Assembly (NCBI GenBank): GCA_964632315.1
Contig: CAZWEM010000003.1
Coordinates: 73,823-137,822, forward strand
Direction of reading: 5' to 3'
Source of the DNA: an uncultured archaeon
GTDB lineage: Archaea > Asgardarchaeota > Lokiarchaeia > Sigyniarchaeales > SOKP01
Length of the DNA: 64,000 bases
Under the pieces are notes generated by a model. It made no database searches, had not been told where the DNA came from, and was given only the letters and a program-made list of their open reading frames with translations. The position numbers and the translations under genes are program-made. Position 1 is the stretch's first letter, and each line of letters begins with the position of its first letter. This document shows, one piece after another, positions 1 through 64,000 of this stretch.

Positions 1-3000
1 ATTCCATTGGTAGAAAAAGAAATTTATAAAGTAGGTCCCGCAATTGCACTACAAACAATTAAAAAAATTGCCGTACCTGCTAACCGTTTGATGGTAAATG
101 CTTCATTTTTGGCTCAATTACTATATCAAGCGTATCAAGAGGGAATGACTCATTCAATGGACATATTTGGTTCTCACGTTGATGGAGGTGATGCACTGCT
201 TAACTTATTTTTTGATTATAACGATCTCTTTTTAGGGACCACTCTTTTAGGTGGCCTTGGTACGACTTCTTTCAGCGAGCAATTAGAAGCAAATGGACTT
301 CCGCCAATTTTGGGGGTTTCAGAATGGTGGTCTGATATCCAAGGGTCTGACATTGATCTTGAAATTGGTGCATGCGATTATGTTCTATTGGGGCAAATCC
401 CCCAACCAAATCCAAATGATATTTTGTCTTGGGGTAATCCATCACAAAAAGACATCGATCTTTGGCGAAATAATCCACCGGGGTTTATCCAACATAGTGA
501 AAAAGGATTTGGAATATTGGATTTTCTTACAAATTTTTCAATTGCCAATGAGACTGGAATGCATTTTGAGTTTCTTTCACAATATTATGAAGGTAGAACC
601 TTGAATTGGAATGATTTCGAGATACTTGCACGATATTTTAATGAGTACTGGGTTCCTGTTGTTATGCCAATATTACTGGGTGAACTCCAAGATCCCAGCT
701 CAGAATTTAGTACACGAGCACCTGAATATGTGGGAATGAGTTTGGATGATATTTCTTATTACGAATTTTTGAAGGAATGGATAAATTACTCAACATATCC
801 TCTTGGAGTTGATTTTCATTCTTTCATTGAAGAGATACCCGTAGGAACATATGGGTTAGAAGTGAATAGCACTATCTCAACTAATTCAGCCTATGCCTTA
901 TGGAATGAAACTAATAAATGGTCGTTTCTCAATACAACAGGTATCTTAAAATGGTTTGATGCAAATTCAAGTGATGAAGATCAATTAGATCTTGCTTTGC
1001 ATTTTGGTCTAAATTCTCAGCAGGTCTCAGATATATGTAATTGGTTATGGGATAAGAATGGATTTTCCAATCAACTATTTCCAATGCTTGTTTCAGCCCC
1101 AATTCCTTATGGATATGATATGTCTATAGAAAACTTATCACAAAAAGCTTTCTATGAATTATGGGCAAACGGAACTGCTTTAGGTTTGACTCTATATCCT
1201 GAAGGTATCGATTTTGGAGAATTTTTTCCAGAGGAATTTGATCTCAATACAACTGGATTTGAATTAGGAGTCCCAATACCAACAGCAATATCCAGTGATT
1301 TAGCTGAAGCTCTCTGGAACGAATCAAATCCATTTTCATTGACTAATATCACAGGAATTCAATTATGGGCCGATGCCAATTCATCTTTAATTGTCAAAGA
1401 TGAGATATATAATGCATTTTTAAGTTTTGGAATAAGTTTTGACCAAATTGATCAAATCCTCTACTGGTTATGGGATGGCGAAACTTCCTTTAGTCAATTT
1501 TTACTTCCTATTCTTATAAACAGTTCTTTAGGATATGGAATGAATATTAAGGAATTAGCGAGATACGTTCTATATGAACAATGGGCAAATGGTACGACAT
1601 TAGGATTATCTTTATTTCCAGATGGCCTGGATTTTGGTGAATTCATTGAGGAATTGCCGTTAGGAACGGTTGGGTTTGAGGTTGGAATACCCATATCTAC
1701 TGAGATGCCGATTAAATTAGTTAAAGCACTTTGGAACGAGTGTAACAATAAATCATTGCTGAACATCACGGGGATCGAATTATGGTTCAACGCTAATGCA
1801 TCTATAGAAGATCAAGCTACCCTGATCTCGGAGTATGGACCTCTTGGATTGACGCAGGAAGAATTAGACAAGATACTACAGTGGTTATGGTACCCTGGGG
1901 GATTTGTAGATAGCTTATTTCCGAAATTAGTCGAATCTCCAGCTCCCTATGGCTACGGAAGACCCATCCCACTACTTGCGGAACAAGTATTTTACGAAAT
2001 GTGGGCAAATGGGACGGCATTAGGATTATCTTTATTTCCAAATGGCTTGGACTTTGGCGAATTCGTTGATGAATTGCCGTTAGGAACTGTTGGGTTTGAA
2101 GTAGGGATTCAAACACCTACAGGAATGTCACTGAATTTAGTAGAAGCGCTCTGGAACGCATCAAGCCAATTTTCATTAACAAATGTTTCAGGTATCCAGG
2201 TATGGGCTTCAGCAAATTCTTCTTCAACTGAAAAGACAGTTTTATACAATCAATTTTCGAGTTTACAAATGACTAATGCCCAAATAACCGGAATTCTTGA
2301 TTGGTTATGGGGTGGTCCAACCTCTTTTAGCCAAGCTCTCTTACCAACCCTTATAAATAGTTCTTTAGGTTATGGAATGGATATCAAGGAATTAGCGAGG
2401 TACGTTCTATACGAACAATGGGCAAATGGTACAATATTGGATATGGTCATGTTCCCAGATGGTATTGATTTTCACGAATTTATCCCAGGTTTACTCCCGG
2501 GAACAACTGGATTTGAGGTTGGAATACCTATATCTACTGAGATGCCAATTAAGCTAGTTGAAGCACTTTGGAATGAGAGTGAAGATAAATCATTGCTGAA
2601 CATAATGGGTATAGAACTATGGTTTGGGGCTAATACTTCATTAGAAGATCAAGCTACCTTGATCTCGGAGTACGAGTCTCTTGGATTAACGCAAAAAGAA
2701 TTAGAAATGATATTACAATGGTTATGGTACCCTGGGGGATTTGTAGATAGCTTGTTTCCGAAATTAGTCGAAATTCCCGCACCATATGGTTACGGAAAGC
2801 CTATCCCATTACTTGCTGAAAAAGTATTTTATGAAATGTGGGCGAATGGGACGGCGTTAGGCCTATCTTTATTTCCAGATGGCTTGGATTTCGGTGAATT
2901 CATCGAGGAATTACCGTTAGGAACGGTTGGGTTTGAAGTTGGGATCCCCATACCCACTGGAATGTCATTTGATTTAATCAAAGCCCTATGGGATAAGAAC

Positions 3001-4356
3001 AATGAAAAATCATTGCTTAACATAACGGGTATAGAACTATGGTTTAACGCAAATGAATCAATCGCCGATCAATCTATGTTGATCTCGGAATTCGGAAGTC
3101 TTGGATTGACTCAAGTAGAATTAGAAATGATACTTCAGTGGTTATGGTACCCTGGTGGATTTTTAGATAACTTATTCCAAAAATTAGTCGAAATTCCAGC
3201 ACCCTATGGTTACGGAAAGCCCATCCCACTACTTGCTAAGCAGGTATTCTACGAAATGTGGGCTAATGGGACGGCATTAGGATTAATTTTATTTCCAGAT
3301 GGTCTGGATTTCGGAGAATTTGTAGATAGCTTGCCTTTGGGAATGGTTGGATTTGAGGTGGGAATTCCAACTCCAACTGGACTTTTAACAAGTCAGATCG
3401 AGAATCTCTGGGATACTTCAAATCCATTATCCTTAACAAATATGACAGGTATTGGAAAATGGAAGGACGCTTATGAAAATAAGACTGTTAGAAATGAATT
3501 AAAATTTGCTTTCGGTTTATCAGACGATCAAGTCCAATTAATCATTGATTGGTTATGGAATGGCCCTTCATCCTTCAGTTTAAATTTACTTCCAAAACTC
3601 TTAGAGAGTGAACTAGGATATAATATGACAATAAATGAATTTGCCTATCAGCTGCTTTTAGAGCAATGGTCAAACGGTACGATAATGGGCATGGTTTTAT
3701 TTCCAGGAGGGATAGATTTCCACGACTTTATACCGAGTTTACCTCCTGGTACGTCAGGATTTGAAGTGGGTATACCAACTCCAACAAATATGTCAATTGA
3801 TTCTGCAAGACTTCTTTGGGATTCCTCTAATGCTTACTCACTTGTACACGATATTCAAGTATGGTGGGATATAGATTCTAAGCATTCAAAAGCTTATAAT
3901 GAGACCCGTGATGCGAATTTGTTAGATGATAAGACCATTGACATGATACTACAATGGTTACCTGATTTTAAAGATAATTTGATGCCCTTACTCGCCCAGT
4001 ATGATATGAACTTACCTATGGATGCAATAAGTCTAGGAAATACAGTACAACTTGGAATGATCATAGGTGGTGCGATTATGATGGGTATTAGTTCTACTAC
4101 GTTGACTCGTAGTATGGTTGTCAGTAGAAAAAAGAAAAAATTGGGAACAGTCACATCTAAAAAACCAATGGACAAAATAAGCAAGTATAAACAAGAATAT
4201 TTATCGAAAGAGAATGTTAAAGTAACCGAAAATATACAAAGTGAACAAGAATCCCCTCTCAAGGTGAATCTAGAAAATACTGAGCTCAAGCGAGAAAATT
4301 TTAAAGAATCTGATATTGAAAAAACTGAGGTCGACGATAAGAGTGAAATAAATTAA
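1..4356 (+). CDS. Large repetitive membrane-anchored surface glycoprotein, probably 5'-truncated by the window edge
   Basis: Frame is open from base 1. About 8 repeats of ~140 aa (WANGT..LFPDGLDFGEF..GFEVGIP..ALW..SL.NITGI.LW), many N-x-S/T sequons, a C-terminal TM helix followed by RKKKK and a charged tail. Confidence 0.8.
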   Translation: MPLVEKEIYKVGPAIALQTIKKIAVPANRLMVNASFLAQLLYQAYQEGMTHSMDIFGSHVDGGDALLNLFFDYNDLFLGTTLLGGLGTTSFSEQLEANGLPPILGVSEWWSDIQGSDIDLEIGACDYVLLGQIPQPNPNDILSWGNPSQKDIDLWRNNPPGFIQHSEKGFGILDFLTNFSIANETGMHFEFLSQYYEGRTLNWNDFEILARYFNEYWVPVVMPILLGELQDPSSEFSTRAPEYVGMSLDDISYYEFLKEWINYSTYPLGVDFHSFIEEIPVGTYGLEVNSTISTNSAYALWNETNKWSFLNTTGILKWFDANSSDEDQLDLALHFGLNSQQVSDICNWLWDKNGFSNQLFPMLVSAPIPYGYDMSIENLSQKAFYELWANGTALGLTLYPEGIDFGEFFPEEFDLNTTGFELGVPIPTAISSDLAEALWNESNPFSLTNITGIQLWADANSSLIVKDEIYNAFLSFGISFDQIDQILYWLWDGETSFSQFLLPILINSSLGYGMNIKELARYVLYEQWANGTTLGLSLFPDGLDFGEFIEELPLGTVGFEVGIPISTEMPIKLVKALWNECNNKSLLNITGIELWFNANASIEDQATLISEYGPLGLTQEELDKILQWLWYPGGFVDSLFPKLVESPAPYGYGRPIPLLAEQVFYEMWANGTALGLSLFPNGLDFGEFVDELPLGTVGFEVGIQTPTGMSLNLVEALWNASSQFSLTNVSGIQVWASANSSSTEKTVLYNQFSSLQMTNAQITGILDWLWGGPTSFSQALLPTLINSSLGYGMDIKELARYVLYEQWANGTILDMVMFPDGIDFHEFIPGLLPGTTGFEVGIPISTEMPIKLVEALWNESEDKSLLNIMGIELWFGANTSLEDQATLISEYESLGLTQKELEMILQWLWYPGGFVDSLFPKLVEIPAPYGYGKPIPLLAEKVFYEMWANGTALGLSLFPDGLDFGEFIEELPLGTVGFEVGIPIPTGMSFDLIKALWDKNNEKSLLNITGIELWFNANESIADQSMLISEFGSLGLTQVELEMILQWLWYPGGFLDNLFQKLVEIPAPYGYGKPIPLLAKQVFYEMWANGTALGLILFPDGLDFGEFVDSLPLGMVGFEVGIPTPTGLLTSQIENLWDTSNPLSLTNMTGIGKWKDAYENKTVRNELKFAFGLSDDQVQLIIDWLWNGPSSFSLNLLPKLLESELGYNMTINEFAYQLLLEQWSNGTIMGMVLFPGGIDFHDFIPSLPPGTSGFEVGIPTPTNMSIDSARLLWDSSNAYSLVHDIQVWWDIDSKHSKAYNETRDANLLDDKTIDMILQWLPDFKDNLMPLLAQYDMNLPMDAISLGNTVQLGMIIGGAIMMGISSTTLTRSMVVSRKKKKLGTVTSKKPMDKISKYKQEYLSKENVKVTENIQSEQESPLKVNLENTELKRENFKESDIEKTEVDDKSEIN
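1140..3960 (+). repeat. Intragenic tandem repeat, ~420-bp unit
   Basis: The TGGGC(A/G/T)AA(T/C)GG motif, or a close variant, recurs near 1162, 1582, 2002, 2419, 2839, 3259 and 3667; several units are highly similar at DNA level. Confidence 0.9.
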
Positions 4357-4393
4357 AATTAACGTAGCACTACATAACAAGATCATTAATATA

Positions 4394-4939
4394 TTAATTT
4401 CTTTTATTTATTCTTTTTTCATATTTTTTTATTGCGATTTCGCGCCATTGGGTATTCCATTTTTTAAATCCCGATTTGACATATTTTTCTCTTTTATAAA
4501 AGTCTCTACTTACCCAATTTAAAAGGACAAAATAACGTTTAGCTCCACTTTCGGTTGTAAGATTTCTTGACTGTACACCTAAATCATTTCTCAGATGTTG
4601 AACTAGTCGTTGTTCTACACCGTTTTGTAATTTACCTTCAATGACAGTTGGTTCATACTCGATTCCCTCCTCATCTAAATATTCTCTTACTTTATCGAAG
4701 ATATTTCCTCGACAAATAAGTATTTTATCGTGTTTTTTATCAAAATTTAGCTCTTTTAGGCCTTCTTTTACGAGTTGAAGGGTTTCTTTATAAGGGAGTC
4801 TTCTTTTCCAATTATCCCCCTTAAATAAATCAACAGAAAGCGATTTAAATAACATTTCTCCCGTTTCTTGTCTGAGAAAACCTATGAATGCATCTCCGAC
4901 TAAATCTCCAGTTCCACTATCATCAATTTCGATAGTCAT
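4394..4939 (-). CDS. Hypothetical protein with an RNase H-like N-terminal acidic motif
   Basis: IEIDDSGTGDLVG resembles the RNase HII-type DEAGRG motif. Confidence 0.55.
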   Translation of the reverse strand: MTIEIDDSGTGDLVGDAFIGFLRQETGEMLFKSLSVDLFKGDNWKRRLPYKETLQLVKEGLKELNFDKKHDKILICRGNIFDKVREYLDEEGIEYEPTVIEGKLQNGVEQRLVQHLRNDLGVQSRNLTTESGAKRYFVLLNWVSRDFYKREKYVKSGFKKWNTQWREIAIKKYEKRINKRN

Positions 4940-4997
4940 TTTATGTGTCTAAAAATACAAATTATAATTTCAAATTTTTCAAAATTAATCTTTCAAA

Positions 4998-6368
4998 TTA
5001 TTGATTTACATTTTTTTCCAATTCTGATCTTCTCAACAACTTAAATTTATTGCATTTTGCAACTTCTATTGAATAATGTTTCAAAGGGGCTAACCAAAAG
5101 AGAGATCCTAATATCCAGATTATCAAAACTAAAAATAATGCTAAAGATAAAAATCCAGGGTCTTGTTCGATAAAAGTCGATAGTATTAGATTGCCGACAA
5201 TTGCACCAATATTAATCATTATGCCATTAAATGCATTAATCGTGCTTCTTATTTCTGGGACACATACTTCTGAATAAATTGCAAATACGTTCCCCGCATT
5301 CAAGCTAGCAAAAAAATTTCCAATTAATCCAAGTGAAAGAAATAAAATCCAAGAGAACAGGATTTCTAAGGGATTTTTGTCTAAAATTGGAAGCATATAA
5401 AATAGGATTAAAAAAATGATTCCGATAACCAAACCTATAAAAGAAACAAAAATTCTCCCGTTCTTTTTTCCATTTTTTAAGAATTTATCCCCTAACTTGC
5501 CTCCATAGATAGAACCGGGAAGAATTCCTATACCTGCAACTAGATAAAGAGTCGTTGCAATCAATCCGGGGTCCTCAGCATTGATTTTTTGAGTTAGATA
5601 AAAAATTGCCCAATTTCCTAAAGTCGCTGTGGCTATTCCATTACATAAAATAAAAAGTAGAATATATCTAACAGTTTTAATTTGAAACAAATTGAGTATT
5701 GATTTATAGGTGATCTTATAGTTATAGTTTATTGTACCAATATAACTTTCAAATTCTGGCTCTGATCTTCCTCTTTCTGGATCTATTCCTCTTAAAGTAT
5801 ATAGGATTAGTGCTAAAAAACTGATACATGAACCAATAAGATATGCCCAACGCCAACCTTCGGGGCCAGTATAGCTCCCTAGTAATCCTCCAAATAATAA
5901 TCCCATCCCTGACCCTAAATTTAGCCCAAAAGCCATCATTCCATATTTATTGCCTCTTTGTTTAGGGGAATACATATCACCAATAATTGAAAATCCAATT
6001 GGCAAGAAAGCACCACTCCCTATTGAAGCAATGATCATGAATAAAAAGTAAAAATAGTAGTTAAAAGCAAAAAAGTTTAAACCGTAAGCAAGAATCCAAA
6101 TTAAATTAGTTGAAATAAAAATGCGTTTTCTTGAAAATGCTCCTGAAATTTTATCATCATAATACCCAAAGAGAAAGATGCTAATTGTCCCTATACTTAA
6201 TTGAGAAACAATTATCATCCCTATGCCAAATTCTGTCGTTCCTAAAAGGTCATTAATTAAGTTATCGATGTTTACTGGTAAAATTCCAATACAGAAATAT
6301 AGCATGAAATATAACACCCATAAAGACTTAAACGTTTGATTTATTTCTCCTTGTTTATTAGATTCCAT
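4998..6368 (-). CDS. MFS transporter
   Basis: About 12 hydrophobic helices; GDMYSPKQRG and GGKLGDKF MFS loop motifs. Start placed at MESNKQG. Confidence 0.85.
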   Translation of the reverse strand: MESNKQGEINQTFKSLWVLYFMLYFCIGILPVNIDNLINDLLGTTEFGIGMIIVSQLSIGTISIFLFGYYDDKISGAFSRKRIFISTNLIWILAYGLNFFAFNYYFYFLFMIIASIGSGAFLPIGFSIIGDMYSPKQRGNKYGMMAFGLNLGSGMGLLFGGLLGSYTGPEGWRWAYLIGSCISFLALILYTLRGIDPERGRSEPEFESYIGTINYNYKITYKSILNLFQIKTVRYILLFILCNGIATATLGNWAIFYLTQKINAEDPGLIATTLYLVAGIGILPGSIYGGKLGDKFLKNGKKNGRIFVSFIGLVIGIIFLILFYMLPILDKNPLEILFSWILFLSLGLIGNFFASLNAGNVFAIYSEVCVPEIRSTINAFNGIMINIGAIVGNLILSTFIEQDPGFLSLALFLVLIIWILGSLFWLAPLKHYSIEVAKCNKFKLLRRSELEKNVNQ

Positions 6369-6472
6369 GATTATTACCCAGCCATTATGATATAAGATTA
6401 TTAGATGAATTTCTATAAAAAAATTATACAAGATTCTTTAAAAAGAAATCATTTCTAATAATACTACCTAAA

Positions 6473-7273
6473 GTGAGATCAGCTTTGGATATTGAAATTT
6501 TAGTAATAGGGAATGAAATACTTATTGGAAAGACAAAAGATACTAATTCGAACTGGATGGCTAAAAGAATAACTAAATACGGTCATAGATTAAGAAGAAT
6601 AACTACAATTGGAGATAGTCTTGAAGAAATTTCAACTACATTGAGAAACATTTTAGAGCGAAAACCAGATATCATAATAACTTCTGGAGGTTTAGGACCA
6701 ACATTTGATGATATGACTTTAAAAGGAATTGCCATTGGTCTTGATCGAAAAATAGAATTGAATGATCACGCTCTTAAGTCAATTAAGAAAGCTTATGAAA
6801 ACGCAAATAAAGCAGGTATTTTAAAACTTAAGGGCTTAACTAAGGAAAGAAAGAAAATGGCATATCTCCCTGAAGGTTCAACGCCTTTGCCAAACATTAG
6901 AGGGACTGCCCCGGGAGTCAAATTAAAAGAAAATAATGTAGTTATCTTCATCTTACCAGGAGTGCCCGCTGAAATGAAAGCAATGTTCCTGAACGTGATT
7001 TCTCCAATTTTAAAGGAAAAAAGGGGCAAATTCGTGGAAAAAGGTTTCATTTTTAAAGGAATTGGGGAATCTCAAATTGCCCCATATGTAACAAAACTTG
7101 AAGAAAAATATCCCCAGTTATGGATCAAGACTCATCCCAGAGTTGGTTTGTCAGTCGAAGTTGAGTTATCTATCACTGCTTTTAATGTTGAAAATGGGGG
7201 AGAAATGGCAGAAAAAGCTCTGGAGGAATTACGAAGAATTATCATTAATCTTGAGGGTAAAATCAAAAAATAG
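6473..7273 (+). CDS. CinA-like molybdopterin-binding domain protein
   Basis: IGNEILIGKTKDTNSNW, SGGLGPTFDDMT, GTAPG and LPGVPAEM motifs. Confidence 0.9.
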   Translation: MRSALDIEILVIGNEILIGKTKDTNSNWMAKRITKYGHRLRRITTIGDSLEEISTTLRNILERKPDIIITSGGLGPTFDDMTLKGIAIGLDRKIELNDHALKSIKKAYENANKAGILKLKGLTKERKKMAYLPEGSTPLPNIRGTAPGVKLKENNVVIFILPGVPAEMKAMFLNVISPILKEKRGKFVEKGFIFKGIGESQIAPYVTKLEEKYPQLWIKTHPRVGLSVEVELSITAFNVENGGEMAEKALEELRRIIINLEGKIKK

Positions 7274-7307
7274 CCTTTTCTATTTATTCTCATGTAAAAT
7301 TGTTTTA

Positions 7308-7379
7308 TGATGCCTCCTCGCGGGGGGACTTTTCCATGAGTAGTCACGTAACCGTGTTTAACTCATATCATCAACATCA
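7308..7379 (-). promoter_or_regulatory. SECIS element (eukaryote-like) in the 3' UTR of selD-1
   Basis: Minus strand: UGAUGUUG-AUGA-U-AUGAGU-UAAA-CACG-GUUA-CGUG-ACU-ACUCAU-G-GA-AAAG-UCCCCCCGCGAGGAG-GCAUCA. Contains the AUGA/GA core, a stem, unpaired AAA and a mini-helix, directly after the stop codon. Confidence 0.85.
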
Positions 7380-8408
7380 TTAAAGAGTTAGGACCTCAAA
7401 GTTTTTTACATGTTTAGAAACTCGAACGTTTCCGGGTTCTTTAGCATCTATTTCTCCTACAATCCAATGAGTAATCCCTTTTTCTAATAGTATCTTTGAA
7501 AAGTTGTCGGATTTTGATGGATCAACGGCGAGAATCATTCCTCCAGCAGTTTCATGGCAAGTACAATCGTCAAACGCATACCCCAATTCTTCAGATAATT
7601 CTTTCGAAAGCTTTATTGAAGGTGTTTTGCGAATTACAGCCGATAATTTAGAATGTTGAAGCATTTCTTTTATATGTCCAGCCAGGCCAAAACCTGTACA
7701 ATCACTCATCGCGTGAATAAAAGAAAAGTCATTCAAAGAATGAATCGCTTTTATAATTGCCTGATTGGGTGTCGTCATTAACTCAATAGCGAAGTCTATT
7801 GACTTTTGAAGTTCGCTTTTTGAATATTGTTCCAGTATTTCAGGGAAATCTTTCAACACCCTATAAGCTGCCATTATGGCTTGTAATCCAATGGGTTTTG
7901 TAAGAAAAAGTTTGTCTCCTTTTCTTACTCCTGCCTTGGGTATAATGGCATCTCGATGTATAAACCCAGATGCCTCTCCACCAATAAGAGGCCACTCCGA
8001 ATAAATAGTGTGACCTCCTACGACTCGAGAGGATATTTTCTTTTCTATAAAGTATCTAATACCTTCCAAGATACCTTCAGCAATTTTTTGTGGTGTTTTT
8101 GTCTGAATAGCTAAAAATACCAGCATTCCAGAGATTTCTGGAACGTTCATAGCAAAGATGTCGTTGGTAACATTACATGCCGCAATTTGGCCCATGATAT
8201 GGGGCTCATCAACTATGGGAGTAAACACATCTAAATTTTTTACTAAAACAAGTTCACTTCCCGGAATTGGTACCACTGCGGCATCTTCAATATCACCAAA
8301 TAAGCCTGCACGCGTCAAAAGATCAGTTAAGTCGTTAGAACCTAGTTTACACGATCATCCATGTATCTTAACTTCTGAGGTCAATCTGTATTCACTCTTT
8401 TTTTCCAT
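7380..8408 (-). CDS. selD: Selenide,water dikinase (selenophosphate synthetase), selenoprotein; UGA=Sec at codon 18
   Basis: The ORF extends upstream in frame through TGA (8357-8355) to ATG 8408: MEKKSEYRLTSEVKIHG-U-SCKLG. GAGGTG RBS; DVFTPIVD, GGHT, DCTGFGLAGH and ETAGG motifs. Confidence 0.93.
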
Positions 8409-8461
8409 TTTCCACCTCAATCTTTAATTGAAATAGGTATTCTTAAAAAATAGGGAATTGA

Positions 8462-8821
8462 TCAAAATAATTGAACCATATCATTACTAATTATTAATTC
8501 TTTCTTCAATTCTGTTAGTATTTCATTACATTCCTCAATTGTCATATTATTCTCCACGATCTCTTGATCTCCAAGCGAGACCCCTCCCATGATGTGTGTT
8601 CCTAATTGACATTCTAGGCAATCTACCGATGGATCTTTCAATAACCCTGGTATTTCCCCTAAAAAATCATGTCCAAAGAGTAAACCCTTTATAGGTCGCT
8701 TTCGATGAATAAAATAGAGAAAGATTCTGTCATCATTTTTCAGTGAGAATACGATGTATTTTCTCAGTTTGAGAGTAACGATTGAGTGAATCTCTTTTAC
8801 AAGAAAGGAAATTTTTGACAT
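8462..8821 (-). CDS. Hypothetical protein between the selD paralogues
   Basis: 119-aa ORF with an ATG start and one CxxC, co-oriented with selD. Confidence 0.7.
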   Translation of the reverse strand: MSKISFLVKEIHSIVTLKLRKYIVFSLKNDDRIFLYFIHRKRPIKGLLFGHDFLGEIPGLLKDPSVDCLECQLGTHIMGGVSLGDQEIVENNMTIEECNEILTELKKELIISNDMVQLF

Positions 8822-9144
8822 GGCTAATTAAAACTACTATTTCTTAATTTTGCAATGATATTTATAATAATTAACTTTAACGGCTTTACATAATAATGAT
8901 TTTTTGCAAAAGGTTTTTTTTGTATTATCAACTTGTTCTCCATTAGTCAAATTAATCATTTTTAGTAACTTTTAACCCATTAAATTAAAAAAAATATATT
9001 TTTTTTTGTTTTTATATTAATAGTATGTCATTAATAATAAGATTTGAAATACATTACTTATCAAATTTATAAGAGGTTTTAGACATTTTAGTATTTTTCA
9101 ACTGATTTTAAAAAAAAGAGGTTTAATTATGTTTCAATTACTTT

Positions 9145-9216
9145 CAATGCCGTCTTGCAAACGGGATTCTCCATAAGCTCTCACTTTTCGTGTTTTCGCT
9201 TACTTCATAGACATTG
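9145..9216 (-). promoter_or_regulatory. SECIS element (eukaryote-like) in the 3' UTR of selD-2
   Basis: Minus strand: CAAUGUCU-AUGA-A-GUAAGC-GAAAA-CAC-GAAAA-GUG-AGA-GCUUAU-G-GA-GAAUC-CCGUUUGCAAGACG-GCAUUG. Same architecture as the selD-1 element, with compensatory changes. Confidence 0.87.
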
Positions 9217-10251
9217 TTACATTCTCAAGATCTCAAGATGCTCCACTTCTTTAGAAACACGAACATTTTGAGGTTTGTTTGTATTATCGATTGATCCTAT
9301 AATCCAATTCTTCACTCCATTCTTAATTAATCGATCTGAAAATTCCTCGGCTAAATTATGATCGACAGAGATAAGCATTCCACCAGCGGTTTCAGCCATC
9401 TTACATTCGTCATACTTATATCCGAATTCATAAGCTAAATCTTTAGCTAGATTCATGTAGGGAATCCTTGTAATAATAGCAGAAAGATTTGATTTTTGAA
9501 GCATCTCTTTTAGATGTCCTGCTAATCCAAAACCAGATACATCTGTCATTGAATGGATGAATGAAACATCCTCATACTCATAAATAGTGTCAACAACGTC
9601 TGAAAGTGGAGTTATCATTAGATCAATAGCGATTTTTATTGCGGAGTTAATGCGAGTTTTGGAATAATTTTCAAGTAAATCAGGACGATTTTTTCGTAGT
9701 CTATAAGCTGCCATACTTGCTTGGTTTCCGATCGGTTTGGTCAAAATTAGTTTGTCTCCTTCCAGTACTTTGTTTTTTAGAATTAGTTTGTCTTTTTTTA
9801 CGAATCCAGAAGCTTCACCACCAATAAGAGGCCATCCTGAATATATCGTATGACCTCCAAGTACTCTTGAATCCAGTTTTTTTTCCATAAATCTTTTAAT
9901 TCCCTTTAATATCCCTTCTGCTACATATTGGGGCATATTTTTCTTAATTCCGAGGAATATTAGTATACCAGAGATTTTAGAAACATTTAGCGCAAAAACA
10001 TCATTTGTTACATTTGCTGCAGCTATTTCCCCCATTATATCGGGTTCATCTATTATTGGAGTGAATATATCTATGTTCTTGACCAATAGTAAATCAGAAT
10101 TAGGGACGGGAATTACTGCAGAATCTTCGATTTCATTCCTTAAACCCACGTTAGTCAGAATTGAATCTAATTTCTTTGCATCGACTTTACAGTTTCAACC
10201 GAACAGTTTAGTTTGCATTGTCAATCGATAGTCTTCTAACTCTTGCATCAT
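9217..10251 (-). CDS. selD: Selenide,water dikinase paralogue 2, selenoprotein; UGA=Sec at codon 19
   Basis: In-frame upstream extension through TGA (10197-10195): MMQELEDYRLTMQTKLFG-U-NCKVD. GAGGTG RBS; DIFTPIID, GGHT, DVSGFGLAGH and ETAGG motifs. Confidence 0.93.
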
Positions 10252-10396
10252 TCACCTCATTTGAATTATAATATTAATAATTAGGATATACCATTAACGC
10301 TTAAGTAAACTTATTAATATTGCTCATATATTTTATTAAATTTCTGGATAAAAAAGAGAAAATATTAACAATAATACCAAATTTCTTATTAATTTA

Positions 10397-13330
10397 TTAA
10401 GGTAAGAGGAGATCGATTTTTTTAGTTATTTTTCGAGTAATATTAAATGGATCTCGATAAAAAATATTTAGAGTGATTTGATCGGACCTCGAATTCGAGA
10501 TTTTTCTTTCATCAATTCGATTTCTTTTTAATACATATTTGAATTTGAAAGCACTACCGGATTTTAATTCATTTACGAAGAGGAACCGAGGGAAACTTTC
10601 TTTTTTGACAAAAGAAATATAGAGGGGCGTTTTAAGCGTGATTTGTAAATCTCTAAATGAAAGACTGGTGGGATTGCTTAGTTTGAAATCAAGAGTTATT
10701 AAATTTCCAATAGTTTTAGTTGTTCGAAAGAGAAGAAGATCTTTAGATTCATAAAGATCCTCCATTTTAGGGGAATGAAGGCTATCCTCAATTACTTTTG
10801 CATTTAATTTATTTTTATTTATGAAGTTTACCAACAATTCATTTAGGTCGTCAACTTCCAAATCCATATAAGAGGCAAGATTGTTAATCTTAATAGGATT
10901 CATAACCTCAAGAAAATAATTAATTTGATTTAGATAAAACTTAGCTAAGTTTCTTTGCTTAAATGATTTGGATTTGATGATGAGCATTTCTTTAGATTCA
11001 ATGAATTTTGTTAGAAGAGGTCTAATATACAGATCAAAAATATTGTTATCATCAGTTATTTTACCTATGATTGTATCAATTTGGTTTTCGTAATCTTCTA
11101 TAAAATTTTGTATTTGTTTTTGATTCATTTCTATAATTTTTTTAGCATCATTAAATTCAGTTTTTTTAATAAGTTGGTCAATCTTTTTATTCAGATTTTC
11201 AAAATTTTCATTAAAATTCTTAAATCCTTCGATACCTTGACTTATTATTGAATGAATATGTCCTTGGAAAAGTTGAAATCCTAATTCATTAGTGATATTA
11301 CTTAATTTAGCATCAACATTCTGCTTTCGATTTTGGATGTCGATAAAATAATCGACCATCTTATCCTTAATGATCTTAATTTTCTTATCCAAGTTGCTCA
11401 GATATTCTTGAATCTCGATTTTAACTCCAACCCAAGTTCTAAGTAAATTTTTAAAAATATCAAATTCTACGTTATTTAATATTAATTCTCGAATTTCATC
11501 ATCAAGTTTGAATAGATAATTTCTTAATTGAGTGATTTGATTAAATTTTTCCTCTAATTCCTTATCTTCAGATTCTGTAAATATTGATTCGTCCAAATTG
11601 TCTGGAAAATCATACTCTTTCAAGACGTCATATTGCACGCGTAAAATGCTAATTCGATCGTAAAAAACTCTAATTTTATCCTTTAAGCTTTTAGTAAATT
11701 CCTCCTTTTTCTCATCACACAATTCTGAGATGAATCCCTTAATAAGGCTTAATTCATCTATGATTTGAAGTTTTGTTTCTTCCCAATCTTCAATTAAATT
11801 AAATGCTAAACGCTTATACTCAAACTTATTGAGTCTTTTATTGAAAGCTTTGATTTGTTTTAATATATTTCTATATTCATTATTCAGTTCAATTTCAGTC
11901 TCATTAAATCTAAATTCTTCAATAAATTCATTTAAATCCTCTCTAAATTTAGCGGGAGCCTTTTGAAACTCCTTAATCTTATTTGAAAAAAGTTCTAGTT
12001 CAAAATTTACTTTCCTAATAATCTCTTCAATTCTTTCAAAATTAGCTTTAACATTCTTTAAGGTATGAATGATTTCATTTCTAACATCAGGATCTTTCTC
12101 ATCGTCAAGAACCTTATCTAATTCTATATAAATCCATACGGCAATTTTTTTCACGTTTAGAATAAAACATATAGTCCTCAGGAGGACAATACTCTTCTTT
12201 CTTTCTCTCCAGTATTTCGAATCAAGGTTAAACAATATTTTAGTGATTTCATTTTCAATTTCTACTTGATATTCTTCATATAATCTTTGTAACGTTTTAG
12301 CAACACTTTCCCGTACATTTTCAGAAGGATTCTCCAATTCTTCAAATATGTAATTAAAAATGTCTGAAATATTGTTTTGGCATAGATGATACAGAGCATT
12401 TAATACAGAATTTTTTACCTCACCCTCTTCTGAATCTAGTGCATGGATTAAATTTGACCAAATCTGATCCAAGTTATTTTTTGAGATATTCACTAAAGCT
12501 TCAATTACACGTAATTGTATCCTGTAATCATCTTCTCTAAGAAAGTTGATTAATTTAGGTATAATTGGGATGATTTCTGAGGATTTTTCCTTCCCAATCT
12601 CGCCAAATAGCCAAATTATGAGTTCTTTAACTCTAGATTTCTCATTTTGAAGCAAGTTTAGCAATATATACATTATTTTCTCCTTCGAGAGAAAATAAGT
12701 CCCTAATATCTTCAATAATTCAGCTGAAGAACGAGCAACATCTTCATCTTCATCTCTTAAATTTACAATTACGATTGATAATAATGGTTCTAAATCAGGA
12801 ATTTTTGTAAAATCTTGGTTCAGAAGCTTTTTTAAGGTTTTGATCACTTCTAATTTAACTTTCCAATCTTCATCAATTAATTTTTCAATGAATTCCCCAA
12901 TATATTCTTGTAATTCTTCCTCATCAACATGGAGCGATAATAATAATTTCCCCATTATCTTTACCGCCAATCTTCGAATTTGAGACTCATGATCGAATAA
13001 TCTAGCCCTAATTTTATTTATTAATTCAATAAGTAGATTAGGACGATACATTGAAATCTGATATAAAATTTCTAAAGAAACTAAACGAATCCAAGAATTT
13101 GGTTCATTTAAGTTAGAAGAAACTACTTTAACTGAATTTAATGAAATCGGCGGAGTTTTATCACATATATAATTGAGTAAACTAAGTGATTTATAAACTG
13201 TCTCAGTTTCTAATTTCTGTTGCTCCTTAAGTACCTTGAAAATGATTTCTGCGGCATCCTCGTAATTGCCATTTAAAATGAGTTTTTCGATTCCCTTTTC
13301 ATCCAATGTTAAGCTCGTCAATCTGTTCAT
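10397..13330 (-). CDS. HEAT-repeat / coiled-coil protein with a PCI-like winged helix and a C-terminal beta-rich domain
   Basis: Repeated L.D.D..VR..A...L HEAT motifs; PIKINNLASYMDLEVDDLNELLVNFINKNKLNAKV is PCI-like. Confidence 0.75.
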   Translation of the reverse strand: MNRLTSLTLDEKGIEKLILNGNYEDAAEIIFKVLKEQQKLETETVYKSLSLLNYICDKTPPISLNSVKVVSSNLNEPNSWIRLVSLEILYQISMYRPNLLIELINKIRARLFDHESQIRRLAVKIMGKLLLSLHVDEEELQEYIGEFIEKLIDEDWKVKLEVIKTLKKLLNQDFTKIPDLEPLLSIVIVNLRDEDEDVARSSAELLKILGTYFLSKEKIMYILLNLLQNEKSRVKELIIWLFGEIGKEKSSEIIPIIPKLINFLREDDYRIQLRVIEALVNISKNNLDQIWSNLIHALDSEEGEVKNSVLNALYHLCQNNISDIFNYIFEELENPSENVRESVAKTLQRLYEEYQVEIENEITKILFNLDSKYWRERKKSIVLLRTICFILNVKKIAVWIYIELDKVLDDEKDPDVRNEIIHTLKNVKANFERIEEIIRKVNFELELFSNKIKEFQKAPAKFREDLNEFIEEFRFNETEIELNNEYRNILKQIKAFNKRLNKFEYKRLAFNLIEDWEETKLQIIDELSLIKGFISELCDEKKEEFTKSLKDKIRVFYDRISILRVQYDVLKEYDFPDNLDESIFTESEDKELEEKFNQITQLRNYLFKLDDEIRELILNNVEFDIFKNLLRTWVGVKIEIQEYLSNLDKKIKIIKDKMVDYFIDIQNRKQNVDAKLSNITNELGFQLFQGHIHSIISQGIEGFKNFNENFENLNKKIDQLIKKTEFNDAKKIIEMNQKQIQNFIEDYENQIDTIIGKITDDNNIFDLYIRPLLTKFIESKEMLIIKSKSFKQRNLAKFYLNQINYFLEVMNPIKINNLASYMDLEVDDLNELLVNFINKNKLNAKVIEDSLHSPKMEDLYESKDLLLFRTTKTIGNLITLDFKLSNPTSLSFRDLQITLKTPLYISFVKKESFPRFLFVNELKSGSAFKFKYVLKRNRIDERKISNSRSDQITLNIFYRDPFNITRKITKKIDLLLP

Positions 13331-13496
13331 TTATTAGTTGTTAATTATTAATTCTTTTCCTTGCAATTATCTGTTTTGTCTTAAAAGTATAAAAAACTTT
13401 TTTAAAATAATATCATAACTATCATGAAAAAAGAATATTATAAAATTTTTTAAGTCAAAAAAAAAGAGAAAAAAGGTTTTTGTTGAGAATAAATTA

Positions 13497-14045
13497 TTAC
13501 TCAAATAATTCAATAATCGCAGTTCCAGGTGTCGCAAGTCTTTCTCTATAAGTTAGAATTCCTTCTGGAACTTCCTTAGTTTTAACTAGTCCTTGTTCGA
13601 TATCTTTCTCAGAAACCCAACCACGTTCCCCCGCTTCATATTGTTTCACGGTATTACCACTTTTATCTTTGATATCCACATTAGTTATAGTTGTTTGTTC
13701 TACATCAAAAATGACTTTTTTTCCTTGTATTTCTTTAACAGTAGCTTTCGTGATTAATAGATCTCCAGGTCTTACCATTGCCCGCATATCAACGTCAGTT
13801 TCAATTAAATTCCCATATTTTCCATATTCTAAGAAATCCTCAAATAATTTCGTTATGAATCCAAAACTAAAAAGACCATGTGCTATTATCCCTTTAAGTC
13901 CGGCTTTTTCAGCGATTTCATCATTGGTATGTATGGGGTTAGTATCACCTGAAGCTTTAGCATATTCTCTTAACAATTCTCTCGTTATACCATCAAACTC
14001 GTTACTAATTTTTTGTCCAATTTTTATATCTGTAATTTTAACCAT
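13497..14045 (-). CDS. MaoC-family (hotdog) dehydratase
   Basis: YAKASGDTNPIHT...IIAHG hydratase motif. Confidence 0.9.
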   Translation of the reverse strand: MVKITDIKIGQKISNEFDGITRELLREYAKASGDTNPIHTNDEIAEKAGLKGIIAHGLFSFGFITKLFEDFLEYGKYGNLIETDVDMRAMVRPGDLLITKATVKEIQGKKVIFDVEQTTITNVDIKDKSGNTVKQYEAGERGWVSEKDIEQGLVKTKEVPEGILTYRERLATPGTAIIELFE

Positions 14046-14066
14046 TTTTCTTTACCTCTAAATGTT

Positions 14067-14567
14067 TTAATAACCCCCTGGTCTTACTGCTGCTCTAACA
14101 ATGGGTTTACATACAAATTCACCATCTTGGTTCTTTACATCGACATGTAATTCGGCAAAAAGGATCATGTTTTTCTCAATCATCCATACTTTCCCCCATT
14201 TAGCATTTATTGTTAATTTATCTCCTGGTTTTAAATCAACACATCCTTCCCAGTTATAAACTTGACCAGCATGAAGTAATTTGCCCGGATTTAAAATGAA
14301 AGGTCTTTCTTTTCCATCTTGTTCCAATTTCATTCCTAAGAGTAACTTATATAGTGCTTTGATTGTAAAATGGTTCGCAAAGGCATGACAAGCTACCACT
14401 CCTTCCTCTTCTGAACCTACGTATTTTGGATTCGTAATTCCATAAACTTTTGCAAAGTCAACTAAAGTTTTGTATCGGATTGATACTCTTGCTTTTCCTG
14501 GAACCTCCATCCCAGTCAGATTATTAATTAAAAACTCAGCATTTTTTTTTATTTCACTTTCATCCAT
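14067..14567 (-). CDS. MaoC-like hotdog-fold partner subunit
   Basis: LLHAGQVYNW...LKPGDKL motif; tandem with the MaoC gene. Confidence 0.75.
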   Translation of the reverse strand: MDESEIKKNAEFLINNLTGMEVPGKARVSIRYKTLVDFAKVYGITNPKYVGSEEEGVVACHAFANHFTIKALYKLLLGMKLEQDGKERPFILNPGKLLHAGQVYNWEGCVDLKPGDKLTINAKWGKVWMIEKNMILFAELHVDVKNQDGEFVCKPIVRAAVRPGGY

Positions 14568-14648
14568 AAAATTTCACATTGAATCTGAATATCTAATTTA
14601 TTTATGAATAATTTCGTATTTGATCTAATTAAAAGTTTAATTTGCAAG

Positions 14649-15359
14649 TTATTTTGGATTTAACTTGGTAAAGTGTGTATTCGTATCTTGGCTGTTTTGA
14701 TCATTAAAAAAATTAACGATATTTTTCATATTTCCATTCAAAATTATGCAGGGAATCTTAAATTTGTCAATAATTCTTGGTAAATACTGATCTATTGGTT
14801 GCGATTCTTTTAGCTGGTTTTTTTTGGGTTGTAATTTTTTTGCTTTTTTAAATTGTTCATATTCTTTAGTCGTAAGGTTTTTTATTAGTTGACCATCCTG
14901 AAGAAGAATTCCATCAACCTCTTTTATTAAATAGCATTCATTAAATTCCATTTCTCTACATAAATAGAGAGCTATTGAATCAGACGTGACTTGCCAGTCA
15001 TGGGGTAACTCATCTTCCCTTTTTAAAAATGAAAATGGAAGAAATACTGAGATGATTCTATCTGTTTGTATAATCTTCTTGATATCAGAGGTAACATTTA
15101 ATTTAAAAAGGTGAGAAATTAATTCTCCGTTGATATCCATAGCGAGGATAGCCATCCAATGAGAAAGATCAGGTCCAATCTCAAGAATTTTATCTGATAA
15201 TCGAATAAAATTAGCAAGATTTCCTCCTCCAGATAATATTACTATTTTATTGAATATTTTAGTCTCGTAAAGTTCAAAGAGTTGACTAATGATATTTTTC
15301 ATTGACATTTTATTTTCGAGGAATTTTCCCCCAATCTTAAAAATACCATTCTTTGGCAT
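14649..15359 (-). CDS. mfnE: Amino-acid-kinase family protein, MfnE-like (methanofuran biosynthesis)
   Basis: KIGG, GGGNLANFIR, SHWMAILAMD, LPHDWQVTSDSIA and KEVDG motifs; adjacent to an mfnF-like gene. Confidence 0.75.
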   Translation of the reverse strand: MPKNGIFKIGGKFLENKMSMKNIISQLFELYETKIFNKIVILSGGGNLANFIRLSDKILEIGPDLSHWMAILAMDINGELISHLFKLNVTSDIKKIIQTDRIISVFLPFSFLKREDELPHDWQVTSDSIALYLCREMEFNECYLIKEVDGILLQDGQLIKNLTTKEYEQFKKAKKLQPKKNQLKESQPIDQYLPRIIDKFKIPCIILNGNMKNIVNFFNDQNSQDTNTHFTKLNPK

Positions 15360-15369
15360 TATTTCTGAT

Positions 15370-16470
15370 TCAAGATCCTTTATTTAATTGAAAATGGAGG
15401 GCTCCTGCAAGAGCAAAAGCTGAAGAACTTATATTATCAGGAATTTTAGTCATCTCTTCATAAATATAAGTTTTTTTGTATCCTAATTTCTCTAAAGCTG
15501 GTTTAATTAAAAATTTAGCAGATAAACCCGTAATATAAAATTTAGGGGAACTAGTAATCTCAGGAAATAGTTTTTCAGTTTCTTCTAAAAATAATTTTAT
15601 TTCAGAAGAGATTAGTTTAAGTTGTTTTTGATAGATATAATTCGCAATATTGACTAGCTGATTAGTGTTAATTGATTCTAGGTCAGCACAGATAATTCTG
15701 GATAGTCTTGCATAGCAATCTTTCATTGATTTTGAACGATTATCTGCAGTATCGTTAATATATTCTCGTTCTGAAATGTTATTTAATATCAGGTGAACAT
15801 CTGAAATTAAAGCGAACTTTTCAAAGGAGATTCTAACAAAATCATTATCAATTGGTACAGAATGAGTTATCGAGGGAATAGTTGCCCTCAGTCCTCCAGT
15901 ATAGATCAATTCATGATGAATTAACCTTTCTAGATCAGATTTACCTTGAGTTGAAGGCTTACCATTAATGAGAGGAATTAAATCTATGGTGGTGGAACCC
16001 GCATCCACTAGAATGCCATCATTAATATGTTCTCCAAGAAATAAAGCTGTAGAAACCCAATTAGCAGCACAAATTTGAGAAAAATCCCGGAATACTTCAT
16101 CCATTTTTATAAAATGTCCTTTCGTGCTTATGAAAAATAATTTGTCCTTATCAAAGACTTGACTTAATGCACTTGTAATGACATTTATTCCTTCTCTTTT
16201 AGTTTGAAAGGCATCAGAGAGTTCAGCAGTTATTGCTATTGCAAAATAATTAACTTCTGAATATTCTATCCCAGCTTGTTGCAGTAATTTATCTCCAATT
16301 TTAAAAAGCATTTCTGGAATTTGCTTTATAGTTTTCTCCCAAAAAGGAAAGTACTCAATAATGGAAAAGGTTTGTGAGATTGAGCCATTCTTAAAACCTA
16401 GAAAAGCCGCTTTAGTGTTTGCTCCACCAATATCTAATCCAATAATATTTAGGGCTCTTGAAGGCGCCAT
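15370..16470 (-). CDS. mfnF: Hydantoinase-A-like MfnF (methanofuran / H4MPT-linked C1 pathway protein)
   Basis: GLDIGGANTK, TAELSDAFQTKREG, AANW, DAGSTTIDLIP and ELIYTGGLR motifs. Confidence 0.8.
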   Translation of the reverse strand: MAPSRALNIIGLDIGGANTKAAFLGFKNGSISQTFSIIEYFPFWEKTIKQIPEMLFKIGDKLLQQAGIEYSEVNYFAIAITAELSDAFQTKREGINVITSALSQVFDKDKLFFISTKGHFIKMDEVFRDFSQICAANWVSTALFLGEHINDGILVDAGSTTIDLIPLINGKPSTQGKSDLERLIHHELIYTGGLRATIPSITHSVPIDNDFVRISFEKFALISDVHLILNNISEREYINDTADNRSKSMKDCYARLSRIICADLESINTNQLVNIANYIYQKQLKLISSEIKLFLEETEKLFPEITSSPKFYITGLSAKFLIKPALEKLGYKKTYIYEEMTKIPDNISSSAFALAGALHFQLNKGS

Positions 16471-16479
16471 ATAATTCCA

Positions 16480-17520
16480 CTATTCTTTAATTTTATAATG
16501 CATTTCTAAAAATTCTATAACTTTATCGAGATTTTCTCCAGTTATTGCATTAGTTAAAAAATAATCAGTTTCATGGAGGGTTAACCTTTTTTTTATATAT
16601 TCAATTTCAGGCTGACTTGCAAGATCTTTTTTGTTTAATATTATTGTTATTGGAATTTCTCCTTGTTTTGTGAATTGATCATGTATCTCATGATATAATT
16701 CAAGCTGAGAATCGACTCTATATCCACAAGAAGGGGTTGGATCAAAAACGAATATAATCTGATCAGCAATTAGGCGCAAAGCAAGAATAGCTTGTAGTTC
16801 AATATTATTTCTTTTAGACATAGGTCTATCTAAAATTCCTGGGGTATCCACGCATTGAACTTTAATCTTATCAAATCTTCTAATTATCTCTAAATGTCCT
16901 AAAATTAATCTCTTCGTGGTAAAGGGATATTCTTGAACCTCTATTTTTTTATTAGTCGATATATTCTTGACTAAACTACTTTTACCTACGTTAGGATATC
17001 CAGCAAAAACGATACAAGGCATCTCATAGTCTAGTGAGGGGATTTCTCTAAGCTTACCTCTAATCTGATTTAGATATTCGAGATTTTGATTTTGCTTTTC
17101 TACTATTGATGAAATACGTCCAAATGCCGATCTACGAATTTGATCTCCCTCTTTAGGATTTTCAATTTTGCTTAATCTTTTAAAATGCTCTCTTTCAATT
17201 TTACTTAATACAGGTAATATTCCGTTTAGTTTTCCTAATGTAAGCTTTAATTTTTCAGTATCGATTAGTATTGATGCTAATTCTTTATAAAAAGCTGGCA
17301 ATTCATCAATCATTGGTACGCTTTTGATGATTTTAAGGATTCTTTGGATGATCTCTTCAATAGCAACCTGGATTCTTTTCCGTTCCTTCTTTTTTGCTTT
17401 TATTAAAATTGGAGCGTTTTTTGATACTTGAGCTGAACTTTTCATTGCTTTTTTAAAGGCAATATCTAGTAATTCTTTAGAATTTGGAACGTGATAAAAT
17501 TCCGAGAAAGGGTTCTTCAT
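16480..17520 (-). CDS. nog1: NOG1-family ribosome biogenesis GTPase
   Basis: GYPNVGKSS, YPFTTK, DTPGILDRP and NKKD motifs. Confidence 0.92.
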   Translation of the reverse strand: MKNPFSEFYHVPNSKELLDIAFKKAMKSSAQVSKNAPILIKAKKKERKRIQVAIEEIIQRILKIIKSVPMIDELPAFYKELASILIDTEKLKLTLGKLNGILPVLSKIEREHFKRLSKIENPKEGDQIRRSAFGRISSIVEKQNQNLEYLNQIRGKLREIPSLDYEMPCIVFAGYPNVGKSSLVKNISTNKKIEVQEYPFTTKRLILGHLEIIRRFDKIKVQCVDTPGILDRPMSKRNNIELQAILALRLIADQIIFVFDPTPSCGYRVDSQLELYHEIHDQFTKQGEIPITIILNKKDLASQPEIEYIKKRLTLHETDYFLTNAITGENLDKVIEFLEMHYKIKE

Positions 17521-17568
17521 CGTACATTTTTAATTGAATAGTTAAATAAATCAAAGTTGGATAGGTTT

Positions 17569-18657
17569 TTACTCTTTGCCTTTTAATTCAGTTAATTTGG
17601 TTTCTATTTTTAAAATTTCCTCAGATAAATCTATAATATCTTTCGGGAGAGTTTTTAAAATATTTAGAATATATTGATATCTTGAAGCAACGCGATCGTA
17701 CTTGTGAAGTCCTTCTTCTTTTTCTGCCTTGGTCTTAATTAATTCAACCTTTTTGAGTTTTTGTTGTATTTCGATCGGAAGTTTTTCTGATTCTTTTATA
17801 GATTTTTTAATATAATGTTGTTGTTCTAAATTTGCCTTTTCTATTCTTTCTTCAAACTCTTTTTGATATTTCTGCTGAGTTATAGCTTTCTGAACAATAC
17901 TATCTTCTTCCTCTTTTTTGTAGATCTCGATATTCTTTAATTCTTTTTGAAGGGTTCTTACTTGATTAAACCATCCAAGTTGGGATAGAATTTTGATAGC
18001 ATTTTCATAAGAAATCTTAGCAACATCATAATTTTTATCTTTAATAGCCTTTTTAGCGGAATCAAGTAAGTGTTCCAGATCAGATTGAAGTTTCTCTTCT
18101 TGCTTTCTTTTTACTTCCAATTCTCTAATTCTTTCTCTTCTTTCTTGAATTTGAATTTTACGCAAATCCTGCTGTTTTTTTATCAGATTATTTTGTAAAT
18201 CCTTCTCTCGTTCTTCTTTCTTATTTTGTTGTTGCATCTGCTGAAATAGTTTTGGCGTTTCGGAAGGGTGTTTTAGATCATTCTTTGGAATTGAAATCCC
18301 GGTAGATTGAAGGGTATGTGAATTAACTCCCCCTTCCAAACCACTCTTTATTCTTTTTCTTCGTTTTTCGGCAGCAGCAAGGGTCACAATATCCTTAATA
18401 GCAAGGTTATTTTTGATACCTTTACCTGTAGATTTCCATTTTAGATGTTCCTTAATTTCATTGATTTGCCAAAGTATCTGTTTAGTTTCGAAATTGTGAT
18501 CTATGTTGTTAAAGATATCAAAAGCTTCATTATATAATTTTAATGATTCATTATAATTTTCATTAAGAGCAGATATTCGAGCTTTTTCTAATAATTTTTT
18601 GCCTTTCTCTTCAAGAGCTTTAATATCTCCGCTTTGATTTATGTTTGAATTTGTCAT
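17569..18657 (-). CDS. Helical (TPR/MIT-like) coiled-coil hypothetical protein
   Basis: Three A...Y..A-type helical hairpin modules separated by charged coiled coils. Confidence 0.65.
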   Translation of the reverse strand: MTNSNINQSGDIKALEEKGKKLLEKARISALNENYNESLKLYNEAFDIFNNIDHNFETKQILWQINEIKEHLKWKSTGKGIKNNLAIKDIVTLAAAEKRRKRIKSGLEGGVNSHTLQSTGISIPKNDLKHPSETPKLFQQMQQQNKKEEREKDLQNNLIKKQQDLRKIQIQERRERIRELEVKRKQEEKLQSDLEHLLDSAKKAIKDKNYDVAKISYENAIKILSQLGWFNQVRTLQKELKNIEIYKKEEEDSIVQKAITQQKYQKEFEERIEKANLEQQHYIKKSIKESEKLPIEIQQKLKKVELIKTKAEKEEGLHKYDRVASRYQYILNILKTLPKDIIDLSEEILKIETKLTELKGKE

Positions 18658-18741
18658 AATTCACTCTAAATAATTACCTATGTTAAAACTATAATAAAAT
18701 TAATGAATCATTAAACTTAATAGAAATTATCATACAAATAT

Positions 18742-19845
18742 TTGATGCTTATGGTTAAAGAAAAGCTAAAAGTAGGCATATTAGGTGCAACTGGCATCGT
18801 TGGACAAACCTATGTAAAATTATTGGAAAATCACCCTTTCTTTGACGTAACTGATGTTGCGGCATCTCCCAGATCTGCCGGTAAAACATTTATCGAAGCA
18901 GTAGCTAACAGATGGCACATGAAAACGAAAATACCTACGAAGATTTCTTCATTAAAGGTGAGAGACACCAATGATATAGAAAGTATCGATCCAAACGTGA
19001 AATTGGTTTTCTCTGCTGTGAATTTACCTAATAAAGAAGAAATTAAAAAGCTTGAATTCGATTATGCCAGAAATGGGATCCCCGTTATAAGTAATAATTC
19101 TGCCCATAGATGGACTGAAGATGTTCCAATGGTTATTCCTGAAATTAATTATGAACATTTAAATGTGATCCCTATTCAGCAAAAAAACAGGGGTTTTAAA
19201 AAAGGGTTTGTTGTGGTAAAGCCCAACTGTTCAATTCAAAGTTATATGACTCCATTGTTCGCATTAGAACAAAAAGGATTTATAGTAAAAAATGTAATCG
19301 TGACAACTTTACAAGCAGTTTCTGGAGCTGGTTATCCGGGTGTTGCATCATTAGATATTATAGATAATGTTGTACCATTTATAGGTGGAGAAGAAGAAAA
19401 ATCAGAAAAAGAACCGCTAAAAGTTCTTGGAACAATTAACGAAAAAGGGATCTCAAATAGAGAAAATTTATTAATAAGTGCAACTTGTACTCGTGTTCCT
19501 GTTACTGATGGCCATACTGCAGTAGTATACTTGAAATTTGAAGGGAAAGTCCCCACAAAAGAGGAGATTTTGGAAATATGGAAATCTTTTCATGGACCTC
19601 CTCAAGATTTCGATTTACCATTAGCACCTAAACAACCAATAACTTATTTAAGCGAAAACAATCGCCCCCAACCCATTAAAGATCGGGATTCAGATAAAGG
19701 AATGGCAGTTACGGTTGGGAGATTAAGGGAAGATACAATCTTTGATTATAAGTTCGTTGCACTAAGCCATAACACGATTCGAGGTGCTGCAGGAGGAGCG
19801 ATTCTAATAGGAGAATTATTATATCAAAATGAGTATTTTGATTAA
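18742..19845 (+). CDS. asd: Aspartate-semialdehyde dehydrogenase
   Basis: GILGATGIVGQ, PNCS, QAVSGAGYPG and HNTIRGAAGG motifs. Confidence 0.96.
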   Translation: MMLMVKEKLKVGILGATGIVGQTYVKLLENHPFFDVTDVAASPRSAGKTFIEAVANRWHMKTKIPTKISSLKVRDTNDIESIDPNVKLVFSAVNLPNKEEIKKLEFDYARNGIPVISNNSAHRWTEDVPMVIPEINYEHLNVIPIQQKNRGFKKGFVVVKPNCSIQSYMTPLFALEQKGFIVKNVIVTTLQAVSGAGYPGVASLDIIDNVVPFIGGEEEKSEKEPLKVLGTINEKGISNRENLLISATCTRVPVTDGHTAVVYLKFEGKVPTKEEILEIWKSFHGPPQDFDLPLAPKQPITYLSENNRPQPIKDRDSDKGMAVTVGRLREDTIFDYKFVALSHNTIRGAAGGAILIGELLYQNEYFD

Positions 19846-21365
19846 AATTCATGCCTATCAATTAAAACAGATATTAGATCTTTCAAAAACGAGGTAAATC
19901 TTTTCTTTTTTAGCAGCAAAAAAGCAGGAAATTCAGGAAACACATCAAAATATGTAGATTTCTTAAATTTTTTTGCTAACTTATAAAGTGAAAGAGGAGA
20001 TAAATCTTGAAAATTGACCAGAATCCTATTAAGTAATTCACGCAATAAGGATCGATCAATTTTTATTATTAAATCAGTGTGAATTCCTAATTCGCTCAAT
20101 AATCTTAATCTAAAACTTTCTAAATTTTGAATTGGATCGGAAATACTCACTTGTTTAGAAAGGGATGAAATGTGATTAAGCTCACCGTTGATAAGATCTA
20201 ATTTTATCATGTATCTAAATGAATTACGAAAATCACTAGGATTATCATTATCTGAAAGTATCAATAATATTGATGAGTTTAAACCAATTCTTGATAAGAT
20301 TAAGTTTCCAAAGAATTCTGGAATATTCCAATGAGATAATTTCCTCAGATTTAAATTAAACCCCATTATTCGTAATATCCATCGCTGAAGAACGTTATAT
20401 AGCTTAGGTTTAGGAGAAATATTCCACTCCAATTCTATGCTTCGCATTCCATACAATAGTTTTTGAACGATTAATTTGAGTTCTTCTTTAGCAATTGGTA
20501 TATCATATTCAAAGAGATCGAGGAAAAAAGTAACCAAGCTTGAAAGATTCAGGTAAACTACATTTTTATAATTAAAATTCTTACTTAATTCATTATTATC
20601 TCTGTAATTCAATTCTTTACTAACATCACGCAATTCTAAATTAATTGTTCCATCTTTTTTTTTATATATATGAGAAAGGAATGACAAATCTTGGTTCGCA
20701 AAAATTACAGCTAAATCTATTCCCTCAATAAGATCTGCTAAATCTTCTACCATTTTTGATAAGTTAATGTCCAAAATTGTAAATAAAAGAGCGATGAAAT
20801 GAAACCCTAATGGTTTCGGATAGATTATTAATAAATCATCATCTATCGCTTTCTGGTTGAGATTAATAATTGAAGATAAGGTTTGAGTTAAATCATATCC
20901 CTGAAGATTTGAATTATGAGTATTTATCAAATCTACTAATCTCTTTTTAAGTATTCGTAAAGAAGTAATTTTAATACTAGTTTCTTCGAACACTTTTTTC
21001 TCAATTTCATGATACAATGATGAAATATCATTTAAGTCATCTTGCTTGAAATTTAATATTCCTTTTCGCAATCTTTGACTTTTTTCGTATATTCCAGCGG
21101 ATTTTGATTCATGTAAATATATTTCTAGTACTATGTTTTCAATATCATAGTCTGATACTATGATATCAACTTCACTTTTTTGAGAATTCATAAATATGGG
21201 GTAAAGATATGAAAAAAGTTTGTATAAAAGAAACGTATTTGTCTCTATTTGGGTGAAAGGTATTTTAACATCCTCCGCTATGGATTCGGGGTGTTCTATA
21301 ATGCTAACTCTTGAATTGAACTTCAAGATTTTTTTCCAATTTTCTTTAAAGTTAGGATCAAACAT
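19842..21365 (-). CDS. Hypothetical protein
   Basis: 507-aa ORF; its start overlaps the stop of the upstream DUF362 gene by one base. Confidence 0.75.
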   Translation of the reverse strand: MFDPNFKENWKKILKFNSRVSIIEHPESIAEDVKIPFTQIETNTFLLYKLFSYLYPIFMNSQKSEVDIIVSDYDIENIVLEIYLHESKSAGIYEKSQRLRKGILNFKQDDLNDISSLYHEIEKKVFEETSIKITSLRILKKRLVDLINTHNSNLQGYDLTQTLSSIINLNQKAIDDDLLIIYPKPLGFHFIALLFTILDINLSKMVEDLADLIEGIDLAVIFANQDLSFLSHIYKKKDGTINLELRDVSKELNYRDNNELSKNFNYKNVVYLNLSSLVTFFLDLFEYDIPIAKEELKLIVQKLLYGMRSIELEWNISPKPKLYNVLQRWILRIMGFNLNLRKLSHWNIPEFFGNLILSRIGLNSSILLILSDNDNPSDFRNSFRYMIKLDLINGELNHISSLSKQVSISDPIQNLESFRLRLLSELGIHTDLIIKIDRSLLRELLNRILVNFQDLSPLSLYKLAKKFKKSTYFDVFPEFPAFLLLKKKRFTSFLKDLISVLIDRHEF

Positions 21366-22756
21366 TAGTTAGCCCCTCTCTCTTTCAATTTTTTGTTAAG
21401 TATGTCCAAGCTCTGCAAATAAAAATGTAAATTTGGTACGTTTTTTTTGGAATAATATTTTATAAGTGCTGAAGTAAGATTCTTCATAGTTGGGGGACAT
21501 CCTGGCAATTCTAAAATATCTTTATTTTGCTTTTTAATGGTTCTTGGTGTTGCACTTTTTTCAGTTTTCTTTTTTAAGACTTTTTTGAGAGTTTCGAATA
21601 TCTTGGGTGTCTTTTTAGTAAGTATTAATTTTCTAAAATCGTATTTACGTGTAGAATTAACTGCACAGTCTCCAAATAAAAGCACATTTTTATGATTCTC
21701 GGGTTCTTTTGGAGTTTCGCCAATTAAAAGCGTTTGTTTCATAATATATACTAAATCTTTCGTCATGAATGTTTTCATAAAATTTATAAGATGATAAGCT
21801 TGTTCATAACATCCACAACACATTGTTCCTGTCTTGATCTCAGTTCCATAAACATCTAACTGCTCTAGATTTTTAGTACAAGGTTTAATATGGAATGTAT
21901 TTTGTTCAATTGGCTCTCCTATAAAATTGAGGTTGTTTATTTTCAATCCATTTTGTTCTCGTTTAATTGCATTTGATATTAATTCATTGCTATATGGATC
22001 GAGAGCAAAAATTTTAAGAGTAGCAAAGTCTACCGCAATTGGGTCTTTCCCGAAGATCATTAAATTTGTTGTTTTTAAATTCGAATCTCTATAAATATAA
22101 GGTCCTGCTTGTTCTAAGACTTGAAAAATATCATTTATAACAAGGTCTGGTTTTCGAATCTGGTACACATCTAAAATTTTTGTGATCAAATCCTCTTTAT
22201 ATTGGTTCTTATGTTCCCTATTTTGTTGAGATTTGGATTCTATTACTTGACGATACTTAGGGGTTATAAGGGAGTAAGAATTTTGAATTGCTAAGCTAAA
22301 TTGGAATAAAGGATGAACATTTATTTGATTAAAAATAATAAATTTATCGCATTTCAAGAGGATGTCAGGGATCTTGATTATCTCATTTGAAGCTTCCAAA
22401 TTGATTTTTGAACATAAATTTTGATCGTCTAAAAATGAAAATTCAGCCCCAGAAAACTTCAAAATTTCAACAAGACGATGTATCTTCTCAACCTCATGAG
22501 TTTCTAAACCTTCTCTCGGTATGGATCCTATATAAATCTGCTTTGCTCCCGCTTCTTTGCATTCTTTTACGATTAAGGAGAGAATTGTTAAATCTGAATG
22601 CGATGGAAATCCTTGAATATCATATAAGGTAATTTTAATAAATATAATGTCATCTTTATCTATAACTGCTTTAAATCCTCCCAATAATTTGACTCCATTT
22701 AAAAATGCAGAAGCATGATCTATTCCTTTAGCAATTATTACGTCGGTATTTTCCAT
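21365..22756 (-). CDS. DUF362-family Fe-S protein (divergent)
   Basis: KPDLVIND, DPIAVD, CCGC, GDCA and PGCPP motifs. Confidence 0.75.
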   Translation of the reverse strand: MENTDVIIAKGIDHASAFLNGVKLLGGFKAVIDKDDIIFIKITLYDIQGFPSHSDLTILSLIVKECKEAGAKQIYIGSIPREGLETHEVEKIHRLVEILKFSGAEFSFLDDQNLCSKINLEASNEIIKIPDILLKCDKFIIFNQINVHPLFQFSLAIQNSYSLITPKYRQVIESKSQQNREHKNQYKEDLITKILDVYQIRKPDLVINDIFQVLEQAGPYIYRDSNLKTTNLMIFGKDPIAVDFATLKIFALDPYSNELISNAIKREQNGLKINNLNFIGEPIEQNTFHIKPCTKNLEQLDVYGTEIKTGTMCCGCYEQAYHLINFMKTFMTKDLVYIMKQTLLIGETPKEPENHKNVLLFGDCAVNSTRKYDFRKLILTKKTPKIFETLKKVLKKKTEKSATPRTIKKQNKDILELPGCPPTMKNLTSALIKYYSKKNVPNLHFYLQSLDILNKKLKERGAN

Positions 22757-22856
22757 TACATCTAAGTCTCTGAAATCTATGTTATTTGAAATTGATTAAC
22801 TTGGATAAATTAATTTATTATTTTAATTTATTAAATTTTAATTAATTTTTGAGTAA

Positions 22857-23750
22857 GTGATGCACATTTTTCAAAAGTTTACATTATCTATTGAAAATGA
22901 TAAGATTTTAAGTCAATTAAACTCCAACATAATTGGAATTGATTTGGGTCAAACATTAACCAAAATTGCTTATCGCGATGAAAAAAAATTAATTTTACTT
23001 CTGCACCCCACAAATATAACATATGAATTTGTCATTCAATTTTTGGAACAAAATGATTTTTCCAATAAGAAAATTAATCTAACTGGGGGAAAGGGTTATG
23101 ATTTCTATAAAATTATTGAGGAAAAGTTTAGTACATCGCTTTTTGGGGAATTTGAAGTAAACGTGAATGGAATTGAATTTTTATATCAATTAAAGAAGGA
23201 GAAAAATCTTCCACATTGTTTGATTATAACGGTTGGAACGGGGACGTCTATGATTTCAAGAAAAGAAAGATTTGAACATATTGGGGGATCTGCGCTTGGA
23301 GGGGGTTTTTTCATGGCTCTAATCAATTTACTTTATAAAATGGATAATTTTGACGATGCCATTACGTTTGCATCAAAAGGAGATAGATATAACGTGGATT
23401 TAAAAGTAGGCGATATTTATTCACCTGAAGATAACAGAGTTAGCTCAATATTCCGCCAATTTACTGCAGCTTCACTAGGAAAAATTAATAGTTCCTTCAA
23501 AATTGAGGATTATCAAAAAGAGGATCTATTAAACTCTATTATTTGTATGATAGGAGAGAATGTGGGAACGATCGCCATTGAGAAAGCAAAGTCGTATGAA
23601 ATAGATAATCTTGTCTTTTGCGGAGGATTTCTAAGAAATAATAATCCTATTCAGAAATTGCTGTCTTTACTTTGTACAATCAACCAAATGAAATCAATTT
23701 TTCTTGAACACTCGATATTTGCTGGTGCTATAGGAATGCTTTTAGAATGA
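22857..23750 (+). CDS. Type II (Fumble/eukaryote-like) pantothenate kinase
   Basis: GIDLGQTLTKI, LTGG, VGTGTS, HIGGSALGGG, DLKVGDIY and AASLGK motifs. Confidence 0.85.
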   Translation: MMHIFQKFTLSIENDKILSQLNSNIIGIDLGQTLTKIAYRDEKKLILLLHPTNITYEFVIQFLEQNDFSNKKINLTGGKGYDFYKIIEEKFSTSLFGEFEVNVNGIEFLYQLKKEKNLPHCLIITVGTGTSMISRKERFEHIGGSALGGGFFMALINLLYKMDNFDDAITFASKGDRYNVDLKVGDIYSPEDNRVSSIFRQFTAASLGKINSSFKIEDYQKEDLLNSIICMIGENVGTIAIEKAKSYEIDNLVFCGGFLRNNNPIQKLLSLLCTINQMKSIFLEHSIFAGAIGMLLE

Positions 23751-23895
23751 TCTGTAAAAATTAAAGATGTGTGCCCATTCGGAGATCTCTAATCATTGAA
23801 TTTAAATAATTAAATCACTCATAAAGACACTATAAAATGGGCACATTAAAGGTAAGGAAATTGAGATTAATAAAATTTTAGATTAATCAAGACAG

Positions 23896-24549
23896 TCAAA
23901 CCGATTCTGAATGTTTTGTCAGTAAGTCCTCGTTGGTCTTACCTAATTTTATGGCTAACTCAGCAATAATTGCATCAAGGTATACAAATGCTGCGATTTC
24001 GAACTGAGTTCCCTCAGGAGTTAATACTGCAGTATCGGTATGATCTCTATCAACATCACGCTTAGTACGCCCCTTTAATTTGATTGTTATATCACCAACC
24101 CTTCCAATAATAGTTTCAGGATGAGATGTGATAGTCACTATCCCATAAGGTTTTACTGTATTGACATAGTTCTTTAACAAGCTTACTACTATCGCGGTTG
24201 TGCCAGATCCAGAAAGTACAATCAGAACATCATTTTTCGTGAGGGCTGGCATGCTTGCTAAATTAGTCACCATATAAACTTCGGCACCTAAATGTACTAA
24301 TCTAGTAGCAAAACATTGTAGGATGAAAGCAGATCTTCCGGACGCTAAAAGAAAGAACTTTCTTTTATTCACTAATCCATCATGAATTAATTCGATGAAT
24401 TTCTGCGTATGGGAGAAATACTTTGGCTTGTTCAAGTGTTCCATGTTATGTTTCAGGTTGTTCATGATGAGGTCCATGCTTTGGAACATTATCTCCTTTG
24501 CTTTGCCATTAACCCTTGTAATAGCTTCATCATTGGTCTTATTGGCCAT
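23896..24549 (-). CDS. SIS-domain 6-phospho-3-hexuloisomerase-like protein
   Basis: SGRSAF, RLVHLG, LSGSGTT and PEGTQFE motifs. Confidence 0.8.
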   Translation of the reverse strand: MANKTNDEAITRVNGKAKEIMFQSMDLIMNNLKHNMEHLNKPKYFSHTQKFIELIHDGLVNKRKFFLLASGRSAFILQCFATRLVHLGAEVYMVTNLASMPALTKNDVLIVLSGSGTTAIVVSLLKNYVNTVKPYGIVTITSHPETIIGRVGDITIKLKGRTKRDVDRDHTDTAVLTPEGTQFEIAAFVYLDAIIAELAIKLGKTNEDLLTKHSESV

Positions 24550-24690
24550 ATTTAATCACGTTATTCTACTAACATGTATTAATAAGAATGAATTTTAATA
24601 ATATTTTGTGCTTATGCAATTCTCATTCTTATCTCTTAAAAGTAAGATTATCAATACATTAATGAGGTCATAATTAAAAATTTGGTAAAT

Positions 24691-24978
24691 TCATCCCACC
24701 ATTGGAGCCCGGATTTCTTTCTTAGTGGGAACCCCATCGGGGTATTTTTTCTCAAGATATAAACCACGGAGACCAACAGCTATTAGAAATACTGCTAACC
24801 CCAGAAAGAATATCCAAAATCCAACACTAAGGAAGAATGATGTAATGTCTGTTATGTGTGTATAACGAGTGCCCGTGAATATTAAGGTAAGTGAAAGAAT
24901 AGCAATCCCAGACCCGACGATACAATCAAAATATAAAGCCCTACGGTGGCGTAGAATATCTTTTCTATCTATACTCAT
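24691..24978 (-). CDS. Small two-TM membrane protein
   Basis: 95 aa with two hydrophobic segments. Confidence 0.7.
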   Translation of the reverse strand: MSIDRKDILRHRRALYFDCIVGSGIAILSLTLIFTGTRYTHITDITSFFLSVGFWIFFLGLAVFLIAVGLRGLYLEKKYPDGVPTKKEIRAPMVG

Positions 24979-25194
24979 TTTTTAACTACAAAAATTCTAT
25001 TCTCTATTTAAAGAAAATAGTATGGAAAATTTAAATTTTAAGCTATAAAAAAGTTAGAGTCGATTGTAATAAAGTTATATAATTAAAGCACTAGCATCCG
25101 ATCATTATCAGCTTAAGTTAAAACCAAATTACATCAACTTTAATTACTAATAAAACAATCTTTTCTATAATTTAAATAAAAATCCAAGTATATC

Positions 25195-26577
25195 ATGTTA
25201 AACAGTTTTAATCGTAGATTTCCAGTTGCCTTAGTTTATATTTTGTTTGGGGTTCCTTTTATCGGATTGGGCCTTATTGATTCATTTATTAATTCATACT
25301 TATTTTTCTATTATGAGGTCGAGATTGGACATCCAATATTCATTATAGCAATGACATTTTATATAGTGGAAGTTATCATCTTATTATTTCAACCATTTCT
25401 GGGATATATATCTGACAGAAATTATGGGTTTACAAGGAAACTGGGAAGACGTTTTCCATGGATTTTGGGTTCAGGATTTTTAACTGCTTCTATGCTTGTT
25501 GTATTATTTATGATGCCTATGTACATTCCGTCAACATATGGGTTCTTAATACTTATAGTGTATTTAATTTTTAGTTTTAGCTTTACAACCTTTACTATTA
25601 GTCTTTTTGCTTCATTATTAACACGATTCAGGAATCCTAAAGAGCGAGTTCTCCTCGCAATGATATCACAAACATTAAGCGGAAGCTCGGCATTTATAAC
25701 GTTATTTTTTACACCATTTTTTATCAAATATGGGTTACCAAGTTCTTACCAATCCACAGCTATTATTATAGCTGTTTTATTTATTGCGTGTTTGATGATT
25801 GGCTTTATAGGAATATTCGAAGAACAAGAAGTTATTGACTCCTATTTTAACCCAAATAATGTTGCTCCAGAAGGTTTCTTAAATAATTATGCGGTTAGAT
25901 ATCGGATTTTTAGAAATAAAAATTTCCTACTTCTCAGCACTCAATTCATGATAATCGCGATATTCAATTATCTCTTTAATAATGAAATGATTTATTATAT
26001 CTATTATGTATTGGGCTTATCAGCAACATTCCAATCAATAATTTATACTGGATATATCATATGGCTGATATTGGGAGTTCTCGGAGGATTTATTTTATCT
26101 TGGTTTCTTGGACATCTAAAAACATACATCATCTCGGGTTTCCTCATGAGTTTAAGCCTTATTATAGCTACTTTCATGAATGAGTTCGCTCTTACAGTAC
26201 TTTTTATAAATGCCGTGGGCTTTGGTTATGGCCTTAACATAATATCAATGATCCCTCTAATCGGTGACACATTTGATGATAATTCACACACCCATCGTAT
26301 GCGCTCGGATGGGTTCGCTTACGGAACTTTACTCATGTTTAGTAGCCTAGGAACAATTATTTCTCCTTTCTTTTCTTCAATTATGCGTTCTATGACTGGA
26401 TTCATTCCAGGTAGTTCAACACAGACTCCAATGGCCCTTTGGGGAATTAAAATACTCTTTACTCTTATTCCAGGGATATTAGTATTAATTGGAATAATAA
26501 TATTCACTTTTACCTATGATTTAAAACCGGAAAGAACAGAAATAATTCGAATGGAACTCAATGAGCTCCAAATATAG
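25195..26577 (+). CDS. MFS transporter, glycoside-pentoside-hexuronide (GPH) family
   Basis: QPFLGYISDR...GRRFPW motif and about 12 TM helices. Confidence 0.88.
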   Translation: MLNSFNRRFPVALVYILFGVPFIGLGLIDSFINSYLFFYYEVEIGHPIFIIAMTFYIVEVIILLFQPFLGYISDRNYGFTRKLGRRFPWILGSGFLTASMLVVLFMMPMYIPSTYGFLILIVYLIFSFSFTTFTISLFASLLTRFRNPKERVLLAMISQTLSGSSAFITLFFTPFFIKYGLPSSYQSTAIIIAVLFIACLMIGFIGIFEEQEVIDSYFNPNNVAPEGFLNNYAVRYRIFRNKNFLLLSTQFMIIAIFNYLFNNEMIYYIYYVLGLSATFQSIIYTGYIIWLILGVLGGFILSWFLGHLKTYIISGFLMSLSLIIATFMNEFALTVLFINAVGFGYGLNIISMIPLIGDTFDDNSHTHRMRSDGFAYGTLLMFSSLGTIISPFFSSIMRSMTGFIPGSSTQTPMALWGIKILFTLIPGILVLIGIIIFTFTYDLKPERTEIIRMELNELQI

Positions 26578-26731
26578 TACTTCTTAAATTTAAATTAAAA
26601 TCATCAATAAATTCATTTTCTATATTCATAATCTCTAGTATTCACTAACCTTTTATCCTCAATTGAACTCTTTCTTTATAATGGACAAAAAAAAGTTCAA
26701 AATAAGAATCTGATTATATGAATGAAAAATC

Positions 26732-26749
26732 TAAAAAAAAGAAAAAAAA
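26732..26749 (-). terminator. Oligo-T tract downstream of the histone gene
   Basis: A T-run on the minus strand about 30 nt after the stop; archaeal-type terminator candidate. Confidence 0.45.
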
Positions 26750-26779
26750 TTAGTTTTTAAATATCTGGTTATTTTCCAT

Positions 26780-27057
26780 TTATTTATACTTAATCGCCAG
26801 TAGGAGATCGTTTTTGGTAATTTATATAAGAAATCCTTGAAATAAGAAATTCTTTTTACGATTAGCATGCATGGTAAAAGCTCGTGCTTGTTCGGTTAAT
26901 CCAGATGCTGTTTTTTCAAGATGGTCAATTAAAAGATCCACTGCATTTCTGGCTACGATGCTTGCACCTTGCTGCTTCATTAATCTCCTTATTGGCGACC
27001 AGGCAAAACTCCACTCAGAGTCGATTTGACCCTTGATCTATGTTTCTTTTTAGCCAT
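26780..27057 (-). CDS. Archaeal histone (HMf-like fold, 72 aa after removing two putative introns); exons 27057-27038, 27008-26854, 26823-26780
   Basis: GGAGGA RBS before ATG 27057. Spliced product: MAKKKHSFAWSPIRRLMKQQGASIVARNAVDLLIDHLEKTASGLTEQARAFTMHANRKKITKNDLLLAIKYK. Has the alpha1 PIRRLMK and HA.RK.I...D histone motifs. Absent from the ORF track. Confidence 0.88.
26824..26853 (-). other. Putative BHB-type intron 2 (30 nt) in the histone gene
   Basis: AGAAUUUCUUAUUUCAAGGAUUUCUUAUAU. Central helix GUAA/UUAU; bulges AA^A and AU^A; intron stem GAAUUUCUU/AAGGAUUUC; exon stem UAAU/AUUA. Removal deletes the in-frame TAA and restores RKKIT. Confidence 0.8.
27009..27037 (-). other. Putative BHB-type intron 1 (29 nt) in the histone gene
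   Basis: AUCAAGGGUCAAAUCGACUCUGAGUGGAG. Intron stem UCA-A-GGGUC/GACUC-UGA; bulges AG^A and AG^U; central helix ACAU/GUGG (3 pairs plus A.G). Removal fixes the frameshift. Confidence 0.72.
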
Positions 27058-27504
27058 GGTCTATTCCTCCACAATTATAAATTTATAATTCGAGTATTTT
27101 TACTTTTTTTTGGTTTATTAGTAAAGTTTCTTAGATAATATAATATCCGAACGATTATTTAAATGTTTTGGCAATATCAGAAGAACTTGAGGGATTAAAT
27201 GAATAAAAAATCACGACAAAAAGTTAATGTTTTGATTAAAGGATAATCATCCGTGATCATGGAAAGGAAGATCACATGAAGAATTCGAATCCAATTTTTT
27301 AGAATCAAAATAATTCGGATGGTCAAGTTGAGAAAAAGAGGCTTAATATAGGTTTTATTATGGTTTAAAGGGGAATTAAAAAAATTTTTATCAATGCAAC
27401 TCATCATCATTCAATGTCGTGAGATCCATCCCACGATCATAAGGTCTTAGTCATGAGGTAATTAAGTGGGAAAAAATAATCTTATTCTAGTGGTATGATA
27501 TGGG

Positions 27505-27638
27505 ATCAAGATTTGAAGAATCTTTCAATATTTATCATGATGACATAACTTAATTGTTGGGTTTAATTTGTGAAAAGTTATAATTTCTAAACAAAAATTT
27601 TAATAAAATCAGCTTTTTTACAATCTCGAGAAAGTTTA
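27505..27638 (+). repeat. Non-coding direct repeat, copy 1 (~134 bp)
   Basis: Near-identical to 29776-29909, with only a handful of substitutions. Confidence 0.92.
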
Positions 27639-27936
27639 ACTCAGAAATCTTAGATAAATAATTTTCATTTTTTCTTCGATAACCATAGTACTTTATGCTA
27701 AAAGATGGGACATTAAGAAACTTGTTATTGTTTGGGGTTTGGGGATTCCAATCTCACCATTTTGTCTTTTAAGTTCTTAATTGAATATTCTAATATAGAA
27801 AATCTTATGGGATTAAATTAACATTTGGCTTGAAAAGCGCAAAACAACGATAATCACAATGGATGAAATTGAAATTTTATATGAAGAAAAAAGTTTTAAA
27901 TAGATTTCATACAAATCATTATACAAACAACAAAGG

Positions 27937-29604
27937 ATGAATTTTTTGAAAAAGACAAAAATATTCATAATTTTAATTCTGCTAACTTTTTCATTAATAA
28001 TTGTTAATTCAATAAGAATTAATGTTCAATTTTTAAAAGAAATTCCAAAAAATGAACCTCTCTTGATTCATACAAGTTGGGATGGAGGTAATGGAACTAT
28101 CGGAAACCCATACATCTTAGAGAATAAAACATACGATGGAGGGAGTACAAATGGGTATTCATTGATAAATTTTGACAGTTACTTCATTATTCGTAATTGC
28201 ACCTTCATTAACTCTGGAACAGCAGATGATAACGCAGGATTGCGGTTAGTGGGGGTCGAAAATGGTCTGATTTATAATAATACTTTCGAATCGTGCCAGA
28301 ATGGAATCTTGTTTTCCCAACAAATTGGTACTTGCCAAAATAACATAGTTAAGAACAATACATTTAGAAATAACATTAATGGAATTCGAGTTGCTTACCT
28401 TGCTCGATGGATCAATATCACAAAAAATAGGTTTTTTGATAACGGAGATGGCATTGAACTTTTTGGTCGTAATTTGAATTCAGTATCATATAATTATTTT
28501 GAATCCAATAGTGTGGGAATACACTTACTTGGTAGCGATTCTAATACGATCGTTGGAAATCAAGTTCAATATACCAATAATTTTGGCATATACCTTGAGA
28601 ATAGCGACATGAATGAGATTAGGAGTAATATTGTTAAAAATAGTAACGTCGGAGTTTTACTTGATAGTAGTAAATCTAATGAAATTAATTTAAACATAAT
28701 AAATTCTAACACTGAAGGAATCACCTTTCAATCTATTTCCGATAATAATACTATCTTTAATAATACAATCGCTAATAATAATAAGGGAATTCACGTATTT
28801 GGTGGCGATTCTAACTATATTATTGGAAATGAAGTGCGATATAATACTAATTATGGTATAAATTTTGAGGATAGTTACACAAATGAGGTTAGGGAAAATA
28901 TTGTTAAAAATTGTGCTGTCGGGATTTTACTTGATACAGGTAGATATAATGATCTTTACCTGAACACAATCTGCTCTAATAGTATAGGAATGAGCTTTCA
29001 AACCATTTCTGATAATAATACAATTTATAATAATACATTTTGTGCAAATAATGACCATATTAGTATAATCAGTTCTTCGGGAAATATTTTTCATAATGGA
29101 TCAATTGGAAATTACTGGGACGATTATGATGGATATGATTGTAATGGAGATGGAATAGGTGAGACTACTTATGAAGAAGGAACAATTTTCGATCCACTTC
29201 CAATCTGTTATCGACTAGATATTTATAGTCCAATCGTATCAATTATGAATTTGATAAATGGACAAGTATTTAATGCTACAGCACCATCATTTATCCTTTC
29301 AATTCAAGAGTATCAAGTGGATAAAATAGCTTATCAAATTGATATTGGTACTAATTATTCTTGTGGAGCTTCGGATAAAATAGATCAGATGTTATGGGAT
29401 TCTCTCACTCTCGGAAGGCATAATATAACATTTTATGTTCTTGATGCTGCCAATAATTTAGGAAAAGCAGAAGTTTATATCTTTAAAAATGCATCAGAAG
29501 AACCAGAAGAACCTTCGATTCCATTTAGTCCATACTTCTCATTAATTATGATTGTAGCTATTATAGGAGTTCTAATGTATACTAAAAGGAAAATATCATT
29601 TTAA
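27937..29604 (+). CDS. Secreted NosD/CASH right-handed beta-helix protein with a Loki-CTERM-like anchor
   Basis: N-terminal TM/signal, GNGTIGNPYI, N..I.NN.I..N..GI repeats, GNYWDDY.G.D..GDGIG, and C-terminal IP + TM + KRK. Confidence 0.88.
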   Translation: MNFLKKTKIFIILILLTFSLIIVNSIRINVQFLKEIPKNEPLLIHTSWDGGNGTIGNPYILENKTYDGGSTNGYSLINFDSYFIIRNCTFINSGTADDNAGLRLVGVENGLIYNNTFESCQNGILFSQQIGTCQNNIVKNNTFRNNINGIRVAYLARWINITKNRFFDNGDGIELFGRNLNSVSYNYFESNSVGIHLLGSDSNTIVGNQVQYTNNFGIYLENSDMNEIRSNIVKNSNVGVLLDSSKSNEINLNIINSNTEGITFQSISDNNTIFNNTIANNNKGIHVFGGDSNYIIGNEVRYNTNYGINFEDSYTNEVRENIVKNCAVGILLDTGRYNDLYLNTICSNSIGMSFQTISDNNTIYNNTFCANNDHISIISSSGNIFHNGSIGNYWDDYDGYDCNGDGIGETTYEEGTIFDPLPICYRLDIYSPIVSIMNLINGQVFNATAPSFILSIQEYQVDKIAYQIDIGTNYSCGASDKIDQMLWDSLTLGRHNITFYVLDAANNLGKAEVYIFKNASEEPEEPSIPFSPYFSLIMIVAIIGVLMYTKRKISF

Positions 29605-29775
29605 GTGAGATTACTTTCTCTTTTTTTTACATTTTCTTCTTTTACTTCAATTTACCGGATCAATTGATTTTAAAAAACACAGATTTTTTATTTACGTTGG
29701 AGTCTAATCTTAGAATGCTAATGATTTTGCAGTGATCTCACAAGACTGAAATATGAACATTATATACAAGATATA

Positions 29776-29909
29776 ATCAAGATTTGAAGAATCTTTCAAT
29801 ATTTATCATGATGACATAACTTAATTGTTCGGTTTAATTTGTGAAAAGTTATAATTTCTAAACAAAAATTTTAATTAAATCGGCTTTTTTACTATCTCAA
29901 GATAGTTTA
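29776..29909 (+). repeat. Non-coding direct repeat, copy 2 (upstream region of the proteasome beta gene)
   Basis: Matches 27505-27638 and ends about 30 bp before ATG 29942. Confidence 0.92.
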
Positions 29910-29941
29910 GTTAATAATTCTATAAGTAAGAGAAAAAAATT

Positions 29942-30559
29942 ATGAGTCAGCAAATTACAGTCCCTGGAGCTGCCGGTGTAGCTATCAAGTGTAAAGATGG
30001 CGTAATTCTCGGAAATGATCGAAGAGCTACATGGGGCTATACTGTTACGAATAAGTCTACTAAAAAAGTATTTCTTGTCAGTGAGAAAATAGGTTTCGCA
30101 GCATATGGATTAATTGGTGATTATCAAATCCTTGCTAGGATCATGAGAGCACAAGCAAATTTATATGCGTTAGATGCGGGAGCGAAAATTAACACGAAAA
30201 GCATGGCGAAGATGATATCTAATTTCTTATATTCTCGCAAAATGGCTCCATTATACACTAATTTAGTAGTTGCTGGTTACGACGAGGAAGGACCTCAATT
30301 ATATACCTTGGATGCCATCGGTTCTTTAATACCAGAAGATTATGGCACAACAGGAACGGGGATGCTCCTTTCCATAGGTATTTTAGAAGCGGAGTATAAG
30401 CCTGATATTTCAATTGCTGAAGGTGAAGAACTTGTTACTAAAGCAATTCGAAATGCCATAAAAAGAGATGCCATGTCAGGAAATGGAATTGATTTGATAA
30501 TTATTACGAAAGATGGCGCTCAAGAAAAATTCATTGAGATTGATGAATTAGGAGAATAA
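29942..30559 (+). CDS. psmB: Proteasome beta subunit, predicted non-catalytic (no Thr1)
   Basis: AIKCKDGVILGNDRRAT, LDAIGS, TTGTG and KRDAMSGNG motifs; PG-AAGV replaces G-TTTV. Confidence 0.92.
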   Translation: MSQQITVPGAAGVAIKCKDGVILGNDRRATWGYTVTNKSTKKVFLVSEKIGFAAYGLIGDYQILARIMRAQANLYALDAGAKINTKSMAKMISNFLYSRKMAPLYTNLVVAGYDEEGPQLYTLDAIGSLIPEDYGTTGTGMLLSIGILEAEYKPDISIAEGEELVTKAIRNAIKRDAMSGNGIDLIIITKDGAQEKFIEIDELGE

Positions 30560-30698
30560 ACTCCATATTATTATTTCAAAATGCTAAAAATATTTTTTAG
30601 AACGCATTTTTTAACAGCTTAGTTTTAATTTGAAAAGAAATTTATTGGATGCTGTATATTTCCTAATTGAATTTAGATAGTTTCATAGGTGTACTTTA

Positions 30699-32726
30699 AT
30701 GCTTTTATTCAATAATTCTTTCAACGATTCAAGAGAAATCCAAGGATTTAAAAAGAACGAGATTTTAGAGATTAAAAACAAGCTTTTACAGTTTAGGAAC
30801 TCTAATACGGAATTAGGAGAACTAAACGATTATTTAACAGAAATTTTTCACAATGAACCCATAGAATTATTTACCGAATATTTAAAAAAAATTGAGATAT
30901 TTGTGGGAGATTTCCTAGTTCATAGTCGGGAAGAACTCTATTATAATTTAAAAATGCATATAATAAAAGAGTTAGAAATAATTACAAATAATTTAAATAA
31001 CATTTTAGCTAACAATCGTAATGTTAAACGTTTTTTGAAGAATAATGAGTATTTAGATAATTTTTCTATCATAACTAAGGACGCTCTTGAGAGAGCAAAT
31101 GCTCTCTTAAGTATGATAAAGAGAAACATAAAGCAATTTGAAAATTTATTTGATGATGAAGTATACTTATGGATAGAAGCGAATAAAATTAAAAATTTGA
31201 ATTATAAATTCAATGAGATTAAAGATTTAGGTAATTGGGAAGAATTAATTGGTTCAATTAATTTCATCCAGAATTTACACGGAGATGAATCTAGTAAAAA
31301 AAAGCAAAAATTAAACGAAATTACCTTTCATTTTAATGAGTTATATCAATTTTTCGTTGAAAATTACCCTAATGATTTACCCATATACTCTGATCTTATC
31401 TATCTACTTTATCAAAATAATATTATTGAAGATTATTCCAGTGCTGATTTTATAAATGTTTTAGAGAGAAAAGAGATCGTGCAAAATTTAAGAGAAAAAA
31501 TGCAACCTATTGTTGTATCGCTAATCTCGTCTAAATTGCGTCCTATTATTAATGAAATCAAGGACTATAACCAAAAAGAACCATTGGATGAAAATGAAAA
31601 ACTAGATTTTGATAAGATATTTAAACAGAATTTCAGTGAGTTCTTACCACAAATAATAGATTATTATTTTACTGTCTTGGATAAACAACTCCATGATATG
31701 ATGAATAATATAGAAGAAACTTCTACTGGAGATTTTGTTAATGTTATTAAGACATATAGAGAGAAAATTGACGATATAGCTACCAGCATCGATAATGTTG
31801 ATACTTGGATCATGAGATTTGACAGATATCTAGAGCCTTATGAAAATATAACTGAGTCTCTTAAAAAAACAATATCAGGATTAAACAATGAACTTATTAG
31901 GAGAAAGGAGGAATATCAGAATTATCTCAATAGTGTGCGGGACGAAGGTCTACGCCTAGAAGTAAAGAAGTTCATTGATGATAGAATCGACAAAGTGAAT
32001 GAAATGATCAGTGAATATGAAGATAAAGCTTCTCTGATTATAAGGGAAGAATTGCCTCAATTGAGAGAGATAAGAGATCTTTTGCGTGATTATAAAGATA
32101 AAATAAAATCCATCAAATCTGAAGTGTACGATAAATTAAATGAGTACAAGGAAAGAGATATAGATACTTATCAAATAATAAAACATTGGGAAAATAATTT
32201 TAACCGAAAGAAACAACAGTTAACTTTTTTGCTAACAATCTTGCTAAATAAAATTTTTAAGAGTTTTAAAGAATTAATCGATGAAGAATCAATTTTATTT
32301 GCAGAGATTACAGAAATCACTAAACAGGCAGAAAATTTTGAGGGACTTCCGCTTAATTTTGCTCTTTCAGCATTTTTAGCTGATAAATTATCGGAAGAAG
32401 AGCTTAGGGAAAGGATTGCAGAAATGAATGCCAAAATTAAAACTCTAACTTCAAGTTTAGGCTTATATCAAGTAGAACAAGCAAAATTGGAAGAAATTCT
32501 TACAAATAAAGTAAAAGAAAAACAAGGCATTGCTACCTCAGACGTTCAATGCACAGTTTGTCATCAAAATATTAATTTCGCTAAAGACAAACTCATAACT
32601 TGCCCATTTTGCGGTAGTACATATCATTATCTCTGTGTAGCTGCTTGGCTTTCTAAATATAATTCATGCCCCATGTGTCAAAATCATTTTCTTGAGCCTT
32701 TTTCAAATTTATTTGAGAATGATTAA
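30699..32726 (+). CDS. Coiled-coil protein with a C-terminal RING-type zinc finger (candidate E3 ligase)
   Basis: CTVC...CPFCGSTYHYLCVAAWLSKYNSCPMC. Confidence 0.8.
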   Translation: MLLFNNSFNDSREIQGFKKNEILEIKNKLLQFRNSNTELGELNDYLTEIFHNEPIELFTEYLKKIEIFVGDFLVHSREELYYNLKMHIIKELEIITNNLNNILANNRNVKRFLKNNEYLDNFSIITKDALERANALLSMIKRNIKQFENLFDDEVYLWIEANKIKNLNYKFNEIKDLGNWEELIGSINFIQNLHGDESSKKKQKLNEITFHFNELYQFFVENYPNDLPIYSDLIYLLYQNNIIEDYSSADFINVLERKEIVQNLREKMQPIVVSLISSKLRPIINEIKDYNQKEPLDENEKLDFDKIFKQNFSEFLPQIIDYYFTVLDKQLHDMMNNIEETSTGDFVNVIKTYREKIDDIATSIDNVDTWIMRFDRYLEPYENITESLKKTISGLNNELIRRKEEYQNYLNSVRDEGLRLEVKKFIDDRIDKVNEMISEYEDKASLIIREELPQLREIRDLLRDYKDKIKSIKSEVYDKLNEYKERDIDTYQIIKHWENNFNRKKQQLTFLLTILLNKIFKSFKELIDEESILFAEITEITKQAENFEGLPLNFALSAFLADKLSEEELRERIAEMNAKIKTLTSSLGLYQVEQAKLEEILTNKVKEKQGIATSDVQCTVCHQNINFAKDKLITCPFCGSTYHYLCVAAWLSKYNSCPMCQNHFLEPFSNLFEND

Positions 32727-32821
32727 TTTAGATGGTACTAAATGTTCCATCTTGGATCTAGTGAGTTATTGAATTGAATATAAATTCTCATATGGATTAA
32801 GGTTAAAAAAAAGTTGCGATA

Positions 32822-33703
32822 TTATGAGATTTGAATTTCAAATACCCGATCAAGAAATCCCTTTATTTGCCTACTAGATTTGGGATCGCTATTAAATGTA
32901 GTATAAAGATAATTTGCCAAAAATATCTTAATTTCAGCCTGTAAATCACTTAATCGAATAAATTCATAGCCATTCTCTAATTGATGTTCGTTTACTAAAG
33001 GCTTTATGTGAGAGTTGATTAGGAAGAATACAAATTTTACCAAAATTCCATTAATCATATCTTCTTCTTCAAGGGATAATTCATAATCACCTTGGACTAT
33101 CTGGTTTTTAATGTTATTAAGCTGTAACAATATTAATTCTACCTCTTTAGGAAGATTCAACTTCCTGATCTTATTTGGCATGTCATAAACTTTTGTGAGA
33201 TTTAATGTCTTATTGCAGTAGTTATCTAAATTAGTGAAAAACCTCACTAGGAATTTAAAATTATCCTTAATCGCATATAAATTTTCCCAGTTATCCATAT
33301 TAATATCATTTAACGTTTCTTCGATTTCATTTGAAACTCTTTCTGTAATTTCTCGCAAGTATTGTGAATAATCACCGTATTCGAAACCAAAGTAGTAATT
33401 ATTATACTTTTCAGCCAGTTCAATACTTTTCATATTGTGGGTCTGAACCTTTTCTTTTCTAACTATTTCTTTGACAAATTTCATAATATAATTACATTTT
33501 GGACAATAGGTGACCCAGGTTCCTAAAATTACTTCTGGTGGTTTTATACTTCCCATAGCTAGATACCCATTGAATCCTGAGGAAAATTTTTTTTGATCTG
33601 GAGTTGAAAATATCGCATCTTCAGGATAAAATGTTCGTGGAATAAATTGATTCTCGCATAGGGGGCATTTAATCATTGGTTTTTCATTTATAGTTGCAGT
33701 CAT
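32822..33703 (-). CDS. Hypothetical protein with an N-terminal zinc-binding module
   Basis: CPLC ... CPKC. Confidence 0.7.
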   Translation of the reverse strand: MTATINEKPMIKCPLCENQFIPRTFYPEDAIFSTPDQKKFSSGFNGYLAMGSIKPPEVILGTWVTYCPKCNYIMKFVKEIVRKEKVQTHNMKSIELAEKYNNYYFGFEYGDYSQYLREITERVSNEIEETLNDINMDNWENLYAIKDNFKFLVRFFTNLDNYCNKTLNLTKVYDMPNKIRKLNLPKEVELILLQLNNIKNQIVQGDYELSLEEEDMINGILVKFVFFLINSHIKPLVNEHQLENGYEFIRLSDLQAEIKIFLANYLYTTFNSDPKSSRQIKGFLDRVFEIQIS

Positions 33704-33890
33704 AATTCCTAATTGAATGGTTTATAATTAATTTAATAAAAAAATATATCGAACGAGAGTTCTTAACTAGATCAGCAAATTTCGAAATTTATATTCTTAT
33801 AATAAGAAGATTTCAAAATCTTATTATTTTCATGTGATATGAGGGTGTTATTATGGTATTATATTCTCGAAAGCAAGAAATTTTTTTTCT

Positions 33891-34553
33891 TTATAAGACA
33901 GTGGTTGGTATGGTTATAAAAGCACTGAACATCATATAAATCCCAAAAATGATCATGAACAATCCACATGCTAGTAAAACATACTGAAATATCTTAGGAT
34001 TGAGTGATCTACCTCCTAAATGAATAAAAACAGAAACAGGCAAATACCACACGATATCGCCAAGCTCATGCCCTATAAAAAATAGCAGAAGGCCAAGGGG
34101 ATTATAAAATCCAATATTTAAATTAATCATTAATCCCACTCCTATTACTGCCCACCAAAGTTCCCAAAATGGATTTGAAATACTTACAACGATCCCTCCA
34201 ACAAAACTATTTCCCTTGAACCCTTTCATCTGGTTTTCTACCTCAAAGTTAATCTCAATTCTGTTTCGATGCACATTTTTGATGAGGAGAATTCCTAAAA
34301 TCATTAAAAAAATTCCCCCCAACACGCCAACAACAATTAAAAACATAGCATTTTGGAAAATTACAGTAGCTCCAGCTAGAAGAATCAGTATTAATGTTAA
34401 TTCTATTGTCGCATGACCAAGTAAAATAAAAACCGTTGCTATATAGCCCTTCTTTTCTTTCAATGATTTATAGATGGTAAAGGTTAGTAGTGGTCCCGGG
34501 GAAAGCGCTCCCGTTAAAGCTACTAAAAACGAAAACAGAAGAATTTCTAGCAT
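33891..34553 (-). CDS. LysE-family translocator
   Basis: GALSPGPL, GHATIE and SNPFW motifs. Confidence 0.9.
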   Translation of the reverse strand: MLEILLFSFLVALTGALSPGPLLTFTIYKSLKEKKGYIATVFILLGHATIELTLILILLAGATVIFQNAMFLIVVGVLGGIFLMILGILLIKNVHRNRIEINFEVENQMKGFKGNSFVGGIVVSISNPFWELWWAVIGVGLMINLNIGFYNPLGLLLFFIGHELGDIVWYLPVSVFIHLGGRSLNPKIFQYVLLACGLFMIIFGIYMMFSAFITIPTTVL

Positions 34554-34556
34554 AAT

Positions 34557-35171
34557 TTAACTAGGAAGCAACCTCATGATAAGCCAAACAATAACAAATA
34601 TTACGATCAAAATAGGAATCATAAATAGCAGGAACATGTATGATCCTTTTATCATCTCCTTTTGCCACGTTTTTAACCCTTTCTCCCAGTCATGTTTCGT
34701 TTGTTCTCTCCACTCTCGAAAATCCTGGTTGATTTTTTGTTTTCGTGACTCCCACTGTTCAGCTGATTCCTTTTGTTTTTGTTGAATGTCTTGATTCCAT
34801 TTTTTTAATTGGGCATCCCATTTTGCCTGGGAGTCTTGAAAAAAACTCGAAATTTTTTCTTTGTTTTTTTGCCATTCTTCTTGATTTTCACGCTGAAATT
34901 TCTCCATTTCAGTAGAAAAATTGTTCAAGTCCCTTTCCCACGATTCTCCAAGACCTTTAAAGAATTTATCAATGTTTTGCTTGTTATTTTCCCAGTTTTC
35001 TTGATTTTCTTTTGATCCTTCCTCTATTGTTTGTTTTAAATTCACTAATCCCTCATTTATTTCTTTCACAAACCCATTCCAAGCTTGAAGAAATACATTT
35101 TTTGAAGATTCATCTTGTCGCTTTTCTATTTTTTGTTCATTGTCATACGGTAAATTCTTTTCTGAACTCAT
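34557..35171 (-). CDS. Amphipathic-helix (apolipoprotein-like) protein with a C-terminal TM anchor
   Basis: W-periodic charged helical repeats and a tail-anchor TM helix. Confidence 0.65.
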   Translation of the reverse strand: MSSEKNLPYDNEQKIEKRQDESSKNVFLQAWNGFVKEINEGLVNLKQTIEEGSKENQENWENNKQNIDKFFKGLGESWERDLNNFSTEMEKFQRENQEEWQKNKEKISSFFQDSQAKWDAQLKKWNQDIQQKQKESAEQWESRKQKINQDFREWREQTKHDWEKGLKTWQKEMIKGSYMFLLFMIPILIVIFVIVWLIMRLLPS

Positions 35172-35254
35172 AGGTTGTTATTAAGATTTTGATACTTAAA
35201 TATTTATTTCATGTGTAATTCATACAACAGATAATTAAATAAAGAGAAATATGT

Positions 35255-36634
35255 ATGGAATTCAACCTACTTCCTAAAACTCCCCTCTATAAAGCATTTT
35301 CAGATGTTGGAAAACGGATTTATTTATCAGATGGAATTTTTTATTGGTCTGGAAGGGCTAAAAAGGAGGCTGAATATTCAGCGACTCTTGGAGCTGCTTA
35401 TGGATATGAAAAAGATTTCATCCCCGGAGGATCATCTGAGTGGCTCCCTTGCTACTTAAATAGTGTTCATTCTCAATTTCAAGATTTTAACATTAATAAT
35501 TTAGTTCCATATGCTCCAATACCCGGAGTGGCTAATTTAAGGTCTGTCTGGAAAGATATAATAGTGAAGAAATGTCCTTTCAATCATCCTAATGAAATTC
35601 AATTCTTAAAAGATTACACCACGCTTCCTATTATTACAAACGGAGTTACAAATGCTATCTTTTCATCTTTTATGATGTTTTTAGATCCTAATGAAAGCGT
35701 TATTATTCCAAACAAAAGATGGGGCAATTATGACAATATTATTAAGTTGTTAGGAGGAAAAATTAAGTCATTCCAGTTTTTTCACGAGGGAAAATTGAAT
35801 GTAAGTGGGTTAAAAGAAGTTTTAGAAGAAACAGCAAGACATCAGGAGAAACTGATTATCCTTCTCAATTTTCCTAATAATCCAACTGGATATGTTCCAA
35901 CTTATGAAGAAAAAGATGCGATAGTAGAACTTTTAATTGAAATCAATAATGAGTTTAAGATCCCTATTGTTGTATTGGTTGATGATGCATATGAACCCTA
36001 TGTTTTTAATAAGAATAGAGTAAAGCATTCAATTTTTTATGATTTACAAAAATTGAATGAAAATATCATCCCAGTTAAACTTGATGGAGTCACTAAGGAA
36101 TTATTACTATATGGAGCTCGTATAGGATTTATTACAATAGGATTAAAATCAAAATGGGTAGAAGGCGTAGGAGATTTACAAATCTTAAAAAATGAGATAG
36201 ATAATAAGCTTTCTGGGTTGATAAGGAGTACTATTTCTAATTGTAATCATTTATATCAAGTAATCATTCAAAAACTTTTGAATGAACAAGGTATTGAACA
36301 GTTATCATTAGAAAGAAAAAAAATTCAAGATCTACTTCAAACTCGTTACGAAACTATAAACAAGCAGATGGGTTTAATTAACATCCCTGGAATTTCAATT
36401 GACCCTAATGGTGGAGGATTTTTCATTTTCGTTAATATCGATCCCAACATAGTAAAAGCCAATATTTTTGCAGATTTTTTATTAAAGAAATATAAAGTTG
36501 GCATTATTCCAATAGAAAAGCCAGAAGAAAATATCAATGGAATTCGCATAGCTTATTGTTCAATCAACCTTGATCAAATACCCGAATTCATTCAACGCAT
36601 TAAATCAGCTTTTCTAGATTTTATTGTTAAATAA
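35255..36634 (+). CDS. PLP-dependent aminotransferase class I/II
   Basis: NFPNNPTGY, DDAY and DGVTKE...GARIGF motifs. Confidence 0.9.
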   Translation: MEFNLLPKTPLYKAFSDVGKRIYLSDGIFYWSGRAKKEAEYSATLGAAYGYEKDFIPGGSSEWLPCYLNSVHSQFQDFNINNLVPYAPIPGVANLRSVWKDIIVKKCPFNHPNEIQFLKDYTTLPIITNGVTNAIFSSFMMFLDPNESVIIPNKRWGNYDNIIKLLGGKIKSFQFFHEGKLNVSGLKEVLEETARHQEKLIILLNFPNNPTGYVPTYEEKDAIVELLIEINNEFKIPIVVLVDDAYEPYVFNKNRVKHSIFYDLQKLNENIIPVKLDGVTKELLLYGARIGFITIGLKSKWVEGVGDLQILKNEIDNKLSGLIRSTISNCNHLYQVIIQKLLNEQGIEQLSLERKKIQDLLQTRYETINKQMGLINIPGISIDPNGGGFFIFVNIDPNIVKANIFADFLLKKYKVGIIPIEKPEENINGIRIAYCSINLDQIPEFIQRIKSAFLDFIVK

Positions 36635-36728
36635 AACTTAGGTTTTTATTTCTAATTATTTAAAAATATTGAGTTTATTATGTAATGTAACTTCTTAAAA
36701 AAAAATCAACTTAATTAAGTGAAATATA

Positions 36729-37736
36729 ATGAAATTATATTTGGTTAATCAAGGACAACTCCAAGAAATAAATAATCCGATCTTTTCCACTGGTGATGTA
36801 TATTTAGTTGATGATGATAGGACGATCTATGTCTGGATTGGAAACAAATGTTCAGTTGATGAAAAAACTGCTGGAGCAGCCCAAGCACGTACTTTAGATC
36901 AGCAAAGAGGGGGAGCAGCAAAAATTATTACTATTGATCAAAACCAAGAAACAGCTGAATTTCTCAAACTCATATCTTCAATGGGAGCGATGAAAGTGGT
37001 CGAGAAAAATGTCGCTCGAACCATGCTAAAGGATGTTGTTACAGGTGATTATGCTCAATTTAATGAGCACATTAATGTTTTATATAGAGTATCTTCTGAA
37101 GAGTTTGAAGGAATTGATGCAATGAAAATGGTACAAGTACCTTACGTTAGAGAGAGTTTAGATACAGAAGATTGTTTTGTATTAGATTTAGGTAACAAAA
37201 TATATGTTTGGCAGGGCAATGCTTGTAATGTAAAAGAAAAAGTAAAATCGGGACAATGGGCTCGTCAAATTGATGCAGAGCGAGCAGGTTTGCAAAATGA
37301 AACGATTTTTGAAGAAGGTGACGACGTTGAGTTTATCAATGCTCTCCAAAAGGGAGAAAATTATAAAGAATCAGATGCATTTCAATTACGAGCAGAATCA
37401 GAATTAGAACCTGAAACCGAAGCAGATAAAATGGCAGAATCCATCCAACCAGAGCATAAAGCTACAATCTCAGATGTCACGCCTGAACAGATAAAACAAG
37501 AGATAAAAGCAGTAAGTGCATCAAGTGCTGGTCCAGGAATTCCTGGTGCAGTTGACGATTCAATTCTCACTATTGAGAAAAGTGATGGTCGCCGAGTTTG
37601 TCCAAAATGCGGGAATGAAAATAAAATGTCCATTCACGAATCAGTTGATAAAAGCAATATCATATTAGATTATCCGAGAGTATACGGTAAAAAGTACCGC
37701 TGTGGTGAATGTGGAATCGAATGGCGGGAAAAATAG
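36729..37736 (+). CDS. Two-domain gelsolin-like actin regulator with a C-terminal zinc ribbon
   Basis: GDVYLVD..IYVWIG..CSVDEK and DCFVLD..IYVWQG gelsolin repeats; CPKC...CGEC tail. Confidence 0.88.
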   Translation: MKLYLVNQGQLQEINNPIFSTGDVYLVDDDRTIYVWIGNKCSVDEKTAGAAQARTLDQQRGGAAKIITIDQNQETAEFLKLISSMGAMKVVEKNVARTMLKDVVTGDYAQFNEHINVLYRVSSEEFEGIDAMKMVQVPYVRESLDTEDCFVLDLGNKIYVWQGNACNVKEKVKSGQWARQIDAERAGLQNETIFEEGDDVEFINALQKGENYKESDAFQLRAESELEPETEADKMAESIQPEHKATISDVTPEQIKQEIKAVSASSAGPGIPGAVDDSILTIEKSDGRRVCPKCGNENKMSIHESVDKSNIILDYPRVYGKKYRCGECGIEWREK

Positions 37737-37788
37737 CTAGATAATTTTATTTCTTTTCTATTTTTATCAATTTGAATATAAAATCATT

Positions 37789-39012
37789 TCAACTTTTTTG
37801 TAAATCTCGTCTAAGCATCTTGATTTTTTTCTTTAAATCAACAATCTCAATATCCTTATTCTCAAGTTGAGATTCCATTTTTAAATTTTTATCCTTAACT
37901 GTCTGGATTTCTGTTAAAAGTCTATCTTCGATCTGTTCTGCTTCATATAATTTGTTTTCTAACCTGGTTTTATTGCCTGCCAATTCTCGAATTTCAACGT
38001 CTTTATCATCTATAATGCTTCTTAAATTTGAGAGTTCTAATTCGAATTTGCCTGTAATATTTCCAGATTTTTCTTGGCTTTCTTCTAATTTTTGTTGTAA
38101 CCTTCCAATAAATTCTTCATTCGTGATATTTTTTTGGTTTAATTTTTCAACTTCTAAGACCAATTCATTTATCCTTTCTTCTTTCTTTTCCACATCTTTC
38201 TTTACTAAACTAAATGTTTCGAGTTGTTGCTGTAATTCCTGTAATTTTTGATTTTGAGATTGAAAAGTATTTTGCATTTCAAAAATCTCTTTCTCCTTTT
38301 CAGTGATCAATTCATCCTTGACTTGTAATTCATTTCTAATTTTTTCGTACTTAGATTTATTGATCGTATCTTCTTCTAAATATTGTAATTGTTCCTTCAA
38401 CTCTATAATCTGCTTATCTTTTTCTTCTAGTGAATGAGTTAAATCTTCTGTAGATTTAAATTTGGTTTGATTTTCTTCTAATTCATCTGTTAAAGATTGG
38501 ATTTTTTGACTTTGATCATCTATGATACGATTGGATTTATCAATTTCTTTATTTAAATTTTCAATTGTCTTGTTCTTCTCATCTACAATAAATTTTAATT
38601 CTTCTAATTGAGATTCATTTTCTCTAATTTTAAGCTTCAATTGTTCTTCTTGTGAAGCGTCGGATGCCTCTTGAACCTGCCTTTCTAAATTTTTTATCTT
38701 TTCATCTTTTTCTGTAATACTCTGTAATAGATTTTCAATTGTATCATTATTTTTAATAACTATTTGTTGAGATGTCTCTTTTTCACGTATGAGCTCAGAA
38801 AGTTCTTGCATTAAATTTTCTGTTTCTGTTTGACTTTTTTCAATCTCAGTCTTTAATTTATCATTTTCTTCTTTAAGAAAACGTAATTGTTCTTCTAATT
38901 CTTGTTCATCTTTCTGAATTCCCTCATCTTCTGGTTCTTTTTCTTCAACCCAACCAAGAGAGCTTAAGGCATCGACGATTGATTTATCTTCGTCTTCGTG
39001 ATCTTCGGGCAT
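37789..39012 (-). CDS. Long coiled-coil protein
   Basis: E/K/Q-rich heptads over ~370 aa. Confidence 0.8.
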   Translation of the reverse strand: MPEDHEDEDKSIVDALSSLGWVEEKEPEDEGIQKDEQELEEQLRFLKEENDKLKTEIEKSQTETENLMQELSELIREKETSQQIVIKNNDTIENLLQSITEKDEKIKNLERQVQEASDASQEEQLKLKIRENESQLEELKFIVDEKNKTIENLNKEIDKSNRIIDDQSQKIQSLTDELEENQTKFKSTEDLTHSLEEKDKQIIELKEQLQYLEEDTINKSKYEKIRNELQVKDELITEKEKEIFEMQNTFQSQNQKLQELQQQLETFSLVKKDVEKKEERINELVLEVEKLNQKNITNEEFIGRLQQKLEESQEKSGNITGKFELELSNLRSIIDDKDVEIRELAGNKTRLENKLYEAEQIEDRLLTEIQTVKDKNLKMESQLENKDIEIVDLKKKIKMLRRDLQKS

Positions 39013-39141
39013 ATTATAAAAAACGCGTTTTGATCTATTAAATTTTATGTTAATTAATATCGAATTTAAACTTAATATATCTTATCAAATTAATCCAAAG
39101 GATGCATAAATCGCCTTAGAAAGGAGGACTACAAAAGAAAA

Positions 39142-39633
39142 TCACAATTCTTCTATAATAATATTATTTTGAAACACATATGTTCTATCTAAAAAGAATT
39201 TGGTCAAATATCCTATTGGAAGTGCGATAAAAACACTTAAATCTAAGGGTAAATTGAAGAAATTTTCTAATATAAATTGAATTCCAAGATTTTCAAGCGT
39301 TGTTAAAATAGCGAACATGAAATATTTTACGAATTCTTTTGAAGTTTGTTTCAATTTTTTACTCATTGCCTTAAAAACAAGGAATTTATCAAGAAAAAAT
39401 TTTATTAGGTAGGTAATTCCTACAGCTAAAACGGATCCAATAAAATGTGACATTTTAGGTTCTTGAGTACAATAGAGAACTTGAAACCAATCAATCCCTG
39501 CAAAACTTGAGCATAGGGTTGGAGCAATAAATTGATTTAACTTTTGAATACCATAGTTCAATCCAATCATTAAAGCTGCAAATGTAAAATAGAGTAACAT
39601 TTGTCTTTTTATATCATTATTTTTACGTTCCAT
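39142..39633 (-). CDS. GtrA-like membrane protein
   Basis: Duplicated KFFLD.x.VF motif; 4 TM helices. Confidence 0.7.
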   Translation of the reverse strand: MERKNNDIKRQMLLYFTFAALMIGLNYGIQKLNQFIAPTLCSSFAGIDWFQVLYCTQEPKMSHFIGSVLAVGITYLIKFFLDKFLVFKAMSKKLKQTSKEFVKYFMFAILTTLENLGIQFILENFFNLPLDLSVFIALPIGYLTKFFLDRTYVFQNNIIIEEL

Positions 39634-39660
39634 ATTAACTCTACACTCAAAATGAGTAGT

Positions 39661-40002
39661 TTACTTTACTAATTTCTTTCCACAATTTGGACAATATCTA
39701 AGATTTTCTTCTTCTATAAGAAAATGACATTTTGAACACCTCTTTCCCTTATCATCATATGACTCTACATCCAAATCTACAAACGGAGCAGTTTCTCCAG
39801 GTGCTCGTGTCTCCTCATCTTGTGTATAGTCTTCATTTGACTGTTCCTCATGATTTTCAACCCGTAATCGAGATCTACTAAAACAATAAGGTACGATGAT
39901 TAGGATTGGAGTTAACCAGAATTCTCCAAATAAGAAAAATAGCACTAAACTTGCTGCAGTTATAATTAGACCAATAATCATCAAAATTTTATTTAATCTC
40001 AT
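39661..40002 (-). CDS. Membrane-anchored zinc-ribbon protein
   Basis: N-terminal TMs; CSKC...CPNCG. Confidence 0.75.
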   Translation of the reverse strand: MRLNKILMIIGLIITAASLVLFFLFGEFWLTPILIIVPYCFSRSRLRVENHEEQSNEDYTQDEETRAPGETAPFVDLDVESYDDKGKRCSKCHFLIEEENLRYCPNCGKKLVK

Positions 40003-40069
40003 TTTTCAAGGTTTTTAAATGTGATATCCAAAATTTTTAAGTTTATTCTCGATCTTAATAGTCAAATTA

Positions 40070-40666
40070 TTAATTTTTAATTCTTTCTTTCCAAGAGTCA
40101 CTACGAGCTCCATTTGTGCCTAAATTCTCTTCGTGGGAATCGATCTGGAAAATTTCTTGAGGTTCGGCAGAGTTTCTTGAGAGAATGTTTCTTACCTCAG
40201 TTACATCGCTTTTGGGAGCATTTTCTTTTCCCGTAATTTTTCTATAACCCCACCTTGTTAAGTAGATCACTAAAGTAAGTCCAAAGGAAAAGAGAAAGTA
40301 TACAGCAATCCATCCATCACCAAAGAAAAGAAGTGGAAAAGGAAGTAAAGCTCCATAAGGATTATAAAAAATTCCAATGATCGCGAATATTATCCAAAAA
40401 ACGATACATCTCGCGCATGAGGGTAAAATCTGTTTTTTCATCATTTCTTTAGTTAACTGCATTGATTCCTGTTGTAAACTATAGAATTGTTGCGTATCAG
40501 AAGTTAATTGCGCATTTTTCATTCTCTCCTGAAGATTTTTTGTTTTCTCTCTAAATTCTTTAGAACTTTTAGGACTAATCCCCATTATTTTATTTAATAG
40601 CAAGCTAAAGACAACCATACCTAGCGTTATAAAAAAGATTTGGAGGATAATAAACTCATTTGCCAT
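40070..40666 (-). CDS. EMC3/TMCO1 (DUF106, Oxa1 superfamily)-like membrane protein
   Basis: TM, coiled coil, then two TMs; LPFP...GWIAVYFL motif. Confidence 0.7.
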   Translation of the reverse strand: MANEFIILQIFFITLGMVVFSLLLNKIMGISPKSSKEFREKTKNLQERMKNAQLTSDTQQFYSLQQESMQLTKEMMKKQILPSCARCIVFWIIFAIIGIFYNPYGALLPFPLLFFGDGWIAVYFLFSFGLTLVIYLTRWGYRKITGKENAPKSDVTEVRNILSRNSAEPQEIFQIDSHEENLGTNGARSDSWKERIKN

Positions 40667-40755
40667 TAATTCATCACTAAGTTATGAAATATGCTAATTT
40701 AATTAAGTTTTATCATATAAGGCTTTAAATTAAACGGTTAAACACTCATAAATTT

Positions 40756-41868
40756 TTATTTAAGATTACCTCTTAAATATCCCATAATAAATTTGGATGC
40801 TAGAGTTTTCCAACGAGCAGGCATCGAAGATGCAATAGCACATCCAAGTCTGCATTCTTTACAAAATTCAAAATCGTCGTGCTTATTCATAATTTCTCTT
40901 GCTTCTAATGAATTATAGATTTTTGAAATAGGAATCTTCAAGGCATTGAAACTTTTTATGGGATGAATTTTGCACGGAAAATCTATAAAACCATCATATC
41001 TGACAAATAAATATGCTTCTGCCACATGACATCTTAGTAATTCTTGATTATATTTGGGATTTCCTCCAAATCCTCCTCTTTGGACAACAGCAACGCTTAT
41101 CGGGTCGGTTAGAATATTATTGAAATCCTTTCTTAAATTATCAATAGTATTCGCCCACAATGATAAGTCAGGAATTAAATTTTCAATATTTTTCACAATA
41201 TAACGATTATTTGGAAAGTCTCTAATAATATTTTCACAGGGAAATATTTCTATCGAGCAATTCAGACTTTCAGCTAATTCACAGATTTCTCGAAGGTATT
41301 TAAAATTTTGTTTCATAACTACAGTACTTAAAATGACTTTTATGTCACGCTGGTTCGCAAGATTTATTGTTTCTATAACTCTATCAAAAACATTTATCCC
41401 TCGTATTTTATCATGTTGTTCTTTAAAGGGATAATCTAAAGATATTAGTAAGTAGTCTAAGCCACTTAATTTGCCATTTTGTTTAAATAATTTAGGCATT
41501 AGGTAACCATTGGTTGCGACACCAATCATTAAATCATGTTCAACCCCAGCATGATAAATTAATTCGGGAAGATCATTTCTTAACGTAGGTTCTCCTCCAG
41601 TGAAAGATAAAGAATTCACCCCTAAACTAGAAATTTGATCAATAAGACATTTTACTTGCTTTGTAGACATCTCTTTTGAAATGTCATTTTCTTCCATCAT
41701 AGGGAATGAACAAAACGGACAAGAGGCATTACATCGTAATGTTAATTCAATTTGAGCAGAATAGGGTATTTTCTTTGAGGTAAATTTATTCAAGGTGAAA
41801 TTTTTCATATATCTTAACCAATTCTTACCTCTCATTGGCGGAATTAAGTTCACCCTAAAAGATGTCAA
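40756..41868 (-). CDS. Radical SAM protein
   Basis: CNASCPFC, FTGGEPTLR and TNG motifs; C-terminal Cys cluster. Confidence 0.92.
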   Translation of the reverse strand: MTSFRVNLIPPMRGKNWLRYMKNFTLNKFTSKKIPYSAQIELTLRCNASCPFCSFPMMEENDISKEMSTKQVKCLIDQISSLGVNSLSFTGGEPTLRNDLPELIYHAGVEHDLMIGVATNGYLMPKLFKQNGKLSGLDYLLISLDYPFKEQHDKIRGINVFDRVIETINLANQRDIKVILSTVVMKQNFKYLREICELAESLNCSIEIFPCENIIRDFPNNRYIVKNIENLIPDLSLWANTIDNLRKDFNNILTDPISVAVVQRGGFGGNPKYNQELLRCHVAEAYLFVRYDGFIDFPCKIHPIKSFNALKIPISKIYNSLEAREIMNKHDDFEFCKECRLGCAIASSMPARWKTLASKFIMGYLRGNLK

Positions 41869-42080
41869 ATAAATTGATTAAAAGATAATAAATGTTCGAA
41901 TAAATTAATAAATTCAATCATGATTAAAAACCTAACTCATATCAATATTAGCACCTTAAATTGAAAAAATAATTGAACCAAAGTGACTTAGAATAGTATC
42001 GAGAATGAAAAACATTTTTAAATAGAAAAATGGATGTCATTACTTCATTTTAAAAAATGAGGAAAAAAAGAGAATAAAAT

Positions 42081-42413
42081 TTAGACTTCAGTTCCACAAG
42101 ACTTACAAATATATTTCTTTGCATAAATCTTCATTCCGCCTTGTTGAAAAAGCACCTGTGACTGATCTTCAACCGTATTAAATGAAGTTCCCCCACATTT
42201 TGGGCAAACTCTCCTACCTTCTATAGGAGGATTTTCCTTAGTTTTTTCCTCTTCCTCCTGCTTTTCAACTACCGAGGAGGGTTTTACAATACCACTTGCT
42301 TCTGGCATGGAATGAGAAACTGTTCTTGTTTGCGATTTGTTTTCCAGAAGGGAATCAAGTTTTTTATTGATCACTTCTAGTAATGAAATTACTTTCTGTT
42401 CAAAATCAGACAT
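42081..42413 (-). CDS. Small protein with a C-terminal zinc ribbon
   Basis: Start placed at MSDFEQKV (42413); GRRVCPKCG...KKYICKSCG. Confidence 0.8.
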   Translation of the reverse strand: MSDFEQKVISLLEVINKKLDSLLENKSQTRTVSHSMPEASGIVKPSSVVEKQEEEEKTKENPPIEGRRVCPKCGGTSFNTVEDQSQVLFQQGGMKIYAKKYICKSCGTEV

Positions 42414-42522
42414 AAAAGATACTCCAATTTTTTTATGATTATAAATCGATTTTAATAAATTATCTAAAATTTTCATTAAAAATTTATGCTTAGTGAAAAT
42501 TTGAACCTGAGGATCTGTTTGC

Positions 42523-44844
42523 CTATCTTTTTTCTTTTGAAGGAGCAAAAATCTTGAAAAAATCTCTTTTTAATTTAACTTGAGCTTGAAATTTGATTAT
42601 CACTTTATTTCCTGTTAATGTGACCCCATGCAATTGGGTAAAACCACTTCCAAATCCAGTAAAAGCTATTATGTCCCCATTACTAAGATTCGAATCTAAT
42701 TTTGATGCATCTTTTATACGGAGATAAATCCCTCGATATAAATCCTCTAATTTATTCATATTATGAATACTGGAGAAAACGGAACTTCCACTATAATTTT
42801 CTATAATATAATCATATAGTTGATTAAGTGGTTTTTTATCAATTTTAATTATTTCACCTTTGAGCCCTCGCTTTGCAATTAATAATGCCGCAATTGCGTG
42901 GTCCACGAATCCTTTCGCCTTAACTTCATTTACCAATTCTCCTTTTTGAAGGTGAAATAATGCTTCCTTTGTAGTTTTAAACTCATCAATTAAAAAAATA
43001 TCAGGTTTTCTAATTCTAGACCCTTCTGTAGGGGTTTCTGAATTTAATTCATTGGGATTAATTGCAAAATAATCTAAAAGAAATTCTAATATGAATTGTG
43101 AACCAGATCCCGAACCAATATAAATTTTTGTGATTAACTCCTTTTCATTTTCTAAAAATGTATTTAGTTCATACTCAAGTTGTTTTCGAGCTACATTATG
43201 AGACTTTCGATCCTCAATACTTCTTTTCAAATTAACATACCATAAAGAAGGCAACTGTCCCCTCTCAATCACACAGAAACCAAAATGTCTAGTTCCCGGA
43301 TCCACTGAAAGAATTTTTTCCTCAAGATCAAATTTGAGCAAGCTTAAATGAGCTTGACCTTCAGAGACTTTCATTAGGGAATTAAAGAATTTTTCAAATT
43401 CTTCATTCTTAATTTGGAGGAAAATTTTGTTGTTTGAAGACTTAAATAAGACTTCAACCTTATACTTCTCAATTAAAGGATTGAGGTCATAAAAATTTTC
43501 TACTTGAACGATAACATCTTGATAAGGTATTAATTTAATTATTTTGACTTTTTCAATCGCTTTTGTAATTGCTTGAGCAATATGTTCTTCCTTTTTACCC
43601 GAATAAATTTCAACGTGTAGACCATCTAAATGAAAGGCATCATAAGCAACCGCTGCGCCAAGAATATCGCATTGTCTTGTAGCTCGAAGCCCATTTCGTT
43701 GAATTGTGAGTTTATCTCTTATTCTAGGAATTATTTTTACTGATGCAGTTTCATATTTTGCCTTACTACTTCTATTAATCGTTATAATTCCCTTAATCTT
43801 AGAACCGATAACTTCAAAATCAATCAAGTTTTCAAGCATTTCTTGAAAATATTCAAATTGTAAGTCTCCTTGCGTTAGAATTGTGATTTTTCTTCCCTCA
43901 TAATAATAATCCAAATTAGGAAAGATTTTCTTAATTTTTTCTAAAACTTCTAGAGCAACATGGAATTTTGAAGGATCTTGAATTGCTATATAATGCTCTT
44001 TTCTCGGTTTGATTTCGGATAAAATTCCTACAAGTTTAGGAGAAATAAATTTTCCATTTTTATACTTTGAGCCAAGTTCAAAATTAGGAACTACATTAAA
44101 TAATAATTGAACAATCTCGCCCTCACAAGCCCGTTTTTCAGGTTTACCAGATAAGGAGTAGATAAACTTTATTTTAATCTTTTCATTTATCCATTGATTT
44201 TCTCTTATCTCACCTGAAATAATTCCAATGTTTACAAGTTCTCCTAATCCTTTTTTAGTCTCGAATCCAAGTATGATGAATGATAAAATTTCTTCCATCT
44301 CTACTCGAATCTTTGCTTGTAGTGTGATCTTTTCAATTAACTTATCAATGCCAATCCTTAATTTTGAGGAAGTCTCTATGATCGAAAGAATTTTTAAACT
44401 TTCTATACTATTTAATTCCTTTTTTATTTTTTCAACATTGATCCCCGATAAATCCATTTTAGTAATGATAATCATAACTGGAATGTTTTTTTCAATAGCT
44501 TTATCAACTAACCAATAGGTTCTTGCTTGAAATCCTTCTGATCCTGAAACTACTAATCCTAGAATATCTGCAAATTCCAGACCAAGTGCGATACCTCCTT
44601 GAAAATCAGAATGGCCTGGGCTATCAAGAAAATTTATAAAAGTGTTTTTCTGTGATAAAAAGAATTGAATCACTTTTAAAGAAACAGTTGTACCATGATT
44701 TAATTCGAAATTTAAATTATCGGGAAATTCCCCTACAATTGCTTCAATTAGAGAGCTTTTACCATGTTGAGAATGTCCGCAAATTAAAATGTTGAGAATT
44801 TTAGGAGTTTCTTTCATTCTATACCAAACTGATTCAGTCTTCAA
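42523..44844 (-). CDS. Translation-factor-like GTPase fused to a YqgF/RuvC-like RNase H domain
   Basis: G1 GHSQHGKS, G3 DSPGH, G4 TKMD; later ILSVDPGTRHFG, IDEFKTT and VDHAIAA. Confidence 0.75.
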   Translation of the reverse strand: MKTESVWYRMKETPKILNILICGHSQHGKSSLIEAIVGEFPDNLNFELNHGTTVSLKVIQFFLSQKNTFINFLDSPGHSDFQGGIALGLEFADILGLVVSGSEGFQARTYWLVDKAIEKNIPVMIIITKMDLSGINVEKIKKELNSIESLKILSIIETSSKLRIGIDKLIEKITLQAKIRVEMEEILSFIILGFETKKGLGELVNIGIISGEIRENQWINEKIKIKFIYSLSGKPEKRACEGEIVQLLFNVVPNFELGSKYKNGKFISPKLVGILSEIKPRKEHYIAIQDPSKFHVALEVLEKIKKIFPNLDYYYEGRKITILTQGDLQFEYFQEMLENLIDFEVIGSKIKGIITINRSSKAKYETASVKIIPRIRDKLTIQRNGLRATRQCDILGAAVAYDAFHLDGLHVEIYSGKKEEHIAQAITKAIEKVKIIKLIPYQDVIVQVENFYDLNPLIEKYKVEVLFKSSNNKIFLQIKNEEFEKFFNSLMKVSEGQAHLSLLKFDLEEKILSVDPGTRHFGFCVIERGQLPSLWYVNLKRSIEDRKSHNVARKQLEYELNTFLENEKELITKIYIGSGSGSQFILEFLLDYFAINPNELNSETPTEGSRIRKPDIFLIDEFKTTKEALFHLQKGELVNEVKAKGFVDHAIAALLIAKRGLKGEIIKIDKKPLNQLYDYIIENYSGSSVFSSIHNMNKLEDLYRGIYLRIKDASKLDSNLSNGDIIAFTGFGSGFTQLHGVTLTGNKVIIKFQAQVKLKRDFFKIFAPSKEKR

Positions 44845-44884
44845 ATTATCTATTATTTAGGATAGTTAAATCTCGTTTTAGAAT

Positions 44885-45340
44885 TTACTTTTCTCTACGA
44901 TAACCTTCAACTGATTCAAAATAATCAAGTATTGACATTTTAATTTCAATAGAAGGATAAATGAGTCTTTTTTTTTGAATGTATTTAAGAGCTTGGTTCC
45001 ATGTCCATTTAGGATTCTCTTTCATAAACCAAGCTACAAGGATTCCTCCACTTCTAGATATACCCATAGCACAATGGACCAAGACCTTCCCATCTTTTAC
45101 ATTTTTATCTATAAAAACTAATATATCTTGAATGTATTCATGAGGTGGATACCAATCATCGGGAAATCCTCGATAGAGATAATTGAATCCATAAGGAGTA
45201 GGATCATAAAGGTTATCTTCCATTAAATTAACAATCGCAGTTATTCCAATTTCTCTAAATTTCTCAAAATTTAATCTCGGCCAATATGCTCCTAAATATA
45301 TTTGATCGTCAATCTCGTAAATTTGATCCAGTTCATTCAT
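44885..45340 (-). CDS. Dual-specificity protein phosphatase
   Basis: VHCAMGISRS (CX5R) motif. Confidence 0.92.
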   Translation of the reverse strand: MNELDQIYEIDDQIYLGAYWPRLNFEKFREIGITAIVNLMEDNLYDPTPYGFNYLYRGFPDDWYPPHEYIQDILVFIDKNVKDGKVLVHCAMGISRSGGILVAWFMKENPKWTWNQALKYIQKKRLIYPSIEIKMSILDYFESVEGYRREK

Positions 45341-45352
45341 AATTCTGTATGC

Positions 45353-45730
45353 TCATACTCTCCCTAAATCTCTACTTGCAATGACATTAGCATCAGTATT
45401 AAGAACATTTTTTATAAGAATTTGTCCCATTTTTACTGGAGCCTTTATCTTCTTTTCAGCTATTACTTTCATTGCTTCATTTAATTTATCTCTAAGAATA
45501 GGTTTATCAGTTCTAATTGGTACAAGCGGAAGAAATCCATTTTCTACTCTCATTGTGGTCGTGAGTATTCTTTTTGGTTCATAAAATTCTTGTTGGGCAT
45601 ATTCTAAACCTCTTTTGCACGTATATCCTTCAAACGTGATTTGTTGATCTTTATCTTGCAAAACTTTGATTTCACATCCAGTTGGACATACAATGCATCG
45701 AATTATCCTAACGGTACTTAATTCTGAAAT
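45353..45730 (-). CDS. DUF1667 zinc/Fe-binding protein; probable non-canonical ATT/ATA start
   Basis: The frame extends upstream to include CIVCPTGC. After the GAGGTGA RBS only ATA (45733) or ATT (45730) are available as starts. Confidence 0.78.
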   Translation of the reverse strand: MSELSTVRIIRCIVCPTGCEIKVLQDKDQQITFEGYTCKRGLEYAQQEFYEPKRILTTTMRVENGFLPLVPIRTDKPILRDKLNEAMKVIAEKKIKAPVKMGQILIKNVLNTDANVIASRDLGRV

Positions 45731-45746
45731 TATAGTTCACCTCTTA

Positions 45747-47042
45747 TCAATCCTCTTCTATTAAAACCTCCGGACGAGGTATTATTTCTATTTCGATTGT
45801 CTTTAAAGAATCTAAAGGTAAATCTTTGGGTTCTAGTTCTATTTCAACCATTTCACTTGGAATTACATATACTTTCTTCTTCTTATAAATTACGTTATTA
45901 TTTTGATCCTTAAGTTGGACTAGTATTCTTCTATCGGGATATCTTGCTCGTAATGTAAAGATAATTTTTTCAGATAAATTTTGCATATTTATTCGATCTG
46001 GCTTGATATAATTAACATTCTCTCCAGGTGCACATTTTACATATTCAGGTTCTTTTAATTCTCTACCATGCCTATTTTGGATATAATCTATAGCGTTTTT
46101 ACCGGCTCTTTTCGCTTCAGCAGTGACCATATCAACCAAATCATGAACTTGGAGAACATTTCCACAAGCAAAAATCCCTTCTATAGTTGTTTCAAGATTA
46201 TTATCCACTAAAGGTCCACCATTATTAGAGAGTTCTGCTCCTGCTTGATACGTGAGTTCATTCTCTGGAATTAAACCCACGGATAAGAGTAAAGTATCAC
46301 ACTCAATAAATTTCTCAGAGCCTATAATTCTATCAAAATTTCTGTCTACTTTTGAAATGGTGACGCCAACAATGCGATCTCGTCCATGAATTTTAGTGAC
46401 AGTATAATTTGTAATCAGGGGAATGTCATAATCTTCAAGGCATTGAACCTGGTTTCTTAATAATCCACTTACATATGGTAAGATCTCTACTACTGCTTTA
46501 ACTTTACAACCTTCCCAAGTTAACCGACGTGCCATTATCATCCCAATATCACCACTGCCTAAGATCACGTAAGTGTTTCCGGGCATATATCCCTCAATAT
46601 TAACAAAACGTTGTGCTTGCCCTGCAGTAAATATGCCTGCTGGTCGAAATCCAGGAATGTTTATAGCACCCCTAGTTCTTTCTCTGCATCCCATTGCAAG
46701 AATTATTGCTTTAGAATTTATCTCTATTAAGCCTTGTTCTTTATTTACGGCATATATTCGTTTACTTTTTGTGATTTCAATAACCATAGTGTTTAAAAGA
46801 AAGGGAATTTTTAGTTCATGAACTTGATTAATGAATCTTTGAACGTATTCAGGTCCGGTGAGTTCTTCTTCAAATTCTTTTAAACCAAAACCATTATGAA
46901 TACATTGAAGTGTTATTCCACCCAATTCCTTATCTCTTTCCAATATCAAAACATCAAGATTTGCCTTTTTTACTTCTACTGCAGCAGCCAGTCCCGCTGA
47001 CCCCGCACCAATGATAATAACATCCACGCTAAATGACTTCAT
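45747..47042 (-). CDS. FAD/NAD(P)-dependent oxidoreductase
   Basis: IIGAGSAG, QCIHNGFG, GSGDIG and ACGNVLQVHDLVD motifs. Confidence 0.9.
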   Translation of the reverse strand: MKSFSVDVIIIGAGSAGLAAAVEVKKANLDVLILERDKELGGITLQCIHNGFGLKEFEEELTGPEYVQRFINQVHELKIPFLLNTMVIEITKSKRIYAVNKEQGLIEINSKAIILAMGCRERTRGAINIPGFRPAGIFTAGQAQRFVNIEGYMPGNTYVILGSGDIGMIMARRLTWEGCKVKAVVEILPYVSGLLRNQVQCLEDYDIPLITNYTVTKIHGRDRIVGVTISKVDRNFDRIIGSEKFIECDTLLLSVGLIPENELTYQAGAELSNNGGPLVDNNLETTIEGIFACGNVLQVHDLVDMVTAEAKRAGKNAIDYIQNRHGRELKEPEYVKCAPGENVNYIKPDRINMQNLSEKIIFTLRARYPDRRILVQLKDQNNNVIYKKKKVYVIPSEMVEIELEPKDLPLDSLKTIEIEIIPRPEVLIEED

Positions 47043-48505
47043 TCTTCTTCTACCTCCTCTTGATTTAGAAGAATTTCCTTCGTCTTTCCTGATAAAATAC
47101 GGGTATATTCTCCTTTTTTAGTAATTTTTTCATAAGGAATATTCAACTCTCTTGATAAAATCTCCATAACTCTAGGGCGACAAAAACCTCCTTGGCAGCG
47201 TCCCATCCCTGGACGGCACCTGAATTTAACTCCATCAACATTCGTTGCGCCTACAGGAGAATGAATAGCATTTAAAATTTCTTTTTCAGGAATAGTTTCA
47301 CATCTGCAGATTATATTTCCCCAAGTGGGATCTTCTTGTATTTTTTTATCTAGTTCTTCTTTTGAAAAATCCTTGAAACGTTCAGGCTTAGGTCTTATTG
47401 GGTTATAATCATCTTTAATTTTCAACTCCAAGCCTAAGAGTTCAAGAAATCCAACGACTTTTTCAGCGATAGCAAAACAAGATGTTAAACCTGGAGATAA
47501 TATTCCCGCTACATTGATAAATCCATATACATCCGTATTATCTATTATAAAATCGTAGCTATCTGGAACAGCCCTCAAACCAGCAAAATTCCTTATAGAA
47601 GCCCTTACAGGTAAATTTGGTACGAGTTTTCTTGCGCCTTCTATAATCTCTTTTAAACCCGCTTCTGTTGTGGAGGTGTCTTTTTTATCAGTTATATTTT
47701 GAGCATTAGGACCTACAAAGGTGTTCCCGTGAAGAGTTGGACAAACTAATATACCCTTGGATATTTTTGTGGGAATAGGGAATAATATTTTATTCAAATG
47801 CATTGAATTACGATCAAACAAGATATATTCTCCTTTCCGAGGCATAATATCAAAATAATCCATTCCTACCATTTTTGATATTTTAGCAGCATAGAGTCCA
47901 GCAGCGTTAATTACATTATTTGCACGAAATTCCTTATCTTTTGTTTTTATTATAAACACGTAATTTTGATGCTTTATTCTTTTAACTTTTTGACTTCGAT
48001 AAAATTTAACACCATTCATTGCCGCATTTTCCGCAAGAGCAAAAGTCATCTCATAAGGACTGACAAGTCCTGCTGAAGGAGCATGAAGTACTCCAACTAC
48101 TTCATCAGTTATGTTAGGCTCCATGTATTTAATTTTTTCTTTATCTAAAATAAGATCTAGTCCAAGAACACCATCTTGTGTTCCCTCTTTACGTTGTCTT
48201 TCTAAATCCTTAATTTGATCATCTTCTAAAGCAACTACAAAGGATCCTATTCTCTGAAAAGGGAAATTTAATTCTTCTACAGCTTGTGTATACATTTTGT
48301 TTCCTTTTATGCACAAATCACGTTTAATATATTCCCTTTCTGCTGCGTATCCTGCGTGCACAACTCCAGAATTAGCTTTTGTAGTGCCAGAAGCTACATC
48401 TGCCTCTTTTTCTAAGAGAGCTATATTAAGATCATATTTAGAGAGTGTGCGTGCAATGGTGCAACCGGTTACTCCGCCTCCAATTATGATGACATCATAA
48501 ATCAT
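47039..48505 (-). CDS. FAD-dependent glycerol-3-phosphate dehydrogenase/LhgO-like protein with a BFD-like [2Fe-2S] domain
   Basis: IIGGGVTG, TKANSGVVHAG, SPGLT and CRCE...GRCQGGFC motifs. Confidence 0.88.
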   Translation of the reverse strand: MIYDVIIIGGGVTGCTIARTLSKYDLNIALLEKEADVASGTTKANSGVVHAGYAAEREYIKRDLCIKGNKMYTQAVEELNFPFQRIGSFVVALEDDQIKDLERQRKEGTQDGVLGLDLILDKEKIKYMEPNITDEVVGVLHAPSAGLVSPYEMTFALAENAAMNGVKFYRSQKVKRIKHQNYVFIIKTKDKEFRANNVINAAGLYAAKISKMVGMDYFDIMPRKGEYILFDRNSMHLNKILFPIPTKISKGILVCPTLHGNTFVGPNAQNITDKKDTSTTEAGLKEIIEGARKLVPNLPVRASIRNFAGLRAVPDSYDFIIDNTDVYGFINVAGILSPGLTSCFAIAEKVVGFLELLGLELKIKDDYNPIRPKPERFKDFSKEELDKKIQEDPTWGNIICRCETIPEKEILNAIHSPVGATNVDGVKFRCRPGMGRCQGGFCRPRVMEILSRELNIPYEKITKKGEYTRILSGKTKEILLNQEEVEEE

Positions 48506-48622
48506 GTATGCTTACACCTTATTAGTTAAGAAATTAATCGTGTAGCTTAAGAAGAATAACACAATACTTCTTTAAAACTTATAGGATTAAAAATAAACAA
48601 CGTAGTTATTTTTAAATCAAAT

Positions 48623-48973
48623 TTAAAATAATAAGGTAAATAACCAAAAAAGATTGAATACCAAGGCTATAATGATAAGTACGATCGTTAACGGATTGAA
48701 TAAGATGCTTTTTAGGGATTTAGTATATTTTAATTCGGATGATCCTTTAAATATATTTTCTATAGATTTAAATCCTTGATTAATGGGATTTTTTAGATGA
48801 TAAGAGCCGATAAATTGGGGCATGGATAATTTTTTTAACATTACATTTGGGTCACTTGCATTCAATCTGCCGAGATTACCACTATTAATAATATCTTCAT
48901 AATCTGATAAAAGTTGAGCTTCTTTTTCAGATCCATTGATTTCATTTCTTGAATCTTCTTGCTTCATTTTCAA
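48623..48973 (-). CDS. Small tail-anchored membrane protein
   Basis: C-terminal hydrophobic helix. Confidence 0.65.
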   Translation of the reverse strand: MKMKQEDSRNEINGSEKEAQLLSDYEDIINSGNLGRLNASDPNVMLKKLSMPQFIGSYHLKNPINQGFKSIENIFKGSSELKYTKSLKSILFNPLTIVLIIIALVFNLFWLFTLLF

Positions 48974-49107
48974 CCAATTCTATATATTTACAATAAAAAA
49001 AATACAACTAATCTTAAATTTTTTGTGACTATGAAACATAAAATAGAATTAATGCGATTCATATTTTTAAAAAATACATCTCGATCATTAAGACCATATC
49101 TATTGGA

Positions 49108-50046
49108 TTAGGGATCTTTCACGGCTCGAAAACTCAAGTATGGATAATCATCATGGTTATTCCTACTGTACACGCTTCCACTGTAAGTAATATAATACGA
49201 TTCACCTTCTGAAATTTCCGTGCTTGTCCAATAATAAATCACCTTTGAATGGACTCTCCAAAGGGGTGTTTCTTTGTCTGGTATTTTATTATAAGTTGCA
49301 GTTTTAGTATCATTATGCCATACCCCTCCAACTTGAACACCGTGTAAGCATTGGGATCGAACTATCTCATCAACGCCAGGGACTCGCCAGATATTTTGAG
49401 GTATATCCATCAGCATTGTTCCATTTTCTGCTAAATATAGGGTTCTGTTCTGAGCTTCATACCAAGAAATTCCACCGTCAGGCCATCCAGGCCCACTAGG
49501 CGCCCAAACTAAGGTTATACCATTTCCCTCTACAATTCTTGTTCCATAATCTCCATCATCGATTCTTTGGGATACCCGCCATGCACCTGGTATCCCTGCT
49601 ATTATACTTACTAAAAGTGGTATAATAATGATAGCAATCCTTGCTCGCTTTAGGGATCTAGGTGGCAATTTGCCGAAAAAGAAGAGTAAACCAAGTCCTA
49701 AGAATGGAATTACAATCATGAGACCGACTACTGCAAAATTTCCGAATGAAAAGAATATTGCTAAAAATATTGCGACTAATGAAAATGTTGCAAGGCCAAT
49801 CCTTCTCCAATGAAGAGCAACTAACCCTAAGACAACAAACCCAATAGAAAGACTCATATATTGAATGAACATCATTAAAAGATTTTCCCATATAGAAGTA
49901 GAATACCATCCCTCATGAAAATTTTCAACAATCCCCCAGAATGCCCAAATAGATGACATAAAAATTGATATCCCTACAGCGAACCAACCAAAAAATTTAT
50001 TTCTTTTCGTATGGTCTTTAATCTTTTTAGGTTTTCTAACATCCAT
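49108..50046 (-). CDS. Membrane protein with a C-terminal DUF1566/Lcl-like domain
   Basis: 5 TM helices, then SWYEA...WRVPGVDE...YYWTSTE...FRAVK. Confidence 0.75.
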   Translation of the reverse strand: MDVRKPKKIKDHTKRNKFFGWFAVGISIFMSSIWAFWGIVENFHEGWYSTSIWENLLMMFIQYMSLSIGFVVLGLVALHWRRIGLATFSLVAIFLAIFFSFGNFAVVGLMIVIPFLGLGLLFFFGKLPPRSLKRARIAIIIIPLLVSIIAGIPGAWRVSQRIDDGDYGTRIVEGNGITLVWAPSGPGWPDGGISWYEAQNRTLYLAENGTMLMDIPQNIWRVPGVDEIVRSQCLHGVQVGGVWHNDTKTATYNKIPDKETPLWRVHSKVIYYWTSTEISEGESYYITYSGSVYSRNNHDDYPYLSFRAVKDP

Positions 50047-50337
50047 ATAGCACCCTCTCTATTTCTTATAATAACGCATTTACTTATATAATTTATATAA
50101 TAAGAATGTGTTTATATAACACGAACCAAAAGCATATGTCACTAAAAGGCGTTTTTTAATATATGTCATAATTTCAAAAGAAAAATAAATTATCATTTTG
50201 AAATAGAATTTGGATCGGTTCATAATATATTTCTTTAATTTCCTTTTGATTTTTAGACTTAAGATTTATGGGGTAATATGCATATATTTAAAGTTTTTTA
50301 GAGTAAAAAAATGTAATTTCAAAATCGGAAATTATAT

Positions 50338-50766
50338 TTACCAGAAGGCTTCTTTTAAGTTATCTTCAGGAGCTTTCTCCAAAGATTTCTTTATATGTGT
50401 TCCAAAATCTGCAAAAAGAGAGATATCACTATTCCAATCTAATATAGTATCTTGTGGATACACTTCGAAAAATTTGTCTGAGATGACTTTTAATTCTTCG
50501 AGAGTCTTTTTTTCCTTTGTCTTATTCGCAGTACTTCCAATAAACAAGAATTCTCTTCTCCGTACTACCACAAATCTCAGGTTGCTTAATTCAAAATTAG
50601 AAATGCCTCCATCAGATAACTTTTCTGCAAAGGAGTTCAATGCGGACATTAAAGCACCGAAAAGTTGAGGATTTATTTTTTCATCAATAACTCTTGAATA
50701 TAATACTACCCCAGTAGATGTTAAGATCCACAGATCCTTCAGTATTTTTCCCAAAAGTATCTCCAA
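50338..50766 (-). CDS. Longin-like domain protein
   Basis: LWILTSTGVVLYSR...QLFGALMSALNSFA...KFFEVY pattern typical of Asgard longin-like proteins. Confidence 0.75.
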   Translation of the reverse strand: MEILLGKILKDLWILTSTGVVLYSRVIDEKINPQLFGALMSALNSFAEKLSDGGISNFELSNLRFVVVRRREFLFIGSTANKTKEKKTLEELKVISDKFFEVYPQDTILDWNSDISLFADFGTHIKKSLEKAPEDNLKEAFW

Positions 50767-50962
50767 CTAATTCGAAAGTTTTTACAAAAATATTATAAAT
50801 TACTTAAAAATAAATCTTGTTTTTCCGTAGATAGTGATTGATTTTAAGGTATAAAAATCAATCTAAAATTCAATCAATAGTGAGTTATAGGAATAAACAA
50901 ACAAAAATTTATAATTTAAACTGCTAATTTAATTACGAACTTAAATTGTAGATAATTCTAAA

Positions 50963-52717
50963 ATGAGTGGGAATATAACACCTTCTTTAATTGAGCAATT
51001 TGAAGCTATAGTCGGGAAATCATATTGTTTTTCTGACTATGAAATTAGATGGACTTATGCGTTTGGGGGTTCTTTATTAGAAAGAGCCTGGATTCCCGAT
51101 CTGATATTAATCCCTCAAAACTCCTCGCAGATTTCTGAAATTTTGAAACTAGCCAAAAAAAATAGTATACCAATAATTCCACGAGGTAGTGGTACTAGTT
51201 TATCTGCTGGGCATCTTTCTGCTCTAGGAGGTATTATTTTGGATTTGAATCAATTCAATAACATTATTAATATTGATATTGAAAATAATCTCGTCGAAGT
51301 TGAACCTGGAGTGATTTGTGATGAATTGAATAGAAAGCTCGCACCCCACGGTTATTTTTTCCCTCCCGATCCAGGGTCGAGTTCTGTTTGCACGATTGGA
51401 GGGATGTGCGCTACTAACGCGGGAGGGATTCAAGCATTTAAATATGGAGTGACAAAGGATTATGTTCTTTATTTAGAAGTAGCATTAGCTAATGGTGATA
51501 TTCTAAGATTTGGCACCGAAGTGCTTAAATCAACATCATCATATAATCTTAAGGATTTGTTCATTGGATCAGAGGGTACTTTGGGATTAATTACCAAAAT
51601 TGGATTAAGAATAAAACCATTACCTCCTTTCAGAAAATTAGGGTTGTATATCTTTAAATCAATTGATAAATTAAATGAAGCAGTTATAGATTTGAGAAAG
51701 AAAGGAGTTGTCCCTGTAATGCTGGAATTTTTAGATATGACCACTGCTGATGTCGTATTCAACTATTTAAAAGGTGAATTTATGGATTACCCACGTGGAT
51801 ATGTTTTGATCGCAGATATGGACGGTTTCTCTTTAAGTGAAGTAAATGAAAATTTTAAATATTTACATCAAGTGCTTACAAGCTATGATTTAGAATTTTA
51901 TCAAATTGCTGAAACTGACAAGCAACGAGATAAACTTATAAATGCACGAAAATCTGCTTTACCAGCTTTAGCCAGAGCCGCACCCAGTTGTTGTCTAGAA
52001 GATTGCACTATAAAAATTTCAGATTTTTCTAAAATTATAAAAAAAATTGAGAATTTACCAAGAGATCTCGATCTTTCATATTTAAAAGTGGCTACTTTTG
52101 GTCATATGGACGGAAATTTACACCCAACATTCTTATTTAACGAAAATTCTGAACAAGAAGTCCAAGAGTTTGATACAGCGATTAAGTCTTTATATAATGA
52201 TATAATATTACCTGTTAAAGGTACCATTACGGGAGAGCATGGTATTGGAAAGATTAAAACTCCTTTTTTAATAAAAGAACAGGGGAAAGAAGTGGTTGAG
52301 ATAATGCATGAGATAAAGAAGTTATTTGATCCAAAATTAATTTTTAATCCAGGAATGGGCAAAGGAGATAATAAAAAACCCAGATTTCAAGATTCTCCAA
52401 GAAGATTAATTAATTTGCCAAATAGTTTGTTAAAGTTGAATTGCATTAGATGTGGTTTTTGTACAACGGATTGTCCTTCCAAAATTCATTATCTTAATGA
52501 AGCTTATAGTCCCCGTGGGAGATTAAGCATACTTAATGGCTTAGTTTATGGCGAACTTACCTTAGAGAATCAAGAATTATTAAATGAAATCTTTCATTCT
52601 TGCACGTTATGTGGATTATGTCTCTCTCAATGCCCAGCGGGAGTTTCAACTCAAGAAATATTTGAAAAAGCCAGATTTATAATACATGAGGATAAAAAAC
52701 ATGGAAATCAAAGTTGA
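50963..52717 (+). CDS. FAD-linked oxidase (GlcD / D-lactate dehydrogenase-like) with a C-terminal 4Fe-4S dicluster
   Basis: PRGSGTS, PPDPGS, GHMDGNLH, GEHGIG, CIRCGFCTTDCP and CTLCGLCLSQCP motifs. Confidence 0.9.
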   Translation: MSGNITPSLIEQFEAIVGKSYCFSDYEIRWTYAFGGSLLERAWIPDLILIPQNSSQISEILKLAKKNSIPIIPRGSGTSLSAGHLSALGGIILDLNQFNNIINIDIENNLVEVEPGVICDELNRKLAPHGYFFPPDPGSSSVCTIGGMCATNAGGIQAFKYGVTKDYVLYLEVALANGDILRFGTEVLKSTSSYNLKDLFIGSEGTLGLITKIGLRIKPLPPFRKLGLYIFKSIDKLNEAVIDLRKKGVVPVMLEFLDMTTADVVFNYLKGEFMDYPRGYVLIADMDGFSLSEVNENFKYLHQVLTSYDLEFYQIAETDKQRDKLINARKSALPALARAAPSCCLEDCTIKISDFSKIIKKIENLPRDLDLSYLKVATFGHMDGNLHPTFLFNENSEQEVQEFDTAIKSLYNDIILPVKGTITGEHGIGKIKTPFLIKEQGKEVVEIMHEIKKLFDPKLIFNPGMGKGDNKKPRFQDSPRRLINLPNSLLKLNCIRCGFCTTDCPSKIHYLNEAYSPRGRLSILNGLVYGELTLENQELLNEIFHSCTLCGLCLSQCPAGVSTQEIFEKARFIIHEDKKHGNQS

Positions 52718-53981
52718 TTATGGTAAAAATGGACTAAATTTCATTCCAAATCCGGACTGGAATGTAGAGATCATAAGTCCAAAGACTCTAGAAGTGCTAC
52801 CATCACCTGTTAAATCGATTGAAGAAGCAATTAACAATCCGGTTGGATGCCCTAATTTAAAGAGCATTATCAATAAAAAAAGAGGAATTGAGAATGTTTG
52901 CATTGTAGTTTCAGATGCAACTCGACCTGTCCCATCTCATTTAATTCTTGAAGCACTCCTCAATCAATTGAATAATTTAGGAGTCAAGGATGAGAATATA
53001 ACGGTTTTAGTTGCGACGGGATTGCATAGACAATCAACAAAGGAAGATCATCAAGTGATTTTGGGTCCATCATTATATAAGAGACTCAAAGTAATTGGCC
53101 ATGATTCAAAAGACCGTAAATCATTAAAACAGATTGTTACATCAAACAATAACTTTCTGATTAATAAACAGTACTGTGAAAGTGATCTTAAAATTATAAC
53201 AGGATACGTTGAACCTCATTTCTTCTTTGGATTTTCAGGAGGAAGAAAATCAATTCTACCAGGAATTGCAGGAGAAGATACAATACAAAAAAATCACTCT
53301 GCAGATATGATCCATTCTGAATATTCTCGATTTGGAATTTATCAAGAGAACATGATGCATAAACAAGCATTAATAGCAGCTAACGCAGTTGGTGTTGATT
53401 TCGCGGTAAATGTCTGCATTAATGAAAAACATCAAATCGTTAAAGTCGTTGCGGGGAATTTTGAAAAATTGCATAAAAAACTAGTAAAGTATCAATTAGA
53501 GAATGTTTTTCACCCAATTACTGATCCTTACGATATCGTAATATGTGGAAATGGAGGATATCCTTTAGACTTAAATTTATATCAAGCTGTAAAAAGCATG
53601 GCAATAGGAGAAATAGCAGTTAAACACGGAGGGACGATTATTTCTGTAAATGAATGCATTGAAGGAGTGGGCATAAGACAAGATAGATTTAAAGAATTAC
53701 TCTTTTCAGGCATAAATCCTAAAGATATGTATAAACAAATAATGAATGGGCAAATAACCGCACCAGATCAGTGGGAAATTCAAGTACTAGCACGGGTTCT
53801 TCAGAAGGCAGATGTTTTCGTGGTATCCAAATTAAAAGATAATAAATTAGGCAACATTGGATTGAAGTATGCTTCATCAATAGAAGATGCACTCGAAAAA
53901 TCTCTTCAGAAACAAGGTCATCAAGCTCGAATTTTGGTTTTACCTAATGGCCCTCAAGTACTTCCATTAATGAGAAAATAA
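52701..53981 (+). CDS. larA: Nickel-dependent lactate racemase family protein
   Basis: SDATRPVP, ATGLHR, EPHFFFGFSGGRKSILPG, NH and GGYPLDLNLYQAVK motifs. Confidence 0.9.
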   Translation: MEIKVDYGKNGLNFIPNPDWNVEIISPKTLEVLPSPVKSIEEAINNPVGCPNLKSIINKKRGIENVCIVVSDATRPVPSHLILEALLNQLNNLGVKDENITVLVATGLHRQSTKEDHQVILGPSLYKRLKVIGHDSKDRKSLKQIVTSNNNFLINKQYCESDLKIITGYVEPHFFFGFSGGRKSILPGIAGEDTIQKNHSADMIHSEYSRFGIYQENMMHKQALIAANAVGVDFAVNVCINEKHQIVKVVAGNFEKLHKKLVKYQLENVFHPITDPYDIVICGNGGYPLDLNLYQAVKSMAIGEIAVKHGGTIISVNECIEGVGIRQDRFKELLFSGINPKDMYKQIMNGQITAPDQWEIQVLARVLQKADVFVVSKLKDNKLGNIGLKYASSIEDALEKSLQKQGHQARILVLPNGPQVLPLMRK

Positions 53982-54137
53982 TATAAAATTAATTTCAACT
54001 TAGCACGCTTGTTTTTAATAATATTAAAAGCTTTGAAACTTCTCTTGATCTAATTATTGTTTTTTTAGAATACGTTTCTAATGAATAAACTTTTTAAAAT
54101 TTAACATGATCTTACAGTTTAATAATAGTTAAAATAA

Positions 54138-54947
54138 GTGTTTAAAATGCCATATTTTGATAATAATCAATTTAAGATTCATTACGAAATTGAAGGCCAA
54201 GGTCCTGATTTGATAATGATACATGGATTTGCTGCAAATATCGAAATAAATTGGCGACAACCCAACTGGATATCAACTTTAAAGGACGACAATAGATTGA
54301 TTTTAGTCGATTGTCGTGGACATGGTAAAAGTGACAAACCATATGATCCTAAACAATATGGATTTCATATGAGAGAGGATATCATTAAACTCATGGACCA
54401 CTTATCCATTTCTAAGGCAAATCTTTTTGGATACTCGATGGGAGGAAGTATCACGCTAAGTGTTTTGCTGTCGGAACCAAACCGCGTTAATAGCGCGATA
54501 ATAGGTGGATTTGCACCAATGGTTATTAAACCAGAATTAGCAAAGCAATTTTACGAACCTGTTATTATAGGGCTCAAGACACAAAACAAAAAGGAGATTA
54601 AGAATCCAGTAGCACTAAATTTCCGTAATTTTGCTGATTCTACGGGAGAAGATTTGAAAGCGCTAGTTGCTGTCATGGAGGGAAATTTTGTAATGGGAGA
54701 TGAAAATCTTAAATTTAACTCCCTCAATGATATAAAATCAGCGTTTAAAAAAGTAAAAATCCCAGTATTATCTGTAATGGGAAGTGATGATGTCTTGATT
54801 TCAAATAAAACCATTTTCGCAGAATCAATGCCAGGAGCATGTCATTTTCAAATTCAGGGACGAGATCATTTAACTGTCGTACCAGATGAAAGATTTCATA
54901 TAATTGTAAAAGCCTTTTTAAACTATATAAATAAGAATAAACACTGA
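54138..54947 (+). CDS. Alpha/beta hydrolase
   Basis: HGF, DCRGHGKS, GYSMGG, catalytic D and H. Confidence 0.92.
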   Translation: MFKMPYFDNNQFKIHYEIEGQGPDLIMIHGFAANIEINWRQPNWISTLKDDNRLILVDCRGHGKSDKPYDPKQYGFHMREDIIKLMDHLSISKANLFGYSMGGSITLSVLLSEPNRVNSAIIGGFAPMVIKPELAKQFYEPVIIGLKTQNKKEIKNPVALNFRNFADSTGEDLKALVAVMEGNFVMGDENLKFNSLNDIKSAFKKVKIPVLSVMGSDDVLISNKTIFAESMPGACHFQIQGRDHLTVVPDERFHIIVKAFLNYINKNKH

Positions 54948-54984
54948 ATTTTATTATAAAGAAATTCAAAACAAAAAAAAAGAA

Positions 54985-57900
54985 TTATTTTATGATTTTT
55001 TTTTTACGATATCTTAATAGAATTGAAGCAATCGGTATCAATAAAGCTATGAAGATCAATATTGGGGAATATGAAGGAACACTTGGTTTATTAACTACTG
55101 TATATTCGAAAGGGTTTCCATAAATATCTTTTCTCTCTACCATATTGCCTTGATTGTCCACTGCTATTATATACCATTGTACCTTAGTGCCCTGTGTATG
55201 CGGTGGTATTTCACCCTCCCAGATTCCTGGACTAGTAATTATTTCATCAAGAGGAATTACACTCCAATTTAGTCCATTATCTATAGAATAGTTGATAAAA
55301 ACAGTTTGTAAACCTCCCTCTTCAAAAATATTCACTCTTACTAATGGTGAATCATCATTACCAGGTCCAATATTGTCCCCATTTGTATCAAAAGTTATTG
55401 TAGGAAAATCGATTTCAGGAGGTAAGTAATCATAAGTATTATGTTCAAGAGGATATGAAGTTTCACAGAAAAATTGATCACCTTCAAATATGTATGTCCC
55501 AAATTTCTCGTCAATTCCTATCCATTGAACGAGGCGATCAGTTGGATCATCGTCTTCTATATGATATGCTGCCTTATAAATATTACTTGTCTCGGATTCG
55601 GCATAATTTTTTAGGCTCAGTTCAATTGTGGCATGAGTTTCAAGTGGTCCAAATTTTTCTTCAAAATCTGCCCCTAGGTCAATTTGAAATGTTGTAGTTC
55701 GGGTAGTCGTAGTAGTTACTTCATTTTCAAACTCATATGGAGCACCGCCGCTTTCATAGAATGGAGTTATCCAACTGACGGGAATGCTGTCGTTGTAAAT
55801 TGCATTTTGATTTTTCCATTCAATGGGAGCATGTTCATCACTTGCAAGTGTTTCTACGCCTCTAAGAATACCGTAATACAATTCTGGTTTCTCCCATCGT
55901 TCAGTTCCATTTGAGTAAATCCTATGAGTTCCATTTAAAACCCATTTATAAATCCATGATTCTCCCCAGTATCGATCCCCATATCCTGGTCCTATATAAT
56001 CTGCATCATTGGTTACTTGAGCAGATGTTAAGCTTGTGGTGTCTTTTATTTCATATCGAAAATCATAATCTTCGGTTAACGTTTCTTTATATTCTAATAA
56101 AAATGATGCCCCAGCATCAACACCAAACAATGAAAATTCAGCACCAACCTCTACAGATACTCCCATAGCATTGGTAATTTGAGAACCCACTCCAATTGAT
56201 AAACTTGTGGACTCAGAGATACTTGAGAAGCTATTATCACCGTGTGGGTCATGAAGTATCAAGTAAAGCTGTTTTCCTATGACTTGTGTACTAGAATTTA
56301 AAATTTGAGTATATTCATGCGTGACTTTAACGAATTTGAAACTCCGAGTATCTGTATCAAGTATCATACTTCCATTTTTACCAATAAGGGTTGCAGATAA
56401 AAATCCGTCAATGTAAGCAGTATAGGGTGTTAACACTATTGAAGTCATATTCCATACACTTCCAAGATTAGTACCATTAATTTCAAGTTCAATATCCTCT
56501 ACCAGCCTAGAGGTTTTTTGAAAAGTAAATAAGCCGTCGTTTTCATATGGTGCCTTAGAATATGGCAAAATGACAGTACTGCCATTTGCTGGATAAATCC
56601 ATTCAACAGATGGGGCTATTTCTATTGTAAAAACTCTTAATTCTGATTCATAATAATCACCTAAATAATTCTCCCCAAAAAACTGTATCGAATGTTTTCC
56701 ATCTTCTGGGACTGGAAGTGTTTTATTTCCTAATATCATTTGTCTTGGCTGACTATCTAATGAAAATTGTCTCCATGCAAAATCGTAGTTATAGTCATAA
56801 TAGCTAAACAGGATGCCTTCTTTACGATTATCACCAGCATAATAAGATGGATCCCATGAATATCCTATTGCATCTATGTAGCTTGAATAACCAGTACCAG
56901 CGCCTTCTGTATTAGCCCATACTTTTTCAATGTTATCAATATCTTGATAAAAATGTAAAGGGGCTTCATTTTTTTTAATTCCATCTAACCAATAAGACAT
57001 TTCATGTGCATTACAGTCAAAGTCAATCTGGACATGATGCCATTGATCATTGTATATAATATCCTCCAAATAGTTAAATCCCTGATATAAAAATTTGATG
57101 AGATTTGATTTAATTTCAACTTTAAATGCAGTATGTTCTGTAGCATCCATAAAACTAATGTAAGTTCCTTGTCCTGCATTATCAGTTGCAATCCAAAACT
57201 CTATTGTACCTACAGATTGAGATAGTATTATATTCTCCATTAAAGCTATATTTGAACTAGAGTGATCATATAGTTCTACTACTTTGTTATGACCATATAT
57301 TTCATCTATAACTTCTACTTTACAACCTATTGCGGTTTGCATAGTCCATCCTTCTGGAACATCACCATCTTGGTCGTTCTCAAACCCATAAGTTCCGGGA
57401 AAATATCCACTCATTGGTGCGGTGTAATTAATATTTTCAGGAGTTACAATTTCGACCGATTTATAATGTGCGGTAAAATGCCTCTTTTCTGAATAAAATA
57501 TATCACCTAATGAGTCATTTCCAAAAACTTGTATAGAATATGTACCATTTCTTGGCATTGGGATAACTTTATTTCCCTTAATGGTAATATTTGCTTGATT
57601 ATCTAACGAGTACCCAACCCATTCAAGATCCTTATTCGTTTTGTAGCTAATTAATAAACCTTCATGTTGATTTTCTCCTATGAAATAATTTTCATCCCAT
57701 GAATATCCAAGTGCATCCAAAAAATAATTATAGTTAGCATCTGAGTTATGAGTGATGATGTAAATTCTATCCATTGCTATAGGATTTCCATTAAACTCAA
57801 AACCATTGCCCCTATCAATACGAGTATCATCAATCCAAAGATACCAGGCATCAGAACAGTTAAATTCAATTTTAATGTGATACCACTTATTCGCAATAAA

Positions 57901-59868
57901 GTTAGCTCCTGTATACACCCAACCTCCTCCTGTATAATAATATAAATACCCATCTATGAAACTAAAGGCAATCGAATCTGCCCATGTACCATCTCTTATG
58001 CTGAACTCATGATGTTTGTTTGTATGGCTAAATCTCACAAACACCTCAATCGTTCCCGATGTGTGATCAGAATCAAAAATATTATGAATTCCAGTGTAAT
58101 CAGAGGCACTTGTATCGTATATTTGGACAACATTTTTATGGCTTCCTATTGAATCTCTAACTTGTACAACTCCACCACCCTCCCAAACCATGAATCCTTC
58201 AGGATGGGTATTAATTTGATCATTTTCGAATCCGTAAGTCGCAGGATAATATCCATTTTCATCCCATAGATGACCATAGGCATCAATGTAAGCGTTAAAT
58301 GAACTTGAATCCCCTGCATTTGAATCTATTTGAAGAATTTCTATTTGATTGCATGCAGTTCCAAATGCTGCAGTCCTTTTAAACTCATCATCAATGAAAT
58401 AGTCAACAGTATCAAGTGAACAATCATATACCATTTTAATATGATACCACTTATTAGGAATGGCTTGTCCTATATCAATCCATCCATTAGATCGAAATGA
58501 CCCATGGTAACAATTAATATAAAAAGCATGAACACCATCACCATAAAATCTCAAAGCCATTCCATTTGTACTGTCAACATTATCAATTGCATACCAAAAT
58601 TCTATTATTCCTGATGATCTCGTTTGTGTAAAGTTATGAATTCCATACAGACTCGAGGTACCAGTGCCATCCACACATTTCAAGACCTTTTTGTGACCAT
58701 TGAAATCTGGTATAATTTCAAAAAAACTTTCAGAATCGCTTGAATTTGAATCGATAAAATTAATATCATCATTAATAGTTCCATCAATTTCATCGTCAAA
58801 ATCGTAAGTCTCGAGATAGTATCCATCCATAGAGCCAGTATATGTTCTATTTTCTGGAGTAATCAAATTAATTGAATAATTGCTAGTAGTAAAATGCACA
58901 ATATTTGATTGGTAAATGGTTCCAAGAGAATTATTACCAAAAACTTGAATTGAATGTCTTCCAAGAGTAGGAAATGGAAAAGCTATGTCCCCTAAAATAG
59001 ACGTGTTTACTTGATTATCTAGAGAATATCCTATCCAATCAAGTTGTGTAGCATTTTCAAAACTTAAAAGCAATCCTTCAAAAAGATTATCTCCTATATC
59101 GTAATCTTGATCCCATGAAAAACTTAAAGCATCTAAGTACCAGTGGCCAGATAATGAACCTGTTTGATAAAACCATATGCTTGTTAATGAACCAATATCA
59201 TAAAACATATCTTGTTCATTTACTTCTTTAGTTCCGTTAATATATATATCAAATTTCTTTGAAATGATATCGAAATCTATTCTTATATGAAACCATGTGT
59301 TGTCTAAATACTTTCCGGCTCCAAATTCGCCCGCGATTGAACCAGATGTACGCCACCAAAATTGACCATCATTTTGATAATCAATTCCTATTCTTAATGC
59401 ATATCCATCTGTAGAATTTCGAAGAGAAATTTCAAAACCTTTGTTTCCCGAATTTTTGTAGACGTAATATTCTATTGATCCAGTTGTTTGAGGAGTTTTA
59501 AGATTTGTTTTAGTCTGTGCAAATTCGCCAGTTAAAGCACTACTATATGATAAGACTTTTTTATGTCCTGCTATTTCAGATGCTACAGATACTTCAGAAG
59601 AAGCTCCTGTTGATTCATCAATCCATCCTTTGGGAAAACCTCCATCAAATTCGTTTTCAAAACCATAAGTTGCAGGATAATATCCGCTCATAGGTTCATT
59701 ATATGTTGTATTCATCGGAGAAACAATTGTAATTTCTGGATCACTGGAATTCGGTATTATTGGATCTTTAACATTTAAACCTTTGTCAAAAAAGGTTGAA
59801 AAGCTAATTAAATAAAGTACCAGAACTACCCCAAGAACTAAACATTTTTTTCTATTACTATTTTTCAT
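54985..59868 (-). CDS. Large secreted multi-domain surface protein (4 LamG-like modules, Ig-like spacers, Loki-CTERM-like anchor)
   Basis: Signal peptide; four YYP.TYGFEN...W.H..I.FD...YIDA.G modules; YSLDNQ spacers; C-terminal VPSY + TM + RKKK. Confidence 0.82.
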   Translation of the reverse strand: MKNSNRKKCLVLGVVLVLYLISFSTFFDKGLNVKDPIIPNSSDPEITIVSPMNTTYNEPMSGYYPATYGFENEFDGGFPKGWIDESTGASSEVSVASEIAGHKKVLSYSSALTGEFAQTKTNLKTPQTTGSIEYYVYKNSGNKGFEISLRNSTDGYALRIGIDYQNDGQFWWRTSGSIAGEFGAGKYLDNTWFHIRIDFDIISKKFDIYINGTKEVNEQDMFYDIGSLTSIWFYQTGSLSGHWYLDALSFSWDQDYDIGDNLFEGLLLSFENATQLDWIGYSLDNQVNTSILGDIAFPFPTLGRHSIQVFGNNSLGTIYQSNIVHFTTSNYSINLITPENRTYTGSMDGYYLETYDFDDEIDGTINDDINFIDSNSSDSESFFEIIPDFNGHKKVLKCVDGTGTSSLYGIHNFTQTRSSGIIEFWYAIDNVDSTNGMALRFYGDGVHAFYINCYHGSFRSNGWIDIGQAIPNKWYHIKMVYDCSLDTVDYFIDDEFKRTAAFGTACNQIEILQIDSNAGDSSSFNAYIDAYGHLWDENGYYPATYGFENDQINTHPEGFMVWEGGGVVQVRDSIGSHKNVVQIYDTSASDYTGIHNIFDSDHTSGTIEVFVRFSHTNKHHEFSIRDGTWADSIAFSFIDGYLYYYTGGGWVYTGANFIANKWYHIKIEFNCSDAWYLWIDDTRIDRGNGFEFNGNPIAMDRIYIITHNSDANYNYFLDALGYSWDENYFIGENQHEGLLISYKTNKDLEWVGYSLDNQANITIKGNKVIPMPRNGTYSIQVFGNDSLGDIFYSEKRHFTAHYKSVEIVTPENINYTAPMSGYFPGTYGFENDQDGDVPEGWTMQTAIGCKVEVIDEIYGHNKVVELYDHSSSNIALMENIILSQSVGTIEFWIATDNAGQGTYISFMDATEHTAFKVEIKSNLIKFLYQGFNYLEDIIYNDQWHHVQIDFDCNAHEMSYWLDGIKKNEAPLHFYQDIDNIEKVWANTEGAGTGYSSYIDAIGYSWDPSYYAGDNRKEGILFSYYDYNYDFAWRQFSLDSQPRQMILGNKTLPVPEDGKHSIQFFGENYLGDYYESELRVFTIEIAPSVEWIYPANGSTVILPYSKAPYENDGLFTFQKTSRLVEDIELEINGTNLGSVWNMTSIVLTPYTAYIDGFLSATLIGKNGSMILDTDTRSFKFVKVTHEYTQILNSSTQVIGKQLYLILHDPHGDNSFSSISESTSLSIGVGSQITNAMGVSVEVGAEFSLFGVDAGASFLLEYKETLTEDYDFRYEIKDTTSLTSAQVTNDADYIGPGYGDRYWGESWIYKWVLNGTHRIYSNGTERWEKPELYYGILRGVETLASDEHAPIEWKNQNAIYNDSIPVSWITPFYESGGAPYEFENEVTTTTTRTTTFQIDLGADFEEKFGPLETHATIELSLKNYAESETSNIYKAAYHIEDDDPTDRLVQWIGIDEKFGTYIFEGDQFFCETSYPLEHNTYDYLPPEIDFPTITFDTNGDNIGPGNDDSPLVRVNIFEEGGLQTVFINYSIDNGLNWSVIPLDEIITSPGIWEGEIPPHTQGTKVQWYIIAVDNQGNMVERKDIYGNPFEYTVVNKPSVPSYSPILIFIALLIPIASILLRYRKKKIIK

Positions 59869-60003
59869 ATTAAATCATTTAACCTAAATGTTTTAATTTG
59901 AGCTAAAATATTGAATTTCGCGCTCAGATATTTTTTATTAAATATCTTTAATAATGGGAGTATAAGAGAGTATATAAAACAATAAGGAATGAATCTTTAC
60001 ATT

Positions 60004-61299
60004 TTATGAATTCTTATTCTCAAGGATTTTATCATCCTTGTAGGGTATCTTATCCTTGTTTTCCTCATAAAATTTTAAAAAATTCTCTATCATAGATTCT
60101 GGATATTTTAAAAACTCTTTTTTCATTGCTTCATATTCATTGTTATTAGAGAAGATTTTTTTTAATTCATTATCGAGTTCGGGAGGAATTTCCTTATACT
60201 TCATGGTTAAATAGAGGGGACTATCTTTGCTAGAAACCAATTTTGAAGGAAAGTTGGAGAAATATTTATCTATTAGCAAATAAGCCTCATCGTACTTATT
60301 AATTTCTCTACATTTAGTATTTAATAATTTCATAAATTTAGTTTCAAATTCATCTGAAAAATTAATCAAAGATTTTCTTAACAATTTTGACGGTTTTGAA
60401 GCAACCAATCCTACAGAAATAAATTCCGATTCTCTTAATATTAAAATTCCGTCACTTAAAATGATATCTAATATACCTCCTTTATCTATGACTTCCTTAC
60501 TCATTATCTGCACAGCACTGATGAATCCACTGAAGATGTTATCGCTAATATTAGATTCTGACCAGTCATGATCAAACAGTGGGAATCCTTCTCTATCTTT
60601 TACCAAAATCCTATTTAATTCAAATGGGAGTATATATAATAATTTGGGTTCAAAAATAATATTAATTGTAAATATTGAAATTCCTAAAGAAAAAACAATT
60701 GGATATATTATAAGGAAAATGGGAAAGAAAAAATTGAGAAAATAACAAAATAGAGTCGCTATCGACATAATGGTTGTTCCGATAAAGAAAATCTTTGCTT
60801 TTGTTTTGATAATTGGCGGGCAATATAGCAGAGTTTTTAAACCCCAATAAAATGCATTTAAAAGTATTAAAGCAGACAATAAATCTGAAAACAAAGAGAA
60901 ATACCCAACAACTATAGTACTATAATAACCATCCACTGTTATAAGCTTAACAACTGGAGATTGAAAAGCAGCATATACTAATAATGCGGATAATATTAGA
61001 GCAATTAGTAAATTAGTTGAAAATATTCTATCTTTCATTATATAATTAAGCCCGATGACAAAAAATAAAGCTACTCCAATTAGCATGAGGTTATATACAA
61101 TTGTAATCATTTCGCTTAAAAATAGAATTGAGAAAAAAACAAGGAAACTAAAGATCGAGGCAAATAAAAATGATAATGCGAGATACTTTACAGACAAAAT
61201 TTTATTTGTTCTCGGAGAAATCTGAAGAATAATGACTAAAACGAATAAGAATGAACTTGATATAATGTTGACTATCCCTTCAGGAGTCCAATATACCAT
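60004..61299 (-). CDS. Multi-TM membrane protein with a C-terminal longin-like domain
   Basis: About 7 TM helices, then ILVKDREGFPLF...FSGFISAVQIMSKEV...FETKF. Confidence 0.72.
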   Translation of the reverse strand: MVYWTPEGIVNIISSSFLFVLVIILQISPRTNKILSVKYLALSFLFASIFSFLVFFSILFLSEMITIVYNLMLIGVALFFVIGLNYIMKDRIFSTNLLIALILSALLVYAAFQSPVVKLITVDGYYSTIVVGYFSLFSDLLSALILLNAFYWGLKTLLYCPPIIKTKAKIFFIGTTIMSIATLFCYFLNFFFPIFLIIYPIVFSLGISIFTINIIFEPKLLYILPFELNRILVKDREGFPLFDHDWSESNISDNIFSGFISAVQIMSKEVIDKGGILDIILSDGILILRESEFISVGLVASKPSKLLRKSLINFSDEFETKFMKLLNTKCREINKYDEAYLLIDKYFSNFPSKLVSSKDSPLYLTMKYKEIPPELDNELKKIFSNNNEYEAMKKEFLKYPESMIENFLKFYEENKDKIPYKDDKILENKNS

Positions 61300-62031
61300 T
61301 TATTTTATGACCTCATTTTCTATAAATTTTTTTGCCCTCTTTTCTTCTTTAAGTTTTAATCTGATGGTTTTAGAGAAATTTGGATTAATTCTAATAATTC
61401 TTGCATCATTTATCAAGAGAATTTCATATTCTATTAACTTTTTAATATGGTAATACACTAATTCACGCGATTCGTTGAGGATTTTATAAACTTCTGATTG
61501 TTTAATTTGAGTTCTTATACATATCAATTCTATTATACTCTTGTTTAATTCATCACGGAATAAAAAGCAGATTATTCCATATTCACTACTAATATTAGTT
61601 GGGATCAAAATTAGAAAATTACCTACATTTACAGATTTAACACAACCAAATTTTAGAAGCATATCAATATGCCAAAGTAATTGTCCAACTCCTAAACTTA
61701 AACCTTCCTCTTGGATCAACTTCCTAACTGCGGAAATATGAATTCCTGGATTATGAGAAATAATAGAATATACTTCCTTCCTAATTGGATTAGATATTAC
61801 CGATTGACTTGTAAATCTCGATTGATCAACTAAAATCTTTTTATTAACTAGAAATTGAATTATGGTTTTTAATCCAGAACTTGGAATTTTTAAAATTCTT
61901 TTTGCTCGTTTGAAAAGTTTATCTAGGGTTAAGAGATGATTCTCAGAAATTATTTCCTCTGCAATTTCAATCACTCGCCTAACATTTGGATGTTTCAAAT
62001 TTATTGGTGTCTTAATTATAGATTGGGTCAT
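61300..62031 (-). CDS. Winged-helix DNA-binding protein (tandem wHTH)
   Basis: NPGIHISAVR...WHIDMLLKFG and RELVYYHIKKL motifs. Start placed at MTQSII. Confidence 0.78.
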   Translation of the reverse strand: MTQSIIKTPINLKHPNVRRVIEIAEEIISENHLLTLDKLFKRAKRILKIPSSGLKTIIQFLVNKKILVDQSRFTSQSVISNPIRKEVYSIISHNPGIHISAVRKLIQEEGLSLGVGQLLWHIDMLLKFGCVKSVNVGNFLILIPTNISSEYGIICFLFRDELNKSIIELICIRTQIKQSEVYKILNESRELVYYHIKKLIEYEILLINDARIIRINPNFSKTIRLKLKEEKRAKKFIENEVIK

Positions 62032-62434
62032 GTCAACATTTTTTAAAGGATCTAAGGTTAAACAGAGAAATATACAATCTTGTAAGTTATTCATACTAAT
62101 AATTGTTCCTCTTATAAATTCTAACAGAATTTATATTAATAGAAATTAAATAAATTCTAATTAATAATTTCAGCATTTCCATTTAAATCAGTAAGGTATG
62201 AATCTTTACATGCTCAGATAAATGATATTGAAAGCTTTTTTAGATGTAATAAATAAAAATTAAGAAATCTTTTCATATTCAATTGAAATTATAACTCAAT
62301 AGTTAGCTAATTCTTCTGTCTTTAATATAAAAAATGAGGGAAAAGTATTGGACTTAAAATAGTTGTTTTACGACAGTTATAATTGGTAATTAGCCAAAAA
62401 TGGATAATTAAAGTATGTTAGGTGTAGTTTCAAA

Positions 62435-62590
62435 ATGCATTATAAATGCCCAATTTGTTCCAGCATGAAAAAACCAAAAATTACTAAATATTTCCCGCCA
62501 ATAACCGTTAGATGTATCGATTGTGGTCACGAAGATTATGAAAAACATTTTATTTGTCAAGAAAGAACAAATTATCTTGTATTACAATAA
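62435..62590 (+). CDS. Small zinc-ribbon protein (51 aa), not in the ORF track
   Basis: MHYKCPICSSMKKPKITKYFPPITVRCIDCGHEDYEKHFICQERTNYLVLQ; two CxxC pairs; AGGTG upstream. Confidence 0.7.
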   Translation: MHYKCPICSSMKKPKITKYFPPITVRCIDCGHEDYEKHFICQERTNYLVLQ

Positions 62591-63015
62591 AGATCAATTC
62601 TATAGTCATATTTTTTAATTTTTTACTTTATGTAATATTAAGTTCTTTATAGGACTTAAACTATAGAGCTAATATCAATATGCCATTAATCCCAAATTAA
62701 AGATTTCTTTAATTAAATAGCAACTTTTAAATTATAATGGAAAGCAATTCCCATCAGTTAGCGGGAGAGACGTGGGAATTAGAGTTCTTGTTCTTTGACG
62801 TATAACAAACCCAGACAAAAACATTTTTATATAGTGGGGTAACTTAATAATGTATTGCACTGGGATTAAATAATTATAATTATTAACGTAAAGAAATAAA
62901 TACCCTAATAGAAACTAGTAATATGCAACAAGTGATTATTGGTTTTTAACACGTATTTTACGAATAATGATGAATTATACCCGAACGAATAATCATTAAA
63001 AAAAAGTGAAGAAAT

Positions 63016-63954
63016 ATGACAAGTAATTATAGAGATCGCTTGCGAGGGACAAGGCCCGAAGCAGAGGATATAAATAGCTGTAGTACACCTGAACAATGCT
63101 GCGATAATCCTTGTATCGAGTCAAGAGATGGCGACAATGTATGCATGAACTGTGGAATGATCGTTTCCAGAAACCTTGTTGGTAATGAGCGCCGCGCGTA
63201 TACCGTAGAAGAGGTGAACAAGCGCCGCAGGACAGAACCGCGCTGGAGGGAATTTGGGCCACGTACCATGCTTCCAAACACCAAAATTGACTCAAAAGGA
63301 AGGTTAATCAACGCAAAAGGGAAGACATTGTTCTCAAGATTATCAAAGATACAGAATTCATTGATTTCGAGTATTGAGCGAAATTTCTGGGAAGCAAAGC
63401 CTAAATTGAAGATGCTCACTTCAAAAATGAACATCCCGGAGTACATAAAGGAGACTGCGTGGAAAATCTATAGTGTTGTAGCAAAAAAGAAATTAACAAT
63501 GGGTCGATCAATTGACGGGTTCATTGCTGCTTCTTTATATGCTGCGATTCGAGTACATGAATTTCCACGATTGTTAGAAGAAGTTTGCGATGCCTCCATG
63601 ACTCCCAGAAGAACAGTTCACCGTTCTTTAGGCATGATTGTCAAAGAAGTTTTGCCTGAACTTGGACTTAGATACCGTCCGATAACTGCTGAACAACTTG
63701 TATTTCGATTTGGTAATGATTTAGGCCTACCAATGGAAGTACAAAAGAAAGCCATCAACATGTTAGCCGAAGCGTCTAAAAATGGATTACTCCGTACTGG
63801 AAAAGATCCAAAAGGGTTAGCAGCAAGTGTAATTTACATGGCTGCGAAAGCAAGCAACTGTCGAAAGACACAAGCAGAAGTGTCCGATGTTGCCAAGGTC
63901 ACAGAGGTTACTCTTCGAAGCCGTTCCAAGCAAATTAAGAGTAAATTAGCGTAA
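63016..63954 (+). CDS. tfb: Transcription initiation factor IIB
   Basis: Zn ribbon CCDNP...CMNCG, ERRAY, two cyclin repeats, GKDPKGLAA and VTEVTLRSR. Confidence 0.96.
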   Translation: MTSNYRDRLRGTRPEAEDINSCSTPEQCCDNPCIESRDGDNVCMNCGMIVSRNLVGNERRAYTVEEVNKRRRTEPRWREFGPRTMLPNTKIDSKGRLINAKGKTLFSRLSKIQNSLISSIERNFWEAKPKLKMLTSKMNIPEYIKETAWKIYSVVAKKKLTMGRSIDGFIAASLYAAIRVHEFPRLLEEVCDASMTPRRTVHRSLGMIVKEVLPELGLRYRPITAEQLVFRFGNDLGLPMEVQKKAINMLAEASKNGLLRTGKDPKGLAASVIYMAAKASNCRKTQAEVSDVAKVTEVTLRSRSKQIKSKLA

Positions 63955-64000
63955 GATTGTTAATTTATTCAATGATCAATTTAGATTTAGTTTGATTTTT

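What the first reader, a model, noticed from the sequence alone, without database searches (positions are those of the whole stretch)
26780..27057. Asgard histone gene interrupted by two short bulge-helix-bulge-like introns (candidate mRNA splicing system)
Seen in sequence: a GGAGGA RBS and ATG at 27057 open MAKKKH, but the histone body (SFAWSPIRRLMK...HANRKK) lies in another frame, and the final helix (ITKNDLLLAIKYK) lies behind an in-frame TAA. Removing 27037-27009 (29 nt) and 26853-26824 (30 nt) gives an intact 72-aa histone fold with no other lesions. Both inserts fold by hand into BHB-like motifs, and cutting after the 2nd nucleotide of each 3-nt bulge (the EndA rule) gives these frame-restoring junctions. 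Established: the archaeal tRNA-splicing endonuclease EndA cuts BHB motifs and RtcB ligates them; protein-coding introns of this kind are rare in archaea, the classic case being crenarchaeal cbf5. Inference: a chromatin gene in a eukaryote-related lineage needs two splicing events, tying histone supply to the tRNA-splicing machinery. I know of no description of this, and gene callers would miss such genes.
Basis: partly seen in the sequence, partly recalled or inferred. Interest (0 to 1): 0.97.

Follow-up and report, generated by a model that had tools for sequence, protein, structure and literature searches.

The report
Asgard histone gene with two mini-introns
A histone gene of an Asgard (Promethearchaeota) archaeon is split by two 29-30-base inserts shaped like tRNA introns, and comparison with about 60 related genes shows they behave as true introns that must be cut out of the mRNA, a kind of splicing printed so far for only one archaeal protein gene (cbf5); direct RNA proof is still missing.

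Summary
Removing 27037-27009 (29 nt) and 26853-26824 (30 nt) gives a 72-aa histone. It is letter-for-letter identical to annotated histones of insert-less relatives, whose DNA shows the exact predicted junctions.

Insert 1 occurs in 6 of 33 orthologue-bearing genomes of the genus and in 16 metagenome contigs. These alleles form one well-supported clade. Insert 2 is patchy within that clade, with at least five unrelated sequences of 29-35 nt at the same site.

- **Geometry:** every allele fits the bulge-helix-bulge shape (8-11 of 11 pairs). Other protein-restoring cuts score 4-7.
- **Covariation:** stems covary, and an exon synonymous site covaries with the intron.
- **Selection:** across 19 insert-bearing haplotypes, 45 variable codons are synonymous-only and 4 change the residue. 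The gene is therefore functional.
- **Enzymes:** the genome has two EndA subunits and RtcB.

The best reading is EndA/RtcB-spliced mRNA introns (about 0.85). No RNA evidence was obtained, because the single read-laying run failed on a filter. Regulatory coupling of histone supply to splicing is unsupported, since four intact histone paralogues exist. My genome-wide scan gave no statistical excess but did recover leuS and ACS introns. This scan has noted the same phenomenon on other DNA of this genome.

The parts
27065..27070 (-). Shine-Dalgarno GGAGGA, 7 nt before the ATG
   Evidence: The same GTGGAGGAAT motif precedes all five histone genes of the genome.
27038..27057 (-). Exon 1 (20 nt): MAKKKH plus AG of the split Ser codon
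   Evidence: It is identical to the start of insert-less orthologues.
27009..27037 (-). Intron 1 (29 nt, phase 2), a relaxed BHB. The exon supplies H = ACAU (27043-27040) and the bulge AG|A. The inner hairpin is UCA-A-GGGUC[AAAUC]GACUC-UGA. H' = GUGG (27014-27011) and the 3' bulge is AG|U.
   Evidence: It is present in 6 genomes and 16 contigs. Four of its 8 inner-helix pairs show changes on both sides.
26854..27008 (-). Exon 2 (155 nt): the histone-fold body, from the T of the Ser codon through FAWSPIRR...HANRK plus the A of the split Lys codon
   Evidence: PF00808; purifying selection.
26824..26853 (-). Intron 2 (30 nt, phase 1), a near-canonical hBHBh'. h = AAUC/AAUU (one C.A mismatch), H = GUAA (26859-26856)/UUAU (26829-26826), bulges AA|A and AU|A. 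The hairpin is GAA-U-UUCUU[AUUUC]AAGGA-U-UUC. Its last base plus two exon bases form the in-frame TAA.
   Evidence: The same site is occupied in 13 distinct alleles of 29-35 nt.
26780..26823 (-). Exon 3 (44 nt): AA of the Lys codon, then ITKNDLLLAIKYK and the TAA stop
   Evidence: It is conserved at the protein level in all insert-2-bearing alleles.
26997..27061 (-). Long-range exon-exon helix that encloses the start codon and intron 1. GACCA-U-GGC (27061-27053) pairs with GCC-UGGUC (27004-26997).
   Evidence: It appears in the minimum-free-energy fold. It is invariant in 9 distinct alleles. The GACC before the ATG is seen only in the intron-1 clade.
26733..26749 (-). T-rich run after the stop codon (a likely archaeal terminator)
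   Evidence: A T8CT8-like run follows the gene in nearly all orthologues.

Best explanation
The locus is a functional archaeal histone gene (HMf/CBF-NFYB family) carrying two bulge-helix-bulge mini-introns.

Proposed mechanism: in the transcript, the last 6 exon bases before each insert pair with the 3' end of the insert. Together with exon-exon pairing and the insert's own hairpin, this builds helix / 3-nt bulge / 4-bp helix / 3-nt bulge / helix. The two-subunit tRNA-splicing endonuclease EndA cuts after the 2nd base of each bulge. RtcB then joins the exons, which rebuilds the split codons AG|U (Ser) and A|AA (Lys) and removes a frameshift and a stop codon. The result is a 72-aa histone identical to that of intron-less relatives.

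Shown here: the inserts, the exact junctions, the geometry, covariation, selection on the exons, and the presence of the enzymes.

Inferred: cleavage and ligation in the cell.

The introns are probably neutral or selfish passengers tolerated by a broad-specificity EndA, not regulators.
For: 1. The junctions are fixed by homology. Of 33 genus genomes with the orthologue, 27 lack insert 1 and read CATAG|TTTTGC. Alleles without insert 2 read CGTAAAA|AAATTACC or ...AAAAAGATTAC.
2. The spliced product equals protein P0074, which NCBI and JGI annotate as a histone in insert-less genomes. Their DNA is only 78-82% identical to this gene.
3. Insert 1 is found in G000, G016, G004, G005, G053 and G042 and in 16 metagenome contigs. 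These alleles form one clade with 100/100 support.
4. Covariation in insert 1: 96% of cells are paired, against 22-47% when the partners are slid. Four pairs change on both sides, for example UCA/UGA to UUA/UAA and GGGUC/GACUC to UAGCC/GGCUU.
5. Insert 2 has at least 5 unrelated sequence families of 29, 30, 31, 33, 34 and 35 nt at one site. All obey the same cut rule with 8-11 of 11 pairs, while other protein-restoring cuts score 4-7. The exon codon CGU/CGA covaries with the intron's H' strand UUAY/UUUC.
6. Purifying selection: in 19 insert-bearing haplotypes, 45 variable codons are synonymous-only and 4 change the residue. Pairwise, there are 2183 synonymous base differences against 203 non-synonymous codon differences. 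Exon 3, which lies behind insert 2, is included in this count.
7. The enzymes are present. There are two PF01974 genes, one closest to crenarchaeal heterotetramer subunits, and one RtcB. Asgard archaea are reported to have (alpha-beta)2 EndA with the L1 loop that gives broad specificity (PMC5829648).
8. The same genome has a 30-nt insert in leuS and a 32-nt insert in ACS, each with 11/11 BHB pairs. Pfam coordinates are continuous across the leuS insert (position 46 to 48).
Against: - No RNA evidence was obtained. The one read-laying run was rejected by a filter and still counted.
- A scan of JGI metagenome contigs for the spliced G000-type junction found nothing.
- All contigs encoding the spliced protein are insert-less DNA of other lineages.
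- Insert 1 in this genome has an A.G mismatch in the 4-bp helix and only a 3-bp A/U-rich outer helix. RNAfold prefers another register, and its z-scores are not significant.
- My genome-wide scan showed no excess of exact-rule excisions over a control shifted by +/-1 nt.
- The related sequences are kin, so the covariation and selection counts overstate independence.
Confidence: 0.85

Rival explanations
1. Decaying pseudogene. The inserts are inactivating insertions that are never removed, and the four histone paralogues cover the function.
For: Four intact paralogues exist in the genome. Two relatives carry single stop-codon lesions: L044, an insert-less orthologue (G050), has an in-frame TAA, and L067 has a TGA.
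Against: - 19 insert-bearing haplotypes, diverged by up to 19%, show 45 synonymous-only variable codons against 4 with a residue change, and no further frameshift.
- The insert stems keep pairing through compensatory changes.
- Exon 3, behind insert 2, stays intact.
- The protein stays identical to that of insert-less species.
Confidence: 0.03
2. Translational recoding. Ribosomes bypass (hop over) the inserts, or frameshift and read through them, as in phage T4 gene 60 or the yeast mitochondrial byps elements. No RNA cutting is involved.
For: The size range of 29-35 nt and the hairpin resemble bypass elements (my own knowledge). In some alleles insert 2 is in frame without a stop codon (L068 and L069, 33 nt).
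Against: - Both inserts split a codon (AG|U, and A|AA or A|AG). That codon must be rebuilt base by base to give the strictly conserved HSF and RKKIT.
- There are no matching take-off and landing codons.
- Insert sequences evolve by stem-preserving changes, not codon-preserving ones.
- Lengths of 29, 31, 34 and 35 nt would each need a different recoding event, yet all fit one BHB rule.
Confidence: 0.04
3. RNA-level removal by some machinery other than EndA/RtcB. Examples would be an unknown nuclease-ligase pair or a self-cleaving element that recognises the conserved NNNUC hairpin loop.
For: Most histone-gene inserts end their hairpin loop in UC (AAAUC, AUUUC, UAUUC, CUCUC). BHB recognition does not require this feature. 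Insert 1 is a relaxed BHB.
Against: - Rfam finds no ribozyme or other family here.
- 29 nt is too small for group I or group II introns.
- The cut positions follow the EndA rule in all 27 distinct alleles.
- The leuS and ACS inserts lack the UC loop yet have perfect BHB motifs.
Confidence: 0.06
4. Assembly or sequencing artefact in this metagenome-assembled genome.
For: The genome is a MAG of 119 contigs with 8.6% contamination.
Against: The same inserts occur in six species-level genomes and in 16 contigs from several unrelated studies and assemblers. DNA runs from several studies hold up to 71% of the stretch's sampled words.
Confidence: 0.01

Closest known systems
BHB intron in the cbf5 (pseudouridine synthase) pre-mRNA of Crenarchaeota (Watanabe 2002; Yoshinari 2006; Yokobori 2009, PMC2738675)
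   Same: It is a short intron inside an archaeal protein-coding sequence, bounded by a bulge-helix-bulge motif. It occurs in hosts with hetero-oligomeric, broad-specificity EndA, and it is gained and lost among close relatives.
   Different: Here the host is an Asgard (Promethearchaeota) lineage, not a crenarchaeon, and the gene is a histone, not cbf5. There are two introns in a 219-nt coding sequence. One site carries at least five unrelated intron sequences. Splicing of cbf5 was shown by RT-PCR and in vitro cleavage; here it is inferred only.
Archaeal pre-tRNA introns at non-canonical positions, with relaxed BHB motifs (hBH, HBh')
   Same: The predicted enzymes and the cut rule (after the 2nd bulge base) are the same. 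The small size is similar. There is the same tolerance for a mismatched helix, as in intron 1. The hosts are intron-rich: ARAGORN predicts introns in 18 of the 29 tRNA genes it finds here, and Asgard tRNA genes are reported to be heavily interrupted (bioRxiv 10.64898/2026.10.13.758758).
   Different: The substrate here is an mRNA. The exon parts of the motif must therefore also encode protein, and the exon codon CGU/CGA covaries with the intron. In a cell without a nucleus, unspliced copies can be translated into truncated peptides.
Translational bypass elements (phage T4 gene 60; byps of Magnusiomyces mitochondria)
   Same: These are short hairpin-containing inserts (27-55 nt) inside otherwise intact coding sequence, and gene callers misread them.
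   Different: Bypass needs matching take-off and landing codons and cannot rebuild a split codon. Both histone inserts split a codon and fit the BHB geometry instead.
Archaeal histones HMfA/HMfB (PF00808)
   Same: Exon 2 matches PF00808. The spliced product is 72 aa, has the RKK-I-T loop-2 motif, and is identical to annotated Promethearchaeota histones.
   Different: No published archaeal histone gene is reported to be interrupted, in the papers I could search.

Membership tests
BHB (EndA-type) archaeal intron | Two 3-nt bulges on opposite strands, separated by a 4-bp helix and flanked by helices, at the exon-intron boundaries | tested here: met
   Intron 2 has H 4/4, h 3/4 and h' 3/3. Intron 1 has H 3/4 here (4/4 in three of the nine alleles counted), h 3/4 and h' 3/3. 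Intron 1 is a relaxed form, and RNAfold alone prefers another register.
BHB (EndA-type) archaeal intron | Cutting after the 2nd base of each bulge yields the functional mature sequence | tested here: met
   The rule reproduces the junctions of insert-less orthologues for all 27 distinct alleles and for six intron lengths.
BHB (EndA-type) archaeal intron | Helices are maintained by compensatory substitutions | tested here: met
   For intron 1, one search finds 4 pairs with changes on both sides and 96% of cells paired, against 22-47% when slid. For intron 2, one search shows the exon U/A covarying with the intron A/U in helix H.
BHB (EndA-type) archaeal intron | The host encodes a splicing endonuclease able to cut relaxed, non-tRNA BHB motifs, and the ligase RtcB | tested here: met
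   There are two PF01974 genes (207 and 205 aa) and one RtcB. The broad specificity of Asgard (alpha-beta)2 EndA is taken from PMC5829648 and was not assayed here.
BHB (EndA-type) archaeal intron | The intron is absent from the mature RNA (spliced junction reads, circular intron) | not tested
Indirect searches found no spliced cDNA.
Archaeal histone (PF00808, HMf type) | A histone-fold domain of about 65-72 aa that matches the family profile above its cut-off | tested here: met
   Exon 2 alone scores 27.3 bits against a cut-off of 21.4. The spliced protein equals P0074, which carries PF00808.
Translational bypass element (gene 60 type) | Matching take-off and landing codons flank the gap, and no codon is split by the gap | tested here: not met
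   Both gaps split a codon (AG|U; A|AA or A|AG), and no matching codon pair flanks them.

The most novel reading that the evidence does not exclude
The histone gene may be one visible case of a genome-wide layer of tRNA-type mRNA splicing in this Asgard genus. In this reading, many protein-coding genes, some with several introns, carry mobile 29-35-nt BHB mini-introns that are gained, replaced and lost between sister species. Re-invasion of the same exon site would be guided by the 4-6 nt of exon-intron complementarity. That would place intron-interrupted protein genes that depend on post-transcriptional splicing in the closest prokaryotic relatives of eukaryotes.
Probability: 0.5. Interest if true: 0.92.

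Novelty: new member of a known kind. Interest (0 to 1): 0.8.

Why it matters
In the papers I could search, endonuclease-spliced introns inside archaeal coding sequences are documented for a single gene, cbf5 in Crenarchaeota. Here a chromatin gene of an Asgard archaeon needs two such splicing events.

The population data show these introns being gained, swapped and lost, sometimes imprecisely, among sister species, while the protein stays identical. If RNA data confirm it, three consequences follow:
- Asgard genomes are systematically mis-annotated. Gene callers report 52-67-aa fragments here.
- EndA/RtcB act on mRNAs as a routine step.
- Questions about how intron-bearing genes coexist with coupled transcription and translation become testable in the lineage nearest to eukaryotes.

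Tried and rejected
Nothing was learned about splicing.
2. Search for the spliced junction. An exact junction-1 pattern with G000-type flanks found 0 hits in JGI metagenome contigs.
3. Looking for spliced cDNA through exact-protein look-ups. All 20 contigs shown for P0074 and P0103 are insert-less DNA of other lineages, 78-85% identical. Short contigs were not shown, so this is not evidence of absence.
4. Genome-wide census. I combined a BHB geometry filter, an open-frame restoration test and a hairpin filter, and used excisions shifted by +/-1 nt as a control. There was no excess at any threshold.
   - The background comes from chance pairs of open frames and, at first, from 20 high-GC contaminant contigs.
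   - The control is partly contaminated by slipped registers.
   - Of 80 top candidates, only leuS and ACS are evident true positives. Several others (the V-ATPase A, KamA-like and nitronate monooxygenase-like genes) are false, because the supposed 'intron' is really coding sequence.
5. Rfam found no family at this locus.
6. Free-energy folding gave z-scores of -0.55 to -1.9. It is not informative on its own.
7. A covariance-model search for more introns was considered and dropped. The training set's exon flanks are invariant and the model would carry too little information.

Full report
**Observation**

On the minus strand of the window, a GGAGGA site and an ATG at 27057 open MAKKKH. The frame then runs into RSRVKSTLSGVLPGRQ*. 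The histone body FAWSPIRR...HANRK lies in another frame and matches PF00808 above its cut-off. ITKNDLLLAIKYK* follows an in-frame TAA. Removing 27037-27009 (29 nt) and 26853-26824 (30 nt) leaves 219 nt, which encode a 72-aa protein with no other lesion.

The same genome (G000; 4.45 Mb, 119 contigs, 33% GC) has four intact histone paralogues with the same GTGGAGGAAT leader. They read RKK(V/L)T across the second site.

**Homology fixes the junctions**

The organism is a Promethearchaeota (Asgard, Loki-type) MAG from salt-marsh or marine sediment. Its genus holds 42 species-level genomes, and 33 of them have the orthologue at E <= 1e-20. Twenty-seven lack insert 1 and read ATGGCTAAAAAGAAACATAG|TTTTGC.... 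Alleles without insert 2 read CGTAAAA|AAATTACC (G016) or CGTAAAAAGATTAC.

The spliced protein is identical, residue for residue, to P0074. That protein is annotated as a histone in several NCBI and JGI records. The genes encoding it are only 78-82% identical in DNA to the spliced G000 sequence. The protein is thus under extreme purifying selection.

**Distribution**

Insert 1 is present in G000, G016, G004, G005, G053 and G042. It is also in 11 JGI metagenome contigs found with a gapped pattern. Five more contigs were reached through truncated 52-67-aa proteins that gene callers had predicted from such alleles.

On a tree of exons 2 and 3, the insert-1 alleles form one clade with 100/100 support, so a single gain is the simplest reading. 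Within that clade insert 2 is patchy:
- it is absent in six or more alleles;
- it is present as at least five unrelated sequence families of 29, 30, 31, 33, 34 and 35 nt;
- once it is reduced to a 6-nt in-frame footprint (L070, RKNIKITK), which looks like an imprecise genomic loss of an L068-like intron.

**Structure**

The BHB rule places, reading 5' to 3' on each strand, four bases of the central helix, then a 3-nt bulge that is cut after its 2nd base.

For insert 2 of G000 this gives:
- exon helix AAUC/AAUU (one C.A mismatch);
- central helix GUAA/UUAU (4/4);
- bulges AA|A and AU|A;
- a hairpin closed by an AUUUC loop.

For insert 1 it gives:
- exon helix GAA/UUU;
- central helix ACAU/GUGG (an A.G mismatch plus 3 pairs);
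- bulges AG|A and AG|U;
- hairpin UCA-A-GGGUC[AAAUC]GACUC-UGA.

Across all 27 distinct alleles of both inserts, I compared every excision that would restore the conserved protein. The one that obeys the BHB rule scores 8-11 of 11 pairs, and the alternatives score 4-7. Several insert-2 families form a perfect hBHBh' motif, for example AAUC/GAUU with GAAA/UUUC. In three of the nine insert-1 alleles counted the mismatched position is an A-U pair (H' = GUGU).

Covariation for insert 1 (9 distinct sequences): 96% of cells are paired, against 22-47% when the partners are slid. Four of the 8 inner-helix pairs change on both sides. For insert 2, the synonymous exon site CGU/CGA covaries with the intron strand UUAY/UUUC. 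This is hard to explain unless exon and intron pair in RNA.

A random 29-30-nt excision in this genome reaches 9 or more pairs in 0.54% of cases and 10 or more in 0.07%.

There are two caveats. Thermodynamic folding alone does not favour the BHB register of insert 1 and gives unremarkable z-scores. The compared alleles are also kin, so the counts overstate independence.

**The gene is alive**

Among 19 distinct insert-bearing haplotypes (minimum pairwise identity 81%), 45 variable codons carry only synonymous differences and 4 change the residue. Pairwise there are 2183 synonymous base differences against 203 non-synonymous codon differences. This count includes exon 3, which a ribosome could not reach without removal of insert 2. 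This rejects a pseudogene.

Both inserts split a codon (AG|U; A|AA or A|AG). The conserved HSF and RKKIT can therefore only be restored by joining at the nucleotide level. This argues against ribosomal bypass or frameshifting, and no matching take-off and landing codons exist.

Rfam finds nothing here.

**Machinery**

G000 has two EndA-domain genes. The 207-aa gene on C28 is closest to subunits of crenarchaeal splicing endonucleases (3p1z_B, 3ajv_B, 2cv8, 2zyz_B). The 205-aa gene on C8 is closest to 1a79. The genome also has one RtcB. Two different subunits fit the (alpha-beta)2 type. PMC5829648 reports that type for Asgard archaea, together with the L1 loop that confers broad substrate range. 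The same enzyme type was linked to cbf5 pre-mRNA splicing (Yoshinari 2006, cited in PMC5829648).

**Context in the genome**

My own scan combined BHB geometry, restoration of long open frames and a closed hairpin. It showed no excess over a control shifted by +/-1 nt, so it gives no census. It did recover two perfect (11/11) cases:
- a 30-nt insert in leuS (C41:26254-26283), where Pfam coordinates run 5-46 before and 48 onward after the insert;
- a 32-nt insert in acetyl-CoA synthetase (C25:788-819), inside the W-Y-C-T-A-D-I-G-W-I-T-G-H-S-Y motif.

A ubiquitin-E2 (UQ_con) gene 60 kb upstream on the same contig is also fragmented. Earlier notes of this scan list these and further genes of this genome (gyrB, TBP, a chelatase, SCP2). 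They claim an environmental RNA contig lacking the gyrB insert. I did not verify that claim.

**Further detail**

- All insert-1 alleles except the divergent L066 lineage carry GACC before the ATG. It pairs with UGGUC in exon 2, so the start codon sits in a long-range helix that encloses the intron.
- Third-codon-position diversity in the 17 codons next to insert 1 is 0.057, against 0.219 in the rest of exon 2. Insert-less alleles show 0.449 against 0.370. This suggests an RNA-structure constraint on the flanking exon, although a single clade cannot prove it.

**What is missing**

No RNA evidence was obtained. A scan for the spliced junction and two exact-protein look-ups found only insert-less DNA of other lineages.

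**Comparison and novelty**

The closest known case is the cbf5 pre-mRNA intron of Crenarchaeota (PMC2738675). It has the same motif, the same enzyme type and the same gain-and-loss behaviour. The differences here are the lineage (Asgard), the gene (a histone), two introns in 219 nt, and several unrelated introns occupying one site.

Full-text searches found no report of BHB introns in Asgard protein-coding genes. A 2026 preprint treats Asgard tRNA introns only. I class this as a new member of a known kind.

Four intact paralogues exist, and sister species make the identical protein without introns.

**Verdict**

These are real, well-supported mRNA mini-introns, most likely cut by EndA and joined by RtcB (confidence 0.85). 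Direct RNA or biochemical proof is still outstanding.

Noticed in passing
L070:301-477 (JGI Ga0366833_1004027): At the insert-2 site this allele has only 6 extra bases (CGTAAAAATATAAAGATT, RKNIKITK). It looks like an L068-type 33-nt intron whose hairpin was deleted from the DNA, leaving a two-codon footprint in histone loop 2.
   Followed up: partly
L068:224-427 and L069:301-504: The insert-2 variants of 33 nt are in frame and have no stop codon. Gene callers read them through as an 11-residue insertion (P0063, P0068). Their central helix has one mismatch.
   Followed up: partly
window 26957-27007 (first 17 codons of exon 2): Synonymous-site diversity next to intron 1 is about 4-fold lower than in the rest of exon 2 in intron-bearing alleles (0.057 against 0.219). 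It is not lower in intron-less alleles (0.449 against 0.370).
   Followed up: partly
window 27053-27061 with 26997-27004: GACCAUGGC, which contains the start codon, pairs with GCC-UGGUC in exon 2. The GACC before the ATG is found only in the intron-1 clade.
   Followed up: partly
G000 C41:26254-26283 (L075:701-730): leuS carries a 30-nt insert with an in-frame stop and a perfect hBHBh' motif. Pfam PF09334 coordinates are continuous across it (46 to 48).
   Followed up: yes
G000 C25:788-819 (L076): Acetyl-CoA synthetase carries a 32-nt insert with a perfect BHB inside the CTADIGWITGHSY motif. The downstream exon is only about 31 codons long, which suggests further introns.
   Followed up: partly
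G000 C3:12646-13123 (L077:347-824): A ubiquitin-conjugating (UQ_con) gene is split into at least two open frames on the minus strand.
   Followed up: partly
G000, 20 contigs (e.g. C74, C80, C103, C105, C113): About 143 kb of contigs with GC above 40% look like bacterial contamination of the MAG. They produced most of the false positives in the first scan.
   Followed up: no
G000 whole genome: In the ARAGORN output that was parsed (first 400 lines), only 29 tRNA genes appear and 18 have predicted introns. This hints that many tRNA genes are too interrupted to be detected.
   Followed up: no
L044 (G050:C301) and L067: Two relatives carry a single in-frame stop in exon 2 (GAA to TAA; TGG to TGA). 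These could be errors in low-coverage contigs or true pseudogenes.
   Followed up: no

What the first reader, a model, noticed from the sequence alone, without database searches (positions are those of the whole stretch)
26815..26866. Histone intron 2: near-canonical BHB with a stop codon straddling the 3' splice site
The fold is exon stem UAAU/AUUA (plus one C.A mismatch), a 4-bp central helix GUAA/UUAU, 3-nt bulges AAA and AUA, and a 9-position intron stem closed by an AUUUC loop. The TAA (26824-26822) is built from the last intron base and two exon bases, so splicing destroys it. Retention would give a histone ending RKKNFLFQGFLI*, lacking helix alpha3 and the L2 Arg-Asp pair. Inference: such an isoform could not stack into tetramers or hypernucleosomes, so partial splicing might tune chromatin. 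A competing bulge-less hairpin (AAGAA/UUCUU register) is also possible and could act as a conformational switch.
Basis: partly seen in the sequence, partly recalled or inferred. Interest (0 to 1): 0.8.

Follow-up and report, generated by a model that had tools for sequence, protein, structure and literature searches.

The report
tRNA-type mini-intron in Asgard histone
A histone gene of a Loki-type (Asgard) archaeon is interrupted by a 30-base insert shaped like a tRNA intron, and comparison with about 150 related genes indicates it must be cut out of the mRNA, a kind of splicing that papers document inside the coding sequence of only one archaeal gene (cbf5).

Summary
Window 26853-26824 (minus strand) is a 30-nt insert in the L2 loop of an archaeal histone gene. 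A second, 29-nt insert lies at 27037-27009. Intron 2 folds into a near-canonical bulge-helix-bulge (BHB). The two predicted cuts remove exactly 30 nt and destroy a TAA that straddles the 3' cut. The product is a 72-aa histone identical to the one encoded by uninterrupted genes in relatives.

Most of about 150 orthologous loci lack the insert; 13 distinct alleles carry it. In 9 of 13 the frame-restoring cut pair is the best BHB among about 1800 possible pairs. All inner-stem pairs and one central pair covary. Exons stay under strong purifying selection (dN/dS about 0.01), including exon 3 behind the stop. The genome has an (alpha-beta)2-like EndA pair and RtcB. My own scan found the same kind of intron in a LeuRS-like and an acetyl-CoA-synthetase-like gene. 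This scan had already flagged such introns in other genes of this genome.

Two ideas are not supported: that retention makes a useful truncated histone, and that a competing hairpin acts as a switch. Retention outcome and the alternative hairpin both vary between alleles. No RNA reads could be examined, so splicing itself is inferred.

The parts
27065..27070 (-). GGAGGA ribosome-binding site upstream of the ATG
   Evidence: Read directly from the sequence; conserved as GGAGGAAT in all orthologs.
27038..27057 (-). Exon 1 (20 nt): ATG plus MAKKKH and two bases of the Ser7 codon
   Evidence: Identical to the start of the uninterrupted orthologs.
27009..27037 (-). Intron 1 (29 nt), a relaxed BHB: central helix ACAU/GUGG with one A.G mismatch, bulges AG|A and AG|U
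   Evidence: Present in 14 distinct alleles and absent from most orthologs. The frame-restoring cut pair ranks 1-14 of about 1700 in 13 of the 14; L140 ranked 762 because its aligner-defined target was off. Four stem pairs covary; 88% of cells pair against 21-53% when slid.
26854..27008 (-). Exon 2 (155 nt): FAWSPIRRLMK through HANRK plus the first base of Lys59; histone-fold helices alpha1 and alpha2
   Evidence: PF00808 match; 88-100% identical to orthologs in 23 congeneric genomes.
26824..26853 (-). Intron 2 (30 nt), the finding: phase-1 intron in the codon for Lys59, in loop L2
   Evidence: Blind BHB scan tied for rank 1 of 1771; covariation; excision gives a protein identical to that of intronless L038/L102.
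26818..26864 (-). Whole BHB motif of intron 2: outer helix 26864-61 with 26821-18; central helix 26859-56 with 26829-26; bulges 26855-53 and 26825-23; inner stem 26852-44 with 26838-30; loop 26843-39
26822..26824 (-). TAA straddling the 3' cut (last intron base plus two exon bases)
   Evidence: A TAA or TAG in the same place in all ten 30-nt alleles.
26780..26823 (-). Exon 3 (44 nt): two bases of Lys59, then ITKNDLLLAIKYK and the stop; helix alpha3
   Evidence: In frame behind the TAA. Still under coding constraint in intron-2 alleles: 47 synonymous against 8 non-synonymous codon differences. Aligns to RKTVKVEDIKLAIK of histone HPhA, 1ku5.

Best explanation
The insert is a genuine archaeal (tRNA-type) intron inside a protein-coding mRNA.

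Proposed mechanism:
1. The pre-mRNA folds locally into a helix-bulge-helix-bulge-helix motif. Half of it is exon sequence: the Asn-Arg-Lys codons upstream and the Lys-Ile-Thr codons downstream.
2. The splicing endonuclease EndA, here a two-subunit (alpha-beta)2-like enzyme, cuts after the second base of each 3-nt bulge.
3. RtcB joins the exons.

This removes 26853-26824, destroys the straddling TAA and joins RK to KITKNDLLLAIKYK. Together with removal of the 29-nt intron 1, it yields an intact 72-aa histone.

Shown: the motif, its covariation, the exact restoration of the frame, purifying selection on all three exons, presence/absence polymorphism among congeners, the enzymes in the genome, and the same kind of intron in other genes.

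Inferred: that cleavage and ligation actually occur, and that EndA and RtcB carry them out.

The intron is most likely a tolerated, evolutionarily mobile or decaying element rather than a regulator. It has been lost precisely in some lineages and, in one contig, imprecisely, leaving a 6-nt scar.
For: 1. Most orthologs are uninterrupted, and the inserts sit exactly where their removal recreates that sequence.
2. In the blind scan of all cut pairs, the frame-restoring pair is the top BHB in 9 of 13 site-2 alleles and ranks 2-9 in the rest. A 33-nt allele is rank 1 of 3841.
3. Covariation at site 2: 85% of cells pair against 28-47% for slid partners. Ten of 18 pairs change on both sides, including all 9 inner-stem pairs. 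Central pair 10-41 occurs as U-A, A-U and C-G. No shuffle of 500 reaches the observed score.
4. dN/dS is about 0.013 among 14 distinct intron-bearing alleles. Exon 3, behind the stop, shows 47 synonymous against 8 non-synonymous codon differences.
5. The spliced product is identical to the protein of intronless L038/L102. Ten contigs encoding that exact protein differ from our exons at 36-47 of 219 bases, all synonymous.
6. Exon synonymous sites fit the motif. The Arg57 codon is CGN in 9 of 9 intron-2 alleles against 35 of 95 intronless alleles. Outer-helix pairing potential is 4.1 of 5 against 2.4 of 5.
7. Machinery: an EndA catalytic paralog closest to A. pernix 3p1z_B with the catalytic His kept; a second paralog with Ser in place of that His; and RtcB.
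8. The same architecture occurs elsewhere. A third site in this histone (L092) is rank 1 of 2691. A 30-nt intron in a LeuRS-like gene and a 32-nt intron in an ACS-like gene of this genome show seamless Pfam continuity across the junction. The uS8 gene is interrupted by a TAA.
Against: - No RNA-level evidence.
- The BHB is not the thermodynamically favoured fold in this allele: +3.3 kcal/mol, with central-helix pair probability about 0.01.
- The own allele has a C.A mismatch in the outer helix and a U.U in the inner stem.
- Four other intact histone paralogs exist, so this genome could survive if this copy were dead.
- My genome-wide BHB scan shows only a modest excess over decoy geometries: 10 against 2-3 with perfect inner stems.
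Confidence: 0.85

Rival explanations
1. The intron is real, but its retention is functional. Partial splicing would produce a truncated histone lacking alpha3, or a competing hairpin would gate EndA access, so that splicing efficiency tunes chromatin composition.
For: - The bulge-less hairpin is the MFE fold in this allele, and the BHB is weakly populated in silico.
- A stop straddles the 3' cut in all ten 30-nt alleles, from an invariant AU|A bulge, across diverged intron sequences.
- This is one of five histone paralogs, so dosage control is conceivable.
Against: - Most congeners lack the intron altogether.
- Retention outcome differs by allele: stop, frameshift or an 11-aa in-frame insertion.
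- The extended hairpin occurs in only 4 of 13 alleles.
- A BHB that is not the MFE fold is usual for bulged motifs and is not evidence of a switch (established knowledge).
- The truncated isoform would also need intron 1 to be removed.
- A histone fold without alpha3 is more likely to be unstable than regulatory (inference).
Confidence: 0.1
2. The gene is a decaying pseudogene, and the two inserts are DNA-level insertion scars that are never removed. The four intact paralogs supply histone.
For: Two disruptions in one small gene; four intact paralogs in the genome; no RNA evidence for splicing.
Against: - dN/dS is about 0.01 across 14 intron-bearing alleles, with dS from 0.3 to above 1.
- Exon 3 behind the stop is still constrained.
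- The product is identical to that of intact orthologs despite 36-47 synonymous differences.
- The inserts covary to preserve a BHB whose cuts restore the frame.
- The same inserts appear in many independent assemblies.
Confidence: 0.03
3. The insert stays in the mRNA and is skipped at translation (programmed bypassing, as in T4 gene 60 or mitochondrial byp elements), or it is removed by some nuclease other than EndA.
For: - Short size, a hairpin inside the gap and a stop codon near one edge resemble bypass elements (resemblance from general knowledge only).
- No direct evidence ties EndA to this RNA.
Against: - There are no matching take-off and landing codons. To resume at AUU the landing codon would have to be UAA (read).
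- Intron lengths of 29-35 nt and the covarying central helix with 3-nt bulges on opposite strands fit EndA geometry specifically. Slid geometries lose the signal.
- The same motif occurs at four unrelated sequence contexts.
Confidence: 0.02

Closest known systems
BHB intron in the cbf5 (pseudouridine synthase) pre-mRNA of Crenarchaeota (Watanabe 2002; Yokobori 2009, PMC2738675)
   Same: A short intron inside a protein-coding sequence that folds into a bulge-helix-bulge and is cut by the tRNA-splicing endonuclease. Presence and absence are lineage-specific, with inferred losses. Gene callers mis-annotate the gene.
   Different: - Different phylum (Asgard/Promethearchaeota rather than Crenarchaeota) and a different gene (a histone).
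- Two introns in a 219-nt gene, with 20-nt and 44-nt terminal exons.
- Polymorphic among species of one genus, with very fast intron sequence turnover.
- Part of a multi-gene phenomenon in one genome.
- Splicing of cbf5 was shown experimentally; here it is inferred.
Non-canonical and multiple tRNA introns of Archaea, including the heavily interrupted tRNA genes of Asgard archaea (Marck and Grosjean 2003; bioRxiv 10.64898/2026.10.13.758758)
   Same: The same hBHBh' motif, the same size range, the same enzymes ((alpha-beta)2-type EndA reported in Asgard genomes), and repeated gain and loss.
   Different: The host RNA is an mRNA, so the exon halves of the motif are built from codons and constrain synonymous sites. 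The preprint does not mention mRNA introns.
BHB intron in the 5' UTR of HVO_1309 mRNA of Haloferax volcanii (PMC7714728)
   Same: An EndA substrate located in an mRNA.
   Different: It lies in the untranslated leader and does not interrupt the reading frame.
IRE1/RtcB-mediated splicing of XBP1/HAC1 mRNA in eukaryotes (general knowledge)
   Same: Non-spliceosomal removal of a small (26-nt in XBP1) intron from an mRNA by an endonuclease plus RtcB-type ligation, changing the C-terminal reading frame.
   Different: A different nuclease and recognition motif (twin stem-loops rather than a BHB). It is regulated by stress, and no regulation is shown here.

Membership tests
Archaeal BHB (hBHBh') introns spliced by EndA | [quoted passage not shown] | tested here: met
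   GUAA/UUAU with bulges AAA and AUA in the own allele. Central helix 4/4 in 9 of 13 alleles and 3/4 in the rest; 92.5% of central-helix cells pair.
Archaeal BHB (hBHBh') introns spliced by EndA | Flanking helices: h from exon sequence and h' from intron sequence | tested here: met
   Outer helix: 4 pairs plus a C.A mismatch in the own allele, 78% of cells paired overall. Inner stem: 8 of 9 pairs in the own allele, all 9 pairs covary.
Archaeal BHB (hBHBh') introns spliced by EndA | Cuts after the second base of each bulge give exons that join into a functional product | tested here: met
   In silico only. Excision of 26853-26824 restores the frame, and the product is identical to the protein of intronless orthologs.
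Archaeal BHB (hBHBh') introns spliced by EndA | Splicing endonuclease and RNA ligase encoded by the organism | tested here: met
   Two EndA paralogs (one with the catalytic His, one with Ser in its place) and RtcB.
Archaeal BHB (hBHBh') introns spliced by EndA | Observed cleavage and ligation: spliced RNA, a circular intron, or an in vitro cut | not testable with these tools
No cDNA-like contig was found.
Programmed translational bypassing (gene 60 / byp elements) | Matching take-off and landing codons flanking the gap | tested here: not met
   To continue with AUU ACC, the landing codon would be UAA. No Lys codon lies in the required register (sequence).
Self-splicing group I / group II introns | A ribozyme core of hundreds of nucleotides | tested here: not met
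   The insert is 30 nt, and there is no Rfam family hit anywhere in the window.
Archaeal histone (HMf family, PF00808) | A complete alpha1-L1-alpha2-L2-alpha3 histone fold after removal of the inserts | tested here: met
   PF00808 hit on exon 2. The spliced-equivalent protein aligns over residues 11-70 to HPhA, 1ku5.

The most novel reading that the evidence does not exclude
BHB mini-introns may be a dynamic, genome-wide layer of gene structure in Lokiarchaeia-type Asgard archaea. On this reading they are gained repeatedly at exonic hairpins that already supply half of the motif, turn over rapidly, and are lost precisely or imprecisely. One contig shows a 6-nt scar now translated as a 2-aa insertion. 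In this histone, the invariant stop at the 3' cut of the 30-nt alleles would be a selected fail-safe, so that EndA/RtcB activity gates how much of one histone paralog is made. Endonuclease-based mRNA splicing with regulatory potential would then exist in the closest archaeal relatives of eukaryotes.
Probability: 0.15. Interest if true: 0.92.

Novelty: new variant of a known kind. Interest (0 to 1): 0.77.

Why it matters
Papers I could search document a spliced intron inside an archaeal coding sequence for one gene only, cbf5 in Crenarchaeota (PMC2738675, PMC7714728).

Here a chromatin protein of an Asgard archaeon carries two such introns. They are polymorphic between species of one genus, and at least two further genes of the same genome (LeuRS-like, ACS-like) carry the same kind. 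Earlier notes of this scan list more.

If confirmed by RNA data:
- Protein-coding genes of Asgard genomes are systematically mis-annotated, called as truncated or split ORFs. Many 52-67-aa fragments of this histone sit in public protein sets.
- Endonuclease-plus-ligase mRNA splicing is routine in the lineage closest to eukaryotes.
- Intron gain, loss and exonisation can be studied at population scale in a prokaryote.

Tried and rejected
- RNA evidence. The look-up of sequencing runs listed marine-sediment metatranscriptomes holding 0.35 of the sampled words. That share was never laid and is no evidence of expression or splicing.
- Search for a cDNA-like contig carrying our exon DNA without introns, via the look-up of encoding contigs on the identical protein. 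All ten contigs are diverged intronless orthologs at 79-84% DNA identity.
- Rfam and tRNA scans of the window found nothing.
- 16S search of the genome found nothing. The organism was named from record titles instead.
- BLAST of both intron sequences against the genome gave only short chance matches, so the introns are not copies of a repeat family.
- Genome-wide BHB plus open-frame scan. Two versions timed out. The working version gave equal counts for real and decoy geometry (about 1540 each). Only with a long inner stem was there a modest excess. It is not a census. One top hit, on C1, was two adjacent thiolase-like genes and is a false positive.
- My first BHB scoring had an off-by-one in the central helix and an over-strict identity test. 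Both were corrected.
- The L154 site (31 nt between WSP and IRR) gave only a weak canonical BHB, rank 120. It may be a relaxed motif.
- Spliceosomal GU-AG boundaries and translational bypassing were considered and rejected from the sequence.

Full report
**What is there.**
The finding lies on the minus strand in a small gene with a GGAGGA ribosome-binding site and an ATG at 27057.
- Read straight through, the gene breaks twice. MAKKKH runs into a different frame after 20 nt.
- The histone body (FAWSPIRRLMK through HANRKK) then ends in NFLFQGFLI*, with ITKNDLLLAIKYK* following in the same frame behind the TAA.
- Exon 2 matches PF00808, the archaeal histone / CBF-NFY family.
- The genome is a 4.45-Mb, 33% GC assembly of 119 contigs with four other, uninterrupted histone paralogs.
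- Record titles of near-identical genes name Promethearchaeota (Lokiarchaeota-type Asgard) MAGs.

**The observation.**
- outer helix UAAU/AUUA plus a C.A mismatch;
- central helix GUAA/UUAU;
- bulges AAA and AUA;
- a 9-position inner stem with one U.U;
- loop AUUUC.

This is the canonical arrangement. On each strand the 4-bp helix is followed 3' by the bulge, as in pre-tRNA, where the 3' bulge abuts the anticodon stem (established knowledge). Cutting after the second bulge base removes 26853-26824. The TAA at 26824-26822 is then one intron base plus two exon bases. The MFE fold is instead the inner stem lengthened by two A-U pairs (-6.0 kcal/mol, z = -1.9). Forcing the BHB costs 3.3 kcal/mol.

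**Comparative evidence.**
Twenty-three congeneric genomes have the ortholog at 88-100% identity over exon 2. Scans of genome and metagenome collections added about 130 loci.
- Most are uninterrupted and read MAKKKHSFAWSP ... HANRKKITKNDLLL(S/A)IKYK.
- Of 123 full-length loci, 106 have no insert, 9 have both, 7 have only site 1 and 1 has only site 2.
- Site 1 carries a 28-29-nt insert in 14 distinct alleles.
- Site 2 carries 30, 31, 34 or 35 nt in 13 distinct alleles, plus 33 nt in two more contigs.
- Public protein sets hold many 52-67-aa fragments of this histone. They start at the internal Met or end in unrelated tails after HANRK, which is what gene callers produce from intron-bearing alleles.

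**Blind test of the motif.**
For each allele I scored every cut pair (introns of 15-60 nt, about 1800 pairs) for canonical BHB geometry. I then asked where the pairs that restore the protein rank.
- At site 2 the restoring pair is top in 9 of 13 alleles and ranks 2-9 in the rest.
- A 33-nt allele is rank 1 of 3841.
- At site 1 the restoring pair ranks 1-14 of about 1700.
- The background rate of such a score is 1.3e-3 per position and length in this genome.

**Covariation.**
On ten equal-length site-2 alleles, 85% of cells pair, against 28-47% when the 3' partner is slid by 1-3 columns.
- Ten of 18 pairs change on both sides, including all nine inner-stem pairs.
- Central pair 10-41 occurs as U-A, A-U and C-G.
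- No shuffle of 500 reaches the observed score.
- Site 1 gives 88% against 21-53%, with four compensatory pairs.
- Column 10 is the third base of the Arg57 codon, so an exon synonymous site co-varies with the intron.
- All 9 intron-2 alleles use CGN there, against 35 of 95 intronless alleles. The exonic outer helix can form 4.1 of 5 pairs against 2.4 of 5.

**Selection.**
- After removal of the inserts, all 14 distinct intron-bearing alleles encode an intact 72-aa histone.
- Mean dN is 0.017 and mean dS is 1.31, a ratio of 0.013.
- Exon 3, behind the stop, shows 47 synonymous against 8 non-synonymous codon differences and no variable second codon positions.
- The predicted product of this window is identical to the protein of intronless L038 and L102.
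- Ten contigs encoding that exact protein differ from our exons at 36-47 of 219 bases.

A pseudogene cannot explain this.

**History.**
On an exon tree, 12 intron-bearing alleles form one clade (support 99/99) with three nested intronless members, which suggests losses. L121 (site 2 only) and L140 (both sites) lie elsewhere among intronless neighbours. The tree rests on only 219 nt, so whether these are separate gains is open. Intron sequences diverge much faster than exons. Contig L186 keeps intron 1 but has only 6 nt at site 2 (RKNIKITK). That is what an L187-type intron leaves if its hairpin is deleted, so it is an imprecise loss that is now translated.

**Machinery and generality.**
The genome encodes RtcB and two EndA paralogs.
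- One paralog is closest to the A. pernix chain 3p1z_B and keeps the catalytic His.
- The other has Ser at that position in the alignment to M. jannaschii EndA.
[quoted passage not shown] That type is reported for Asgard genomes (bioRxiv 10.64898/2026.10.13.758758).

A third site in this histone (L092, inside GAS|IVAR) is rank 1 of 2691. My genome scan, although noisy, found two more introns:
- a 30-nt intron in a LeuRS-like gene, with tRNA-synt_1g model position 46 followed by 48 across the junction;
- a 32-nt intron in an ACS-like gene, with AMP-binding position 211 followed by 215.

The uS8 gene is also interrupted. Earlier notes of this scan list thiolase, mvhD, uvrA, uS8, aEF-2 and SCP2 genes of the same genome. 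I treated those as leads.

The junction falls in loop L2: RK|K aligned to RKT of HPhA. All ten 30-nt alleles have a TAA or TAG straddling the 3' cut, because the bulge is invariantly AU|A and the next exon base is A or G.

Against a conserved function:
- The 31-, 34- and 35-nt alleles shift the frame, and the 33-nt alleles read through as an 11-aa insertion.
- Most species have no intron.
- The isoform also needs intron 1 to be spliced.
- The competing hairpin is seen in 4 of 13 alleles.

A regulatory role is not excluded, but nothing supports it.

**Limits.**
No read-level RNA data could be examined. Cleavage, ligation and the enzymes responsible are inferred.

**Literature.**
The papers I could search document one coding-sequence BHB intron (cbf5) and one 5'-UTR BHB intron in Haloferax (PMC2738675, PMC7714728). 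I found nothing on Asgard mRNA introns or on introns in archaeal histone genes.

Noticed in passing
G000:C41 26283..26254 (minus); locus L173: A 30-nt BHB insert with a stop splits a leucyl-tRNA-synthetase-like gene. Excision gives PMGYDS|FGLPAENAA, and Pfam tRNA-synt_1g runs from position 46 to 48 across the junction.
   Followed up: partly
G000:C25 about 819..788 (minus); locus L175: A 32-nt BHB insert splits an acetyl-CoA-synthetase-like gene (WYCTAD|IGWITGHSY; AMP-binding 211 to 215). Its second exon seems to hold further in-frame extra stretches (VTSNFNWKSLPSGVKV and YFSMIRPEMGI) that might be unspliced introns without stops.
   Followed up: partly
L186:301-477 (JGI contig Ga0366833_1004027): An allele that keeps intron 1 but has only 6 nt left at site 2 (CGT AAA AAT ATA AAG ATT, giving RKNIKITK). 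It looks like an imprecise genomic loss of the intron hairpin, now translated as a 2-aa insertion in loop L2.
   Followed up: partly
L092 (30 nt inside GAS|IVAR) and L154 (31 nt between WSP and IRR): Two further insert positions in the same histone in other lineages. L092 is a canonical BHB, rank 1 of 2691. L154 fits only weakly, at rank 120.
   Followed up: partly
L098, L160, L167: Copies of the histone that begin or end abruptly near IVARNAV, with unrelated sequence in place of the rest. No missing exon lies within 1-1.5 kb. They could be truncated copies, a split gene or chimeric assembly.
   Followed up: partly
   Followed up: partly
whole genome G000: ARAGORN calls only 30 tRNA genes in a genome rated 99.5% complete, 19 of them with intron calls (some spurious). 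Many tRNA genes are therefore probably too interrupted to be detected.
   Followed up: no
G000 contigs C36, C74, C80, C106, C109: Hits on these contigs are markedly GC-rich compared with the 33% GC genome. They are probably part of the 8.6% contamination of the bin.
   Followed up: no
P0006, P0047, P0049, P0053 (proteins): Orthologs with an extra Pro/Arg-rich stretch (for example RPRPPPERVSH) just before SFAWSP, at the position of intron 1. This may be an in-frame insert read through by gene callers. The DNA was not examined.
   Followed up: no
L084 and L100: L084, which is intronless, has an in-frame stop in exon 2 (GLT*QARAF). L100 has a different C-terminal tail after KND. Either could be a damaged or variant copy.
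   Followed up: no

What the first reader, a model, noticed from the sequence alone, without database searches (positions are those of the whole stretch)
26989..27070. Histone intron 1: relaxed BHB next to a helix that sequesters the start codon
The intron stem UCA-A-GGGUC/GACUC-UGA (loop AAAUC), bulges AGA and AGU, and central helix ACAU/GUGG (one A.G mismatch) form a relaxed BHB. Flanking sequence can pair GACCA-U-GGC with GCC-UGGUC, covering the AUG. The unspliced message encodes only a basic 22-aa peptide, MAKKKHRSRVKSTLSGVLPGRQ*. Both introns are about 30 nt, have 5-nt A..UC loops and contain UCAAGG, which hints at a common origin; that could be chance. A relaxed motif predicts an EndA with broad specificity.
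Basis: partly seen in the sequence, partly recalled or inferred. Interest (0 to 1): 0.72.

Follow-up and report, generated by a model that had tools for sequence, protein, structure and literature searches.

The report
tRNA-type mini-intron in Asgard histone gene
A histone gene of a Loki-type (Asgard) archaeon is broken 20 bases after its start codon by a 29-base insert shaped like a tRNA intron, and about 80 related genes show that it must be cut out of the mRNA, a kind of splicing that the papers I could search report inside only one archaeal protein-coding sequence (cbf5).

Summary
On the minus strand, a 72-codon archaeal histone gene (26780-27057) is interrupted at 27009-27037 by a 29-nt insert. 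Fifty-five orthologues lack exactly these bases and read MAKKKH-SFAWSP. Eight of 161 genomes of the class and 21 metagenome contigs carry the insert (22 distinct versions, 28 or 29 nt).

The insert and its flanks fold as hBHBh'. Seven base pairs show compensatory changes. The central helix has 3 of 4 pairs in this window and 4 of 4 in 6 of 22 versions. In eight versions, only a cut between the 2nd and 3rd nucleotide of each bulge restores the conserved Ser codon.

The genome encodes an (alpha-beta)2 EndA with the specificity-loop lysine, and RtcB.

The helix over the start codon is real and tracks the intron, and exon third positions near the intron are almost frozen. But the helix persists in the spliced mRNA model and is missing in two intron-bearing variants. 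I read it as an exon clamp, not a shown switch.

A common origin with intron 2 is not supported.

No RNA-level evidence was obtainable. Earlier notes of this scan report the same kind of mini-intron at intron 2 of this gene and in other genes of this genome.

The parts
27066..27070 (-). Shine-Dalgarno-like GGAGG, 9-13 nt before the ATG
   Evidence: Read directly. Invariant in all orthologues of the genus, with or without the intron.
27038..27057 (-). Exon 1, coding part: ATG plus 17 nt (MAKKKH and the first two bases, AG, of the Ser codon)
   Evidence: Intronless orthologues read ATGGCNAARAARAARCAY followed directly by the Ser codon and TTYGCNTGG. No column varies among the 7 intron-bearing genomes of the genus.
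27009..27037 (-). Intron 1, 29 nt. 5' cut between 27038 and 27037 (AG|A); 3' cut between 27009 and 27008 (AG|U)
   Evidence: Exactly absent from 55 orthologues. Present at the same site in 8 of 161 genomes and 21 metagenome contigs. Removing it gives MAKKKHSFAWSP in all. Among the 7 genomes of the genus, 15 of 29 columns vary, against 1 of 58 in the flanks.
27015..27036 (-). Intron hairpin h' (3 bp, bulged A at 27033, 5 bp) with loop AAAUC at 27023-27027
   Evidence: Six of its 8 pairs show compensatory changes across 22 variants, and 93% of cells are paired. The loop is NNNUC, closed by an invariant C-G.
27040..27043 (-). Central helix H, exon strand ACAU. Pairs with GUGG of the intron at 27011-27014
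   Evidence: Pairs C-G, A-U and U-G (or C-G) are kept in 22 of 22 variants. The fourth position is A.G here, A-U in 5 variants and G-C in 1 (exon AAG with intron C).
27011..27014 (-). Central helix H, intron strand GUGG
   Evidence: GUG is invariant although non-coding, while the neighbouring loop positions vary.
27037..27039 (-). 5' bulge B1 (A, G | A). The cut falls after its 2nd nucleotide
   Evidence: Geometry. The cleavage rule (between the 2nd and 3rd bulge residue) is quoted from PMC2738675.
27008..27010 (-). 3' bulge B2 (A, G | U). The cut falls after its 2nd nucleotide
   Evidence: In 8 of 22 variants B2 reads AAU or AUU. Only the cut after the 2nd nucleotide rebuilds AGU (Ser), the residue in 54 of 55 intronless orthologues. 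Other placements would give Asn or Ile.
27044..27046 (-). Outer helix h, 5' strand GAA. Pairs with UUU at 27005-27007
   Evidence: 100% of cells paired in 22 variants, G-U or A-U at the first pair. The 3' strand was fixed by the metagenome search pattern.
27053..27061 (-). Clamp helix, 5' strand GACCA-U-GGC, containing the start codon
   Evidence: At least 7 of 8 pairs in 8 of 8 intron-bearing genomes, against 2 of 55 intronless ones, none with 8 of 8. GACC or GACU is upstream in 18 of 22 variants, AAAA in 2 and AAUU in 2.
26997..27004 (-). Clamp helix, 3' strand GCC-UGGUC (codons Ala9, Trp10 and the first two bases of Ser11 of the spliced gene)
   Evidence: The Ala codon is GCC in 8 of 8 intron-bearing genomes against 5 of 55 intronless ones. 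G142 has GCC where the other genomes of its genus have GCA, GCG or GCT.
26852..27008 (-). Exon 2 (157 nt): last base of the Ser codon through ...HANRKK, the body of the histone fold
   Evidence: PF00808 at 27.3 bits (cut-off 21.4), profile positions 6-54. 85-100% identical to orthologues in 23 genomes of the genus.
26822..26851 (-). Intron 2 (30 nt, in frame, ends in TAA; placement uncertain by about 1 nt). Not analysed in depth here
   Evidence: Absent from most orthologues, which read RKK-ITKNDL. Inserts of about 30-34 nt with unrelated sequences sit at the same site in G004, G042 and G142. Hairpin with loop AUUUC.
26780..26821 (-). Exon 3: ITKNDLLLAIKYK plus the stop codon
   Evidence: An intronless orthologue two residues different from the predicted product covers PF00808 positions 6-64 of 65 in one stretch.
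26733..26749 (-). Two runs of eight T after the gene, terminator-like
   Evidence: Read directly. Similar T runs follow the orthologues. Function is inferred.

Best explanation
Window 27009-27037 (minus strand) is a bulge-helix-bulge (tRNA-type) mini-intron in the pre-mRNA of an archaeal histone gene. The transcript folds so that exon 1 pairs with exon 2 through GAA/UUU, GGC/GCC and GACCA/UGGUC. The last full codons of exon 1 (ACAU) pair with the 3' end of the intron (GUGG). The rest of the intron forms a hairpin. This presents two 3-nt bulges on opposite strands, four (here three plus an A.G) pairs apart. The heterotetrameric (alpha-beta)2 splicing endonuclease of this organism cuts after the second nucleotide of each bulge (AG|A and AG|U). 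RtcB joins the exons and rebuilds an AGU Ser codon. Once intron 2 is removed in the same way, the mRNA encodes a 72-residue histone, MAKKKHSFAWSPIRR... Shown here: exact absence of the insert in orthologues, conservation and covariation of the fold, the splice site fixed by the conserved Ser, nucleotide-level constraint on the flanking exons, and the presence of the enzymes. Inferred: the cleavage and the ligation themselves. The helix that includes the AUG most likely serves as a clamp that substitutes for the tRNA anticodon stem and holds the weak A/U-rich outer helix together. Any effect on translation is unproven.
For: Exact absence and presence: 55 orthologues go straight from CAY to the Ser codon. 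Eight of 161 genomes of the class (7 of 42 in the genus, 1 of 54 in a second genus) and 21 metagenome contigs carry 28 or 29 extra nt at the same site. Fold: on 22 distinct variants 93.2% of cells pair, 7 pairs and 30 cells have changes on both sides, 0 of 500 shuffles reach this, and slid controls give 24-46%. Six of 22 variants have a fully canonical 4-bp central helix, including a G-C made by an exon synonymous change plus an intron change. Splice site: in 8 variants only the cut between bulge nucleotides 2 and 3 restores Ser. That is the rule stated for cbf5 (PMC2738675), and it fits this genome's own tRNA-Ser(UGA) intron. Not coding: lengths of 28 and 29 nt put the unspliced RNA in different frames. 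Among genomes of the genus, intron columns vary in 15 of 29 against 1 of 58 in the flanks, Fisher p = 4e-8. Exon constraint: mean third-position difference is 0.020 in codons 1-17 against 0.257 in codons 18-59 in intron-bearing genes, and 0.357 against 0.377 in intronless ones. Enzymes: EndA alpha (Tyr148, His156, Lys187; Lys65 aligned to the loop K44 of A. pernix), a beta paralogue with Ser in place of His, and RtcB at 568 bits. PMC5829648 reports (alpha-beta)2 EndA with the L1 loop in Asgard archaea. Context: the only uS8 gene of this genome is likewise split by a hairpin insert of about 29 nt with a frame change.
Against: There is no RNA-level evidence. In this window the motif is relaxed (A.G in the central helix), and a recent preprint warns that relaxed BHB-like motifs arise often by chance. 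The nearest-neighbour optimum is a register-shifted fold, not the BHB. The metagenome variants were retrieved with a pattern that fixed CAYAG and TTTTGCCTGG, so invariance of those columns is partly by construction. Related sequences are not independent, which inflates the Fisher and shuffle figures.
Confidence: 0.87

Rival explanations
1. The gene is expressed without splicing. The upstream ORF gives a 22-aa basic peptide, and the histone is made from the internal ATG (MKQQG...) behind AAGGAG, or the gene is a decaying pseudogene.
For: AAGGAG lies 5 nt before the internal ATG in this window and in the main intron-bearing clade. Gene callers would find only this 52-aa ORF.
Against: Exon 1 and the codons for SFAWSPIRRL are conserved at the protein level and nearly frozen at the nucleotide level in intron-bearing genes, which a dead or untranslated segment would not be. 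Several intron-bearing variants have AGACGG or AGAAGG instead of AGGAG, and many intronless ones have AGGAG. Starting at MKQQG would drop the residues that match positions 6-11 of the histone profile. A second insert with a stop codon would still truncate the fold. There is no intact second copy; the nearest paralogue is 62% identical.
Confidence: 0.05
2. The ribosome deals with the insert by translational recoding, either a frameshift within it or a hop over it, rather than by RNA splicing.
For: The insert changes frame by +2 and contains a stable hairpin, features also seen at recoding sites (general knowledge; no tool result supports this directly).
Against: A frameshift would add about 10 residues that should then evolve as codons. 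Instead, changes come in base-paired couples, and the length varies between 28 and 29 nt, which would need different shifts. A hop needs matching take-off and landing codons, and none flank the insert. In 8 variants the codon after the insert would read Asn or Ile rather than the conserved Ser unless the junction is made inside the codon, at the BHB cut sites. Intron 2, with different lengths and sequences in different species, would need a second unrelated recoding event.
Confidence: 0.03
3. The insert is a sequencing or assembly artefact, or a strain-specific lesion of one MAG.
For: MAG assemblies can carry indels. This genome is rated 8.6% contaminated.
Against: The same insert, with 22 distinct sequences and compensatory changes, is found in 8 genomes and 21 independent metagenome contigs.
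Confidence: 0.01
4. It is a real intron, but it is removed by something other than EndA and RtcB, for example another structure-specific RNase plus a ligase.
For: Cleavage was not observed. The loop NNNUC with an invariant C-G closing pair is conserved beyond what the BHB rule requires, which hints at an additional recognition element.
Against: Geometry, cut positions and enzyme repertoire all fit the EndA pathway, and no other pathway for such inserts is known in archaea.
Confidence: 0.04

Closest known systems
BHB intron in the cbf5 (pseudouridine synthase) pre-mRNA of Crenarchaeota (Watanabe 2002; Yoshinari 2006; Yokobori 2009, PMC2738675)
   Same: A short insert (cbf5: 16-44 bp) inside a coding sequence. 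The BHB is often relaxed. Cut sites lie between the 2nd and 3rd bulge residues. It depends on a heterotetrameric EndA with the Crenarchaea-specific loop. It is patchily present among relatives, implying gain and loss.
   Different: The gene (histone) and the phylum (Asgard) differ, and there is no sequence relationship. The intron lies 20 nt after the start codon, so the exon-exon helix includes the start codon and 5' UTR. The gene carries a second intron. cbf5 splicing is backed by experiments according to PMC2738675, whereas here there is only comparative evidence.
Archaeal pre-tRNA BHB introns, including this genome's tRNA-Ser(UGA) (genome contig C10:64436-64538)
   Same: The orientation of the motif is the same: exon helix, 3' bulge, 4-bp helix of exon and intron strands, 5' bulge, intron hairpin. 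The 5' bulge reads AG|N. The length lies in the range of Asgard tRNA introns, median 22-23 nt.
   Different: No tRNA body or anticodon stem supports the motif. A helix built from 5' UTR, start codon and codons 9-11 takes that place, and exon synonymous sites are frozen to keep it.
BHB intron in the 5' UTR of HVO_1309 mRNA, Haloferax volcanii (PMC7714728)
   Same: An mRNA substrate of the tRNA splicing endonuclease close to the translation start.
   Different: That intron is 46 nt, lies wholly in the UTR and does not interrupt the reading frame. It was found as a circular RNA and cleaved in vitro.

Membership tests
Archaeal BHB (EndA-spliced) intron | [quoted passage not shown] | tested here: met
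   Bulges AGA and AGU lie four positions apart. The central helix has 3 of 4 pairs (A.G at one end) in this window and in 16 of 22 variants, and 4 of 4 pairs in 6 of 22. So the motif is met in relaxed form here and in strict form in relatives.
Archaeal BHB (EndA-spliced) intron | Flanking helices h (exon-exon) and h' (intron) | tested here: met
   h is 3 bp, extended by GGC/GCC and GACCA/UGGUC. h' is 8 bp with one bulge. Six pairs of h' covary.
Archaeal BHB (EndA-spliced) intron | Cuts between the 2nd and 3rd bulge nucleotides give the functional junction | tested here: met
   Only this placement rebuilds the conserved Ser codon in 8 variants whose 3' bulge reads AAU or AUU. The rule is quoted from PMC2738675.
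Archaeal BHB (EndA-spliced) intron | Insert exactly absent from orthologues, with the exons otherwise intact and conserved | tested here: met
   55 intronless orthologues. Close intronless relatives (G006, G023, contig L085) have the predicted junction CACAG-TTTTGCC.
Archaeal BHB (EndA-spliced) intron | The host encodes a splicing endonuclease able to cut relaxed motifs outside a tRNA, and an RtcB ligase | tested here: met
   Two EndA paralogues. Alpha is closest to the A. pernix catalytic subunit and has Tyr/His/Lys and the loop lysine. Beta has Ser at the His position. RtcB scores 568 bits. This rests on sequence only. The literature reports the (alpha-beta)2 type with the L1 loop in Asgard archaea.
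Archaeal BHB (EndA-spliced) intron | Spliced RNA, excised (circular) intron or in vitro cleavage observed | not testable with these tools
   No transcript data were reachable.
Archaeal histone (PF00808, CBFD_NFYB_HMF) | Histone-fold profile match above the curated cut-off over the whole fold | tested here: met
   Exon 2 alone scores 27.3 bits (cut-off 21.4), profile positions 6-54. An intronless orthologue two residues different from the predicted product scores 33.9 bits over positions 6-64 of 65.

The most novel reading that the evidence does not exclude
The intron and the helix that buries the AUG form a splicing-coupled gate on histone synthesis. The ribosome and EndA compete for the same 60 nt, because the BHB strands lie at +12 to +18 of the coding sequence, inside the footprint of an initiating ribosome. 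The clamp keeps ribosomes off until the endonuclease has cut. Histone output would then depend on the activity of the tRNA-splicing machinery, an Asgard example of mRNA splicing used as a regulatory step rather than tolerated as a parasite. The frozen synonymous sites up to codon 25 and the invariant UC in the loop would be parts of this device.
Probability: 0.12. Interest if true: 0.88.

Novelty: new member of a known kind. Interest (0 to 1): 0.74.

Why it matters
In the papers I could search, endonuclease-type splicing inside an archaeal coding sequence is reported for cbf5 only. None mentions protein-gene introns in Asgard archaea or in histone genes.

Here a chromatin protein gene in the archaeal group closest to eukaryotes needs two such splicing events. 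The comparative evidence is unusually complete: exact presence or absence, covariation, a splice site fixed by a conserved codon, and selection on exon nucleotides to keep the fold.

It shows how an mRNA can supply the scaffold that the tRNA body normally gives. It predicts a short, cheap in vitro substrate. It also warns that gene callers report such genes as truncated or missing; here they would call a 52-aa fragment.

Together with the split uS8 gene checked here, and the other cases noted by this scan, it points to a lineage in which mRNA splicing by the tRNA machinery is routine.

Tried and rejected
- Rfam scan of 26600-27300 at permissive E-value: nothing relevant.
- nhmmer profile of the 22 intron variants against the whole genome: only the intron itself (E = 1e-7; next hit E = 0.84). 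So it is not a repeated or mobile sequence family, and intron 2 is not detectably related.
- Shared UCAAGG as a sign of common origin: 7.8% of shuffles share a 6-mer, and the hexamer is not conserved in relatives.
- Search for spliced transcripts. The metagenome pattern allowed a gap of 0-30 nt. The two gap-free hits are intronless genomic relatives with different upstream DNA, not cDNA of intron-bearing strains.
- ARAGORN intron coordinates are unreliable in this genome: 30 tRNAs, 19 called with introns, and a class II tRNA-Ser(UGA) called Ala. I used only one hand-checked example.
- Longer fold of 151 nt to explain the frozen codons 12-25: no significant structure, z = -0.11.
- The gene tree of 123 nt is too short to settle one gain with losses against several gains or transfer. 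Well-supported branches force at least 2 events, and the ML tree needs 5.
- Exact BHB placement of intron 2 was tried by hand and left unresolved.
- Frameshift, hopping, artefact and pseudogene readings were rejected as given under the rival explanations.

Full report
**What is there.** On the minus strand a gene starts at 27057 (ATG, nine bases after GGAGG) and ends with TAA at 26780-26782.
- Read straight through, it gives only a 22-residue peptide.
- A second frame holds a clear archaeal histone fold (PF00808, 27.3 bits, profile positions 6-54). This frame then runs into a 30-nt in-frame insert with a stop codon before the last 13 codons.

**Orthologues decide the nature of the insert.** A six-frame search with exon 2 found one close orthologue in nearly every genome of the genus and in the neighbouring genera.
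- In 55 of them the sequence runs ATGGCNAARAARAARCAY, then a Ser codon, then TTYGCNTGG, giving MAKKKH-SFAWSPIRR.
- Pattern searches over 161 genomes of the class found extra bases at that point in eight: seven of 42 in the window's genus and one of 54 in a second genus. The insert is 29 nt in every case.
- One scan of metagenome contigs added 21 carriers, 14 of them new sequences. Three new sequences have a 28-nt insert in which the bulged A of the hairpin, or a neighbour, is missing.
- Removing coding positions 21-49 gives MAKKKHSFAWSP in all eight genomes.
- The segment is therefore not an in-frame tail and not a one-base error.
- An intronless orthologue two residues different from the predicted product covers the histone profile from 6 to 64 of 65 in one stretch.

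**The fold.**
- clamp GACCA/UGGUC and GGC/GCC;
- outer helix GAA/UUU;
- 3' bulge;
- central helix ACAU/GUGG;
- 5' bulge;
- intron hairpin.

On eight genome sequences 95% of cells pair and three pairs covary. RNAalifold recovers the hairpin, three central pairs and the clamp without being told. On 22 distinct sequences the results are as follows:
- 93.2% of cells pair.
- Seven pairs and 30 cells have changes on both sides.
- No shuffle of 500 reaches the observed pairing or covariation.
- Sliding the partners by one to three columns drops pairing to 24-46%.

Six of the eight hairpin pairs covary. The fourth pair of the central helix is A.G in this window. It is A-U in five variants. In one variant it is G-C, made by a synonymous AAA-to-AAG change in the exon together with a C in the intron. 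So the motif is relaxed here and strictly canonical in 6 of 22 relatives.

A preprint on Asgard tRNA introns warns that relaxed motifs are common by chance. I therefore shuffled the 29 nt with the exons fixed. A central helix of at least 3 of 4 pairs plus an adjoining intron helix of at least 3 pairs at the exact boundary arises in 0.4% of shuffles.

The nearest-neighbour optimum is a register-shifted fold with a 3x3 loop. The BHB conformer lies about 4 kcal/mol higher. I do not count that against it, because the enzyme selects the bulged form. This last point is inference.

**The splice sites.** In this window AG follows both junctions, so three placements give the same mRNA.
- In eight variants the 3' bulge reads AAU or AUU. 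There only the cut after the second nucleotide of each bulge rebuilds AGU.
- Ser is the residue at this position in 54 of 55 intronless orthologues. The other placements would give Asn or Ile.
- This is the rule stated for the cbf5 introns.
- It also fits this genome's own tRNA-Ser(UGA). ARAGORN mislabels that gene as Ala. Its class II variable arm and anticodon loop come out right only with cuts at AG|U and CA|A.
- In window coordinates the cuts fall between 27038 and 27037 and between 27009 and 27008.

**The insert is not coding, but its exon flanks are constrained as RNA.**
- Among the seven genomes of the genus, 15 of 29 intron columns vary, against 1 of 58 flanking columns.
- Mean third-position difference among six full-length intron-bearing genes is 0.020 in codons 1-17 and 0.257 in codons 18-59. 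In 19 intronless genes of the same genus it is 0.357 and 0.377.
- A recent sweep cannot explain frozen exons around a diverged intron.
- The clamp helix tracks the intron. At least 7 of 8 pairs form in 8 of 8 intron-bearing genomes, against 2 of 55 intronless ones.
- The Ala codon is GCC in 8 of 8 intron-bearing genomes, against 5 of 55 intronless ones.
- The carrier from the second genus has GCC where the other sampled genomes of its genus have GCA, GCG or GCT.
- These counts come from related genomes. They amount to about two independent lineages, so they are suggestive rather than a proper test.

**The start-codon helix.** It is real. However, the A and G of the AUG are as fully paired in the model of the spliced mRNA as in the pre-mRNA, where a hairpin of -11.4 kcal/mol remains. 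Two intron-bearing metagenome variants have AAAAA upstream and cannot form its outer half. I therefore read it as a clamp that replaces the anticodon stem and supports a weak A/U outer helix. I do not read it as a demonstrated splicing-dependent mask. The gate idea is kept as the novel case.

**Enzymes.** The genome has two EndA paralogues of about 205 residues, each with both Pfam domains.
- One is closest to the catalytic subunit of the Aeropyrum pernix heterotetramer. It keeps Tyr148, His156 and Lys187, and has Lys65 aligned with K44 of the Crenarchaea-specific loop.
- The other has Ser at the catalytic His position.
- This is the (alpha-beta)2 type with the L1 loop that the literature reports for Asgard archaea and links to cleavage of relaxed motifs.
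- RtcB is present.

**Other readings.**
- An artefact is excluded by 29 independent assemblies.
- A pseudogene or an internal start at MKQQG does not fit the conserved and frozen 5' exon sequences. The AGGAG before the internal ATG is absent from several intron-bearing variants and present in many intronless genes.
- Frameshifting or hopping does not fit the paired substitutions, the 28/29-nt length difference, the lack of matching take-off and landing codons, or the Ser codon rebuilt across the junction.

**Common origin of the two introns.** This is not supported.
- UCAAGG is replaced by UCAAGA, UUAAUA, UCAUUA and others in relatives.
- A shared 6-mer occurs in 7.8% of shuffles.
- A profile of intron 1 finds nothing else in the genome.
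- Intron 2 has unrelated sequences of about 30-34 nt in four species.
- What the two do share is a hairpin loop ending in UC. This is unexplained.

**History.** A 123-nt gene tree needs five changes of state, and well-supported branches force at least two. The carrier from the second genus groups with intron-bearing genes, although its upstream DNA is typical of its own genus. The data do not separate an old intron with many losses from spread by recombination.

**Context and literature.**
- The only uS8 gene of this genome is also split by a hairpin insert of about 29 nt with a frame change.
- Earlier notes of this scan list further cases in this genome, and intron 2 of this gene. I treat those as leads.
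- The papers I could search report BHB introns in mRNA only for cbf5 (coding) and HVO_1309 (5' UTR). I found nothing on Asgard protein genes or histones.

**Verdict.** This is a well-supported new member of the cbf5-type class of endonuclease-spliced mRNA introns. RNA-level proof is still missing.

Noticed in passing
window 26822-26851 (minus); L036, L037, L043: Intron 2 of the same histone gene sits between RKK and ITKNDL. It is present in four of the eight intron-1 carriers among the genomes (G000, G004, G042, G142), with unrelated sequences of about 30-34 nt. Some are in frame with a stop codon and one changes the frame. I could not fix its BHB register by hand.
   Followed up: partly
genome contig C35:14222-14622 (minus), outside the window: The only uS8 (Ribosomal_S8) gene is split between ...QQYAYIGEI and FERYDDGRTGKF... 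by an insert of about 29 nt that forms a 7-bp hairpin and shifts the frame. So an essential single-copy gene appears to need the same kind of splicing.
   Followed up: partly
window 27023-27028 and alignment A2, first-sequence positions 46 and 50-52: The intron-1 hairpin loop is always NNNUC, closed by an invariant C-G, in 22 of 22 variants, while the rest of the stem covaries. Intron-2 loops in four species also end in UC. The uS8 intron loop does not. This may be an extra recognition element or a trace of origin.
   Followed up: no
window about 26983-27057 (codons 1-25 of the spliced gene): In intron-bearing genes synonymous sites are almost invariant up to about codon 25, some 42 nt beyond the end of the clamp helix. 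A 151-nt fold gives no significant extra structure (z = -0.11).
   Followed up: partly
L043/L048 (G142, second genus): This carrier has upstream DNA typical of its own genus. It has an AG|U Ser codon where the other sampled genomes of its genus use UCN, a GCC Ala codon and both introns. Its exon 2 groups with the intron-bearing genes of the window's genus. This hints at recombination that carried the introns.
   Followed up: partly
whole genome; example genome contig C10:64436-64538: ARAGORN finds only 30 tRNA genes, 19 with introns, several with implausible intron calls. It labels a class II tRNA-Ser(UGA) with a canonical BHB intron as tRNA-Ala. The tRNA set of this genome is heavily interrupted and poorly captured by standard tools, as a 2026 preprint reports for Asgard archaea.
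   Followed up: partly
L086 and L089 (metagenome contigs LAZR01001309.1 and SDBS01042807.1), and L097: These are 28-nt versions of intron 1. L086 and L089 also lack the upstream half of the clamp helix (AAAAA before the ATG). The intron therefore survives without that part of the helix.
   Followed up: partly
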